The notes beneath the pieces were generated by a model that did no database searches, was not told the origin of the DNA, and worked only from the letters and a program-made list of their open reading frames with translations. The position numbers and the translations under genes were made by a program. From Ascidiella aspersa (Eukaryota), in contig OZ004612.1 of the NCBI GenBank assembly GCA_963924565.1, positions 8,990,001-9,054,000 on the forward strand: 64,000 bases of DNA. Direction: 5' to 3'. Every line of letters begins with the position of its first letter. Within the stretch, counting starts at the first letter, position 1. Below, one piece after another: positions 1 to 64,000 of this stretch.

Positions 1-290
1 TAGGCAAAGTTTGTAGTATCGATCTCAAATAAAATGTTATGAAAATAAATTAATTTTTAAAGAAAATAGTTTAACTAAAAACTAAACGTTTTTGCACTGA
101 ATGTATTTAGACTCTATCTCAACACAAGATTTGTGAAGTCATTTCTATTGCAACGTCAGGTTATGACGTCATTTTAAAAAAAATTGCCTGCCCTGGTTCA
201 GGCTATGCAACAATATTTTTTGGGGGGTCCGCCGTAAAAAAAGTTTTGGAACCCATGCTCTAACTTTATCCAACGCCTTGTCTCGCGCAG

Positions 291-534
291 GAACGAAGGG
301 GCTCTCCCCAGCGACCCCATGCTGCCCCAAGCCGCGATCGCGTCGGTCATCTTCGTGGCGCAATCGGTCTACCCAACCCACGATGGTATCGTGCGATCCA
401 AGGTGGCTTTCCTCTCCTGGTTGAAGATGCCTCTCCTCGTGTTAATGGCTCTCATCTCCAGCCATTCCTTTCACAGGGCGCCCTGGTTCATTTTGGCATT
501 TCTCGGCTTTCATTCCCTTTGCCAGATTGTGTAG
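291..534 (+). CDS. Probable terminal coding exon of an unidentified upstream gene, encoding a hydrophobic C-terminus (NEGALPSDPMLPQAAIASVIF...PWFILAFLGFHSLCQIV*)
   Basis: Branch-like CTAAC near 259, pyrimidine-rich tract and CAG acceptor ending at 290. The frame starting at 292 is rich in C/G-ending codons, like the other real exons here, and stops at TAG 532-534. No protein family recognised. Confidence 0.5.
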
Positions 535-1032
535 AATCGCTCGTTATTTGTTTTGTTTTTGATTTCGGCTGCTTTGGAGTCCTCCTGCTGTTGTTTACGA
601 CTAAATTAAAGCGCCCTTGCGTTTTCTTCAATATATGCGATCACGTTCTTTTCTGCAGTATATTTGCGCGCGTGATTTCCTCCTCAAATATCGGACGGAA
701 AATGAAGCAAAAAGACGTTTCCGGGTTTCTTTCTGTTTTTACCCAATTTTGGTTTATCGGTAAAAGGGTTGTTTTTTTACTAAACTAATATTTGCAGTCA
801 TTTTGCATGCCAGATTTTGTTTAAGGTGGTCCATTCGACAGGAAAAGAATGGGTGCTATTTAATTGGCCAAGCAGTTTGTTGTTATATCCATTTATTTTT
901 CGTCTTGAAACTTGCATGTTTAATTTGATACTCGGCGGTTTTAATTAAATAATTTTCAATCCTCGAAAACGAACTGCTATTTTTCAGATAAAAGACTATA
1001 AATTAGTAGCGAACGACCAACCATGTTTAAAG

Positions 1033-1370
1033 CAGTGATTCCCAAACTGTGGGCAGCGTCACACCAGTGTGCCTCAAGAGATTGTCAAGCGCGAAACGTT
1101 TTTGTAATTTCTGAAAAGAGAGCATTTGTATTACCCATAGGCATACCCGCAAGCATTTTAGACTTAATTACGCACTATTCATTACAAATTAATAGTTTTG
1201 AGACATTTACTTATAGCAGTGCTTTTCAACCTTTTTCTGGAGTGGAACCCTATGGAAACGTTCCACTGGCTCGAGGAACCCCAGTGTTGTTCTGTTAAAA
1301 GTGTCCTGCGAAATAGTTAAGATTTGAGATTTTTAGTGTGCCGCGAGCCAAAGAAGTTTGGGAACCACTG
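1033..1370. mobile_element. hAT-type non-autonomous DNA transposon (MITE) containing a second truncated hAT-type end at about 1217-1282
   Basis: Termini CAGTGATTCCCAAACT and AGTTTGGGAACCACTG; perfect 8-bp TSD GTTTAAAG at 1025-1032 and 1371-1378. Confidence 0.85.
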
Positions 1371-2505
1371 GTTTAAAGTTTCAATGAGAAAAGTCCGATC
1401 TTAAGAAAACAGTTTGCGGTAATTTACTTCTGCGTTAACATTGCTAATCAGGTCTGCCGAATTGGTTTAAAATAACCGGAGTCCGATTCGGGCCGAAAAA
1501 GTCCATATTCAGCCAAATTAACTGACTCTGTCGAGTCAGGTGTCCATCTCTGAATTCATTCCCCTGGATTCCAGTTATTGCTAAGGACGTGACTTAAAAT
1601 TGACTTGCTCTAATTACGACTTGACTTGCGGAACTGATGACTTGGAATTAACTTGTTATTTTACAAATGACTTGACTGGGACTTCAGTCATTTCAAAATG
1701 ACTTGTTTACAACACGGGTAATAAACACATGATTGTGCCACACAACTCACCCAACCGCATAACTTGGATGGAAAATATTCCACCCTGCTATTCCACATTT
1801 CTCATTGACACTGGGTAGCTTTACCGCTGCCGAACTTGCTAATAATTAAGCGCACGTCGGACTCGGTATTGAATTATTCTCGTATCCTTACTCCAGCCAA
1901 ATAAACCTCCTCTCTCGAGTCCCGAGCCCGGCTCCTACTCCGCAGCCTTTTTACTAACCACGCGTATTGGCCATTCAAAGCAAGAAGTTATATTTTAATT
2001 CAAGTATTTTCGGCTCAATACAACGATATCCTTTACCGCTTGGTGGCGCAAGCAAGTACTTCTTGCTCTGCATCAACATTTGATTTCGAAATATAACCTA
2101 CTCTACTGCTTGGCCATTATCTTTCCTCGTCCTACAGTTCGCCAACTTGTCAAGATGCTGTTGGTAAATGTCGTAACCTCCAGTCAATCAAAACATAACA
2201 ATTAGCTATGGTGTAAGTAACGTGTACAAACACAATGGTTGCAATCTAATGATATAAGATCAAAAAAGTTTCGTAGGTGCGACAAACAGTCCATAAAGAA
2301 CTCTTATCAATCCAGCTTATTTTGTCTCTGGCAAAATTTATTATGAAATATGTTGACCATAAGTGCTAAACTTAGCCCCGGTAAGAAAATATATAACAAA
2401 TATGTTTATAACTATGTTTAACCTCTTCATCTCGACTCGCTGTACAGTTATTTTCAATGAATTTTCTCAATCTCCCCTCTGCTCGTAAACAATCACCCCA
2501 TTACC

Positions 2506-2853
2506 CAGTATTGCAAAGACTTAAGTCAGTGACTTGACTTCAATCGATGTTTTCAATTGACTTTTCTTGACATTAGTCTTTTGGACAACTAACTTGACTG
2601 ATAAAAACATTTTGCTTGCTACATGTAACGATTGTGTTATTTTTCAGTGGAGTTACTGCTCATAATCGGACGAGTTTCACAATTTGAACAGTTAAATAAA
2701 CGTTTAATGTCTATGAAAAAGACTTGACTTGAAATTGTTTTGCTCTAATGACTTAACTGACTTCTTGTTTATTCAAATTGGCTTTACTCGGACTTAAGTA
2801 TTTTTACAAATGACTACACTGCGATCATTTCGAATGACTTGTTTCCAACACTG
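2506..2853. mobile_element. GACTT-repeat MITE (CAGTGTTG-type ends); related copies at about 1590-1715, 32894-33293, 49367-49738 and 60440-60811
   Basis: Ends CAGTATTG and CAACACTG, many subterminal TGACTT motifs, near-perfect 8-bp TSD CCATTACC/CGATTACC. Confidence 0.7.
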
Positions 2854-4221
2854 CGATTACCCACTTGGCGAAATCTTACAGTTGTGCTTTTACAACCAAT
2901 GGTAAAAACAAATCACAGTATAGACAGTTGCTCAATCGTATTGCTTGTTAGTAATTTTAAGCAGAGACAAACTACAATTTGTCCTCGGTTGAAAGTACAA
3001 CCAGGCCACGAGTGAGTCAAACAGTTTAAAAGGCCTCTGAAATCCTTACTCGAAAGGCTACAAGTTACAGTTGTTGAACGTGGGAGCGTTGGTCTCAAAT
3101 TGGCAACGAGCGTTCGAATGGGTCCAGGCCGGTCAATCTACTACTTTTAGAACACGAATGCCTCGTCGGTTCGGCGCCAAGCCTTCTACTTTGTTGAAAG
3201 AGATCGGAATGGCCACCCCGGTTCCGGAATCCAAATTGGGCCAAACAGAACGGCGCCAACAAAGGCTACGCGAGCGTAACAACGCAAATTGTGCGCAATT
3301 TCAGGATCAGGCGAGGTTCAGAGCGATTCCGCCCGTTTTGTTGTTGTGATCTTTCGTCGGCGAAAAGTAGTTTGCGGAAAAAAAGAGAGGCCGTCACGCC
3401 TGGGCGCTTTTCTGACGCGCGACGACGTTGTGAAGCGCTGCTGCCGAGATCTGTTACAAGTGAGCGATTAGCCGCGATGAATAGTGACGGTTTTCCCTTT
3501 TCTCAGCGCGGCATCGCGTGGTTCGTGCTGATTTACGTTGATTTCACGGCACTGCAAGCGAAAACTGTGTGAAACAGCTTGCGCCGTTCCCGAAAGCGTC
3601 GACAGTTGAAAGGAAAGGCGCACATGTGCAGTGAGAAGGCAGTGTTTTGCACACGCCTGCTTTAGGTTGTATGTTAGCTGTGTTGAAAAACTAAGAAATA
3701 GTGCAATACGCGGTCGGCAATCTACACAAGACTGTGTGTAGAGGGGCTGCTGCTGCTGCTGTTGCAGTCACTAAAAAATTAACTGACTAAGAAATGATTG
3801 CAATTGTAAACATGTTATCGTTTGTGAACCAGTTTTAGGATACTAATGTTTCGTTTTCGTCTTTATCATTGGACCATGAAGGTAGGTTGCAGCAGACTGC
3901 AGTGAGCTGTAGACTAAATATGAATTGCAGGATTATTATGTTTATGCAGATGACTAACACTAGACTAGGCCAAGTCTTATTACTGTTCATTTTACTTATG
4001 GGCTATGGCAATTTAAGAGTCTGTTATTTTGAATTAAAGAATAACTTGCTATGATTTGCCTTATTTCTTAAATTAACCTTGAAAATTGTTAAGGTATATT
4101 CAAGTTGTAAGATCCTTCTGGACAATGAACTGAATTCCAACTCTGACAATGTCATTGAGCAAGTAGCAAACCAAACAAAGGGATTAAATTTGTCTGTGTA
4201 GTGATTTAGTTGTAGTTCAGC

Positions 4222-4325
4222 ATGTCTCAAATGAGTAGTTGCTCTGATGGCACTTCGGAGGATTTATTAAAGAATATCGAAAAACGACGACAGCTCCGAC
4301 AAAAAGAACAACTCAACGTTGGATG
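4222..4325 (+). CDS. disp1: Dispatched coding exon 1, short cytosolic N-terminus (MSQMSSCSDGTSEDLLKNIEKRRQLRQKEQLNVGW)
   Basis: ATG at 4222 with an in-frame TAG at 4213; donor TG|GTAAAT at 4326; phase 2 joins exon 2 to make Trp. The exact start is uncertain: ACCATGAAG|GTAGGT at 3876-3881 could splice in frame to 4216. Confidence 0.65.
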
Positions 4326-4651
4326 GTAAATTTATCTTGCTTTAGAGAAGTTTGCTCGCTTGAGTAATAGTGTAAACTATGCTGCTATGATAACTTACCA
4401 TACGGTGCTGTGTATGAAACCCATTTACTTTAAAATTAAACAGCATCTCCAAAAAAAACGTGTGCTCAGTTATAAAACCATTTCCTTAAATAGGGATATA
4501 AAATATTTGTGGTTCTATTTTCGGATTTCATGTTTTATTTTTTTAATTACACATACACCCAAAATACCTTTGTGTCAGCCTTGAAAGCAGAGTGACGTAA
4601 ATGACTTATAAAAAATAAAAATGTGATTTGGGAAAAAAATGTTTTGTTTAG

Positions 4652-4775
4652 GTACTTTTGGCTGCTGTCAGAAAACCCTGTTCTGGTAATCTTTCTCTGT
4701 GCAACTTTTTCTGTGGTCCTCTCTGTGATTGCGATATTTTTCACCAATGCACCAGATTTTAGTGAACCAACCAAG
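4652..4775 (+). CDS. disp1: Dispatched coding exon 2, TM1 (YFWLLSENPVLVIFLCATFSVVLSVIAIFFTNAPDFSEPTK)
   Basis: TTTAG acceptor and AAG|GTAGGG donor. Matches the DISP1 TM1 region ending in P-D-F-S-D/E-P. Confidence 0.9.
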
Positions 4776-6496
4776 GTAGGGAATGGATTTTATTGTCGTG
4801 CTTAAAATAGATGATTTTAATTCCTTGTGTTTTACTTTTATTGACAAGCTGATCGTATTTTAAAATATATATATATATATATTTTACTTTATGCTACATA
4901 ATGTATCTGGTACAAAATTTACTTCGATATTTTGCAATAGTTCAAGAACAATTGGCTATTTGTAAATGCTATTGGTTTAAATTAAAAAAAAATGTTTTTG
5001 TAGTGTTATTTGTGTCCTAATTTATGGTAAAAATTGAAACACAATATATAAAACTAGCAGAAATGTTGTCTAGTTATCTTTGATGGCAGATTTATATAGT
5101 TGTCAGCATTTTTATTATTGTTTTAACAAAAACGGTGCCGATCGAGAATCGCTATACTGTAGCTAAATGAGGTAAATTTAAAATTGCAAGAAATAAATCA
5201 ATATGGTAGAATAAATATAATAATAATACTTGATCCATCCAAAAAAAGGCACCTCGCAGCCTAACCCAAATATTGTTAGCAATATAAACCTTTAGACTAA
5301 AATGTGGGAGTATGCTAGACCAGCACTTTAAAAAGTATTGAATTATTTTGTGTTAACATTTACCTCTTGACTTCTGCCTAACAGTCGGTATAATATGCCG
5401 CTTTTAAATTGTTCATCAGACCTTGCCAAATTGAGTAAAATCGCCTCCATTGTAAGACCAGGTCGGTGTATGTTTCAACTTGTCTCAATTATTGACAGCT
5501 CCCAAACTTAAGCCCACCCATGCGCTGTTTAACCCTCTCTTAAGGCGGTTAAGCAGCCCGTCCGGATATTTATCTCGCTTTCTGGCTGCCTAAAATCACA
5601 GAGATTTAGGTTTGCTTTTCTTACAAGGTTCTAGTTTCTGGTTAAACAGCAACGAGTTGTTGTGGTTCTGCACTCACCTAAGCACAACTGATTAGGGTTT
5701 GCAATCTATTCATATATATATATATGCCAACTCCTGTGTGGGGGGTAAGCGCATGTAAAACAGTGGGAGCTTGTTGATAGCATTTATATTATTTTTAAGC
5801 TTTAATGACCTTCTTTAAGTATTCCATATTTTTTTAATTTGGATTTAACACATACTCCCTAAATAATTCGTTTTGTCGGAAAGCTAAATTATTTGAAGAA
5901 AGTGTGTTTGTTTGGGTTGTTCATAAAATAATTATCCTAAATATTTTGTTGTACCACAATAGCATTTATATCTTGGTTTTACATTTCGTTTTTCAGGGCA
6001 ACATTTAAAGACATCTTAGCTGTTAGTAACATATAAAAGTTGTTGCTCTTACATTTAAATCATTTTTTTCATTGTCTAACTATTTAGCCAAGGGCCCGTT
6101 TGGTCTGTTTACATTGGTGCGCAAGTCACACCAAGACTACCCATTCCAAATATTTACCAAGGGCATACCAATATCAGTGCAGGGAATGAGTTTGACTTAC
6201 TGGTTACCTGGGTTTGTGGAAATTACCTTTCCTTTTCTCATTATATTCAGCCGTGTTAGGGATAATCACATCAATACAGTGTTGAGAAAAAGAGTCTCTT
6301 TTCAATAAGAACAGACCAATTGACGCAGAAATGACACAAGAGTACACATAAAGGAAAGCCATCGCTTTTCAAATCCCCTTTAAAACTGGCCGACCGAGTC
6401 CGTATGACGTCATTCGCCAAGTCTTGCGCCGATTCTACGTACAGGCGACGCGAGTTCCGTAAGGCCGCCGCTAATCCCGTGTGTTTTTTGCGTCAG

Positions 6497-6631
6497 GGTT
6501 TCGAGGTACGGGGCACCGATCTGGCCAACAAACTGGTGACGTGGCGCAACATGCTGAATCAGACCGGCTACAACTCGACGCTCTCCTACTGCCCCTACGT
6601 CTACATGAGGAGAAAAGCGGCGGTCCCACAA
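6497..6631 (+). CDS. disp1: Dispatched coding exon 3 (GFEVRGTDLANKLVTWRNMLNQTGYNSTLSYCPYVYMRRKAAVPQ)
   Basis: CAG acceptor and GTAAGT donor, phase 0-0. Matches the DISP1 GFEPRGT...LVTW.NM...TGY..TL motif. Confidence 0.92.
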
Positions 6632-8748
6632 GTAAGTCTTGGACTCTTGGATGTTCTCTCATAGCGCCGTGCGCCTTTGACGCAAGGCGTTCAACCGTTT
6701 TTTTTTGCGCGACCCTGATTAATATGACTTGAAAAGATTGTTTGTTTTTTTTTGCAAAAAGCGAACAAATTGCAATGAGAAATTGTCGTGTGTGGCGTAC
6801 GCCCATTTTTAAATTACGGGACCTAATGTGTTCTTAATTATTTTGATATATTACGAATACTTTTCACAAATATTCGTTTGTAAATCCCACAGCCATGAAA
6901 AATTCGCAGTTGACAGAATTGAAGTGACGTCTATTGTAGTGAAGAACAGAACTTACGTTTTTGCGTCCGAATTAACAAATTGCTTTCTACTTTACCTGAC
7001 GTCTGATACACACGCGAAGGGTCGTGATTGTACGGGCAGACTCACGCGGCGACTCTCGTTTGCCTTCGGGAATCGGATTGCGCAAGGAAAAAGCTACAGA
7101 ACAGAGTAAACGTTATCTCCCGGTCCGGGCAAGTTTGCGGTTGTACCTTGCCCCGTGCTCCGAGCTACAGCCGTCAAGTTAAGTGGCCACGCTCGAATAG
7201 TCATCCCGAGTTCGAGACAAAGCGAGCACGGAGCATGTTTGTTCAGCTTTCTCGATCGCGAGATTATCGACCCTCCCCCAGTCTTCACCGTCCCATGTTC
7301 GCCTTGGCGTATTTATTTCGCGAACGGTCGTTTGGAGAGATTGCAGATTTCATCAGGCGTTTACGCCACTTTCTACCTGAAAAGGCCGATTGTAAATACG
7401 GCTGTGAAAGCTGCACTACGTCAGCGGGTTAGAAGCGGGTGACTGTCCGTTTTTTGCCCTTTCATGCCGGTAGTATATTTCGTGAGGCTGTTTATCATAC
7501 CTGGAAATCCATACTTTTGTGCCCAACATCAGTCTGTTAACATGGACTTCTCACAAAGCCCTCTTTTTAACCCTATTTATGCTGCACAATTATATCAAAC
7601 GAAGGGTAAAAAATCAGCCGATAACTTTGAAATGGTAAAACCGCGATCTGTTACAAGTTAAACGCAAAACGAAGCTCAAAGAAACCGTCAACCTTAAACT
7701 GGCCGATCGGTAGAGGTCCATTAATCAGCGTCAATTGGCTTGCATCGGCCTCAAAACAGTGCCTTGTTCGTCGCCGGTCGAACACTTTTTAGGTAGCGTC
7801 GCGGTATTTTGTTGCTTTCGTTTCGCTGGTCGTCTGTTTGTTTAGGCAGCGCCCGGCCCCGAGGAAATTAGTTGTTATTTCAAGCGCTTCTGAAACCCGG
7901 TCTTCATCAATTCGACGTGATTGCTCGGGCGGGACTTTATCGCTGCGAACCATCGCTACTTTGAAGCAAATCGTCCTTGGACGTTGATTAATGCGACTGT
8001 TTAGGCGCTGTTAGAAAAAACGCGCCAACGGCGCCTAACTTTCCGGGAGAAAGCGTGATGAGATTTAAGACATTTCGCAAAGGTGTGAAATGGCATTCAC
8101 GCGCAAACGTGAAATGCTGCTTCGTGCTTGCTGCTTGTGATGTCTGCGGGAAGCTTGATTGATTTGCCAAGAATGTCGTTCGCCATATTAGAAAAGCGAA
8201 TTCATGTATATTGTATAGCTATGGTATTGCCAGTAAAATAAAAGCCCAAATACCCCCTGCCTTAAAGCCACTATATGACTAAAAAGAATGGGGAGTAAAA
8301 TAAAAAGTTTGTTATTTCTACATTACGTGAGTTGTGCTTAATTTCTTGCCACGCGTGTATCAACGAGAAAACTTTTGTGTTTTTCATGATGAATCACCAT
8401 GCAACTTTGTTTTACTGTAACAGTCGCTCTGCGTTGACTTTTGCAAGACAATGGATTACGCTAAACCTTGTTTACCACCGATGCCGAAGACCTATTCGCA
8501 TTTTAACTAAATGTATATTGGGTCAACTCATCCTATTCGTGACTCAACCGAGTTAAGACCACGCTAAAGTTCTCAAAGATTGTGCAGAGCGAGCATTCGG
8601 GCCTTGCAGCTTTCGACCGGGCGAGTTTAGGTGATCGGAAGGATCCCGAAATAGCCGCGTTTTTCAGGTCGCACCGAGCAGCTATAGCGCGCTCCAACAG
8701 CAAGTCTAGTAGTGCTGTCGTTTCACCATCCTCGGCGCTCGGCTTCGC

Positions 8749-9104
8749 CAGTGGTTCTCAACCTTATTTTCTTTCGTGGCCCATTTTACGTTCCAAATTC
8801 TGTGGCGGCTGTGGCCCAATAAATTTTTATGAAGAAAAAAAATCCGTAAAATAGGTTTAGAACAAAACACAACAAAACATATTTCAAAAGAGATTATTTA
8901 TTCAACCGTGCATTAGTGAGATACTTGCGGCTGAACAACAAATTTGCATTCCTTTTAAATTCCTTCCCAAGCCATAATTCCTGTAAAATTAAATATAGTG
9001 ACACAAATGAAACTAAATCTAGCTTTTTAAATTGGTCTGTGGCCCACCTCAACTGTTCTTATGGGCCCACCAGTAAACCATGGCCCACTTGTTGAGAACC
9101 GCTG
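8749..9104. mobile_element. hAT-type MITE
   Basis: TIRs CAGTGGTTCTCAAC and GTTGAGAACCGCTG; internal TGGCCCA repeats; TSD degenerate. Confidence 0.75.
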
Positions 9105-12100
9105 GCTTAGGCGGTTGTGGGACGCTCGCAATCGGCGTCACGTAGGAAACACTCGCGCGCCCATCGCTTCCTACCTGTGGCCCGACACACACACGTACAG
9201 CCACAAGCCCGGTCCCTATAGTTGCGACGCTGGCGCCGGGCCAGCAAGGCCAGCAAGGCCAGCTATTTCAGCTATTCCAGCGGCAAAAGCAAAGGCCCTG
9301 TGTTGTCGGTCACGTTTGTTTGTTCGGCCACGAGTCCGCCTGTTGTACTTTGACGTTTGAATCGGCGATGTGTACATGATCGCCATGCGCTGGTATCTTT
9401 TTAAAGGGGCAAGTTTTTGAGCTACGCACCCACCTAATGAACCCGTGGTAACTGATCTTAAATGATCTTAAAACAGCCAGAGCTTAGGATCTCCTATCTT
9501 ATGATGTTTTCTAGGGTTTACTTCGTATATTGGTTCGGTATACGCATTTGATTTCAAAATGAATGGTTTTAAAGGGGATTACAATGCTATGGAAATAATG
9601 ATGGTTGATAATCGTAGCCATTTAACAATCACTTCCGTTAATTTCTCATCTTCGTCATTTGGTGATCAACTTATCACAATATGTTAACCATTTTCTGTTT
9701 CTAAAGTTTTTGTTTTAGATACCCACAATATGTTACTAAATCTCTCTTTTTTTTTAAATCTTTGATTATTAACACCAAAAACATTGTATTTAACGCAGGG
9801 CTTGAGGTGTAATTTCTGTTCTAGACTTGTGTTCTTAACATAATGCGCTGATTTTTACGAGATAATTGATTAATGTTGATCGGTGTTCTACCGTCGGAAA
9901 TGATGCGACAATTTGTCATTGCCTTTGCTCCAAACTATCTGTCAACATACCGGCATCTGCCCTTTAATGGCCTGGACATGCCCTGGAATCGTTTTCCTCT
10001 TGCGCGTTCATTTTACGACCGAACTTTGATTTTCCAATTGGACTTTGTGATTCAAGAGAGTCGTGATATGTCAGCTGGGCCGTGCTTTGTGTGCTTTACA
10101 TAATTGGGATGACTGCGCAACCCAGCTATGAACTGCTCGTGTATCAAATAGCTCTTTTATGGAAAAATAATCTAGCAATTTGACTACATAGTGCTGTAAG
10201 ACAAAACGTTTCATTTAGTTTTAAAAGTCACGATTTTCTAGTAGATTTTAAGAATTTATGGGATAAAAACTTACCAAACGTGTCGGCTACATTTAACTAA
10301 ATAATGTGTTGCACCGTACAAAGTCTTCGACCGACTGGTTTAACCTTGCGTGATTTATCGCACACCTGGTCACCACGAGGTTCGAAAATGTGTCGGGAAA
10401 TGCGAACCTTATGTTGCTTAAGACTAATTGAAATCGATAGGGCAAATGTGACCTGCCTTAAGTCGGCAATATCAATTGATCTTTTATAGTAGGCTCTGTA
10501 CAGTGTACAGTGGTGTATCACTATTACCTTCGGTTCTTTTTCGCGTAGTAGCCACAAAAGTTGAAGCCGGTTCGCACAGGCAGAGGCTTTTGTGAATGAG
10601 TCCAGTCTGTGGGAGTCCACAGTTCGCGCGCGCGCGCAAATGCCAGAAGGGAAACCGGACTCACGTGTTTGCCGCGCTCAGCACACACCTCACTTCCGTG
10701 TCCGCTTTGCCGGGACTCGTACCTAGTCCAAAATCACTCGGCCTCGTCCGCGGCCTTCAAAACGTTTGGCGTTTACGCGTCGCATTGGGTTGGTTCGACC
10801 GGGCCCAGACCCTGGTTAGATACCCAACAAAACAGATTTATCAACGTATTGCAGAAATAAGACCAAAATTAGGAAAAAAAACGTCAAAAATCTAATAGGA
10901 CCTTAACTTCCCAACAGAAGACCTGAACCTCCAGAATAAGATTACATTGTTGCTTTAACAGCTCATACAAGGTTGATTCACTTCGTACCAGCGCTTTGAA
11001 GTAAAATTTGCTTTTATTAGACCTACTAGAATCAATTAGTCAATCTGCGACAAATTATGGTAAATGCCAAACCGAAACTGGAATAATTAAAAATTGCCCA
11101 AATAGCCAACGATACACGCTTGCGCAACTATACAGAAACGAATTAAAATACACATCGTATACGTTTCAAAGTGTTCGATAGTCCAGCAAACTGCCCTTCT
11201 TTTAAAAGGTAAGTTAAATCATTGATGAAAAACGATTTGGTAGGACGTATAGTTTAGGACGACCTTCCGACATTTCTGACGAGTACTGATTGTTATTGTT
11301 AGACTCCCGCCTGATGGCGAATGCAAATCACGATTGATTGACAACCCTGTCTTATTGTATTTTTCCTTATTTATTGTATTTTTCCCTTATAATTCGTAAA
11401 ACAATTTATGAATGACTCCGGCCGGTGTTTTTTTTTATTGAGTTCACGTTATACTACGCGACACAACAAAGCGGGCTATAAACTATACACTAATACCAGC
11501 CTCGTTTTGCCTGTGGCGAGAGGCATCTGTTTTGCGTAGTTGCCAGTTTACGCCGGTTCGCAGAGCCATTTATGAATGACTCGGGTCTGTGGGAGGCTTA
11601 TGTTCTGGGTTCACCGGTATGAGCCACAAGGCCACCAATTTTTTTCCGTAATGCGACCGAATAACTGTATCTGATCGCCGGTCTAGAAATATAATTTTAT
11701 GTTGTGTTTAATTGACTTGATTATTATTAAACGAAGAAAGCATTGAAAAAAATACTTAACAAATATATTAGGCTTCATAATTTTGTCTTTTCGCTGAAAA
11801 GATTCCAAATTTAGTTAGAACTTGCACCCGAGAACATTTGAACCGCATTTTATGTGTATTAGGGCAATATGCCGCGGGTAGAAAGAATTAACTCTGCGTG
11901 TCCCATCTGGTCCGTTGGCCATGGTTTGAGGATTACAGATTTAGACAAAAAGCTCTGCAACGCGGCCAACCAAATCCTTCGAACGATATGATTAGAGTTT
12001 TAAACAACAGTTCTGCATTTAGCTTAAAGTGTTGTTGTGATGTCTCCGCTTTGCATAGAGGATACGGGCAATTCTTTACTTTTTTTTAATATAACTCATT

Positions 12101-15100
12101 TATGTGGGAGGCAATTTGAACTGGGTTCCGTTTATGCTGAGTACTTAAACAATGCGGTACTTTAATAAAAATTATATAAAAATAACTCCGTGCTTTCCTT
12201 TGGCGAGAGCTATTCGCTTTGCATAGTGGCCTACGAGGCGCCTGTTTTAAAAACTATTTATGAATGAATCCATTTTGGAAGGGACTCGCATGACGTATTT
12301 CAAGGCCTCGATACATTTATTGTCAATTTTCTGCACTGTTTCAAACCTGTCATTTACCCGTAATAGTGTGCATGGAAACAAAGAAACATTTTACGCCACA
12401 CCATTTTGGTTAGCTCTTGCTTTAAACAACATGAACTTAATCGCTTAACAACAAAAAAGTATAGTTTCATAAGAAAGTCCAAGATACCCCTTCAATGGGT
12501 CAACGTGAACCCACAGGAGGGCATGAACCCTTAGTTAAGAATCCCTTCTGTTTTGATGGACTTCGGCCATACGGGGCCATTGGCCAACACCAAGCGATCT
12601 AATACAAATACTAATACAATACCCGCACAACAAACACATGCGGGTAAACAAAGCGAATAAACTTCCCGGACGCGGAAAACCCACGCCCACGTCTGTACGC
12701 CAACACGCGTTAAACGTACACGCCGATCAGGCGCGCGCACCAATTCCCAGGATGCAGTCCATCCTATGCGTTCGCGCCGCGCCTCGTCCTAAAACAAAGG
12801 CCGGAACCAGGGCCCGGCTCCAATGGCTGATTCAGCTTTATGTATCGCTGCCCTCCCGATTCTACGCCGTTTGAACCTTGGGTCAAGTTGTCGCGTTTTG
12901 GCAAACCCTCGTAATCCAATATCAACTCGCTGTCGAGATTTTTGGCGCGCGCTGCAGGTTTTTGCTGCTCTCTGCCTTGTTGAGCTGCTTCCTCTCAAGA
13001 CAATTGCGTGGCGCTTTGTTCTCACGGCTGAAAAATGAGTTATGTCCCTACCGGCGAGTGTATGTTTAATAAAAGCTACATTGTGATTCATCACAATTGT
13101 GTAAAAGTATTGATCAATGTGGGTCTTTACGTTTTGATTTAAGTTTAATTTTTTGTAATCACCTATGCACCCAATATAATGCAGTCATGGACGCCGAGTT
13201 TCGGGTGATTCGGGTTCTCCAAACACCCCTAGTAAAAACCCGGGGTGCCGAGCCCCCCTAAATAATGATAAATCCTTCTGTAAAAATATGTCATATTTCG
13301 GAATTTTTGAGCACTGCTGTGAACAACAAAAGTCGGCGACTATGGGCGAAACATAGAGAGTACAGTATGAATGATTCCAGGTATGTTTTCCTAAACAAAT
13401 CCTTGTTTTCGCGTTAGTTAACTTGTCCGTTGCTTCCTTGTTTGTCATGACTCGTGTGTATTCAACTGAGTAATCTGGTATTTTTTGTTAGCGTTATACA
13501 ATTTATCTCACTCACGCACTTTATAAACCTCAACAGCAACTGTATGTTTGAACTTACGGCGCTAAATCCTATTTTGGTGTACGTAATGGCCACGTGTTGC
13601 CACCCGTCAATCTACGCCAAAGTAACGACCCCAAAAATCAACCCAATAACCCGCCTATCCATTCCACTCGCAAAAAAATCAAATTTTACGCCAGAAGAGT
13701 CGCCCCTTCATGGGAAGGAGCCCGGAAAATAGCGACCGGGATTTGATTTGGGTCGCCCGCTCGAATTTCGCCACTCCAAACCCGACACGGCCCTTGAAAG
13801 ACGAGCAGCGGCCAATCGAAACGAGTAGAGCCACTGGACGAATACCGGCTGGTGTTGAGTGGCACAGATCCCAAAGTCGCCGACCCGCGAGGGCCTTTTT
13901 CGCTCGCCGCGATTTAATGAATGTTCTTATTTCGCCGGCTGCTTTCCCAGACGCTCCAGAAATCAGCGAAAATAGCCGCGGTAACTGAACACGGGGTCCC
14001 GCGAAGGAAACCGCCGAAGATTTGATTTCGGCGACCCAACTTAAAAGCTTAAGCGGGAAAATTTACCGCCTGCTTGGCTCGTTCGAATTAGCGGTGCCGC
14101 TTTTTGAGCAGTTGCCATTTAAAAGCGACCGTTTATGCGTGCATGCCTTTTTGGGGGTTTCAAACCGCTCTGAAACCTATTCTATTAAATGTAAAAAAAC
14201 TGCAGACTCTCAAGAACGGCAAATTACCGCCCGTCCGACCGCTTGTTGTTTCGGCTTGGCTGCGCCCTTTGCTCAGATCTGGTCGGATCATGATTCCCGA
14301 CCGGGCCTGGCTTGTTGCGCTTGGCAGACGAGACCGGCTCTCGGCATATTTACCTAACAAGGTTAGTGAGCTAGACCGAGACGGCGCTGTCTAACGAATC
14401 GTGAACGTAACTGCCTTTCCTACGTGACCACGTCTAGCATGCCGACCTTGGGCCCCGTCTTGTGGACCCCGCGCTGTTTGTTGTTAGTCCCGACTTTAGT
14501 CTACTTGGCGATCCCGAAAGGCGCCAGGCCACTTTCTGTATTGTGATACCGCCGTTTGTTCAAACATGATTAAATGTCTATAATTTCCAATGTTTTTTTA
14601 ATTTAGTTGCCCTATACCTGTGTTTTCTAAACCGTGTGTCGTCCTAGTGCGTCGTTTTGATTTTCAAGAGCTTTGCGCAAAGATTTCGTTTCGTATCTAA
14701 ATAATATTGCGGTAAAACGCTTATAGGAATTTTAACCTAGCTATGACAATGTCATTAAAACTTAAATGCGCCAATTGATTATTATCAACTTCTGGTCAAC
14801 AAATAAATAAAAAAAGTTAATAAAATTCCTAGCGCAAGTGCATTGAAATATCTTTTCCTAAGGAGGCCCGAGAAATAAAGTTAGCCGCCAAAGCGTTTTT
14901 TAGTTGATCTCTTTTCTTTAATAAAGGTCATTCATTTCCAAACTAATTCACGTGCCCCAAGTGATCCACCAGACCCCAGTTTAAAAACCCCTGTACACTA
15001 AGCTCTCGAATTTGTCGTTGGCTAGGCGCCCAACCTAAACCCATTATTTCATCTCCGCTTAGAGTCGAACCACTATCATACGTTTCCAGTTAGTCTAAAA

Positions 15101-16581
15101 CCCGCCTATTACGTAAATAGGTCGGGACCGCTTCCGCATTTTACCGTCCTTTTCAGTTTATCGGCGAAAAAACGGCTCAATACGATGAATAATTGATTGG
15201 CGAACACCTGGCCTGACACTCCATCTGCCGTTATAGGGTTTAACTGGATTCGGCTCCGTGCATAAATGATTTTTTTAAATAACAAGACGGTCGCCGTGGT
15301 CGATTATTATAAATCAACTTGCGTTACTGATTTTTGCTAGAATCAAAAAAATGAGAACACACAATAAGACCTACAATGCAACACTATCGAAAGCAGAAAA
15401 TATATGATATTATAGTAGTAAGACGAACGACATAATAAAGCCAAGTACACAGTTATATCTACGACAGAATAAGTTCCAAATGGTCTAAATAAGATCTAAA
15501 TCTGTCAGAATAAGGCCAAAACGGCCAAAATAAGAAACTTAAAGACAGGTTATTATTAGTCGTATTTTGATTCCAAACTGTCTTTTATTCCGACGTTAAT
15601 GTTGTTCTTATTTTGGTCTTATGACTGGAGTTCAAAAAATAGTTTGTAGTGCTTGAATTGTTCGTAAAGTTAAATCATTTTTTGTTGCTATTATTTTCAC
15701 CCTTAATTCCGATTATTTTTACCCAAAGAAAGCCACACACTTAATAGATGTACACGTTTTTTGGATGGTCTCATTTCGATTCCAATTTCCAATCTGATTG
15801 TTCGAGCCATGCAAAAGCTAAGCAAAATCTAATTTCCTGTCGAACAAGATGGAATTTGACGCCTCGAATATTTGCCGTCTCGCGTCTTGCTACGTTGCCC
15901 CTGTGTGCCGTTGTTACGGCCGCCACTTCCTTGCTTTTGTTTTACCTCGCCGGTTTCCAAAACAGGACCTAAATTTGTTGTATTTTAGATTCGAAACGGC
16001 GCAACAGAAGTCTTTTGTTTTCCGTAGTCGACAACGAAGTAAATAATTTAAACAAATTGATGTTTTAAAAAAAAAAAAAATTAAAAAATTGATGTTTTTA
16101 AAACTTAGGCGTCTTCAAAAAGTTAACTCGTTTGAAATTAATGTTTAACTCGTCATTCAAAAGATTTAAAACTTGCATTTTGAAAAAAATTGAAAGCAAA
16201 TAATTCAGTTAACACACACAACTCGCCAACCAGTTTGGTAGAAATTTAACGCCGGAGAAAAACACCCTAGGTCCCTAGGCCTTTTAGCCCGACAACTAAA
16301 CTATTTCAATCCGTCTTTTCCAAACTTTATTCGTGTCACCTTGGTCAAATTAATATCGACAGCCGCTTTGCATCAAAAAACTGCTGGGACTAGTTCGAAT
16401 AGCGCCGCTGTTAACAGCTGTTGTTCGCTTCGTCGTGTTTTGATTTCCTGTCCAGCGGTAAGCGACGAACTTTATTTAAGTGCGCCCAAAGTGTTGTCAG
16501 ATTCAGTGGTGTGCTGGATACATGCCAAATCGCCGAATAGGTGCGAGTTTTTCTCTCAAAGAGCTAGAGGTTATTGTACAT

Positions 16582-16836
16582 CAGTGTTTCTCAACCTGTA
16601 GGTCTCTACCGAAAGTTGAGTCGCTGTTTAGTTAAATCTATTGGGCTAGGTTTCCGCCAAGATGTATCTAAAATTCCCAAATTTACTGGTGAAATAATTA
16701 AGCTCACATTTATTTTGTGTTATGTGTCTTTTATTGTGTTCACTTGCAAAATGTTCAGTTTAGAGAAATTGGTCGGCAAAACCAGTTTTAACGCTTTGAA
16801 TTTGAGTCTCCGCGAAAAAAAGGTTAACAAACACTG
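16582..16836. mobile_element. hAT-type MITE
   Basis: Ends CAGTGTTTCTCAACC and GGTTAACAAACACTG; perfect 8-bp TSD TTGTACAT at 16574-16581 and 16837-16844. Confidence 0.85.
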
Positions 16837-19800
16837 TTGTACATTGTTCAGCCGCCCTCCCCAGTGTATACAAACCAACGACCACAAGGCGCCCGTCTCC
16901 AAGCTCATATACACTCTTATGTATATGTTCAATCGTACATCCACATTTGTCACGCGACCGGGATTTATTCCAGCTCGCGTGTTTAATATCAAACACTGGC
17001 TCTGGGCGAATCCCGTTTGGCGCGATACACCTACAGACCTGCGCCCGCTGTAATTCTTTCACTCCACATTGAATTGGCCATGTCACTAGCTGTGACCCGT
17101 TTCCCATAGTTGAATTGCGAACTTGTTTGACGGCAAACAACGGTAAGCCAATGGATTTGTAGTTGATGTGTTCGTGTAAATTACGAAAACGGACAACAGT
17201 TCTGGAAAATGTAAATGCAACGCTTAATCCTTGTGACGTGTGATAGCTTTTTACAGTGTTTACCTTGTAATCAACTTTCGTCACATTCCAAATCGGTTTG
17301 TTACAGTAGTTGTGCACTTCCATTTTAAGGTTTACTAATTAGACCAGAAAAAAAAATTGTTGTAACTAAGGCTAATACATTCAGGTAGAAACGGGGTCTA
17401 ATTTGCCTCCTAGTCAACACCTTACATTTTTTTGGTTATTGTCGTCGGTTTACAGACATTGTTGTCTCTATTGGTTGATTTTTGGCCTTGCAGGAAAGCC
17501 CCGGGCTTTTTGCCCTACGAGTTTGAAATACGTTTTAAATTGTTTATTTATTTAATTTTCTTTAAAAGCTAAACAAACGTGCATACTCTAAGTCTAAACA
17601 GTGTGTAGAGATTATCAATAAAATAAACGTGTAGAAATTGTAAATAAATCAAGTATCTACAAATTTTCTAACCATTAACAGTTAAGGATATTCTGTGTTT
17701 TTTTTGTGTTGCATAACACCTATATACAGCCTAACTGGTGTCAATAGTGTCAGACATCGCGTAGTCCGTCTCTTCAAGGTTATAAGTTAATTTTAATGTA
17801 ATAAAAGTAAAAAATGAGCACATTTTTATCATTTTATAATTCATCTGTCTTTCTTGTAACACCGGGCGTATGTGGATTGTGTGAAATACCGCGCATTAGT
17901 CCGTTTGTCCAAGTTTCAATTAATTTCCAAAGAAATAACAGTGAAAATGTTTTCAAATGAGCACATTTTATTATAATTTTCTGGTTTCTATCTTATGTAA
18001 CACCGGACGAATGTAAATTGTGTCAAACACCGCTCTGGCTGTCGCTCCCAATTTTACGCCAAAGCCGCCACAAGCTTAATCCACTCGCGCGGTTGCCGCC
18101 ATTAAAAATTAAACGTTACATTGTCGACGAAAGCTAAATTTAGTAACACGGTCGCGCCACTATAGAAAGATGCCGCCGCCGACATATTCCGACGAATCTC
18201 AAATTGGTGGCTTTTTCTAATTTCGCTCTTCGTTGCTTGTCGGACGCTCGTATTCTCAACGAGTTACAAGACTTTTGCGCTCAAAGCTGGTGTTTTTAAT
18301 TTTCTTCTGTCAGCGCCTGGCGGAAAAATGCCACCTTTGTTGTTACCGAGACACTTTTTGTAGGCTTATTTGAAGCCTTTTTGGTCATTTTTCAGCCCCT
18401 TTAAGGCCGCTTTACATTTTAGAGCCCCGATGTTTTTTTATTACGTAAATCTGATAATTTAATCAAATACTACGGCTGTCAGATCAGGTGCCAATTTACA
18501 TTATTCACTGCTGGTGAAATAGGCAAGCTTGATATTTTCATAAATCTGGATTAAAGTGGATGTTTTTCAAGGCACAAAGACAAAATTTTCTTCAGCGTTA
18601 AAATGCCAAGCTATACCTTAATTGTATATGGTTTATTTTCCCCTAAAAATGAGTTGGGATCGTTAAACCAAGGCATAATAAATGCACAAATTATTTAGTA
18701 TTTAGTCGGTGACGTTATAAACCTAGTATCTGACGAGTACCGATAACGCCACTTGGCATCAGGTATCGGCTTTGATCCGATATTATCGGACATCTATAGT
18801 TTACCGCGTCACTTTAAACGCAACCTCTCTCGGATTTTTTATGCACGTCGTTTTCCGTTCTGCTTTCGCCCCTCAGAAAACGATCGAAAAAAAGGCCCTC
18901 TGCAATGAAATCGGCCAACTAATAAGGCCTATCGCGTTCTCTTGGCAAAGGAGGATTTCGTCTAAGTGTTGGTAACCGCAGTCGGTAAATCCAGCTTGGG
19001 ATCGACATAGCGCCGCTTCAAATGCGGCGACGAGAGGTTGCAATTTCGCGAATTCCTGGCGAACAGAACATGGGTAAATCTCGGGTAAACGCTAGCCTGG
19101 TGCGCTGGACACTGCGCTCTCCGGACGTGGCCAAGTGTTTTGTTTGCGTGAGAAATTGCACAGGTTTGAGTGGAATAATTCGTGTTCTGCCTAAGTTGAC
19201 ATTGGGGCATTTTTGGTTTCCAATTTTAGTCTTTTTGTCGTTTTTTGGTATGAAAGTAGTGGAGAGGTGGACACAATACGTTTGCGTCTTAAGCAACTTT
19301 TGTGCGAAAATAACCCAATTGAAGTCTTTTTATTTTATCGATTCGCAAATACTTTCGGAAGATATCTGTATACGATATTTAAGCGTATAAAACTATTTAA
19401 AACGGCCTTTCGAGGAAATTACGTTCTTGTCAAATGAACAAAAATTAAGTACCAAAAATAACACTTTTACTCGCAACGCATATGGAATTAATGGTCACCA
19501 CTTTTAAAGCGGCCTAGCGATTATTACATGGAGTAAAAGCGCTCTTTTTTCATTGCTGTTTTATAACATCGCCGGGAGCAAGTTCGACATTACACAACAG
19601 TAATGAAAAAAAAACGTTCCAGACATTACTGTGTGGTTTAAGGGCGGTCGCGCCTCAGTTCCGGACTTTGGCCAGCACACCTAAATATCGGAAAGCGAAA
19701 GAATAGCTTAGCTTAGTCTCCTCGCGCCGGTTCAGCAAATCAGCAACCGCCGTACATACAAACACAATATTCCCCTTGGCCTGTAAAGGCGGCTGTTTAT

Positions 19801-19888
19801 AGGAGGTCGACGCCTATGTTTTTCCGAACAGCCAGAACTTGCTGTAAACAGGGGTACACAGAACGCAACCCGTCGTTTGTAATTAACC

Positions 19889-20111
19889 AGAGTCTCAAAC
19901 TATGCGTCGTTGCAATTTTCCAGGGGCGTCGCATAGTGATTTCGCTTCTTGTATACCGCTTATGGGTTACTATTTTCTTCTAAAAACAAACAAATAAATT
20001 GGCTTTAGTGTACTAATCTTAGTGAAAATTATTAGTGAAACTTAAAATGTTGTGTGCGTCGCAAGTTACTTTTTCAAAAGCGTCGCAAGAAAAAAAGTTT
20101 AAAGACCACTG
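19889..20111. mobile_element. Degenerate hAT-type MITE; similar elements at about 14617-14995, 24638-24882 (TSD ACTTAAAC), 25434-25723, from 44478, and 63411-63732
   Basis: CAG...CTG inverted ends with subterminal GCGTCGC repeats. Confidence 0.55.
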
Positions 20112-20655
20112 GCGAAAAACCATCCAGAGTCTTCCCAGCAACGTTTTAATAAGCGAAACCGGTATCTTTGGCCGTTGTTGTAATAAAATAAAGTCAGTTG
20201 TGGTTAGGAATTTCGCCTGCTGCCGGGATTTAGATTTCGGCGCCGACTTTTTCCAATAACCTTGCTGATGTTGACGGAAAAGTTCGACGGCCCGTATCGC
20301 CGCCGTATTACGCTCGGCTAAAGGGAGACTTGAGTTTGGTCGGGCATGGTTTGCCGGTTTTGCTTGTCGCCCAGCAAAGCTGACGTTTTCCCATCTATCT
20401 TTTGTGTTTGAAAGATATAAAAATAACGCTCGTCATTTTTGTAAATCACGGGGCCCGATATTATCGAATTGGAGCTGATTTACAGTTTAGTGTCCCCTAC
20501 TCGTGTGGTACTAGGGTGGTACCGATTGCCTTCCATGAGCCGTTTTAGCTTTTAATTGCGGTTAAACACAGTGTTCTCCACCATCAAAGGCTAATTTGCC
20601 AGGAAATGGAAATTTACATTTCAAGGTGTCAAAGCATTAACTTAAGAAAATTTTG

Positions 20656-20858
20656 GGCGCTGGTCTAGAATCCTACCACAGTTCTAAAATCAATGCACAA
20701 AATTTGAGTTAGGTTGCGGGTTAGCGTTTGGGTGTGGGTGGGTCAAGTATTATTATATTCTTTATTTAATAATAATACTTGACCCACCTTTACCCAAACG
20801 CTAACCCGCACCCTAACCCAAAAGGTGTTTCGTTGTGGTAGGATTCTAGACCAGCGCC
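20656..20858. mobile_element. 203-bp palindromic (foldback) MITE with GG...CC ends, Merlin-like
   Basis: Perfect 25-bp TIR GGCGCTGGTCTAGAATCCTACCACA, a second internal inverted arm, and a perfect 8-bp TSD AAATTTTG at 20648-20655 and 20859-20866. Confidence 0.85.
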
Positions 20859-23800
20859 AAATTTTGGTCTGATTAAAAACTTCCATTGCATCTATAATTT
20901 TATTTATCTTGCTTGCTTAATCACAGGAACGACGTAATTTTGTATAGAATAGGGCGGTCGTGCCTTTTCCAAAACTCGGGTATATAGGACATTCTGGCTT
21001 TCATTGTAGGACTGAAACTAGGGTTGTGGTTACATATTAGAGCGGGAGCTGTTTTAAGCGTTATTTTAAACCGACTTATTTAAATATGTAAATGAAAGCG
21101 TGTTAACGGATAATCGGAAAATCCTTCTAATCGGAATCAGCTGTTATAATAAAAGATAATATGTGAGCGCCCATGCTGGTAAAAGTTAACATCAATACCA
21201 AATTTTCACCCCAAATTTCCGCGGTTTTGACGATGTTTTATTTCGAAAAACTGCTTGTTTTGCTTTTAGCTGACGAAAACGACCGAAAAAGTATAAATTT
21301 GTATTAATCGTTGGCCTTAACCGTCAGGTACGGTCGCAATTACTCCAAACCGGTTTGTCCTGCTTATCAACCATAAAGTTAGGGGAAAGCTTGTTGCACC
21401 TGCTGAGAAGGATGTAAGAGTGCGAACGTCCAATGGCACATCAAAATACCTGTTTTGAAAATCGTAATACTTTTCTCACGCTTGTTTTAATTTTAACTTC
21501 CTCAAACTATGTTGGAGAGAAATTAGAATGAGAGACGCCGTGTATTTTTCTTACATTACCTTATCGAAATCACACGTTAACGGGTTTGTTTATTTTTGCA
21601 TGCCAATCACAAATCCCAGACTCCCTTATTAGTTCAGCTTTCACAATCCCCCCAAACATCCCAAGACGAGATTTTATTTTTCCACCTCATAGCCAATTGT
21701 CACGACTTCTTCATAAAGAGTCGACATGTCTTATCCACGCATATAAGCACTGAAGTAAGTTAAAAAATTCGGTCACTAATGAGCTGCCTGATTTGCAACA
21801 CCCAAGTTAAACGACTTGCCAGCAAGACTCCTCCCAACAGATCGAGTAAACTCGCCCGAGATGGTGTTTTTTTGTTGAGAATCGCGCGTCGTGCCTTTAT
21901 TGGCCACACACCTCGCTCAGCCAGCAATCCCAGCGCCGAGAGATCTTTGTTTTGATAAAATGTGGCCCGTGTCGAAAAGCGTGCCGTGAGCTAACCTCTC
22001 GACCAGCGGTCGTTTAGTTTTTTTTTCGAGGCGTGCAACTTTTTGAGGTGACAGTCATTGGGTCTTCCGGTTAGCCACGCGAACTAGTTTGTCCTTTTTC
22101 TTTCTTCCGTTGGTTCTGCAGGAAGTTCTGCGTTTACTAGCTTCACGTTTTTGTGCTTGGACACCTCTTCAATAACCTTTTGTGACTACTTGAATTGTTT
22201 TACCACGTCTGAGCAACGCGTTTTAGGCACTAGGAGACTAAAACAAGTCAGGGTTGCAACAAAAACGTTTTGGTAAAAGTACTTGATTTTTTGTAAAGCT
22301 TAATTTATTTGTTTAAAAATTTGCGGGGTAAAACTATTTTTTAAACTTTTTGGTATTGTGCTGACCAAGATATTAACAAATACTGTTTTGTTTTTAAACT
22401 ATATTTAAAAAACGTCGGGAGTGTCCGAATTTTACGTCTTTACAAAGTGATAAATTTTCTTTGAAAAGTCTTTAAATTACTTTTAAGTTTTTTCAAAAAT
22501 GTGTGTGGAAGCCCTGGAAGTCACACTTAAGGTATACGTCGTCCAACAATATCAGCTACAGTAGCAAACTAAATGCATTTTTTTACTTCGCAAACATGAA
22601 CAATATAAGAAAAGCTGACGAAATATCAGTTGTTATAAATGCTTAAAGTTGGAAACGCACTCAGTATTCGTCAAAACGTAAATACATGCATGCTTTAAAT
22701 CGTTTCACGCTTAAAACCCAAAGTTCAAACCTTAACCACTCACACACAAAAAAAAAAGTCGCCACTTTGCATTGGTCAACTAGCCCCGCTATAAGGTTTT
22801 CAGCTTAGCGCGGGCCACCATTGGTTGTCGGCGCGAATAAAAATCACGCTTCAATATCTCGCCGGGAGTGATTTGATTTGGTCTGTGTGCGTGACCCGCC
22901 TTGAAAGCGGGTCGGCTTTTTCCCACCGACTGGTGCGTGGCAAGATTCCCTGACAAGCCACGAAAAAAGATGCCAGATGCTGAACGACATCATGATGTGC
23001 AATGCTGGTCGAGAGCGCCGTATTGGGTTGTCAAGTTCTCTAATTCGCTTTATTAAACTTTTTTCAAACTTTAACATGACAGTTTTTGCACACTTTATTT
23101 TTAACATCGTGAGCCCTCTCGAAAGCAACTTGTTCGAGTGGTTTCTTACCACTTCTTTATCATTTTTTTAAATTGAACCTATCCTTAAGGGGGCTCGTTG
23201 GGGTATGGGAATATTATGTGCCAGGTCGCTTTTGTATGAAAATACTTTACAATTACTCTTACCACACGGCAGGAGGTAATAGGTAAATATCATAAAAGTA
23301 CCAGTTATTTGATTGAATGGTGTGTATTCAAGTCTTTCGTGCTTACCTAGATACCCGTTTTTGTTTCGATTAGGTTAATTTTGCAAAGTTCCAAAGCCCT
23401 GCTCTATATTCTTGTGTAGGCGGTACAAGTTTGCCAGCGTTTATTGCCGTAATAATATTGGCGTTGTATTCCAAAAAGATTACAATTGTTTTACTTTAAA
23501 CTTTATATTTTAAACAGGGTGCTAGGTGATGCAACCACTGTACGAAATATTCCGTAAATCACACTATACAACAAGGTCGTGGACAATATATGGCCCTTGG
23601 GCTTTTGCTTGGACCACCCTGTCTAGTGGACTAAAAATATTGGTTGAATAATACACATAAAGTAGATCCAATGGTTTTAAAATCTTCTCAAAACGTGGTA
23701 CATGATATTGACAAGCAGGCTATAAACAACAATTACTGGCGCCAAACGCTTTTCCAAAAACATGAGTAATGTTGCAAGAAGACAGCAAAACTTCGAAGTT

Positions 23801-24000
23801 TGTTATGTTAAAAAAGTTGTTTTCTGTTCTCGGTTAAGTGATAACAATGTTCTCGAATGTCTGCTCCCATTATTCGAAAACAAACGTAACAATGACGTCA
23901 TAATCACAGTTGTTCAAGAGGCTTCGCCGAGGTTCGAAACAAAGGTCGTTTTTCCTGATATACAAAAACTCGTGAATCGTAATGCATTTTTAGACTGTTT

Positions 24001-24270
24001 ACTGTAATGAATAAACGCCGAAACTTTCAAAGGCGACCTTACGGCACATAAAAAGCGAATGAATCGGTTGCTAAACATGGTCACAATAATAGTGGCAGAA
24101 AAAGAAAGGCGATACTTACCGTGATAAAAACAAAAACTCGTCATGCTTTTTAGGCAATTCACTGTAAAGAATGGACGCCGAAACTTTAAAGGCGGCCATA
24201 CGGCCGATAAAAATGCGCATAAATCGTCTGACAAACATGGTCGCAATAATATTGGCAGAAAAAGGCGCGG
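24001..24270. repeat. Diverged direct duplication of about 110 bp (from 24001 and from 24161)
   Basis: ACTGTAA...ACGCCGAAACTTT...AAACATGGTC.CAATAATA.TGGCAGAAAAAG occurs twice. Confidence 0.75.
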
Positions 24271-26073
24271 CTTGGCCAATTTGCTTCACGCAGTAAAGAA
24301 AGCGTAAACCTTGCGGCTCTGTCAAGTCGCCCGCTCGGCCACCTAATGCGAATATAATTGGCCGGTAAATGGACACCGCATCCCGATATTATCCTTTCTA
24401 GTCGCAGCGCCACTTATACCTCGTGGCAATACCGTGTTACTCTCAGTAGTTGCCTCACTGAAAATCTCCGAAAATCAAGCGCCGTATAATCGTGAAAATC
24501 GCATGTGATCTGTTGACCGGCTTCTAGATTTAAAACCCGCCTTCCTTGGCGTGTGTCGCCGTTCTACAGTTTATGCTGGGAATTATGTATTGTTACATTG
24601 CCCCATTTAGCTTTACGGCCTCAGACACCACTTAAACAGTTTTTTCTAACGAGGGTTGCGACAAACTGTCCCTGGAGGTTCGGGGTTGCTGAATCAGACA
24701 CAGAAAATGCGTTACTGTAATTTATCTAACTTACATTTTGGTATTGTGTTACTGTGTTACCAGTTACTTGTATGAAAATTAAATTACAATGTTTTTTTTA
24801 TTTAAGCAAATCTAGAAAGGGGTGCGAGGATTGGTTGGTGATTTAAAAGGAGTGCAGCAAGGCAAAAGGTTGATAACCACTGACTTAAACAGCCACGAGC
24901 CTAAATTTTGATGTTTTGTTATGCAACTTTTGCTGATTTGGTCAACGCTGATCTATAGGGCCCATATTTGACTTTCAAGTCCAACTCAAAGTTAGACTGG
25001 ACCACTTTAAACAGCAATTGAGTCGGGGTAGATTTAGTGTGGCGTTATTAGCAATATAATAGCCGGCCGGCCAAAGTTTTAAGACATCCGTTGATTCATG
25101 CTTTGTGGTTCGATTCAGCCAGCGTCATAACACAGGCATTGTCCCAACAATTCACCAATTGACCGCAGTACTCCAATTACCTTCGAGGTTAAATTCGTAC
25201 CGCAGCAGTATTGTTTTTAAAGCATAACAAAAGCAATGTCAACGCCTTGACTGCTTAAGTCGGCAACATTCTTTCGCCTACACCAGTGGTGCTCACATTT
25301 TTCACCTGCGGCACACTAAAAAGAACAAATTCGTGGCACACTTTATACAAAAATATGCAGTTTTAACCTAAAAATTAACTAAACTACACGGCAAGGTATG
25401 TAATAATACCATATATTTATCAGTTATCTACCGCAAGGGTCCGCAAATACTTTTTTGCGCGACTCAAATATTTCGCGTGGTGATTTCAACTAAAACGTTT
25501 TGTTGATAATGATTGTTGTTTGTAGCAGCTTTTTCACAAAACAGTAAAGATTTCTCCACATTAACTGAATGAAACTAAAATAACAGAAGCTATGAAGTCT
25601 TAGATTTCGTCTAAGACTTGTGTACTAATGCAAACCATAAATCATTAACAAAAATACTTTGTAATTCATAAATCCTTCAAAATAAACGTTATAGCGTCCC
25701 AAACACTATTTGCGGACCTCTTGACCTATGGTGGATATTGTTCATTCAATTCTAACGGACATTTAACACACATGCCTATGGAGAATATTAATAGTTTGCT
25801 TTCCTCAATAACCGCGGCAGACCGCAAGTTATAGATCCCGTTCGTCCCCTTCTCCCACCAATCATCGTTTCTATTTGTGTAACGGGTTCGGCGATATTGT
25901 ATTCGAGCTCCGCGGTTTCCAGCCATTGTTTTTCAACAGTGCAACCACGTCAGTCGCCGCGCAACCGAAAATCGGCTGCTGACAGCAGGAGCACGGTTCG
26001 CTGTACTTTTCAACAACCCCCTTGGGGCGGCTTTGTGTCTTCGAACCGGGGTCGGCCTTTTTTAACACCCGGT

Positions 26074-26595
26074 CCCCTGCTTTAAAATCGCTGGTTGAAC
26101 ACTTTTTTGGAGCTGCTTCTATAGCTTTTCGGTTTTGTTTAGGCTTCGGCAAATAACTTGACTCTCTTGTTGGATAAGTGTTGATTTAAATGTTAGAAAC
26201 ACAGCATTGCTGGAATTTTGGGAGTTTAAACATCTTTTTTGAGGTTGGACATATATTGTGGGGTCTTTTAAAGTTACCAAAAATTTTCTAGTGTTTGTCG
26301 CTATTTCGTTTCCCCCTGCTTTAAAACATGTATTGCTGGTCTGATCGACCCCCCCCCCCCCCCCTCCCCCACAAAAAATACTTTTTGGAAGCTGCTTCTC
26401 TAGCTTTTCGGTTTTGTTTAGGTTTCGGGAAATAACTTGCTTCCCTTGTTGGGTATAGGTGTTGATGTAAATTTTGGAACACAGCTTTGCTGGAATTTCG
26501 GTACTTTAAAACATGTTTTTGTGATGTTAAACATACATGTTTGGGCCTTTAAAGTTACCGAACAAATGTTCTTAATGTTTGTTGCAATTTCTGTT
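26074..26595. repeat. Direct duplication of about 240 bp; the second copy carries a long poly-C tract
   Basis: CCCCTGCTTTAAAA...GCTGCTTCT.TAGCTTTTCGGTTTTGTTTAGG...TTTAAAGTTACC occurs twice; C-run at about 26349-26370. Confidence 0.8.
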
Positions 26596-26738
26596 GTTAT
26601 ACCACAGTCCCGTATTAAAATGTTGAAGTTTTCATTTTTGAATTCCAGTGCAAATTCCGAGTTTAAATGTTCCTTAGAGTTGTTCATTCAAAAGATAAAT
26701 GTTTGCTTTGGCGCAGAATGGTTGGAAGTTGTAGTGAG

Positions 26739-26892
26739 ACGTAGTAAGAATATCAAAGCCCGTACAGAAGTAGGTAGAATTTTAAATGTTTTGATTACTC
26801 TTTATTCATTTTCAACATAGTGAGCAGGCACTCCTAAGAATATTCGAAACGTTCAAAATGATACCTACTAATGTATGGGCTTTGATGTTCTA
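26739..26892. mobile_element. Short palindromic MITE family; related copies near 41511 and at 45121-45250
   Basis: GAATATCAAAGCCCRTACAGAAG.AGGTAG arm with its inverted copy CTACTAATGTATGGGCTTTGATGTTC; the same arm recurs elsewhere in the window. Confidence 0.65.
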
Positions 26893-29800
26893 ACAATTTG
26901 CTTGCTCAAGTTTCCAACGCCCAAACAGCCAGTTTTACACGAAAAATCAAACGTATGAATATTTTATGGACTTTATTCACTATTTGAAAGCCCAATAACT
27001 CAGAAACGACATGCCCCACCCAATAAACAACATGGGGATCATACAGGATCGTTACGCGGGTGAATCATTCTCTGTCACTGGCCTACAGCAGCAGCGTTAG
27101 CTATGCTTCCGCCAATTAATGCCCATTTTTATCAGCAAGGGCTAGCCTCGCCCTGTGATTTTCAGAAGCGCGCGGCAAGTGTGATTTAATGAGGGTAGGA
27201 TTGAACCTATTTAACCCCAGTTGTTTTTGGTGAGCGAGCGAGATACAGTCGCGCGCCTATAGCTTGGTTATGCTGCGGTCACAGGTCCTTTGCAACGCAT
27301 GCAAAACCTCGTCGTTCATTTATTAAATCGTTCTACACGCAAGACGAATATTTTTGGTCACTTTGCGTACAACATTTAAGGCGTATTCATAAGAGATTCC
27401 GCTGCTCTAAAAACCCGTTGAAAAAGAGGACCATCATCATTATATTTATGTTTGTTAGCTGTTTACACGAAGGGTTAATAATGCAACTATAGGTTTATTC
27501 CGCAAATGCCTGGTGTTTTTGCAAGAAAAAAATCGTTGAACAAGAGACCTTTTAAAGTGTGCTGGCTTTGAATGGTAGACTCTTGCCATTTTTTGCCTCC
27601 CTAAGCCCCTTGTGTGGCTAGTTTTAGGCTATGACAAAATACAGCTTTTGTTACAGTAAAAAATTATGGCTTCTGTTTACACAACAGATGAATCAAAAGC
27701 TTTTCATTGTGTTAATTTTGTCACAAGCTACAGGCAAACTCTCAACAGCTAAAGAAGACCCTAAACGACCCTCTGCCGTTGATGTCGTTAAAGCAACTTC
27801 CGGAAATGGGTTGAATCTAGGCGTCTTTATCACCGCGTCTTGCTTGCTAATTGCCGTTTAATATATATATAGTTCTTTAAGGGTTGAACCCGTTTTAGTC
27901 GAAACGAACGATAAAGCGTTTCAGTAAAGATCCAATTTTCTATTTTTATTTTCTTTACTCCCCCGCCGACCCTTCGAACCACTTAAATAGATCCTTGACG
28001 GGTTCATCTTTTTTTACAAATATTTAAATGATGACTATTAAGACCGACCATTTAAAATTACAGTCACGATGTTCACAATGAGTTTGCCAAACTCCGCTCA
28101 ATGTGCCGTTTGCGAACTAAGTTTTCAGGGAAATAATTTCGAAAACGCTCAAACGGCTTCGATTGGTTTACGAGGCCGCCGTTAAATTGCGTCACGAAGT
28201 CGCTGTATAAAAAAAAGCGTCGTCCTTATTTACCCTAAACTATAAGTTTCCATTTTTAACACACCAAAACTGCCTCTATTTCTAAATTAATACCCAGTCT
28301 ATTTTATCACATAATTTACATAGGAGCAAAACTAGAAATTTTTCGCAACATTACGATGACGTGTAGCAATAGAGGAACGTTAATATGCCGTGTAACAGCA
28401 TCAGGTTGTAAAGGAATCGTTTGTGGAATAAATTGCCTTAAATTTTTACCCAACTCAACACTGTCGTATAATACTACAAACCGCGCTCGTTGGGAAAAAT
28501 GAGTTTCCGGGAATGCGCTTAGAATAAATAAAAGCGACTTGTTCACACTTTGCAATTTACCCGCTCGGCGAAGATTGACAGGATATGCGTGGCGAAATTT
28601 GCAGACACACATTTTTGCCCCCACTGGTTCGTTACTTCTAATACCATCTTTACGCTATGTTTCGTTTTGGCCGCTGGATTGGCATTGCTTGTACCGCTAA
28701 ACGATAATATGTAATTAAATTTAAAATAGACTCCACCTTCATTCAATTTCAAAAAATGTTTCCTGAAGATATGGCCATCAACCAGCAAGTTTTTTTTAGT
28801 TCCATTTTAAGATGTTTTAATTTCAGAATTCGAGTAGAAATGTTTTATAAAAAAAACTTTATAAAATTTAGGAAAACCTCTTACAATGCACGGCTTTTCT
28901 TTTATTCGATTTACAGACTTGGTTTTCCACTGTTCCCCTTGTTTGATTCATACGCCCGGGGTTAGAAAATATGGCCTAGTGTTTTACTCAGACACTCAAA
29001 AAGGAGCCTGACTTCAAATTTTCCCTTTTCCCGAACTTCAAAGGCGCGTTTCTTAGTCTTGACCAAATTTGGTGCCGAGAGGTCAATTGGTCAGATGACG
29101 CGCGGTCACTTGAAAACGGTCGAGGCCACTTTGCCCAAAACTTCGTTAAAAAGTGCGCGAAACGATTTAAGTTCGGTAAGCGAAGGGACGGTTTGCCCAG
29201 TTACATAAAGTCTCCCTTTTTCACTCGCCTATTCGATTATCACAAACTTAAATAAGAGAAAATACGCAAAATTACGGTATGTTGATTTTAAAGCGGCGTG
29301 TGTTACTCTTTTTTTTTTTGCTAAATTCTTGCCTCTTTTTAATGTCGGCGGTAAAAAAGATGAAAAAATGGCCAATAATTGTAAACGCCCTCCGGAAAAC
29401 CGGTCACATGGACAAAAGCACGAAATATTACTTTTAACGCAATACAAAATGAGGCGAAATAAACACGTGTCAGAATGCGACCATTTAGCAGGGAGGCATT
29501 AAAAGACAACTGTGGATTCGAGACTTACGACTGTAGTATTAAGCTTCAACAGAGCCCTGTCCAGCACGAAATATTTCGAATAGCGTAACAAAGTAGGCCG
29601 CGTGTTAACCGGCCTGCTTGTGGATCTAATCGCCCCCTTTATCAAAATTCCTGGCGATATTATTGCCTCGCGAGCGTGCACCCGACCCTAGGAACATGAT
29701 ACAGGCTCTTCCCTAAGCGCCAAGGGCTATGCTTTACTGCTACTGCTGATGTGATACAATCTTTATTACGGCGCTTACACTGCAAATGGATCACGACTTC

Positions 29801-32800
29801 AGAACAATTTGCGTGTTGTTTTAGGCCGATTGTCGTGATTTTCTTTTCGCGCCAACTCCATTTCGCGTATTTTTGCTTATCTACTGGTTTTTGAAGGCGA
29901 TTGTAGTTATTTTCGAACGCTTCGATAAAGCCACCGCCTATTTTCGCTTGCAACGACATAAAAATGAAGAGTTTCCGCTTTTAAATGTCATAGTGACATT
30001 AACGCTCGCAAATAAAACACTTCATAATTTTTTGACGAAACTATGATTATGAAAATAATCCATGATAACCAAATAGGCCGACACTTGTTTTTAAACGTAT
30101 AAACTGTACAGTAGTATAAATTTGCATTGTTTATTATTCAACTGTGGGCGTTTTTTAACAAACTAGTTGAACAGTCACCCCGAACAGATTTTCGTGTGAC
30201 CAAAGGTTAACCAACAGCTTGGCAAAAATATGTCGCTCGCAAACCGTTGAAGGCTAAGTGTGAAGCACCAACTCTCATCGCCGAATAAAGCGGTAAAAAA
30301 GAACCTGTTTCGTCCAAACAATGGGAACTAACAACAAACTTTATATCCCTGGAAACTAAACCCTAAAATTTAATTATTTAACCGTATTAAATAAAAAATA
30401 GAAGGCCCTCGCACAAACTCTCAACGCCGCATTACGTGGTTGCATCACTTTGTCACATCCAAACCATGGCCGCAGCCTCCTTATTTCGCCGCACACGAAG
30501 CTGGCCAGCAGTTTTAAATGGCGCCGATAATCGGACATCGTTTCACGCCGCTTTACCAGTTCTCGCCAGATGATAAGACGGGCGCCAGTGAAAGACTCCC
30601 CTTTGTTCTAAGCTCGCGTGTCTTTGGCCGAGTAAAACTAAACCAGGCCGGGTCTCGCCAAGCGAAACGCTCACCTGTCCGCAATGCAAACATGTTGTGG
30701 ACGGACTCTAAGATTGCCTGGATAAGGACCGCAAAATCAGGGATCGTTTTCACCCCAATCCTAAATAAAAAACTTAATTTTGTGAAAAAAACGACCCTTT
30801 GGAAATTTGCGAACAATTAAACTCCATGTGCTGATTTTTCTTCTGTTTTCTTGTGTTTTGGTTTTCAACTTTGTCCAGGCTTAAAAAGTATGTTTTATGT
30901 GGTTTCCTAACGCTGAACCGACATCTTGGCTCGTTAATAGTGTAAATACTTACGGGACATTTGTTTTGTATTGTGTTGTTGTTGGTCTTGATCATAGCCA
31001 CTGTATGTTGGCGATTAAAAAAAAACATCTTTGCAAGTTGTTATATAGGAAATTCACAGCCACGCTTTAAAAACTAAAAAATTTGCGCGTTTTTTTTATT
31101 TCTGAAAATGTTCACTTTTGCCAGTAAACTTGAAGTTTTGCCGAGCAATAGTCACAACTTTAGCAAAAAAACATGAAATTTGGCTTTAAAACGACTTCAA
31201 AACAAGGCTTTACAAAATGCACCTCGACACAACTTAAAGCCATATTGAAAAGCAAGAAACTTGACTCTGAAACACTCCGAAAACGGACTCTGAACACTCC
31301 GAAAGGCGTCCTCGAAAATTCCGCAGCGCCTGAAAAAGACGCCGCCGCCGCCGCTTGGTCAGTCGGCCGTTGCTCTTTTGTACAACCTGAACGAGTCTTG
31401 ATCAGTATAGTAATCAGCTTATCTCGAGCCGGTTCGTCTCAGCCTGTCGGCGCGCCTAAGCCGTGTCCTGTTTGTTTTCGTCTATTAGCGTGCGATTGGC
31501 CTTCGCCTCGTTACTGTAGCTAATTTCCGCCGACCGTGTTTGATTGCATCTCGGTGTGATTAAAATTCCGCCCGCTAATGCTGCGTTTTGTAGCTGCTGT
31601 CTGTAGGTTGTCGGAACAATGCCCACGGCGGCCCGCCAACTTCAGGAAAAAATAATTTTTTTGGCCAGATTTTTATTTTACTTTTGCGCTAAACGCTCAA
31701 AATAAACAAACCCGTTCTTGTGGCTGCCTTTGTCTAAATCTAAGCCGTCTTCTTGATCTTTCTTTGTGAATACGATGTAGGCTTTTCGAAGGGCTCAAAA
31801 TATTTTAACCAAGTATAGACTTCGTAAGTTTTCAACCTTATACTTAACGACATTTGATGGAGCTTAAAAACTTGCAAACCGTACTTAACGCCACGAAATG
31901 GCAAAAATAAAAACATATTGGGTAAAACGTTACTTCATATGTCCAAATTAAAATGTGATTTTTTTCATTATTATCCTAAATAAAAATGATTAGTGAAAGC
32001 AATCCATGATTGTTCAGAAATTCTCCCGTTTTCGAGGTTGCCAAAAAGCCACGCATTCAAAATATTGGCATTTTGTCCTCTTTTTTTTACTTTTAATATT
32101 TGTACTAATAGTAGCATAATGTGTGTCCATGGCCTTCAGTAAGTTTAGCCCCTCCCCACTATATTGGAGTTTGTCTTTGTCTGCTGACACGCGCCTGCTT
32201 CAAATGTCGCTGTATGTCCCTTGTCGAAAAGAGTATGTCCCTCTGTCTTTTCCTTTAAATTAAAATTTATTTTTTCGCCGTTTAGGGCTCGTATAGGTTC
32301 GCTTGAAGCCCTTTGGGAAATGTTCTTGCTAATTTGCGCCAACGCTGCAAATTTTCCCATTTTATTATAGTTTTTAGTTTTCTTTGATTAGAATCAAACA
32401 AAAGTTTAATTAGACGCTGTACAAATGAGCTAAAACGTCGATTCTTTAACAACACTCCTACGAAAAAATAAAATAAAGTTTAAATTAATTGTAAATATAT
32501 TCCCTAAGTTTTCAATTTTGGCGACTCGAACGATCAAGTTTTTATACCAGGTCTGGCTAAAAACTCGCGTTTCAACCAATCATGTGGCAGTTTGGCACAA
32601 AAAAGATATACCTAAAAAAAATGGACTACATTCAAAGATTCCTTGCAAAGCCGCACATTATTATCAGCGTTCCGTTTTCGCGTCCCCTGTTTTTTTCCCA
32701 GCGGATGTGGCAACCATTGCGAACTTTGAGCGAACCTGTTTTATTTATTTCTGTCGAAGCATCGTGATTTCCATCTCGCAGGCTTCCCTTGTGCCCGTAG

Positions 32801-35800
32801 CACGTCGCGTTTTTGTGGTTTAAGCAGTTCTCAGTGAGGTGAATGACGTCTTGTCGTTGCCAAATCCAAGCGCAGAGCAATTGCTTCAAAAAACAGTGTT
32901 GTAGTGCCTTAATAACAATGAATTGACTTAAGTCTTTTGGGGACATAGACTTAATTTTTATTATAAAATTAATTTTTTTTTTTGAATTTTTTATTAGAAA
33001 ATTAGGTTATTTACCTTAATTTTTGCACATCAAACGATTTGCCTGCTGTATATTGCGTTTTGTGTTATTTTGTAGTTAAGTTACTACTCACAATCAGACT
33101 ACTTTACCAATTTTGATAGTTCAACGTTCAAGTTTTATGACAAGGGCTTGACTTAATATTGGTTAGCTTTAATTATGACGTCACTGACACTTACCTTGTT
33201 ATTTATTGAAAATTACTTGGACTTAAAAAAAAAGTTTTTTTAAATGAATTGACTGGGAGTTAAGTCATTTTAAAATCACTTGTTTGCAACACCTTCAAAA
33301 ACTGCCACTGCAGACTATTTTTATTCCAAGGAATAACGCCGGTAGAAACGCGCGCTTTATATTTCAGCAACATCGCCAACCCCGTCTCGTGTCAGTGCCT
33401 GCAAAATCGGCGTGTGTGTTTGCAATAAGGATTCGCCTGTCTCAATTCTGTCACGTCCCTTATCGCCTTTCGACGCCAAGGCTGCCCGATTCTTGAATAT
33501 TTTTCCTGTACAGATTAAGTTATGATTAGGATGATTGCCCTAAATCTTAATAGTTGTTAACAACCAGAAAATTTTAGAAAGCACTTAAGCAATAAATCTG
33601 CACTCGTGGAACTGTAATGGATAAAGTTTGAATGATAAATGGGATTCAACATTTTCGGGAACAATTTGATATTTAAATTACTTAATGCAACTCAAATGTT
33701 TTTCAAATACCAGGAGTATAAACATATAACATTTTATTTTAATTCTAGATCAAAGTTGAAAAAGAGATTAACCGTAAACCCATAAAATACCATTGTAGAT
33801 ATATTATTGGCGTCTTGTGAATTGTATAATTTATTCTTGGGACCCCCCTCACCCACTGGCCTTCGATAAGAAAAAACTGCGATTATCCAATAACGCGCCT
33901 CGAAGGTACTTAACCCCACGTAGTCAACCAGTCGGTGCTAAACGGTCAGACGAAAAAAGAATCCGGCATCAGTCAGATTAGTGCGCCACAGATTTGACCG
34001 AGCTGCCCCGCGCCAGATTATGGCTTTTAACTCGGCCGAAAATCCGACGGATAAACAGTCTTTGATCTACTCGCCGCACTCTCTTAATTTAGCGCCCCGG
34101 TTTATTCCTGCTTTTGTGCTATAGCCCGTGTATAGGTGTTGGGTATTTCCCCTAGAACTATGGTTAAAAAAATGTGCTTTTGTTTAGTTTGCGACGCGTC
34201 ATTGCAATTGAGGGAAAAATTCCAGCCCAATTTCGTGAGTCAAATTGTTTTAAATCGATTTCCATCTTTTGTTGAAGTGTGGCGAAATGAGTTAACCCAA
34301 AAGGATTTTTTGCTTGAAAGCAACGGTTCATAAAAAGACTTCACAAAGCAACATGGCCGTAAACATTTATTTTTTTTACTTTTTTATTTTAGAAAGCGTT
34401 TATCTTCGGTTCAAAATCAGCTACAGTGTACAGAGTTATTAAAGCGAATAAAGTTATTGAAGCGTAATGTTGTAATTCGAGTTCACATCCATTTTAAATT
34501 CAGTTCGCTGTCACCATTTGTTTGGTTAAAATAAACAGGGGGTTCTGTTAATTGAAGACAGAGGAACGCCGACTTGGTGCATTACAACTTAAGTATATTG
34601 ATGATTTTAAATAAGGATTACCCCATAGCGAAAATTATTTGCCTACAGTTTGCTACTCGTTAAGTAAACCGACGTAAATAAATTCTCCAAAACCAACAAG
34701 AGAATTTCTCTGATCTGTTTTTGGTGTTGTGTTACGACAACAACACGTAAAATGTAACACCGCCATAGGTTTAAGTTTCAATGGGGTTTTGAAAACTTGT
34801 CTGTTTCGGCAGTTTTGGTCAATAGTCCTGGATAAACACAATACACAACAAAGTTAATTACTATACAATTTGTACACGTGTATAACAATTTGCAACCTTT
34901 CGTGTCAACTATAGAGATAGGCATATATTATCTTTTGGCCGATGCCGATAAAGTGAGTTCCAAAATCAGGAAAATTTATTTTAAAGGATTTTTCATGTAG
35001 TAAAATATCGGCAAAAATATCGGTCCTAATTTACCGATACCGATATATCGTTGAAACTGAAATATCATCCGATATTGTCAGTAAATCAATATATCGATGT
35101 ATCATCGTTTTTACCCGTGCATTGTTCTTTAGAATCTTTTCGTTAAAGGTCAAAAAGCCGAATAGCTGTTTTGTAGTCTTTTGCTGTTAATTGCGCCGCA
35201 AGTTTTCTTTTAATTAGGCGTTCTACGATAAGGTTAAGGTTGAGGTTAATTGAAGCGCGCTGTGTTTTTAAAGAATTCGACGAAAAACAATGAATGAGTG
35301 GTTGTTGCAAGCCATTGTGTTGAAATATGAGGCTGCCTTGGCTCATTTCCTACAATTGTTCAGGATGGCGGTCGACTCGAAATAAAATTATTGCTCACGG
35401 GAATTTTTGCCCGGTCAATATAAACTGTGAATAGGATCAGCATTTTTTAAGCCGCTCAAGCGGTGGGTTAAGCTAGTTTGCTAGTTTTAAACGCGATCAA
35501 ATGACATTTTTTAGCCACGACTTTTTGCCTCTATCTTCTTTTACTTCAGCGCTGGTGAACATAACACAAAATCAGGGTGATAAAAAACAATTAGCTGCTT
35601 TTTAAACAGCTATTAAAATCAGAATCAATACAGGGTTGCCTCAACGTATTCCAGTCAAATGGCTTGAATTAATTCATTGAAAAGTCTTATGAAAAACCTA
35701 TATTTTACCAAAAACTTTACAAAGTCTAACAATTTATTTTACTTGCAGCTTACGTAACAGGTTTAGAAAATGTCGAAGTAAAGCAATTTTTAATTTTTTT

Positions 35801-36195
35801 TTTAATTTGTTATTGTGTTGATCATGGCATTTGTTCGAATTATACTGTTTTTGTTTTCTAAGTAAATTTAAAACACGCCGAGTGATGTAATTTTGAAAAA
35901 CACATTTTCTCAAAATGTCTTAGAGTTTATTTCGTAATTTGCTTTAGCATTAGGAATTTTTAATGTCTTATAGAGTTTATTTCCAAATTTGGGAAGGTTA
36001 AGCTAACAAATTTATTGTTTAATAAATATATTCAATCAAATTGTAAAAATAACCGCGTTTGACCGCAAACCATGTCTATAATTGGTGTGATAGTATGGTA
36101 TCGAATTTGTACCGATACCACCATTTGGCTTTGGTTATCGACTCCGGTCCGATATTAACTTTAATTCTTACACCCAACTATACTAATTAGAACAA

Positions 36196-36448
36196 CGATA
36201 GAAAATACAATTGCAATAGCGATATAAATACAATTGCAATAGCGATATAAATACAATTGCAATAGTGATAGAAATACAATTGCAATAGTGATAGAAATAC
36301 AATTGCAATAGTGATAGAAATACAATTGCAATAGTGATAGAAATACAATTGCAATAGTGATAGAAATACAATTGCAATAGTGATAGAAATACAATTGCAA
36401 TAGCGATATAAATACAATTGCAATAGCGATAGAAATACAATTGCAATA
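36196..36448. repeat. 23-bp minisatellite, about 11 copies of TACAATTGCAATAG(T/C)GATA(G/T)AAA
   Basis: Visible 23-bp period. It produces the spurious 23-aa-repeat ORFs in all three minus frames. Confidence 0.97.
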
Positions 36449-37507
36449 CAATTTGTCGTTAAACACTAAACAGTGCAACCCGATTTCCAGAGTAAGGATT
36501 AGACGAAGACGGCTACATTACATTACAAACTATGACCCGTGTGGAGTTTTCCATATATGGAACGCATAACTGCTGTAGTGACGCCGGTCGCGGTATTTGC
36601 GCCCGACGGACTTGCTCAGTAATTAGTTTTTGAACCGGCGTTCTTTTGGGGGCGCGTCGGCATGTCTTGTTACTTTCCGCAAGGCTGCGCGCTAATGCTC
36701 TGTTTGTTTGCTTCCACATTAAAATCACGCCAGGCGTGTTTTCCACACACCCGGGTCCGGTCTTGCTTTGTGCGAATGAAGAATGCCGCCATTGTGTAGT
36801 TGTACGCGTTCCGGGACCGTTTCATTTTTGTGAAGTTGTTTTCAGTATGTTTCTTGGTAAAATCCAAGTGGAGACATGTGTTTTAATATCGCTACTCGTC
36901 CGATACTGGCTGGTATCGGCGTCGATCCGCTACCAAGTTAAATCATGTGCGTTGCAATCATGTTTTGTGTTACAAAGCTGAGTTTTGTATACAATAATCA
37001 AAGGAATTTCTAAAAACAAGTTACAGTGAAAAATGATTATTGATAGGTTTTCTAACGCAAGAGTCATTTTCGGCCTAATACCCAAAAAATCGTTACCAAT
37101 TCCCTTTTTAATTTGACCAATTGCTTATTTGACTATAAGGGCATCAAATGGCATCGCATCAAGTGACGATATTTTTCCTCAAAATATTGGCCATCGGTAT
37201 CGTAATAAGATATAACTGTCGCATATCTCTATAGTTGACACTGTAGCAATTTCCCAGATACCTTTTTGTTGGAACTTTGAAATTCGACAGAACTGATATC
37301 GGACTTGACACGTTATTGATATACTATACGCAACAAAGTAAACTGTGCAAATGGAAAAATATTTGTGACACTTAACCCAATTTTTACATTAAGCAAAGTT
37401 TTTCTGTAACTTTAATTGTAAGCAGCGAATGCGACCAATCACATCACCCACTTCATATTTGCTGTATACAAGTTTTACTAACCACTATATTTCTTTACTT
37501 TGTTCAG

Positions 37508-37679
37508 AGGAAGCAGCGATCCGACAAGGTCAAGAACGCACGAAAGCGAAAGAAAAAAGGGAAGAAGAAGAAAAAGAGAAAGTCGGAACGTCAGCGGAGG
37601 TCAATCATTGCCAACAGCGAGTCACCGCTTCCTTACGACTGGGACTTTCGACAAAACGGATACTTCTGCGACAATCCGA
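37508..37679 (+). CDS. disp1: Dispatched coding exon 4, polybasic tract plus furin site (RKQRSDKVKNARKRKKKGKKKKKRKSERQRRSIIANSESPLPYDWDFRQNGYFCDNP)
   Basis: TTCAG acceptor and A|GTAAGA donor; phase 0 in and phase 1 out, exactly what exons 3 and 5 require. DWDF...YFCDNP matches DISP1 DWNF...FFCDVP. This frame is missing from the ORF track. Confidence 0.92.
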
Positions 37680-40600
37680 GTAAGATCGCTTAGGCTTTTC
37701 CTAAAACATGAAAGTGATTGTCAATGTGGTGGGTCGGGCTGTTTTCGATTTTTCAAAAATTTTTTTATTGATTCTGCAACAGTTTTGATTCGGATTCTGC
37801 GGCCATCTCGCAACGTTGAGTATTGGAAAAAATCCATGAGCGTAGTATCTGGGTGCAATTTGAAACGCGCCTTATAAGCTAGAACTTTTTTGTAGTATGA
37901 TCAGCAAAATCACACCCTTGGCGGATATTTATTGGTTCCATGAGTTAACTATTTAAAAGTAAACAAAAAACATCCACGCTGATACAGAAGGGGTTTACGC
38001 AGTATAAAAATCAGTGATAAAAGTATAAAAATCAGTATAAACTATTCAAAATAATAGTTCGAAAGTTTTACACATAGTCACCTATAGTTTGTATATGTTT
38101 AGGTAAAACCACATAGGGTCTGTGTAAATTGTAGAGAACACGCAGAATTCAACAAGCACAAAGTTCACAATTTTTTTTTTGTTTATCCTACTTAAAAAAC
38201 CCTCATTAAAAGAGTGAGCCTTTTCGTCAATTTTTAACTTCTAAAATTCTAATTGTTCTCATTACCACGGTAAACTAATGAAACATAAATTAACATAGGC
38301 CATCTTGCAAACCTAATGTCCCAACATAGGAGTGAAATTAAGCATCGCTTCACTGTCGCTCGAATTTTCGATTTCCAACCCCGACCGCCTCCCGGCGTTG
38401 GCTCCGACCTGGCTCCCACTATAAGGCAATACGCCAGCTCGCTGTGAGGTCAGCGGAAGCCATGCGGGGGCACTTCGGTCTCATTCTACGAGTTCACGCG
38501 AACCGCAGTCGGCCCCCGCCCTAATGACCGCTTCTTAACGGCCGGAACCCGTTTTGGGACGTTTTTTTCGTACAAGTTTTTTAAGTTTTGGTAATTCTGC
38601 GAGTAGTAGCCTCTAAAATATCCAAACTCGTAGCGATTTTGCCTGGTAATTTTCCGCGAGCTAGGATTGGTAAGATTTAAGGAGGTGATTGTTACTTTAC
38701 AAGTTTGAATAATTGCCAAAAAGTGTAATTCGACAACTCATACAACGGATCATTTTTACAAAAATATGTCATGTTATCTTTGCTATCTATACTGAATAGC
38801 AAAAAGTATTATCAGTCTTACAAATTTATACATTTTTGGTCTATGTTTGACATTGGTTCGCATATATTTTTTTAATTAATTTGATGGAAGTTGTTAGGTT
38901 AGCCAAACATTTCTTTCGGTCATAACTTTATTAATTTTCAAAATGGGGGTAATTGAAAACCATTAAGTTGGTCTCAACCGTTCAAAAATAAAAAATAAAA
39001 AGGCTTGGAACCACTGGCTTAGGAAAAAATAAGATAGAGCCGGGTCTCTTCAAGAGTGGCCGATTTGCTTGTGTTCGCGTTTTAATTGCGCGATGACCTC
39101 GGTCTTATTGCGCCACACGCGCGCGCGATTTTCGTAGTACTTCCACCCCAGCTCTTATCCATTTTTCTTAACGTGATGACGACATCTCTCGTATTTGCTT
39201 TTTTCAAGTCTCCCAATGCGTTTGCCCGCGACCAAACGAGAGCCAATCAATCGGTGCTATAGCGATTGTGCAATACAATCGATTTAAAAACAGGATCACC
39301 AGCAGTATGTGGTGATGCAATCGACGGATTTCCGACTTTATTCCGCCTTTTTCCCTCCCCGCTCTTTCCACAGCGACTCGCTGTTGTTTTGTTCACGCCC
39401 TCGCTTTTTTCTGCTTTTTTTCTAATTTGAGAGCCGCTCATTGACTGTAGTTTGTTTTTCACTGAAGGCTCCCACTCGCATTTTGCGTCTTAGGCAGTGG
39501 CTTACAACAGGGTTGCCACAGTGTATTTAAATGTCTTGAATTGATTTGTGTGTTGAAGATCCTTAAAAAAACCTGCTTTTCCAAAAGTCATTGAACTTGT
39601 TTTATATTTAGTTTAACTTAGGAGAAAATGTGTTGAAGAGAAACATTTTTTTTAACCCTTTTTTATTGTGTTGACCGTAGCATTTATACTGTTTTGTTTT
39701 GGAATTATTTAAAAAAAATTTAACCAATCCTATTTTAGGTCTTTGAAAGGGTAAACATTTTATTTTTTTATAAAACTGTGTGGAAACGCTTGGTTTAAGT
39801 TAAGAGGTGATCGTGTTTGTTTTTTCTCGTGAACCAACTTAAACATTTATTCTATTGATGTCGAACACTGTCCAATAGTGGAATGCTATTTGGATCCAAC
39901 AATCAAAGGACAAATACAAAAAATAGCGGGAATAGTGTTACTACAAGTTGATTAAATTCCTTATCATGACTAACTTTTCACATTTGAAGTCCAGACTTCC
40001 TAAAGCCCATTAAAACCAACAATTTACGTTAAAAATAAACATATTTTTTTAAACAATTAGTTGTTTTACTTTACCTTTGGCGACGGCAGTTTAAATTGAC
40101 ATTTATCTACTAATGTTTTTTCACTCAGAAAAACTGTACTTTCTGTGTTTTTGGACTCCCAATTGCTATAAAGAGGAAAGTAAAAAACGATTTTAGGGTT
40201 GGAACGATTAACATCAGTATTTTTCAAGTAACATACCAAGTGAATTCCCGAATAACATTGATTTTACTGCAAAACGTTAAGCTCAACTAGCATAGCGACA
40301 GAATTTCGCTATTTTTTCCTAATCCTGATTTAAAGGTCCAAACAAGAAAAATTCCCAAATTTACAAAACTGTTGAAAATCTGAACAACCCCACCGAACAC
40401 GCGCCAAGCGCAAGTGAAAAGCTAATTACCTCGACCCCTAACGTTGTTGTGTCCCAGCCTCTAGCGCTTCGCCTGTTTTGTGCGTGTTATCTGCTTTACG
40501 CCTAATTATAGCTCAACAGCGTTTTGGCAGAGGTCGTACGTCAATCACGGCCTTGCGCCGCTTATATGGGCAATAGATGTCGCCTGCCCTGACCCGACTG

Positions 40601-42454
40601 CTCGAATGAGGAATTAAGCAACTCATTCTGCTTCTGCGTGTATGCTGCTCTTTGTGTTTGTCCGTAAACACCTGGAGAGTGGAGGTGTGCTTTCTGTTTT
40701 CGCCAAATGCACGCTTCGTTAAATTTTCGGGCGTGCGTTTGCGCATTAGGCCGGCAGTTAAAACCGCCTATTCCGCATCGTTTATTAAATCCCTGAGCCT
40801 AATGGGATTTTTTTGGAAGCTAAGTTTGTTGAAAAACAAGTGATTTTCCCTAAATGAGTAAATGCGTTCATCTTATAGCCATTTTGAGCCGTTAAATTCT
40901 ACATGAGACTTTTGCCCTGTGCTCTTAATGTGTTTCCAAATTCGTGGGCTATGATGCAACTGTTCAATAATAGCGTTGAATGTCATAGGGGAGCTTGTTT
41001 AAATTATTTTTTGGCATTGTTTGTTTAGAAAGCTACCAACTTATGAAAAATACCTTTTTATCACGATTTTATAATTTACGCTGAAATTGAAGACTGATTT
41101 TAGCGACGTTTTTAGGAAACTATATCTTAAAAGCGTATTTTTGTGTTATTTGTGGCCAGATGTATACCAGTAGTTCAGCAAACAACCCTTGATCATTGGC
41201 GATCAAATTTCCTTTTAAAACTCTGAAAACCAATGCCCCTGTGATATGTTGCTCGCATCCTATCAATTGCTCATATCACATGTCGGGTTCCTGTAAACGC
41301 ATGATTCCCTCCACTGTTCGCCGGTTTGCGCTACTCAATGTTGGCTAAAACTCACGAATCGATTTGTTGAATCTCAGCTGGTTTGAGTATTTTTACTATC
41401 CATCGCTTTTTGCCCAGGTGTCGCCTTTCTAAGTATTTTAATTTGATTTATGTGACGTTTCGTACAAATAGGCAGGGTCTTACATTAGCTTTACATACCT
41501 TAATCAAATAGACGTAGAATGAATATCAAAGCCCATACAGAAGCAGGTAGCAAACGTTTTGAGTAATTTGTCATTCATTTTCAACTTGATCGAGAAAGCA
41601 CTTGTCTAATATACTGCAATCTCCCGCCAATATGCTTTTAAGTTAAATAAATTTATTCATGTAATTATACAGTCAAGTTTATTCATTATTATATTTCACA
41701 CACAACAGCCGTGCGCTTTGGTTGTGATTTGACAAACCCAATCTAAATCGAAACGTTCTTGTTTGTCAATCCGGTTTGATTTTTGAAATAATACACACAC
41801 CAGATGCCGCCGTGAATTCGGTCGCTTTTGTGTTAACCTTATTTAAATGGATATTTCGTTTTTACCAAGGCGGTTGGTCTCAACCAACACATGTAAATGC
41901 GCGCGTAGTTTCTCTGCTTGAAATGTCACACATCACCTATAAGAGGATTTTTCGTGTTTTACGAGAACTTACAACCTTGTCTACAAGCAATGCACATTGC
42001 AGAAGCACAGAGTATTTTTGCTTGCAGTCATACAACCAATTTGTTTCAATTTATGGTGTATACTATTCCTTTTTTTATTTTTGGCCTGCTTTTGTTTAAA
42101 TTTGGATTTACTTTTGGTCCTCGGTCTGACTTTCTCAGGTTTAAGATTTCCTAAACTTCTTCACAACTTGTAGATTCATTCGAATTAAAATATACTGGCG
42201 ATGACTTTGTCAGCAAAACATATATATCTTTTAACATATTTAAGTAGTCTCTGACCTGAATTACAAGCTTTGCTAGACTGTTACCGGTCATGAATTAAGG
42301 TCAATGTTCATCTTGCTTGGGTCAAGGTGATTTCCAATGTCACATATTCAGTCCAAGTTGTAGGTTACGTCTTTAACCAGGTCAACTCGTTTAACCCATA
42401 AAACACACAGTGCCTCACCAATTCAAACCTAATTTAACCCTTCTATCCCCACAG

Positions 42455-44345
42455 ACCGCCACTTCTCGCGTATGGTGTACCACTTGAGCTCTGACAGCGA
42501 CTTGCCTTCCCTCTGGACAGTCGAAGCGATGCGATCCATCTGCGAGAGTGAGCGACGACTTCTCTCTGCCCCGATCTACGGCCAGTTCTGCTTTCGTCAC
42601 GAGAACACCACCGGCTGTTGCCCGACCCTATCCCTACCCAACTTCGTCGCCTACCTGGACAAGCTGGGCACTTGCCGGGAAATCACCGGGGGCTCGCTGG
42701 ACCGGGTCGCCGCCCTGATAAGTTCCTGCGCGCCCCACTACTGCGCCGGCGCCCTGGGTCCCGAGTGCTGGGACCGCGGGGTGAACACGTGCCCAGAGCT
42801 TCCCCCCAAGTGCGTGGAAAACAACGCGGCACACGCGATGCTGCATTACCTTATGCCGAAAAGCGCGGCCTGCGCGAATTCCAGCGCCCCGTTCAACCTC
42901 ACCCTTAACTTGCGGCGAACAGCAGTCTTTATGCCAGCCTACAGCCGCTCAAACTTCCTCCCTGTGTACAAGAGCGTTTTCTCCGACCAAAAGCGCCTCA
43001 CAGATGGCGTAACTGAAATCCGCGGCATGCAGTTCGGCCTCAAGGACACGCTATTCTCTGAGCTTCTGTACGGCGAAACGCTTTACCCTGCCATAGCAAT
43101 GGGCTTAGTGCTGTTCATAATCCTGCTCTACACCGGCTCGCTGTTTGTAACAATCACCGGCTGCCTAATCTCGACCAGCGCCATGCTGATCGCCTATTTC
43201 CTCTACACGGTCGTCTTCGACTTCGGCTTCTTTCCCTTTATGAACATCACGGCCGTACTGGTGATGGTCGGACTCTCAGCCGACAACGTACTGGTCTTCC
43301 ACAGCGCCTGGCGCAGTTACGCGGCCGAGGACCGCCGCAAGGTCTGCCCGGGACAACGCCTTGGAAAGGCCGACTACCCGCTTCCCAGTCGCGTCGGCGT
43401 CGTGCTCAAGGCCACAATGGGCCACGTGGCCTGGTCCCTCTTCGTCACCGGCTTCACAACGGCCGCCGCCTTCCTAGCCAACTACGCCAGTTCGGTGACG
43501 GCGATCAAGTGCTTCGGCATGTACACGGGCCTGGCCGTGCTCACCAACCTTTTCCTCACGCTTAGCTGGCTGCCCGCCGCCATGGTGCTTCACCACAAGT
43601 ACCTGCGCTGCTGCACGCCCTGCCTATCCGGGTTTCGAACGCCGCCGCCCGTCGACGAAAAGCGCACAAGCGCGCTCACTTGCCTTGCAACGCGCTTGGC
43701 CAAGATCTCAGCCGCCGCTTCGGACTTGTCGCGGGTCTTTTTCCACCAGATCCAAGTCCTCCTGGTGGTGCGCCTGCGCTACTTCTGGCTAGCGCTTTAC
43801 GTAGCGCTGGCCGCCGGCAGCCTGTACATAGTGCTGCGCGATCCCGGGCTGCGGCTGCCCGACGCAAAGCACTACTTCCGCCACTTTGACGCCGCGCACC
43901 CTTTCGAGCTCTACGCGTCCGACGAGGCGCCGCAGTTCGCCTTCGAAAATGACGCGACGCAGCGCGCCCCGGTCCGCGTCATTTTCGGCGTGCGCGCTTC
44001 GGACGCCGGCGCCGCCACGGACCCGGACCGCTTGGGTCCCCTGGCCTTTCAATCGCGCTTCAACCTAACCGCGCGATCCTCGCAACGCTGGCTCGCTCGC
44101 TTTTGCGCAAACCTACGCTCCGCGCCCTTCTATCGCCAGGCGCCGGTAAGCGAGCGTTTTGCCTTCTGCTTTCTGGAGACCTTCCGCGCCTGGATGAAGT
44201 CGCGCCCGTGCACGCGCTCACGACGCGTCTGTTGCCGGCGCCAGTCTTTCCCTTACGCGCCCCACGTTTTCGAGCTGTGCCTCAAGGAAGCGTTGTACGC
44301 CATGAACGCGCGGATGTCTCTCGATAAGTGGACCGCCGGGCCGAG
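42455..44345 (+). CDS. disp1: Dispatched coding exon 5 (ECD1, sterol-sensing domain TM2-6, TM7, most of ECD2)
   Basis: Contains the 625-aa ORF. ACAG acceptor and AG|GTAAGA donor. Motifs include LW.VEAMRS.C, CCP..SL.N, FFPFMN, GLSADN, TGFTTAAAF.ANY.S and FCFLETF..WM. Confidence 0.97.
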
Positions 44346-45319
44346 GTAAGAGTTTCTTCTGCTTATTTAATCCCTGGCGTCAAAAAAAATATTTGGTTTG
44401 TAACTACATTAGGCGACTGGCATTTGGACTCAAACGATGTCGTTTCGCCAGAATAACCTAACCTTAACATTTTATACCAGTGGTTCTCAACCTATGCATC
44501 GCGACCCCAATTTGTGTCGCCGTATTTAGTTGGGTCGTCGACTGCAGTAGTTCACATCGTTATATTTCTTGAAATTGGTTATATAAGCACGATTTCTCCA
44601 ATACTTAAGAAAATTGCAAAAGCATTAATAAGACATGGCTGATAAGTGATAACCGTTGTTTTGACTCAATTTGGAATAAGTATTTACGCTGCCGTTGGCA
44701 GTGCTTTTGAGCCTTTTTTGCGGCGTCCAAATATTAAGCGTATGTGATGGCAGAGAAACTTAGCAACCCAATTCTTAAGCGAACAAAAAATACGAAATAG
44801 GTTCGAATTTAATTAATGAGCAATGACTTCGTATTGCTTCTTCTTCATTAATTAAAGAAGCCTTAGATTGATTAAAGCTTACCTCATTTAAAACTTTACG
44901 TAATTTTGTTGTAATATAATATAAAAAAAAAAAAAAGGCGAAACATAATCGAACATAGTAATAAAAAATCTTATATTTATTCGAAAAAATCTGAACAGAT
45001 GAGTGATGGTCCTTGTTGTGAAAATAACATATTTTTTCTCGGCTGCGAGTCCCTCATGAAGTTTAGTCTTACAGAAATAATTAGAACTTTGGTGCATAAT
45101 GGCTGGAAGTTGTGCAGTTAGACGTAGACTGAATATGAAAGCTAAGCATTGGTCAGGTTGTGAATGAATCAGAACTATTCGAATTCGAAACGATTCACAA
45201 AATGCCACCTACTTCTATATGGCCTTTGACATACATTGTCCGCCTAAGTAGAACCTTTTTGTCCGTTTTTTTTTATTAATATAAGCTTAAAATGTTTAAA
45301 AACAACGCTCTTGATCCAG

Positions 45320-46196
45320 GTTCGACCAGCACGACAACCTAAGGGCCCTGATCGTCGAAATCCCGACTACGCAGCTCTACACGACCTCATACCAAGAGAT
45401 GGACGACTTCTACACAGCGGTCAGTCGTTTCCTCGCCCCTCTACTCAAGACCGCGCCACTGGGTCTTCATGGGGGGTGGTTCGTGGGCGACTTTCAATTC
45501 TACTCGCTACAAAAAGGCCTCTACGAGGGCACCCTCACCTCCGTGGGACTTTCCCTGCTCGTGGCACAGGGCGTCATACTAGTGACGTCACGCAACCTCG
45601 TCATCGCCGTGTTAGCAAACCTCTCTGTAGCATGCGTCATTTTCGTAACTGCGGCCGCTTTAGTGTTAATGGGCTGGGAGTTGAACGTCCTCGAATCTGT
45701 AACAATCTCCATCGCTGTTGGCCTGGCTGTTGACTTTACGCTGCATTATGCGATTGCATATATCGTGGCGCCATCTAGCGGCGACCGGCAGCAGCGCGTC
45801 GAGTTCGCTGTGTCGCGCATGGGAGCAGCAATCAGCGTGGCTGCGCTCACCACCTTCGTAGCGGGAGCTGGACTGCTTCCGGCCCGTGTGCTCGCCTACA
45901 GTCACTTCGGCGTTTTTCTTATGATCGTAATGGCGGTAAGCTGGATCTACAGCAACTATTTCTTCCTTCCGCTGCTTAGCGTTGTTGGTCCTCAGGGCGG
46001 CTGCGGCGACTTGCGATGCTCGTCGTGCTGCAGCGGCGCTGCGCTGGACAGCGACGAGCACACCACCGTCATGACCGAGACCTCGAGCGTCAAAGTTGTG
46101 TCGTCGACTCCACCTGCCTCTTCGCGTAACCTTGTCATTTCGAGCGTGTCCTCCGTCGCAAATACTGAGATCGTTGAGCGCTCTACCGTCATCTAG
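45320..46196 (+). CDS. disp1: Dispatched coding exon 6 (end of ECD2, TM8-12, C-tail ending ERSTVI*)
   Basis: CCAG acceptor in phase 2 restores GPRFD. Contains GWELNVLES..ISIAVGLAVDF.LHY and AALTTFVAG. The spliced CDS totals 3303 nt (1100 aa plus stop). Confidence 0.97.
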
Positions 46197-46527
46197 CGGC
46201 TATTGGCAAAAATTCGCGGCCCTAAAAAAATTGGTTTATGACCATTGAGGAAAACCTTCTGTTTGTGGGGCGCTTACGGAAATGCACCCACGAACAAAAT
46301 TGCGGGATTACTTTTCAGGGAAGTGCGGATAAGCGCGCTTGGTGAAGGAAGACAAGCGCATTTACTTTACAATCAAAGCATACTGAACAAAACCTCGGCC
46401 GTTTTTTACTTTTCATCGCGTTCAATCCTGAATTCCATGCGCTCTAACAACTCAAATCAATCGCGAACAAAAAAATTAGATTAGGCATCATTTGTATCTT
46501 CGTTTACCTTCGATATGTAGCAACCTG

Positions 46528-46533
46528 AATAAA
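46528..46533 (+). promoter_or_regulatory. Candidate polyadenylation signal for Dispatched (alternative at 47030-47035)
   Basis: AATAAA about 330 nt after the stop codon. Confidence 0.35.
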
Positions 46534-47248
46534 TTTTTTTATCTAGCAAAAGATTATTACTTAAATCGAATTTAACAATACTAGTAATAATAACAGCATC
46601 GACACGAGGCCTCAGTTTTTTTTCTAGAAAATCCACTTTCTGTCAGCCTTGTATTACATTCCAACGTCATGCTTGCTGGTTTAAAGTTATCCCCATAAGT
46701 TTATATATTATTTGAAGAAAAGTTTATGTAGCGCTGTTAAACAGCTTGTGAACTTTGCTATCTGAACTGGAAAATTCTCCTAAAACGCATGGCATTTTGG
46801 CTGCGGACCCTGATACGTAAACATTTGTAAGTCACGTCGAACTTTTTCAGACCATTCTTAAACCAATGATTACTAAGCCGAAATGAAAGACCAACTGATC
46901 TCAAAAACTTCATGGCTCCAATCAATGTTATTTATAGCATAGCTACCTTTTTTGTGACCTCCGATATTCAGCTCGATCGAAACCAGCAGTTTTTTTTCCT
47001 TTTTTTTTTCTTTTTGTTTCTCTCTGTGCAATAAAGCGTTACCATTTTTGTTAAGATGCGCCACCTATATTTTATTACCATCGTGTGTTTTTGTGCACTG
47101 TCATCATTGTCTATCGTTTTTTTTTCGCGGACGTGTTTTTTCGTTTTGACGCCCAATACACAGAGAAAGAGGCGTGAAAAGTTTTGCAGTAATTTGAATA
47201 TTTCTACTTTAAAACCTAAGGTTAACCTTCCTATTTTTGTTTTGAAAT

Positions 47249-47611
47249 GGCTGTGGAGTCGGTTAAAAATAACCCGAGTCCGACTCCGGGCAAATGTAAG
47301 ATTTTGTCGAGTCCCGAGTCCAGCTCTGACTCTACAGCCTGTATTTTACCCATTCACGCAACTAAATTAAGGTGGATTTTCTGCAATCCACTCATATTGG
47401 TATCATAATTGATCCACCCGCATTACATAGTTTAAAAATATTTCACCATTTGCTATTACACTTTTACAGCTTACATTTTCCGCCTTAACAGTTTTAAAAT
47501 TAGATACTGCGCATGCGCACATCGGACTCGTTTTTTACGTGGTGTTACTCGATTCCGACTCCGGCAAAACAAACGGACTTCGTCGAGTCCGACTCCGACT
47601 ACGCAGCCCTG
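47249..47611. mobile_element. Two GAGTCG/CGACTC-repeat MITE remnants (about 47249-47341 and 47517-47611); a related copy at about 1853-1948
   Basis: GGCTG.GGAGTCGG...GACTC..CAGCC(C)TG termini with repeated CCGACTC motifs. Confidence 0.6.
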
Positions 47612-48624
47612 GTTTTGGATGTAAAACAGTTGCTCCAAAATCAGGTACGGCATTATAGTTTGTCTTTCAAGGAACGTGTATAGTTCATGAATAAGTTTAT
47701 TCAAAGGGTTCCTGTCATAAGTTTTCAGCTTTTTTTAAACGCAAAGAGTTTCTTCCACATGAAGCCTTTCAAAAAGAAGAAAAATACATTATTTTTTAAA
47801 AGCTACTTTCAACCTAGGCTGAATACCACAACGAAAAACTACAATTTTTCAGAATATTTATTTTAACGCGTTTAACAGCAGACTTTAAGCAAAATAAAAA
47901 CAACTATTGCAGTGAATCTAACAAAATTTGATTATAGTCACAATAAATTTAGGACTCTTAGCGAATATGAACATTCAAAAAAGGTGACAAAACACGTTGG
48001 TAATTACGATTTAGACACGTTTTTTTGGACTATTTAGCCACTTTTAATTAGGTTACTAGTATTGTAATTTAAATTTGTTCTTTATAAGAAGATAATATCA
48101 ACAACAAATTCTTTTAAATAGAAAAACAACTCTATTGTTTTTTCAGCAGTTCGAATATTAACATGCTATCGAATCGCATTGCCTGTGAATCAGTGTCACA
48201 TGCACCGTCGTGTATAAAGAACAAAATAAAAAATCGAGCGCGAGAACTAGATACAAAATGAAACAAAAACAGCGAAGTTCACGATATTAAAAATGCGTTA
48301 ATGCGTCTCACGGCAAAGAAAAAAAAAAGAGGATTGTAAAAATGAATTTGTCAACATTGATTAGAAATCATATAACTTACGTTACGAAACCCAACAAATC
48401 CTTAACAGTGAAATTTCTTAGGCTTCATCATCAAAGGGTATTTCCTTGTGTTTTTTAAAACAGTTTTTAGCCAGTGCAGCTCACTTTTGACCACTTATAC
48501 TTACTCCCACAAAACCTATTGACAAAGGCTCAACGCTGGGCTTTTGACTCGGTCTGTTTACACCTCTACAGTCAAGTTAGCTGCGGGCTGCGTTCCGACA
48601 AATAATACAGTGTGTTGTGTCCTC

Positions 48625-48744
48625 CTACAGGTATATCCTGTCCACATGCCGATCGACCGGCTGTGCAGTCGTTGTTTTGACACTCTTGCCCAACGGTGGC
48701 TCGTTACAGTGTTCGTGCGCCACTCGAATGTGCCTTATGTTGGT
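48625..48744 (-). CDS. SH2-pseudokinase terminal exon (TNIRHIRVAHEHCNEPPLGKSVKTTTAQPVDRHVDRIYL*)
   Basis: GACAG acceptor, phase 0, 40 codons ending in TAG. Confidence 0.7.
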   Translation of the reverse strand, partial: TNIRHIRVAHEHCNEPPLGKSVKTTTAQPVDRHVDRIYL

Positions 48745-49766
48745 CTGTCAATTGGAAATAATGAACCGTTAATTAAAGAACTTTCGCCTAAAACCAAACT
48801 CTCTTTCTTATCGGTTTATTTTTCGATACTTTTAGTTGCTTCGTAACTACTTCGTCTAAATTTGAAATGTTAGTAAAAGTATGCTTCACGTGTGGAATTT
48901 TTTACCAACAACTCGAGAGGATTTTGTAAAAATAAATTATGTCAGTTTTTGGGGTTCTCAAAAAACCTGTGAGTGAAATACGAAGAAATTGACCATATAC
49001 GGTACTTTAAGTTCCCACTCATAAGAGCGCTGTCTTAAGTTATTTGGGTCGACGCAAAAAATAGTCCAGTAACACGGACTTATGTTCAAGTTATGGCGAT
49101 TTTCACCAAGAGACGTCAAGGCGCAGTCCAAGTTATTGACTTATTTGCCAATGGCCATTGGTATGAATAAACCTTAAAATATATTTGGTAAACTCAATAG
49201 ATTTGGAGCATCACTTGGCATCACAAATCAGCCAAAGCGAAACATAGAGAAAGCGAATTGTTTTACGGGTAAAACATAAATAAACTGATTTCGCCTTTTG
49301 GTTAAGCGACTTAAACTCAAGTTACGACATATATTACGAGGTCAAGTGGTCGAAAACACCAACCACCAGTGTCGTATGACTTAAAGTCAATGAGTGCACT
49401 TAAGTCACTGTTTTGAAACAACTGACTTAAGTCCTTTTAAGTGTAATGACTTGACTTGGATTTAATTAAATATGTCAAATTATATATATATTTTTAATTG
49501 AACAGAAATACATTTATTTTTAGGTTTCAACTTTTAAAATTTTTCTAACTTGTTGGATTGAATACTATTTAGGACTAGGTAAACTGACTATTCGCTTTAT
49601 TTTCGTCAAATAATACAAGAGATCTAATGAAATGATATTTTTTTTAGTTAGGACTCGACCTGTTTATTGTTGAAAAAACGACTTCAGAGTTATTTTTAAA
49701 ACGACTTAACTGCCACTTAAGTCATTGCAAACAGACTGAGGAGGTTAAATCACCACACACACTCAC

Positions 49767-49912
49767 AATAACTTTCTTGAACGTCGGTCTTTCAGTGGGC
49801 TCGTGGCGCCAGCACTTTTGCATCAAGTTGTAAATCGACTCGGGAAGGCCGGCCTGTCTCCCTGGTCGCATTCCGTCCTGTACGGCGCCCAGAATGCTTG
49901 GAAGTAGGATGT
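49767..49912 (-). CDS. SH2-pseudokinase exon, kinase subdomains X-XI (ILLPSILGAVQDGMRPGRQAGLPESIYNLMQKCWRHEPTERPTFKKVI)
   Basis: TTTAG acceptor and GTGAGT donor; tyrosine-kinase Y.LM..CW...P..RPTF signature. Confidence 0.92.
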
Positions 49913-51503
49913 CTAAAACGAATTGATATAAGTCATTTTGGCGAAAACAATTCGTTTTTTTACATGTGGCCAGGGGTAGATCTAAAGGTGTGTGTGGGGG
50001 GGGTGTCCATGTCCCCCCGAAAATGTATTTTTTTGCCCATTTTAGGTAAGCAAATACAAACAATTTTAGCGTTTCGCGCGAATTTAGTTATGTTTCTAGA
50101 ATGCATTCTTAGTCCATTTTAAGAAAATCATTTTAGCCCATGTGCGTCGTGCGTCCTATCGCACCCTCGAAAATAAAAGTTTTAAAACGATATAAAGACG
50201 TTATGCGCTTTGCGGTTCCATCACAGCGTTGAAACTTTTATAACGAAAGTAACACCTGTCCAATCTAAAACTTTAACAAAGCGAATCAAATCTGGGTGCT
50301 TTTAAGGTTATTTTATGACGTCGCATTTAGCTGTAACTTTGCGACGTCACATTTTGACTAGAGTTTGTAACGTAAAATTTTGGCGTAACTTTGAGACGTC
50401 TTTTCGGACAAAAAGGTATGACCACCCACAAAAAAAAATTGCCAGATCCGTGTGGGTATGCAAATGTAAGCACACACAGACAGAAGGCCACTGAAACGTT
50501 AAACCGTAAGGAAGGGATTTAATTTACGACAGGAGGCCGTAACCTTATGCCAGCGTTCGTCATTTTTGCATAAATTATTGGCTTGCTGATAGGAGAAGGA
50601 GGACCTTAGTATACAGATAAATGTATATACATAAACAAAAATTTAAACATAGGAATGCAGTAAAGGAATAAACCCAGCATTGAAACTTATAAATGAGCAA
50701 AAGTCTCTAAAGGTTATTTTACAGTCATATAATTTGTGATGCATTGGACCTAATGTGAAATTGAATATACCTTTCATATTTTATATCCCGTATAAATAAA
50801 AGCCCTGTTCAAAACAATAAAGGGCGCTAATCGCACAATATATTACTGTCGATGATTTACATTGGGGTTTGTGGGTTTGTGAGTTGTTTAAATTGCATAT
50901 CACAATCAGGGAAGGTTTGCTTGTCAGACTAACGTAACGCAAACCACACAAATTCGTGTGGGGTTTATTGCCTCTCTGAACATGGCGGCCACAAAATGCG
51001 GTAGTATTGTAATAAGCTTTTATTTCAAGGCTGCACGACTGCACGATTTGAGAAATAGGACTGAGTACAGGCCGATTTGTCGACTCGAATGTTTGCCTGT
51101 TTGCTGGGACCATTTGTCGTGCTTACCGGGAACAGCAAAGCATTTATTTTTATGAAGCCCAAGTATTTTAAAGTCATTCGGTGGGTTAACATCATGTTAA
51201 ATCCACATTGTAAACAAATAAAGGATTTCGGGCAAGGCATTAAACCAATTATGTTAAACGAAAAATAATTTAGTTTGTACAAATCGTCACGACAAAAATC
51301 TAGAAATATAGCATTGTGCTGACGTTATGGTTAAACTCGCATTGAAGGATATAATTTTGCTAAAACATATTCGCGAAGTTTTAGAAAAAAATAGTCTTAA
51401 TTTTCAACACCAGTTATGTGCTCATATAACGCAAAAACTCGATTTGGAAATAAACGAGAATAATGTTTGAAACAAGACAAGTAACTTTTGGAAGAGAATT
51501 TAC

Positions 51504-51644
51504 CTGCAAACGGCAATTCCCCTTTTGTGAAGAGTTCGTAAAGGAAAAACGCAAACGACCAAACGTCAGAAGCTGTCGAGAATCGACCAAACGATAAACC
51601 CTCCGTCGCCATCCAGCGGTACATGGACTTTTCGTACTGCTCGT
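51504..51644 (-). CDS. SH2-pseudokinase exon, subdomains VIII-IX (EQYEKSMYRWMATEGLSFGRFSTASDVWSFAFFLYELFTKGELPFA)
   Basis: Canonical splice sites, phase 1-1; RWMA.E and SDVWSF motifs. Confidence 0.93.
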
Positions 51645-52223
51645 CTAAAATACAGAAAAGCAATATTTTCTGTTTGTGAGCTTTCGCGGCAATTTCATTT
51701 TTTTTACCGACAAGTGATCTTTCATCTTTGTTATACTTTTGGTTCCTTTCAACAAAGTTTGCAATCTTCAGTGTTATAACATTGCATTAAATTGGCTAAT
51801 CAGCTTTCAGAATTAGCCGCGTATAGTTTCAGTAATTTAACTGAATTTATGCGAAATTAGCGAGTGGTGCATTTTCTTTAGCAAATTTACCGCGAAACTG
51901 GCTTATGCTGACCAACAAGCAGCCCGCTATACCGTAGCATAATAACTGCAGGGATTTTGTGGATAAGAAAACGCAAACAAACGTTTCAAACAAAAAATTG
52001 ATCAAAAAATTCGCCCAATCTTATCGATTACTGCCGACAAGCCATAAATTGAAATGACGATGTCTAAATGAGGCACCAAAATAACACTTGGAAAATCCCG
52101 AACGGTATAACAATGTCACATGGGGGCATTTAACCTCTGGTGCGTCGATCAGGGCAATCGATGCAACCAACTTATATAGCCGTACAACTTTGCAAATAAA
52201 ACAAAACACGCTTTAAAACGGAC

Positions 52224-52380
52224 CTGACTTTGCGAAGTAGAAACCGTTCTCGTTAAGGCTTTCCGCGTAACTGAAGCCAGTCAGTTTTGCATTGAGGTCG
52301 TTGTCCACCAGCAGGTTGGCAGCTCGTACGTTGCGGTGGACGAACCGCATAGACGATATGTAGTCCAGGGCAGACGCCAG
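52224..52380 (-). CDS. SH2-pseudokinase exon, subdomains VIa-VII (LASALDYISSMRFVHRNVRAANLLVDNDLNAKLTGFSYAESLNENGFYFAKS)
   Basis: TACAG acceptor and G|GTCCGT donor, phase 0-1. Catalytic loop reads HRNVRAAN and the DFG position reads GFS. Confidence 0.92.
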
Positions 52381-53708
52381 CTGTAATAGGTAAAATGCAA
52401 AAACTTATTTTGTTTTGAAAATCAGTAGCGCACCAGTTTCCCGAAGGAAGATAGGTGTTAAGTTATGGTGGGGCGTGGATTCAAAACGTGTTTAAAATTT
52501 AACTAACGAAAAGAAGTATCTTGTAGAATGAGGATTAACAAACATTTTTAAAACAGATAAAAAGTAATCAAAAGTCAAAGTGTTGCATTCCTTGTTGAAG
52601 TGTGTAAAACCAAACTTTAAAGGCAGATTAAAAAGTTTAAAGAACTAATATAATGTTGCATTCTTTGTGGATGTGGACTAAAGGAATAAAAAACAAGTTA
52701 TGTCAAGGGGAAAATTCCGGTGCGGCATTCCCCAAGTCTTCGCAAATCGAGTAAGCTCGTAAAATATATTTATACCTCGCTAAATACGTCACGGTATTGT
52801 TACCGGAATGCAACAGCTTCTCATTAAAGTGATTACCAGTGATTTACTGAAGGCGAGGAGCACGACATGCAACTATTTTTATCATTTTAAAATAAAAAGG
52901 CCAATGTTGGTGTGTTAACGGACGAATTTATGTAGTGGAACACTTGTAAACTAAACTATTTATCGACTTTGAATGAAGGCTTAATATATTTTAAGTTATT
53001 ACACAGTGAACATACAAATCGTTAAAACCTCAAAAATATTGCGAACTTAAGCTATAGTAATAAAGAAATAACGTTTAATTTTGCGATACTTCCGGATCCG
53101 TCTTGAATTGGTCATATAACAGCATGCTGGTCAATAACATATTTGACTTTTAATAAAAAAGCGAAGCAGCTTAAAATTTGCCTGTTAGCCAAAGCGTCAG
53201 CCAGACATATTTTAAACACCATTTACGAGTTCCTTGACGGTTGACGACATAAAATGTACAGGAAAATTTAGGAACGGTAAAGCTAAACACATTTGTGTTT
53301 GGTCAACACTACGTGACTTTAAGCATGCTACTGTGGTTTTGTTGTACTTCCCACGCGATGTTTATCGCCGAGACACCATCTGGTAACCCGGTCGAGTGTG
53401 TATTTTGTTTTGGAAACGGTGAATGGTGCAAATCTTTTAAGGTTTTTATTTTAACGGAACGTTTATTTTGCGAAAAAACAACAATTTTGTAATGTGTTTT
53501 AAAATATCTGTTTTCTGTATCAAATTAGGGAACGTGGCTTTAATATTTTGTTTTGCCCTTAGAGCTATCACCACTTACAAAAAATATAGAAACGTTAAAA
53601 AAAGCAATGGCTTAAAAGTTGTCAGACAAGCATGGCAAAACTCTTGCCAGATTTTTTGGCGCTTGTGAATAGAAATGAAGTCTAAATTAGAACGTCAATT
53701 TTCCTAAC

Positions 53709-53831
53709 CTGTTCAGCGACCACAAGCAGCTGACTGAATGCCGTTTCGTAGCAGTCATTTTGCAGCAGAAATCCGAGAAGGTCTCGATTCTGGTGATATT
53801 CGGTGACCACACAGCTTGGAAACGGCGTGAC
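53709..53831 (-). CDS. SH2-pseudokinase exon, hinge to alphaE (VTPFPSCVVTEYHQNRDLLGFLLQNDCYETAFSQLLVVAEQ)
   Basis: TTCAG acceptor and CAG|GTTAGG donor, phase 0-0; VVTEY hinge with a Thr gatekeeper. Confidence 0.88.
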
Positions 53832-54373
53832 CTGAACAAGGCAAAGGCATTTGAGAACATTCCGAGAAATAAATAACCTCCAATGACCACTTGGGTTGTT
53901 CTGTTGAGCTTCTTAGAAACGTATTCCAACCACTCGTCATAAGCCGTTCAAATACGCCCGCTGTACTAACATCTGGCAAACGAGAATTGTTTATAAAAGG
54001 TTAATTTAGACTTGAATCACCGAATTCGAAAAAACTAGTAATCGTATTAAAATCTAAACAACAATTACTTTTATTAAATTCACAATTTTTGATTGTTGAT
54101 AAAATAGCGTTTTTAGGTAGACTGTAAATCTCAAAGATTAGAAAATAAGCATCAGATTTGTAGAACTGTATGTTTTCTTACCAAGTTAATAATGAGACAT
54201 ATCACCAAACCGCACTTGGCCTTCTCTGTAACTTTAAATGCGATTATTACTATTGCCAAAGTATAATATTTAAGGTAAATTATGTGTATATATTATTATT
54301 GCCCCTCCCCTGGACATTTTTCGGTCTCTGGACATCATGCCCAATGAAAACCATTAGCACAAATGATTCTCAC

Positions 54374-54513
54374 CACTCCGACGAGACGCACGATGTTTGA
54401 GTGCTTGAGGATCTTCAGGACGGATGCTTGTTCCATGATCCGCTCCCCTCCCTCTTCACCACCGTTCTTCTGCATCTTGACAGCTACAAGACCCCCAGTC
54501 TCATCCAGTGTGG
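54374..54513 (-). CDS. SH2-pseudokinase exon, beta3-alphaC-beta4 (TLDETGGLVAVKMQKNGGEEGGERIMEQASVLKILKHSNIVRLVGV)
   Basis: AACAG acceptor and GTGAGA donor, phase 1-0; VAVK and H.NIVRL.GV motifs. Confidence 0.92.
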
Positions 54514-55594
54514 CTGTTATAATTGTTATATGGTAAATAAAAATCGATTTTAGGTAACCGTCACGAACAGGTCCATACTGGAAAATAAACAGACCGCCTC
54601 GTTAAAGGATACCGTTTTCCAATTTTCTTTATAACGATAGAGAAATAAAGCCCGTAAAAATCGTTCGGGAAACATTTACTGTACTGTGAAAATAGTTTAT
54701 CGCAGTCAAAAATATTTACTGCACCGTCAGATGTGTTTGTTTGGTTCGCTTCCCTGCTGGAACATTTTCGCTATAAAATAAATTAATAAAAGAAAGGTTT
54801 TGCCTATTGTGTACAACAGTTCGATATTTAACTATACGTTTAAATGGTATACAATGCATGCCTTTCTTTTAAATAAAGTGAATGCCACAAAAGCCTGCTG
54901 TAACCAAAATAGAACAATAGTCGATGCCCGGCAATTGTTATAATCAAAATATTTCAGCCTCGCTTATTCCTGATATAATTCGTGAATTCATAAACCTCAT
55001 CCAAACATTTAAATGCTAGGTTTGAACTGCAAATATGCCCTTTTATCTAAATGCTGTGAGTTACAACAAAAATAGCCTAAAATGACTTGAGTGACTCCCA
55101 AGCACCCCGGGGTTTATAATTATCCGGCAAACTATAGAATGTCCAATTCACGTATGTATATGCCCTTGTTTGGTTACCTTCGGCAACGAAACATTACTGT
55201 AATAAAACAACCCATAGCAGTGAACCCTTAGGCCGACATCCCTTAAAAGAGACATGATCCTCAGCTAAGAAACTTTACTGGAATGGCCTTAAAAAGTTAG
55301 ATATTATAAAAGCGTAAGAATAGTGACATCGCAGCCCAAGCTGATATTTAAAATGAGGCAAAAACACTTTTGTCATTATTTTATTGATCTAAGTTAATCA
55401 GCGACATTAAAATTATTCTATAAGTCTGAGGAACTTTACTCTTCAAACATCAAAAAAATTGTTTTGTCATCGTTTAAGATAAACAATTACCTTTCTAATC
55501 CCATCTACACATTTTGAACCAAGACGACAAATTTTGTATATACACTAAATCGTATACCGAATCTTTTAAAGTCACGTTAGTAAAAGCCAATCAC

Positions 55595-55744
55595 CTTTCC
55601 AAACCTCGGCGGGCTTCTCACGATGCGACGATATCTTCTCGATGAACGTGAGCTTATCCCTGCTCATCTCCACTCCAGACGTGTTCTTCCTCCTGCTGCC
55701 TGAGTAAGGCGAGGTCAGACGAGTTCGCATGCTGGTCACTGTCT
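55595..55744 (-). CDS. SH2-pseudokinase exon, SH2 end, linker and degenerate P-loop (TVTSMRTRLTSPYSGSRRKNTSGVEMSRDKLTFIEKISSHREKPAEVWK)
   Basis: CCCAG acceptor and G|GTGATT donor, phase 1-1. TRL..P marks the SH2 end, E..R..L the linker and EVWK beta2. Confidence 0.82.
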
Positions 55745-55779
55745 CTGGGTTGACATATTTGATGGACATTTTAAATTGA

Positions 55780-56336
55780 CGTTCAACTGTATACTTTTGA
55801 GCAAACTCTACTGATGCGTTTAAGTCAAGCACGTATTAATCGCCCGCCACCCATTAGACATGAAAAAGTTTTTTGTAGGGATAGGTTCAAAACATCTGGT
55901 CTCTACTGAAACTCCATCTACGAAATACGTTCAACTGTACTTTGAAGCAAGCTCACTTAAGTTAAGCACGTATTAATCGCCCGGCACCCATTAGACATGA
56001 AAAAGTTTTTTGTAGGGATAGGTTCAAAACATCTGGTCTCTACTGAAACTCCATCTACGAAATACGTTCAACTGTACTTTGAAGCAAGCTCACTTAAGTT
56101 AAGCACGTATTAATCGCCCGGCACCCATTAGACATGAAAAAGTTTGTTTTAGGGAGAGGTTTAAAACATCTGGTCTCTACTGAAACTTCATCTACGAAAT
56201 ACGTTCAACTCTACTTTAAGCAAGCTCACTTAAGTTAAGCAAGTATTAATCGCCCGACACCCATTAGACATGACAAAGTTTTTGTAGGGATAAGTTCAAA
56301 ACATCTGATCTCTACTAAAACTTCATCTACGAAATA
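55780..56336. repeat. Tandem array of four ~137-bp units
   Basis: CGTTCAACT starts at 55780, 55928, 56065 and 56202; units are near-identical and the first is slightly longer. Confidence 0.95.
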
Positions 56337-57284
56337 TCCGTTTCTAACCATCAGCAGTAAAGAGATTTTATTTGTGTGTCACACAGGTTCGGTGTTTTGT
56401 TGTGGTCACCCGGAAACAACGTGACAATATAACGATTGGCACAAGCTTCAGTTCTTATAGTCATGGTAAAATTTTACTTTTTTATACACGCTTAAATAAC
56501 CAAAACGGTTCCCAAAAACATATTAGAAAATTTTAGAAACATAATATCCCGTACAAAAACAAAACTCGCTTTCAATGATTTTATGTAAAAATCCCCTAAA
56601 GGCGGTAATAATCTTATTTATTATTTTACGGCTGTTAGTTCGACTCTACTTTTCTGCTAAAATGAGTCTTTGTGAAGACTTTCTGACTTTTTTTATCAAT
56701 AGAAAATTATGTAAATAAAGACTGCTGGTTGCTTCAAAGCTACTGTATGAGCTCAGGGGTATTATTTTCGTTGTACAGTAGACATAGAGATATAAAAATA
56801 AGATTTGTACAACAAGTGTCATTTTCCTATTAAAACACTATATAGCAACGCTTCTCCCAAGTGATACCGGCCCACTAAATATTTATCCACGCTTGTCTAA
56901 AATTGGATGTTTGTACACCTGTAGGCCTAAAGGCGTTCCTTTCTGTTAAAACAACATGAAAAATTTACGGATGGTCATACATTCGCAGCAGTTGCGAAGC
57001 TCTACAAAGTTTGTAATTGGGCAGGGTTAACGCCCATAGCAAGACCTATTTTATATTGCGATAACGAGAGGATCTTTACTTTGGTCAAGTTAAGAAATGA
57101 ACAAAACTTGCTAGAAAAACGAAGTTAGAGAAGGCATGAATCGACAGACAAGCAATTTCCTTAAACTCGTCCTTTTGTCGCTCTTTATAGATCAGTATTT
57201 TACAAACCTGCAATATCTGTTTCTTCGGGCTAAAAATAAAGATCTACCGATACCGGTCAAGAAAACCGAAACGATCAAACTTAC

Positions 57285-57437
57285 CTTGGTAGTATTGTAT
57301 AAGCTGTTCCACGGTTGGGAAGCAGACCATGGGGTCAATGTAGTATTCCCCAGACAGGTTGACCTGGATCTTGCAATGGAAGATCTTACACTGGCCATCT
57401 CGCCATTCCAACACCGAGAGTCGATACGGGTCAGAGA
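57285..57437 (-). CDS. SH2 domain, C-terminal half (SDPYRLSVLEWRDGQCKIFHCKIQVNLSGEYYIDPMVCFPTVEQLIQYYQ)
   Basis: TCTAG acceptor and G|GTAAGT donor, phase 1-1; Y.LSV, H.KI and F.T..ELI.YY-type SH2 motifs. Confidence 0.92.
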
Positions 57438-58230
57438 CTAGACAAAGTAAAATAATGTATGGATTCTGGCTGGGTTGTTTCCATTGGCCAAATCGTAAAG
57501 ATGAGTCGCTGAACAAGTCAGTAATGGTCTGAGCTCAGTCCTGACTACATTTCTCCACTGGGGCGCAGCCAAGATTTCTCCGCCAAGAAAGAAGTGCCCG
57601 AGTTTGAACTGCGTATGCTGGCATTACGTAAACTTTTAACCTTTTTTGTTTGTGATGTTGGTTTACCTAAATCCTGTAGTAGCTTAGTGAAAACACAAAG
57701 AACGAAGGTGTTTGCTCGTATATAAGCTGTGCGGAAAACCAGAAATGTAGATCCAAATTAGGCAATATAGGCGCCATGCCTACCCTATTAGAATAACCGC
57801 TATGTAAAATGTGCGGCAGTAATTGTATTTCTTTGTAATGTGTGGAGATCTTTCTAACGTTGTACAAAGTACATATATTGCGAAATTATTATTTCCAATT
57901 CAGGTTATGTCTATACGTGACGATATGAGGGTCACCAAATTTGCTTTGTCAAACTATAAAACACTTACATTGATTTGCAAAGACAAATTGATTTATTTTT
58001 CCCTCAGACAACACTCATGTTTTCCAATATATTGGGTACAACATTTTTAATTTTTTGAGCAACGCTTAAAATATCCTTTTTCCAGGTGGATTAAAACCAG
58101 ATTTCCTTAAGGATAGAATATTTTTAACTTTTTCACTATATCGTTGGCAGCCGACCGAATTCGAAACATCGGTGTAACATATTTTTCCTTTACGTTATTT
58201 CAGTTTACTTTCAACTCGAAAACGTCCTAC

Positions 58231-58334
58231 CTGTGCTGGGCCTTGCATCTCGCACGAGAAAGGTACCCTCGTCTTGCCCATCTTGTAACAACTTGATTTC
58301 GGCATCTATTCGCGAAATTGTCCCAAGGTACCAC
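58231..58334 (-). CDS. SH2 domain, N-terminal half (WYLGTISRIDAEIKLLQDGQDEGTFLVRDARPST)
   Basis: AAAG acceptor and G|GTAGGA donor, phase 2-1; WY.G.ISR..AE..L and GTFLVR motifs. Confidence 0.93.
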
Positions 58335-59803
58335 CTTTAATAAGTTTGGATAAGATGAATTAAATTGATTACAAATTGGCGTTTTTTTTAATAGCACACT
58401 ATCTTTATCGTTTTATAAAAGCTATAGTAATAGAAATTATATAATAGTGGGGGCTCTATCTGCACTAGCTTGCATACGATAGGTAGATTTGAGATTTTTG
58501 GCTCAGAAGTTTTCTTTAGCGTTTAATATGTAATAACATAAAAACGCAAAATCAAATTTATAAAACTGATTAGAATGAGGGGGTAGTAGCACACCGAAAT
58601 CGAGTTGGCTCCAAGCAGAAATAAAAATAAAACACCAAAATGAACATCTGTGCCAAAAATCTCACGTCTATCTATCGTATGTATGCCAGATTTTCTTTTG
58701 ACACATAGTTCCCTCACTATATAATTATGACCCTGCGCGGTAACAGACTAACACGGCTGTAAGACAAAACGTTTTGGTAGTAGCGACAAAACCATTTGCC
58801 GTCGACCCAATTTTTAAGATTAAAACTTGCTCCTAATGCTTTGAAGTGTTTTTTTGAACGATCGTAATTTGGCAGTTATAGTTTAAAAACTTTAAATTCA
58901 TGCATGCGAGCACGTATTTTTTTAAACCATTATTCGCACTATTTTGAATCAAGGAGTAAGGGTATGGACACATTTTAGCATCGGACTCTTGTTTAGTTGG
59001 TCGACCTGTTATCTATTAGAAGTATTCGCCCTATTTATTCCAAACCGCTTTTTAAGTGCTACCTAAATGCTTTAGGCGTTGAGACACGATTTACGACCAA
59101 TTCTTGCGCGTACTAATTGCGCCGTGACAAAAACACGACACGTATCCGGGTTTGTGTCCCCTAAACATGCATCCACACACGGTGATTTCGTGTCAGGTAC
59201 ATTGGCACTAAAACAATTGCAGCTTGCCAAAATACGTAGGTCCGGTATAAGTGCATTTCTTACTAAAAAAATGAGCTTAGCGATTGACGATAACGCTGAA
59301 ATAAAAAGAATACATAAAAACAGAAACGGCTATTTACATAAAATATCTAAGCGGTCGTCACCTATATTATGAAAACATGAGTTGCAGAATTTCAAGTTAA
59401 AAGTTCATACATTGGCTATATACTGCTTTTAAAATGACAGGTCACCGATCAAGTATTTTAGGCAAGTTACGAAAACACTGATGAATTTCGTCGAATACAC
59501 ATATCGAAAAGTTTTTTGTCGAAAACGTTTTTAAACAGCGAAATGTCAATTTCATCGAATATATTCGCTTTACTATTTTTTTGGAATTACTTAAAAACGT
59601 GTATTGTGTTCTAAAGTTGTTTGTATAGGTTTACTAATATGTTAATATTACAAAGTAAATCGTGAAACGGAGGCCATTGTCCTTGAAACAAGTAACATCA
59701 CATAGTGAAGGTTTTGCCTATAGTAAAACACTTCAAAAAGGTTCATACAAATTACCGTCAACGGTAAATACGTTTTCAAAAACCTAAAAATACTTTTACT
59801 TAC

Positions 59804-59899
59804 GGAAAGTGTTTAAACTGCTCCCGCCGCGGGCTCGTGGGAGTCTGAAAGACTTCGTAGCCTGCCTCTTCCAAAGTCATTGCTGGCGTGGTCGTACAA
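59804..59899 (-). CDS. SH2-pseudokinase exon preceding the SH2 (CTTTPAMTLEEAGYEVFQTPTSPRREQFKHFP); possible start ATG at 59880
   Basis: TAGCAG tandem acceptor and CC|GTAAGT donor; phase 2 gives FPWYLG. From ATG 59880 the spliced CDS is 1311 nt (436 aa plus stop). Confidence 0.75.
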
Positions 59900-62846
59900 C
59901 TGCTAAAGCCAGGTAAGTAAAACACATTTCACGCCAATAACTGCAAAGTATATGGAGTGTCAACGTTGCTGCTGCTCGTGTGTTATGGCATGACAAACAT
60001 ATCAATAAGCTGCAAAATAACGATATCACGCACTGCCAAGGTTGAAACCGTATAATTCTTACATGCACACGTTGTTAATGATTGATTTTAACCTAAACGA
60101 CTAGCTGTCGTTCTTTGTCGAATATAATTCTCTAATAAAACGTTAAGAAGACTTTCGTCTTTCAAACCGCAAAACGTACCACCGCAGAAATCCAATGCAA
60201 ATGCGCTTATTTGGGGTCCATAGCAATAAAATCAACTGTGAAAAGCACTTTGGTGTCAGATTAAACAGTGATCAACAAACATGCGAAACAAGGTGGCCCT
60301 AAAGGTCTTCTAGGCTAGATAAAAAACAGAAAGTCTAAAAATATATCATGCCACATTAACTGTATAGGTGTATAAAGTTATTGCTGTATAGACATTTTGA
60401 AATGATTCAATCCAGTCCATAAATCAGGTCTTTTTAAATGAATAACAAGTCAAGTCCCAGCTCAAGTAAAAAGTCACGTCTCAGTCAAGTCATAGGAAGA
60501 GTAAGTCTAATGCAAGCCAAGACCTTGGAATATAACTAAAATGTTAAAATATTAAACTTGGTAAAAATACGATTATAAGATCTACCTTAGCTGAAAAAAC
60601 ACAAAAAAATACAACACAGGCCAACAGCAAGCAAATTGTATCATGTGCAAAAATTGGGATAAATAACTAAATTGTACCAAAAAATGCTTAAACAACTCCT
60701 TATTTCAACCCTAGTCATTTATCCAAATAACTGAAGTGAAGTCAAGACATTTAAAAACATTGCCCTAAGTGCACTTAAGTCAAATCATTGACTTAAGTCA
60801 CTACAACACTGACAAAAGAAGTCGCATTGAAAGTCTTAAAAAAGTTAATTTCCTTCATAAGCCAATACAAACTGCACCAAATCGCGAATAACTTCTAAAA
60901 CCAGGGTAACAAAACGCCCAAAAAACAGTAATTGCAAAAGGAACTTTCATAATGTGATGTGTCCAACACAATCGATTTTTTTAAACTGCACATTAAAATT
61001 ATGTGTGGCATGGCCGATTTTTGTCATGCTCACAAGAACACGATTACTCTACATTTTTTCTGTACGCAGTCGAAAGCAGAAACAATATATACATTTTTTA
61101 GCACCAAAATATATAATGTATCTAATGCGAAATCAAAGTAAGAGCTATATTTCTTTGCGCTGAATGCGAAAACCTTTCTCTGGCGCCCATGCGTGCCTCC
61201 GAGCGCACACTTCCGGGAAAATAAAAAGTTAACGTTATTTGTCCGGTTTCCCTCGGCGTGACTCACGAACGAACTGACCTCACGAGTTTCGACACGCAGG
61301 CTTGTCGTTTCGACGCAAGGCGGCGCCAAAACAAAGATTCTTCGAAAATTTTGGGCTTCTCACTTCGCCGCGCCTCAAAGAAACAAAAAAAAAAAAACAG
61401 CAACAACAAACTAAATGTCCTATATATTTTTTCAATTAAACCCACGTTACACCTGTTTTACCTTGAATTATGTCTTTCGGACAAATGTCATGCCTTAGAC
61501 TTTTTATTTAGGCAAATAACTGTACTCCAACTTTGGTCCTATAAAAATGACATGCTTTTCAACACTGTGCTGTACAGCATCGAAACTCCATGTTTTTGTT
61601 TGTAATTTTGTGCTTCTTTTTTATATCCTTCATAGAAGTATCCATTAGATAACTCACATGGCAATAGCGCGTTAAGCTCAAGAACTCAAATAAAAACTAG
61701 AAAATAAAAAAATAAAATACAAACAGCGCGGCCAAAGTCAATTAAACAAAGTCAAATCACATCAAAATGCCCGGCTTAAAACAGTTGCGCTCAGAACAAA
61801 AGCGCTTCCTACAAGGAAATTAATTGTGCACACTCGATTCACCGAGACATGTGAGCTCGTGTAATGTCGCGCTGAAACAAGTTTTAGGTCGTACTTATTA
61901 TTCGAATTCCGAAAAGTCATCATCGGGCCTCGCGGGAGCCTTCATGACGTCACACGAGTCGAAAACGGAGACTGTTTGTTCGAAAAGCTCAGAAACTTTA
62001 AATGCAAAACGATTGCCCAACTTCTTGTATACTTGTTCGCTACAATGACACACCCAATTACAGAAAATTCCACATCACCAAAAGTGATTCTGGTCTATTT
62101 GCTTAAACGGTACAGCTTGTTTGAATGACAGATTGAAGGGTTAGAAAGGCACTCAACATATGAATATTATCGTGGGTGAAAACGCTATGATTCCAATAAG
62201 GTATTTTCCACAAACCTCGAGTTACCTTTCGATACTCATAAATATAATTAAAAATCCAATAAACTAACTGCATTAGCGTCTTTCGAATGTAAGTAGAAGC
62301 CAATTCCTATTTTAATCTTGATCAAAGCTCAAAATAAAACAACAGATATCTTCTGCAATCATCCTTGGATTTGCATGACTGTTGCGCGTGCCGTACGCAC
62401 TGCTGTCCAGTCACAAGATATATACGCTGTTCTGTCAGAATCCCCATGCTTCCTTCTATATGACAAAGATGCTTGCTATGGTCAAAGGTTCAACGCAGAG
62501 ACGCAAAATCACGCAAGTTGCTCAAAAGGGGGAAGTACTGTGGAAATATTATAGTGTCTATCTAGTAACAACGAGCGTTCTTAACTTATTGGGCGATACT
62601 AATGTGGTATTCAGTTGACTTAACTTTATTGCGTTTGTCCTTAAGGCCAATGTCTTGCGATGAACAGACGCTAATATCTTAGCATTACACCCGAAACGGA
62701 GAGGTGTCTTGTTTTGTTTTATACTGGCGGGGGCGGAGTGTTAGGCACGTATAAGATGCGATGTCATAATCACGATGACGATAAAGGCTGATGGGCGTGA
62801 AACTCGTGCCAAACAACTGCATTGGACTGCAGGCATTCCAACTTAC

Positions 62847-62897
62847 GGTTTAAATTCAAAGAAATAGGTGGGCGTTGGTGACGTTCTCCCTTCGCTC
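62847..62897 (-). CDS. Tentative 51-nt upstream exon of the SH2-pseudokinase (SEGRTSPTPTYFFEFKP)
   Basis: TTAAAG acceptor and strong GTAAGT donor; phase 2-2 and open into the next exon. No homology support. Confidence 0.35.
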
Positions 62898-64000
62898 CTT
62901 TAAGAAATCAAACAAGTTGATCTCCTCTCCGCGTGATAACCACGTATTCTGTGTTTGGCAGGCTTTTAAAACGCAGCACCTCGTGGTGCATATGCCTACA
63001 ATTAGTTTCTGACTTATCACGTCGCAATAATCGTTAAGTGACATCAAAAGTCAAACAAGGAAGTATTGCGTGGCGTCATTTCCACAAACCTTGTATATTT
63101 GACCTAAAAATCAACAGGTTATGACAATTTCTATATGCAGTATAAACGAGTGCTTTGATTCCAAGTCCCGCCACTGCACGACAAGAAGTGACATTTCAAA
63201 CTTGTGAAAAACTGATTTAATTGGCCCATCAAATATACACATTAATTGTACGGCGCATCTGCTTGAAGTTAGGATTTACAATTTTTTATTTCAGAAATCA
63301 TGTTAAATCAAAACACGTAGCGAATTTAACTAAAATATCTGCACTAAACCAGAGTGTATAAATTTAATAATGTCCAACACTCACGCACAATGATGACCGT
63401 TGGTATATAGCAGTGTTTCGCAACCTTTTTTGGCTTGCGGCACCCTACACCAACTATATAAATAGTTCGCGGAAGCCTTGCTCGTATATTTGTTGAGTGC
63501 TTAACTGTAATGTTACAATAAACTAGAGTGAAACAGCACATTAACTGTGCAACCAGGTTTAAAAACCTTTTTTATGGCACTTTTATTGTACACAAATTGT
63601 ATTAAGAAGCTCACCAATAGAACAAAAATTGGAGTCCTAAATAATTTGAAATATATCTCGGCACCCTTTAACAGTTTTGAGTGTTAAAATATGGCGCCTA
63701 AGATGCCGCGACAACCCGGTTAAGAACCACTGTCATATACCACAAAAAACAGTGGTCGATAAATAAACCTTAATTGTCCTCCTTTATCAAGCCAACAATT
63801 AGCAGCTGAATAAACTTAACATGACTTTGCAGCAAAAATCCTGCCACTTGCTTGTTTAAGCAAAAAAAACTTCAGCGCCCAACGGTAGCTTACCAGGCGA
63901 TTAAAGCCTCGTCCCGTTTTCGCTTTCACCCTGTTGTCGTAACATTCACTGTACGGTGGACTAAAATACAGGTTTAGGCAGTTTATTGCCAGCTTATACT

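What the first reader, a model, noticed from the sequence alone, without database searches (positions are those of the whole stretch)
48625..59899. Intact multi-exon SH2 plus tyrosine pseudokinase with most catalytic motifs degraded
Seen in the sequence: ten exons splice with GT-AG sites and matching phases into about 436 aa with no stop or frameshift. The GxGxxG loop reads SSHREKPA. The alphaC Glu position is Gln (IMEQA against the usual F..EA, codon 54428-54430). HRD is HRN (52330-52338), DFG is GFS (52270-52278) and APE is ATE. VAVK, the Thr gatekeeper, SDVWSF and CW...RPTF are kept. Established: loss of the HRD and DFG aspartates and the Gly loop defines pseudokinases. The familiar tyrosine-type pseudokinases are receptors (ErbB3, which also has HRN; PTK7; RYK) or JAK JH2 domains paired with an active kinase. 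Inference: this is a stand-alone cytoplasmic SH2-pseudokinase, derived from a Src/Tec/Fer-like kinase (Src-type RAAN loop), acting as a phosphotyrosine-recruited scaffold or dominant-negative regulator. I do not recognise it as a described family.
Basis: partly seen in the sequence, partly recalled or inferred. Interest (0 to 1): 0.82.

Follow-up and report, generated by a model that had tools for sequence, protein, structure and literature searches.

The report
Ascidian Src-derived SH2 pseudokinase gene
This is a real, spliced and expressed sea-squirt gene for a Src-like protein that keeps its phosphotyrosine-binding SH2 domain and kinase fold but has lost the residues needed for catalysis; it belongs to a small family seen so far only in ascidians, which databases call "Lck-like kinase" and nobody appears to have described as a pseudokinase.

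Summary
Ten minus-strand exons with GT..AG introns join in phase into 436 aa with no stop (acceptor 55744). SH2 and tyrosine-kinase Pfam hits fall on separate exons. HRN, GFS and IMEQA sit at the stated coordinates.

RNA-seq reads of the same species join exon 6 to exon 7 exactly as predicted. Four differences seen in a close relative or a second haplotype inside firm exons are all synonymous.

The gene is not an orphan:
- A paralogue with the same intron positions, also HRN and GFS, lies head-to-head about 10 kb away, just outside the window.
- Full-length relatives exist in Ciona intestinalis (XP_002123919.1, auto-named "Lck-like") and Clavelina lepadiformis. All are SH2 plus kinase fold without SH3, and all lack the HRD and DFG aspartates.
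- The five proteins form one clade (100/100).

Descent from Src is supported. The closest solved relatives are c-Src, Fgr and Hck. The kinase-part introns and the RAAN loop match Src-type genes of the same genome.

I read it as a phosphotyrosine-recruited, non-catalytic adaptor or modulator of Src-family signalling. No paper in the library describes the family; one used the Ciona member as "Ciona Lck".

Verdict: a new variant of a known kind, of moderate interest. The mechanism is inferred, not shown.

The parts
59804..59880 (-). Exon 1: ATG at 59880 and a short N-terminus with a Tyr motif (AGYEVF). No Gly2 myristoylation site. Donor GT at 59803.
   Evidence: An N-terminal Tyr stands at the same place in the Ciona and Clavelina proteins. 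The exon itself has no RNA support here.
58231..58334 (-). Exon 2: N-terminal half of the SH2 domain (WYLG...FLVRDA), with the FLVR arginine kept.
   Evidence: Pfam SH2 E = 4.6e-8; phases.
57285..57437 (-). Exon 3: C-terminal half of the SH2 domain (YRLSVL...HCKIQ...QLIQYYQ).
   Evidence: Pfam SH2 E = 2e-5; phases.
55595..55744 (-). Exon 4: SH2-kinase linker and the degraded Gly-rich loop (ISSHREKPAEVWKG). An in-frame alternative acceptor lies at 55810.
   Evidence: In the close relative, 55784 C>A would make a stop inside 55745-55810, which favours acceptor 55744. No RNA reads cover this exon.
54374..54513 (-). Exon 5: beta3 Lys kept (VAVK); alphaC reads IMEQA, with Gln at 54428-54430 where the Glu should be.
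   Evidence: Pfam PK_Tyr E = 8.6e-6; RNA depth 2.8 in this bin.
53709..53831 (-). Exon 6: hinge with a Thr gatekeeper (VVTEY).
   Evidence: The junction 53709 to 52380 is seen in 4 RNA reads.
52224..52380 (-). Exon 7: catalytic loop HRNVRAAN (HRN at 52330-52338), GFS in place of DFG (52270-52278), and the activation-loop Tyr (NGFYF).
   Evidence: Pfam E = 1.1e-9; RNA junction and depth. The two differences in the relative, at 52291 and 52315, are synonymous.
51504..51644 (-). Exon 8: WMATE in place of APE, and SDVWSF.
   Evidence: Pfam E = 1.1e-12. The variant at 51640 is synonymous.
49767..49912 (-). Exon 9: C-lobe with CWRHEPTERPTF.
   Evidence: Pfam E = 8.4e-8; phases.
48625..48744 (-). Exon 10: C-terminal tail of 39 aa ending ...DRIYL, then the stop at 48627-48625.
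   Evidence: There is no homology or RNA support for this exon; it is the least certain one.

Best explanation
The locus is a functional, expressed ascidian gene of 436 aa. The protein has a short N-terminus with a tyrosine motif, an intact SH2 domain and a tyrosine-kinase fold that cannot catalyse phosphotransfer.

It belongs to a family seen so far only in ascidians. The family arose by duplication of a RAAN-type Src-family gene, lost the SH3 domain and the myristoylation site, and lost the HRD and DFG aspartates before the sampled lineages split.

Inferred mode of action: the SH2 domain (FLVR Arg kept) takes the protein to phosphotyrosine sites. The dead kinase domain serves as a docking or allosteric surface. 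Its conserved activation-loop Tyr and N-terminal Tyr could be phosphorylated by active Src-family kinases. The protein would then work as an adaptor or competitor within Src-type signalling.

This copy has gone furthest in the family. It has no glycine left in the Gly loop and lacks the alphaC Glu, so it probably does not bind ATP at all.
For: Shown:
- Ten in-phase GT..AG exons with no stop.
- Pfam SH2 and kinase hits on separate exons.
- The exon 6/7 junction in 4 RNA-seq reads, with RNA depth essentially confined to bins holding exons.
- All 4 differences inside firm exons are synonymous.
- A head-to-head paralogue has identical intron positions and phases, and also HRN and GFS.
- Ciona and Clavelina relatives have the same SH2 plus kinase architecture and carry HRN or HRS with GFG or SFG.
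- Further unnamed exon fragments carry HRN with GFG or GFS.
- The five proteins form one clade at 100/100. Identity is 36-46% inside the family and 28-31% to active Src-likes.
- The Ciona member aligns over SH2 plus kinase best to c-Src (211 bits), then Fgr (194), Hck (190) and Abl (155).
- An AF2 model of the Clavelina member has mean pLDDT 84, and its best fold matches are c-Src, Fgr and Hck.
- The kinase-part intron positions equal those of the HRDVRAAN Src-type genes L015, L017 and L018 of this genome.

Established knowledge: the HRD Asp is the catalytic base and the DFG Asp binds Mg-ATP, so loss of both abolishes canonical phosphotransfer.
Against: - No biochemical data exist for any member.
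- RNA support is thin: about 23 reads from roughly 6% of one run, and only one junction reached the listing threshold.
- Exons 1, 4 and 10 have no RNA support.
- The joined protein itself could not be searched or folded, so structure statements rest on an orthologue at about 43% identity.
- The synonymous-only evidence is four sites.
- No member turned up among annotated Styela clava proteins, although Styela DMC1 is in the same database. The family may therefore be patchy among tunicates.
- The roles of the tyrosine motifs are pure inference.
Confidence: 0.8

Rival explanations
1. It is still an enzyme. It could be an atypical kinase that phosphorylates with a relocated base or metal ligand, as WNK or CASK do, or at a weak level as reported for HER3. 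It could also use the fold for a different chemistry.
For: The beta3 Lys (VAVK) and the catalytic-loop Asn (HRNVRAAN) are kept throughout the family, and most members keep the alphaC Glu. HER3 also has HRN (established knowledge).
Against: Both the catalytic Asp and the Mg-binding DFG Asp are gone in every member. The Gly loop is down to one glycine, and to none in this copy, which also has a 2-residue insertion. This copy lacks the alphaC Glu as well.
Confidence: 0.07
2. This particular copy is a young, decaying duplicate. It is still open and transcribed by inertia, while the functional gene is the neighbouring paralogue.
For: It is the most degraded member, having lost all Gly-loop glycines and the alphaC Glu. 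It sits alone as sister to the other four in the tree (88/91). Expression in the one RNA run is low.
Against: It is only 36% identical to the neighbour, so the duplication is old. Even so, all ten exons remain open with canonical splice sites. Its branch length (0.85) is like that of the other members. The four exon differences are all synonymous. The SH2 pocket residues are intact. The fragment P0010 from another assembly shares its GFS form.
Confidence: 0.06
3. It is a misassembled or mispredicted piece of an ordinary Src-family kinase gene, with SH3 exons and active-site residues elsewhere.
For: The first exon is supported only by weak motif similarity.
Against: HRN and GFS are read directly from the assembly. 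A contig of the DNA run X1 lies on exon 7 with no differences. RNA reads cover exon 7 and show only the synonymous change at 52291. The Ciona RefSeq models and the Clavelina proteins begin about 20-25 residues before the SH2 domain and have no SH3 hit. No SH3-like frame was seen in the 10 kb up to the paralogue.
Confidence: 0.02

Closest known systems
Src-family kinases (c-Src, Fgr, Hck, Lck)
   Same: The SH2-linker-kinase order is the same. They are the best sequence and fold matches. The RAAN catalytic-loop signature is shared. The kinase-part intron positions equal those of the Src-type genes of the same genome. The activation-loop Tyr is kept.
   Different: There is no SH3 domain and no Gly2 myristoylation site. 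HRD reads HRN, DFG reads GFS, the Gly loop is lost, APE reads ATE, and the linker Trp reads Val. The long stem branch (0.99) sets the family apart.
Ciona intestinalis 'tyrosine-protein kinase Lck-like' (XP_002123919.1 / XP_078491687.1) and the Clavelina lepadiformis unnamed proteins P0029, P0151 and P0152
   Same: Same architecture, same loss of both aspartates, WMAxE in place of APE, and an N-terminal Tyr. They form one clade with the window gene at 100/100.
   Different: Identity is only 37-43%. They keep one Gly-loop glycine and the alphaC Glu, have GFG or SFG rather than GFS, and a Leu gatekeeper rather than Thr. They are automatic predictions named as active kinases.
JAK JH2 pseudokinase domains
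   Same: A tyrosine-kinase-type pseudokinase preceded by an SH2-like domain in a cytoplasmic protein.
   Different: JH2 is followed by an active JH1 kinase in the same chain and preceded by a FERM domain. The JAK SH2-like domain binds receptors constitutively. JAKs are not the closest relatives here.
HER3/ErbB3
   Same: HRN in place of HRD; it signals as an allosteric partner or scaffold rather than as an enzyme (established knowledge).
   Different: It is a receptor with no SH2 domain. It keeps the DFG Asp and binds ATP.
SLAP/SLA (Src-like adaptor protein) and Chk/Matk
   Same: Functional analogy only, from knowledge: these are Src-related proteins that modulate Src-family signalling without needing catalysis.
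   Different: SLAP keeps SH3-SH2 and has no kinase fold. Chk is an active Csk-type kinase. Neither was compared here by sequence.

Membership tests
Protein tyrosine kinase fold (Pfam PF07714) | Significant match to the PK_Tyr_Ser-Thr profile across the domain | tested here: met
   Four exons each exceed the gathering score and match profile positions 23-70, 107-158, 162-222 and 213-255. The orthologues match 2-258 of 258 at about 2e-58.
Pseudokinase (operational definition) | Lacks at least one of the beta3 Lys, the HRD Asp and the DFG Asp | tested here: met
   HRN at 52330-52338 and GFS at 52270-52278. The Lys is kept (VAVK). Absence of activity itself was not testable here.
Src-family kinase | SH3 domain N-terminal to the SH2 domain | tested here: not met
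   Reading the open frames of 59900-70200 on both strands showed no SH3-like sequence; these frames were not scanned with the Pfam profile. The orthologues have no Pfam SH3 hit.
Src-family kinase | N-terminal Met-Gly myristoylation signal | tested here: not met
   The predicted N-terminus is MTLEE. The orthologues start MSSN, MAYE and MSYV.
Src-family kinase | Catalytically competent kinase domain (GxGxxG, HRD, DFG, APE) | tested here: not met
   The motifs read SSHREKPA, HRN, GFS and ATE.
Src-family kinase | C-terminal regulatory tyrosine that binds the protein's own SH2 domain | tested here: inconclusive
   The tail ends ...DRIYL. The paralogue has NYITM and Clavelina b has RYITT. There is no conserved YQP-type motif, and phosphorylation cannot be tested here.
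Src-family kinase (descent, not membership) | Closest sequence and fold relatives, with shared gene structure | tested here: met
   c-Src scores 211 bits against Abl 155. Foldseek's top hits are c-Src, Fgr and Hck. The introns at P0155 positions 270, about 315, 355, 407, 451 and 499 are shared with L015, L017 and L018. The RAAN loop is shared.
Ascidian SH2-pseudokinase family ('Lck-like' of Ciona) | One clade with the Ciona and Clavelina proteins, same architecture, and shared loss of the HRD and DFG aspartates | tested here: met
   Clade support is 100/100. HRN or HRS with [GS]F[GS] is present in all members. The family scores at least 576 bits and the next protein 229 bits.
SH2 domain able to bind phosphotyrosine | alphaA Arg, betaB5 Arg (FLVR) and betaD His/Lys present | tested here: met
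   ISRID, FLVRDA and FHCKI are read in exons 2-3. Binding itself is not testable with these tools.

The most novel reading that the evidence does not exclude
Ascidians carry a dedicated, Src-derived, stand-alone SH2-pseudokinase family. It acts as a phosphotyrosine-recruited decoy or allosteric partner of active Src-family kinases. That would make it a kinase-fold counterpart of the vertebrate SLAP and Chk type of regulation, and the first cytoplasmic tyrosine-kinase pseudokinase family that is not tethered to an active kinase domain.
Probability: 0.35. Interest if true: 0.65.

Novelty: new variant of a known kind. Interest (0 to 1): 0.5.

Why it matters
Known tyrosine-type pseudokinases are receptors (HER3, PTK7, RYK, ROR, EphA10/B6, STYK1) or JAK JH2 domains fused to an active kinase. 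A free cytoplasmic SH2 plus dead-kinase protein that descends from Src and has been kept in several ascidian lineages would be a natural experiment. It shows what the Src kinase fold does without catalysis and without SH3 clamping.

It is directly testable in Ciona, an established model for electroporation and CRISPR.

It also has a practical side. The Ciona member is auto-named "Lck-like" and has already been used as "Ciona Lck" in a published tree (PMC8211107). Annotation-based inferences about tunicate Lck or Src biology therefore need correcting.

Tried and rejected
- The joined spliced protein was not sent to any search or fold tool. Searches went exon by exon by reference, and database orthologues stood in for the whole protein.
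- The word search cannot see full-length relatives of a 52-aa exon, so I went to the representatives search with a two-row profile of exon 7. Its top ranks were swamped by multi-kinase proteins whose scores are summed, and the family had to be picked out among the single-stretch hits.
I could therefore not name the source of the exon fragments P0008, P0010, P0023, P0031 and P0054, nor check synteny or gene structure in Ciona and Clavelina, nor compute dN/dS against a near species.
- A first fragment alignment misplaced the poorly conserved exons 1, 4 and 10. They were left out of the identity table and the tree.
- The longer exon 4 (acceptor 55810, 458 aa) was my first model. I rejected it because the close relative has a stop inside the extension, and because the shorter form still holds the segment homologous to the orthologues' KL..P motif.
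- The first exon of the paralogue was not found.
- Six literature searches found no description of the family.
- Complex prediction was not used, because no specific partner is claimed.
Full report
THE OBSERVATION

The window is AT-rich eukaryotic DNA. On the minus strand, between 48.6 and 59.9 kb, a row of open frames carries recognisable SH2 and tyrosine-kinase sequence.

I listed every GT and AG in those frames together with its phase, then checked the chosen set. Ten exons with GT..AG introns on all nine junctions join in phase and end at a stop at 48627-48625.

Two acceptors for exon 4 are in frame. Acceptor 55810 gave 1377 nt (458 aa).

Pfam's SH2 profile hits exons 2 and 3 separately (4.6e-8, 2e-5). 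PK_Tyr_Ser-Thr hits exons 5, 7, 8 and 9 separately, in collinear profile positions. Chance is therefore excluded.

The ATG is at 59880 rather than 59899.

IS IT TRANSCRIBED AND CONSTRAINED?

One RNA-seq run labelled with the same species was available, as raw reads of which about 6% were read. It put 23 reads on 49821-55820.
- Apart from a repeat in intron 8, RNA depth falls only in bins that hold exons (strongest over exons 5, 6 and 7), and there all first mates lie on the + strand.
- Four reads with four different starts join 53709 to 52380 with CT..AC ends. That is the predicted exon 6/7 junction on the minus strand.
- The other junctions did not reach the listing threshold, so expression is low in that sample.

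Contigs of a close relative (organism B) and of a second haplotype differ from the window at four places inside firm exons: 51640, 52291, 52315 and 55737. All four are synonymous third-position changes.

A fifth difference, at 55784, would turn GAA into TAA inside the 55745-55810 extension. That model also keeps the linker segment (MRTRLTSP) that lines up with KLVAP/KLTxxC of the orthologues.

A 137-bp tandem repeat (3.8 copies) fills intron 3 right up to 55820.

A PARALOGUE NEXT DOOR

Searching the window's own genome with exon 7 gave one outstanding hit 16 kb beyond the window's end (2.7e-10, 42% identity); the other hits were ordinary kinases. I fetched that DNA and found a second gene on the plus strand, head-to-head with the first, at C6:9,060,206-9,071,656.
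- It has the same SH2 plus kinase exons, and every intron sits at the same position and phase.
- It too reads HRN and GFS.
- It keeps the alphaC Glu (LQEA) and part of the Gly loop (HEGKGAN).
- Its first exon was not found.
- The two genes are only about 36% identical, so the duplication is old and both copies have stayed open.
- No SH3-like frame lies in the about 10 kb between them.

RELATIVES ELSEWHERE

The joined protein has no reference, so I did not search it. A profile of exon 7 from both paralogues (A1) went to the representatives search. Among the single-stretch hits were:
- two full-length proteins, P0029 (428 aa) and P0066 (384 aa);
- several exon-sized fragments, all with HRN followed by GFG, SFG or GFS.

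Word searches with P0029 and with a three-row family profile found only these close relatives:
- Clavelina lepadiformis proteins P0029, P0151 and P0152, all on one contig;
- Ciona intestinalis "tyrosine-protein kinase Lck-like" isoforms X1 and X2 (XP_002123919.1 / XP_078491687.1 and XP_078491688.1).

The family scores at least 576 bits and the next protein 229 bits. All members are SH2 plus kinase fold without SH3.

The gene beside the paralogue is DMC1. Its best named matches are Clavelina (93%) and Styela (89%), so the window comes from an ascidian. No Styela member of the family turned up, although Styela proteins are in that database.

FAMILY ANATOMY

- HRD reads HRN (HRS in one Clavelina copy).
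- DFG reads GFG, SFG or GFS.
- The Gly loop is reduced to one glycine. This copy has none, and has a two-residue insertion.
- The beta3 Lys is kept everywhere.
- The alphaC Glu is kept everywhere except in this copy.
- The catalytic-loop Asn is kept.
- APE reads A[LTV]E.
- The activation-loop Tyr (G-x-Y) is kept.
- SDVWSF and CW..RP.F are kept.
- The SH2 FLVR Arg and the betaD His/Lys are kept.
- A Tyr lies within the first eight residues (AGYEVF, NAYDTV, MAYEAA, MSYVNL).
- Tail tyrosines are present but not conserved in context.

The window gene is thus the most degraded member.

DESCENT

For the identity table and the tree I worked in a local script. The exon peptides of the two local genes were aligned as separate fragments to the orthologue alignment, and their rows were laid together. 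Nothing joined was printed or sent to a search.

The five pseudokinases form one clade (100/100) on a long stem. The window gene is sister to the other four (88/91).

- The Ciona protein aligns over SH2 plus kinase best to c-Src (211 bits), then Fgr (194), Hck (190) and Abl (155).
- An AlphaFold model of P0029 has mean pLDDT 84, above 90 over most of the kinase domain. Foldseek's best matches are c-Src, Fgr and Hck.
- The predicted SH2-kinase arrangement superposes better on Fes and on the extended form of Abl (rmsd 9-14 Å) than on clamped Src (16-17 Å). At pTM 0.67 I do not lean on that.

Within the window's genome, the exon boundaries of three Src-type genes on contig C4 (L015, L017, L018; catalytic loop HRDVRAAN) fall at the same positions as those of the kinase part of the window gene. 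A fourth gene with HRDLAARN (L016) has different introns. The family therefore descends from a RAAN-type Src gene by DNA-level duplication, not by retroposition.

HOW IT MOST LIKELY WORKS

Shown:
- an intact, spliced, conserved SH2 plus kinase-fold protein that lacks the catalytic base and the Mg-binding Asp.

From established kinase enzymology:
- it cannot carry out canonical phosphotransfer;
- without Gly-loop glycines, DFG Asp and alphaC Glu, this copy is unlikely to hold ATP.

Inferred:
- the SH2 domain recruits the protein to phosphotyrosine sites;
- the dead kinase domain is a docking or allosteric surface;
- the conserved N-terminal and activation-loop tyrosines are substrates of active Src-family kinases;
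- the protein is thus an adaptor, or a competitor for SH2 ligands, in Src-type signalling.

Rivals:
- residual or atypical catalysis (0.07);
- a decaying copy (0.06);
- a misprediction of a normal Src gene (0.02).

LITERATURE

Six searches found no description of such a family. The holozoan tyrosine-kinome survey PMC8662651 does not mention tunicates or a Src-derived pseudokinase in its main text.

The only paper in the library that cites the Ciona accession uses it as "Ciona intestinalis Lck" in a tree (PMC8211107).

LIMITS

- RNA support is thin.
- Exons 1, 4 and 10 lack RNA support.
There is therefore no synteny, no naming of the fragment sources, and no dN/dS against a near species.
- I had no named panel of Csk, Abl, Tec and Frk sequences for a rooted tree.
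- The joined protein was neither searched nor folded.

VERDICT

The gene is a member of an ascidian Src-derived SH2-pseudokinase family that is present in databases but mis-named and undescribed. I rate it a new variant of a known kind, interest 0.5.

Noticed in passing
G000:C6:9060206-9071656 (+); L011 6206-7099 and L013 4014-7656: A paralogous SH2-pseudokinase gene lies head-to-head with the window gene, just outside the window. It has the same intron positions and also HRN and GFS, but keeps the alphaC Glu and has a Phe gatekeeper. Its tail carries NYITM and a Lys-rich end. The first exon was not found, and its 6.9-kb intron 2 holds transposon-like frames.
   Followed up: partly
L013 9774-9998 and L012 2-820 (G000:C6:~9073774-9074820, +): A DMC1 (meiotic recombinase) gene lies directly downstream of the paralogue. 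It is 93% identical to Clavelina lepadiformis DMC1 and 89% to Styela clava DMC1, which places the genome among the ascidians.
   Followed up: partly
window 55820-56336: A 137-bp tandem repeat of 3.8 copies (94% matches) lies in intron 3 and reaches up to exon 4. Its copies each carry a short ATG frame (MKKFFVGIGSKHLV...) on the plus strand.
   Followed up: no
window 50183-50400: A high-copy repeat lies in intron 8. DNA contig depth rises from about 70 to 450-830, with many loose ends at 50183, 50245 and 50277-50280. A few RNA reads also lie there.
   Followed up: no
window 51645-52223 and 52381-53708 (introns 7 and 6): The assembly's source run holds a second haplotype with about 26 single-base differences and several small indels in these introns. 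There is also a 318-base stretch (52955-53272) that the second haplotype replaces with 11 other letters. The only exon difference on that haplotype is the synonymous 51640.
   Followed up: partly
protein P0159 (376 aa, ENA assembly, organism unknown): An apparently independent SH2 plus kinase-fold protein of the Src type. It has NFS for DFG, VTVI for VAIK and a degraded Gly loop, but keeps HRD. It is close to an active SH3-less relative, P0154.
   Followed up: no
protein P0118 (139 aa, Logan contig): A fragment that is otherwise very Src-like (FPIKWTAPEA, SDVWSFG) but reads HRN and GFR. It may be another Src-derived pseudokinase, or an intermediate form.
   Followed up: no
G000:C4:34.69 Mb, 32.60 Mb and 13.95 Mb (L015, L017, L018), and C4:4.14-4.31 Mb (L005-L007): Several Src-type genes (HRDVRAAN) lie on contig C4. 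Three near-identical tandem kinase exons (HRDLAARN...SDFGLSR) lie at 4.14, 4.19 and 4.31 Mb.
   Followed up: no
PMC8211107, legend of the Lck tree: The Ciona pseudokinase XP_002123919.1 was used as 'Ciona intestinalis Lck' in a published phylogeny. The automatic name was taken at face value.
   Followed up: yes
window 42001-44000: This segment has GC 0.556 against about 0.38-0.41 around it. It lies where earlier notes place a Dispatched-like gene.
   Followed up: no
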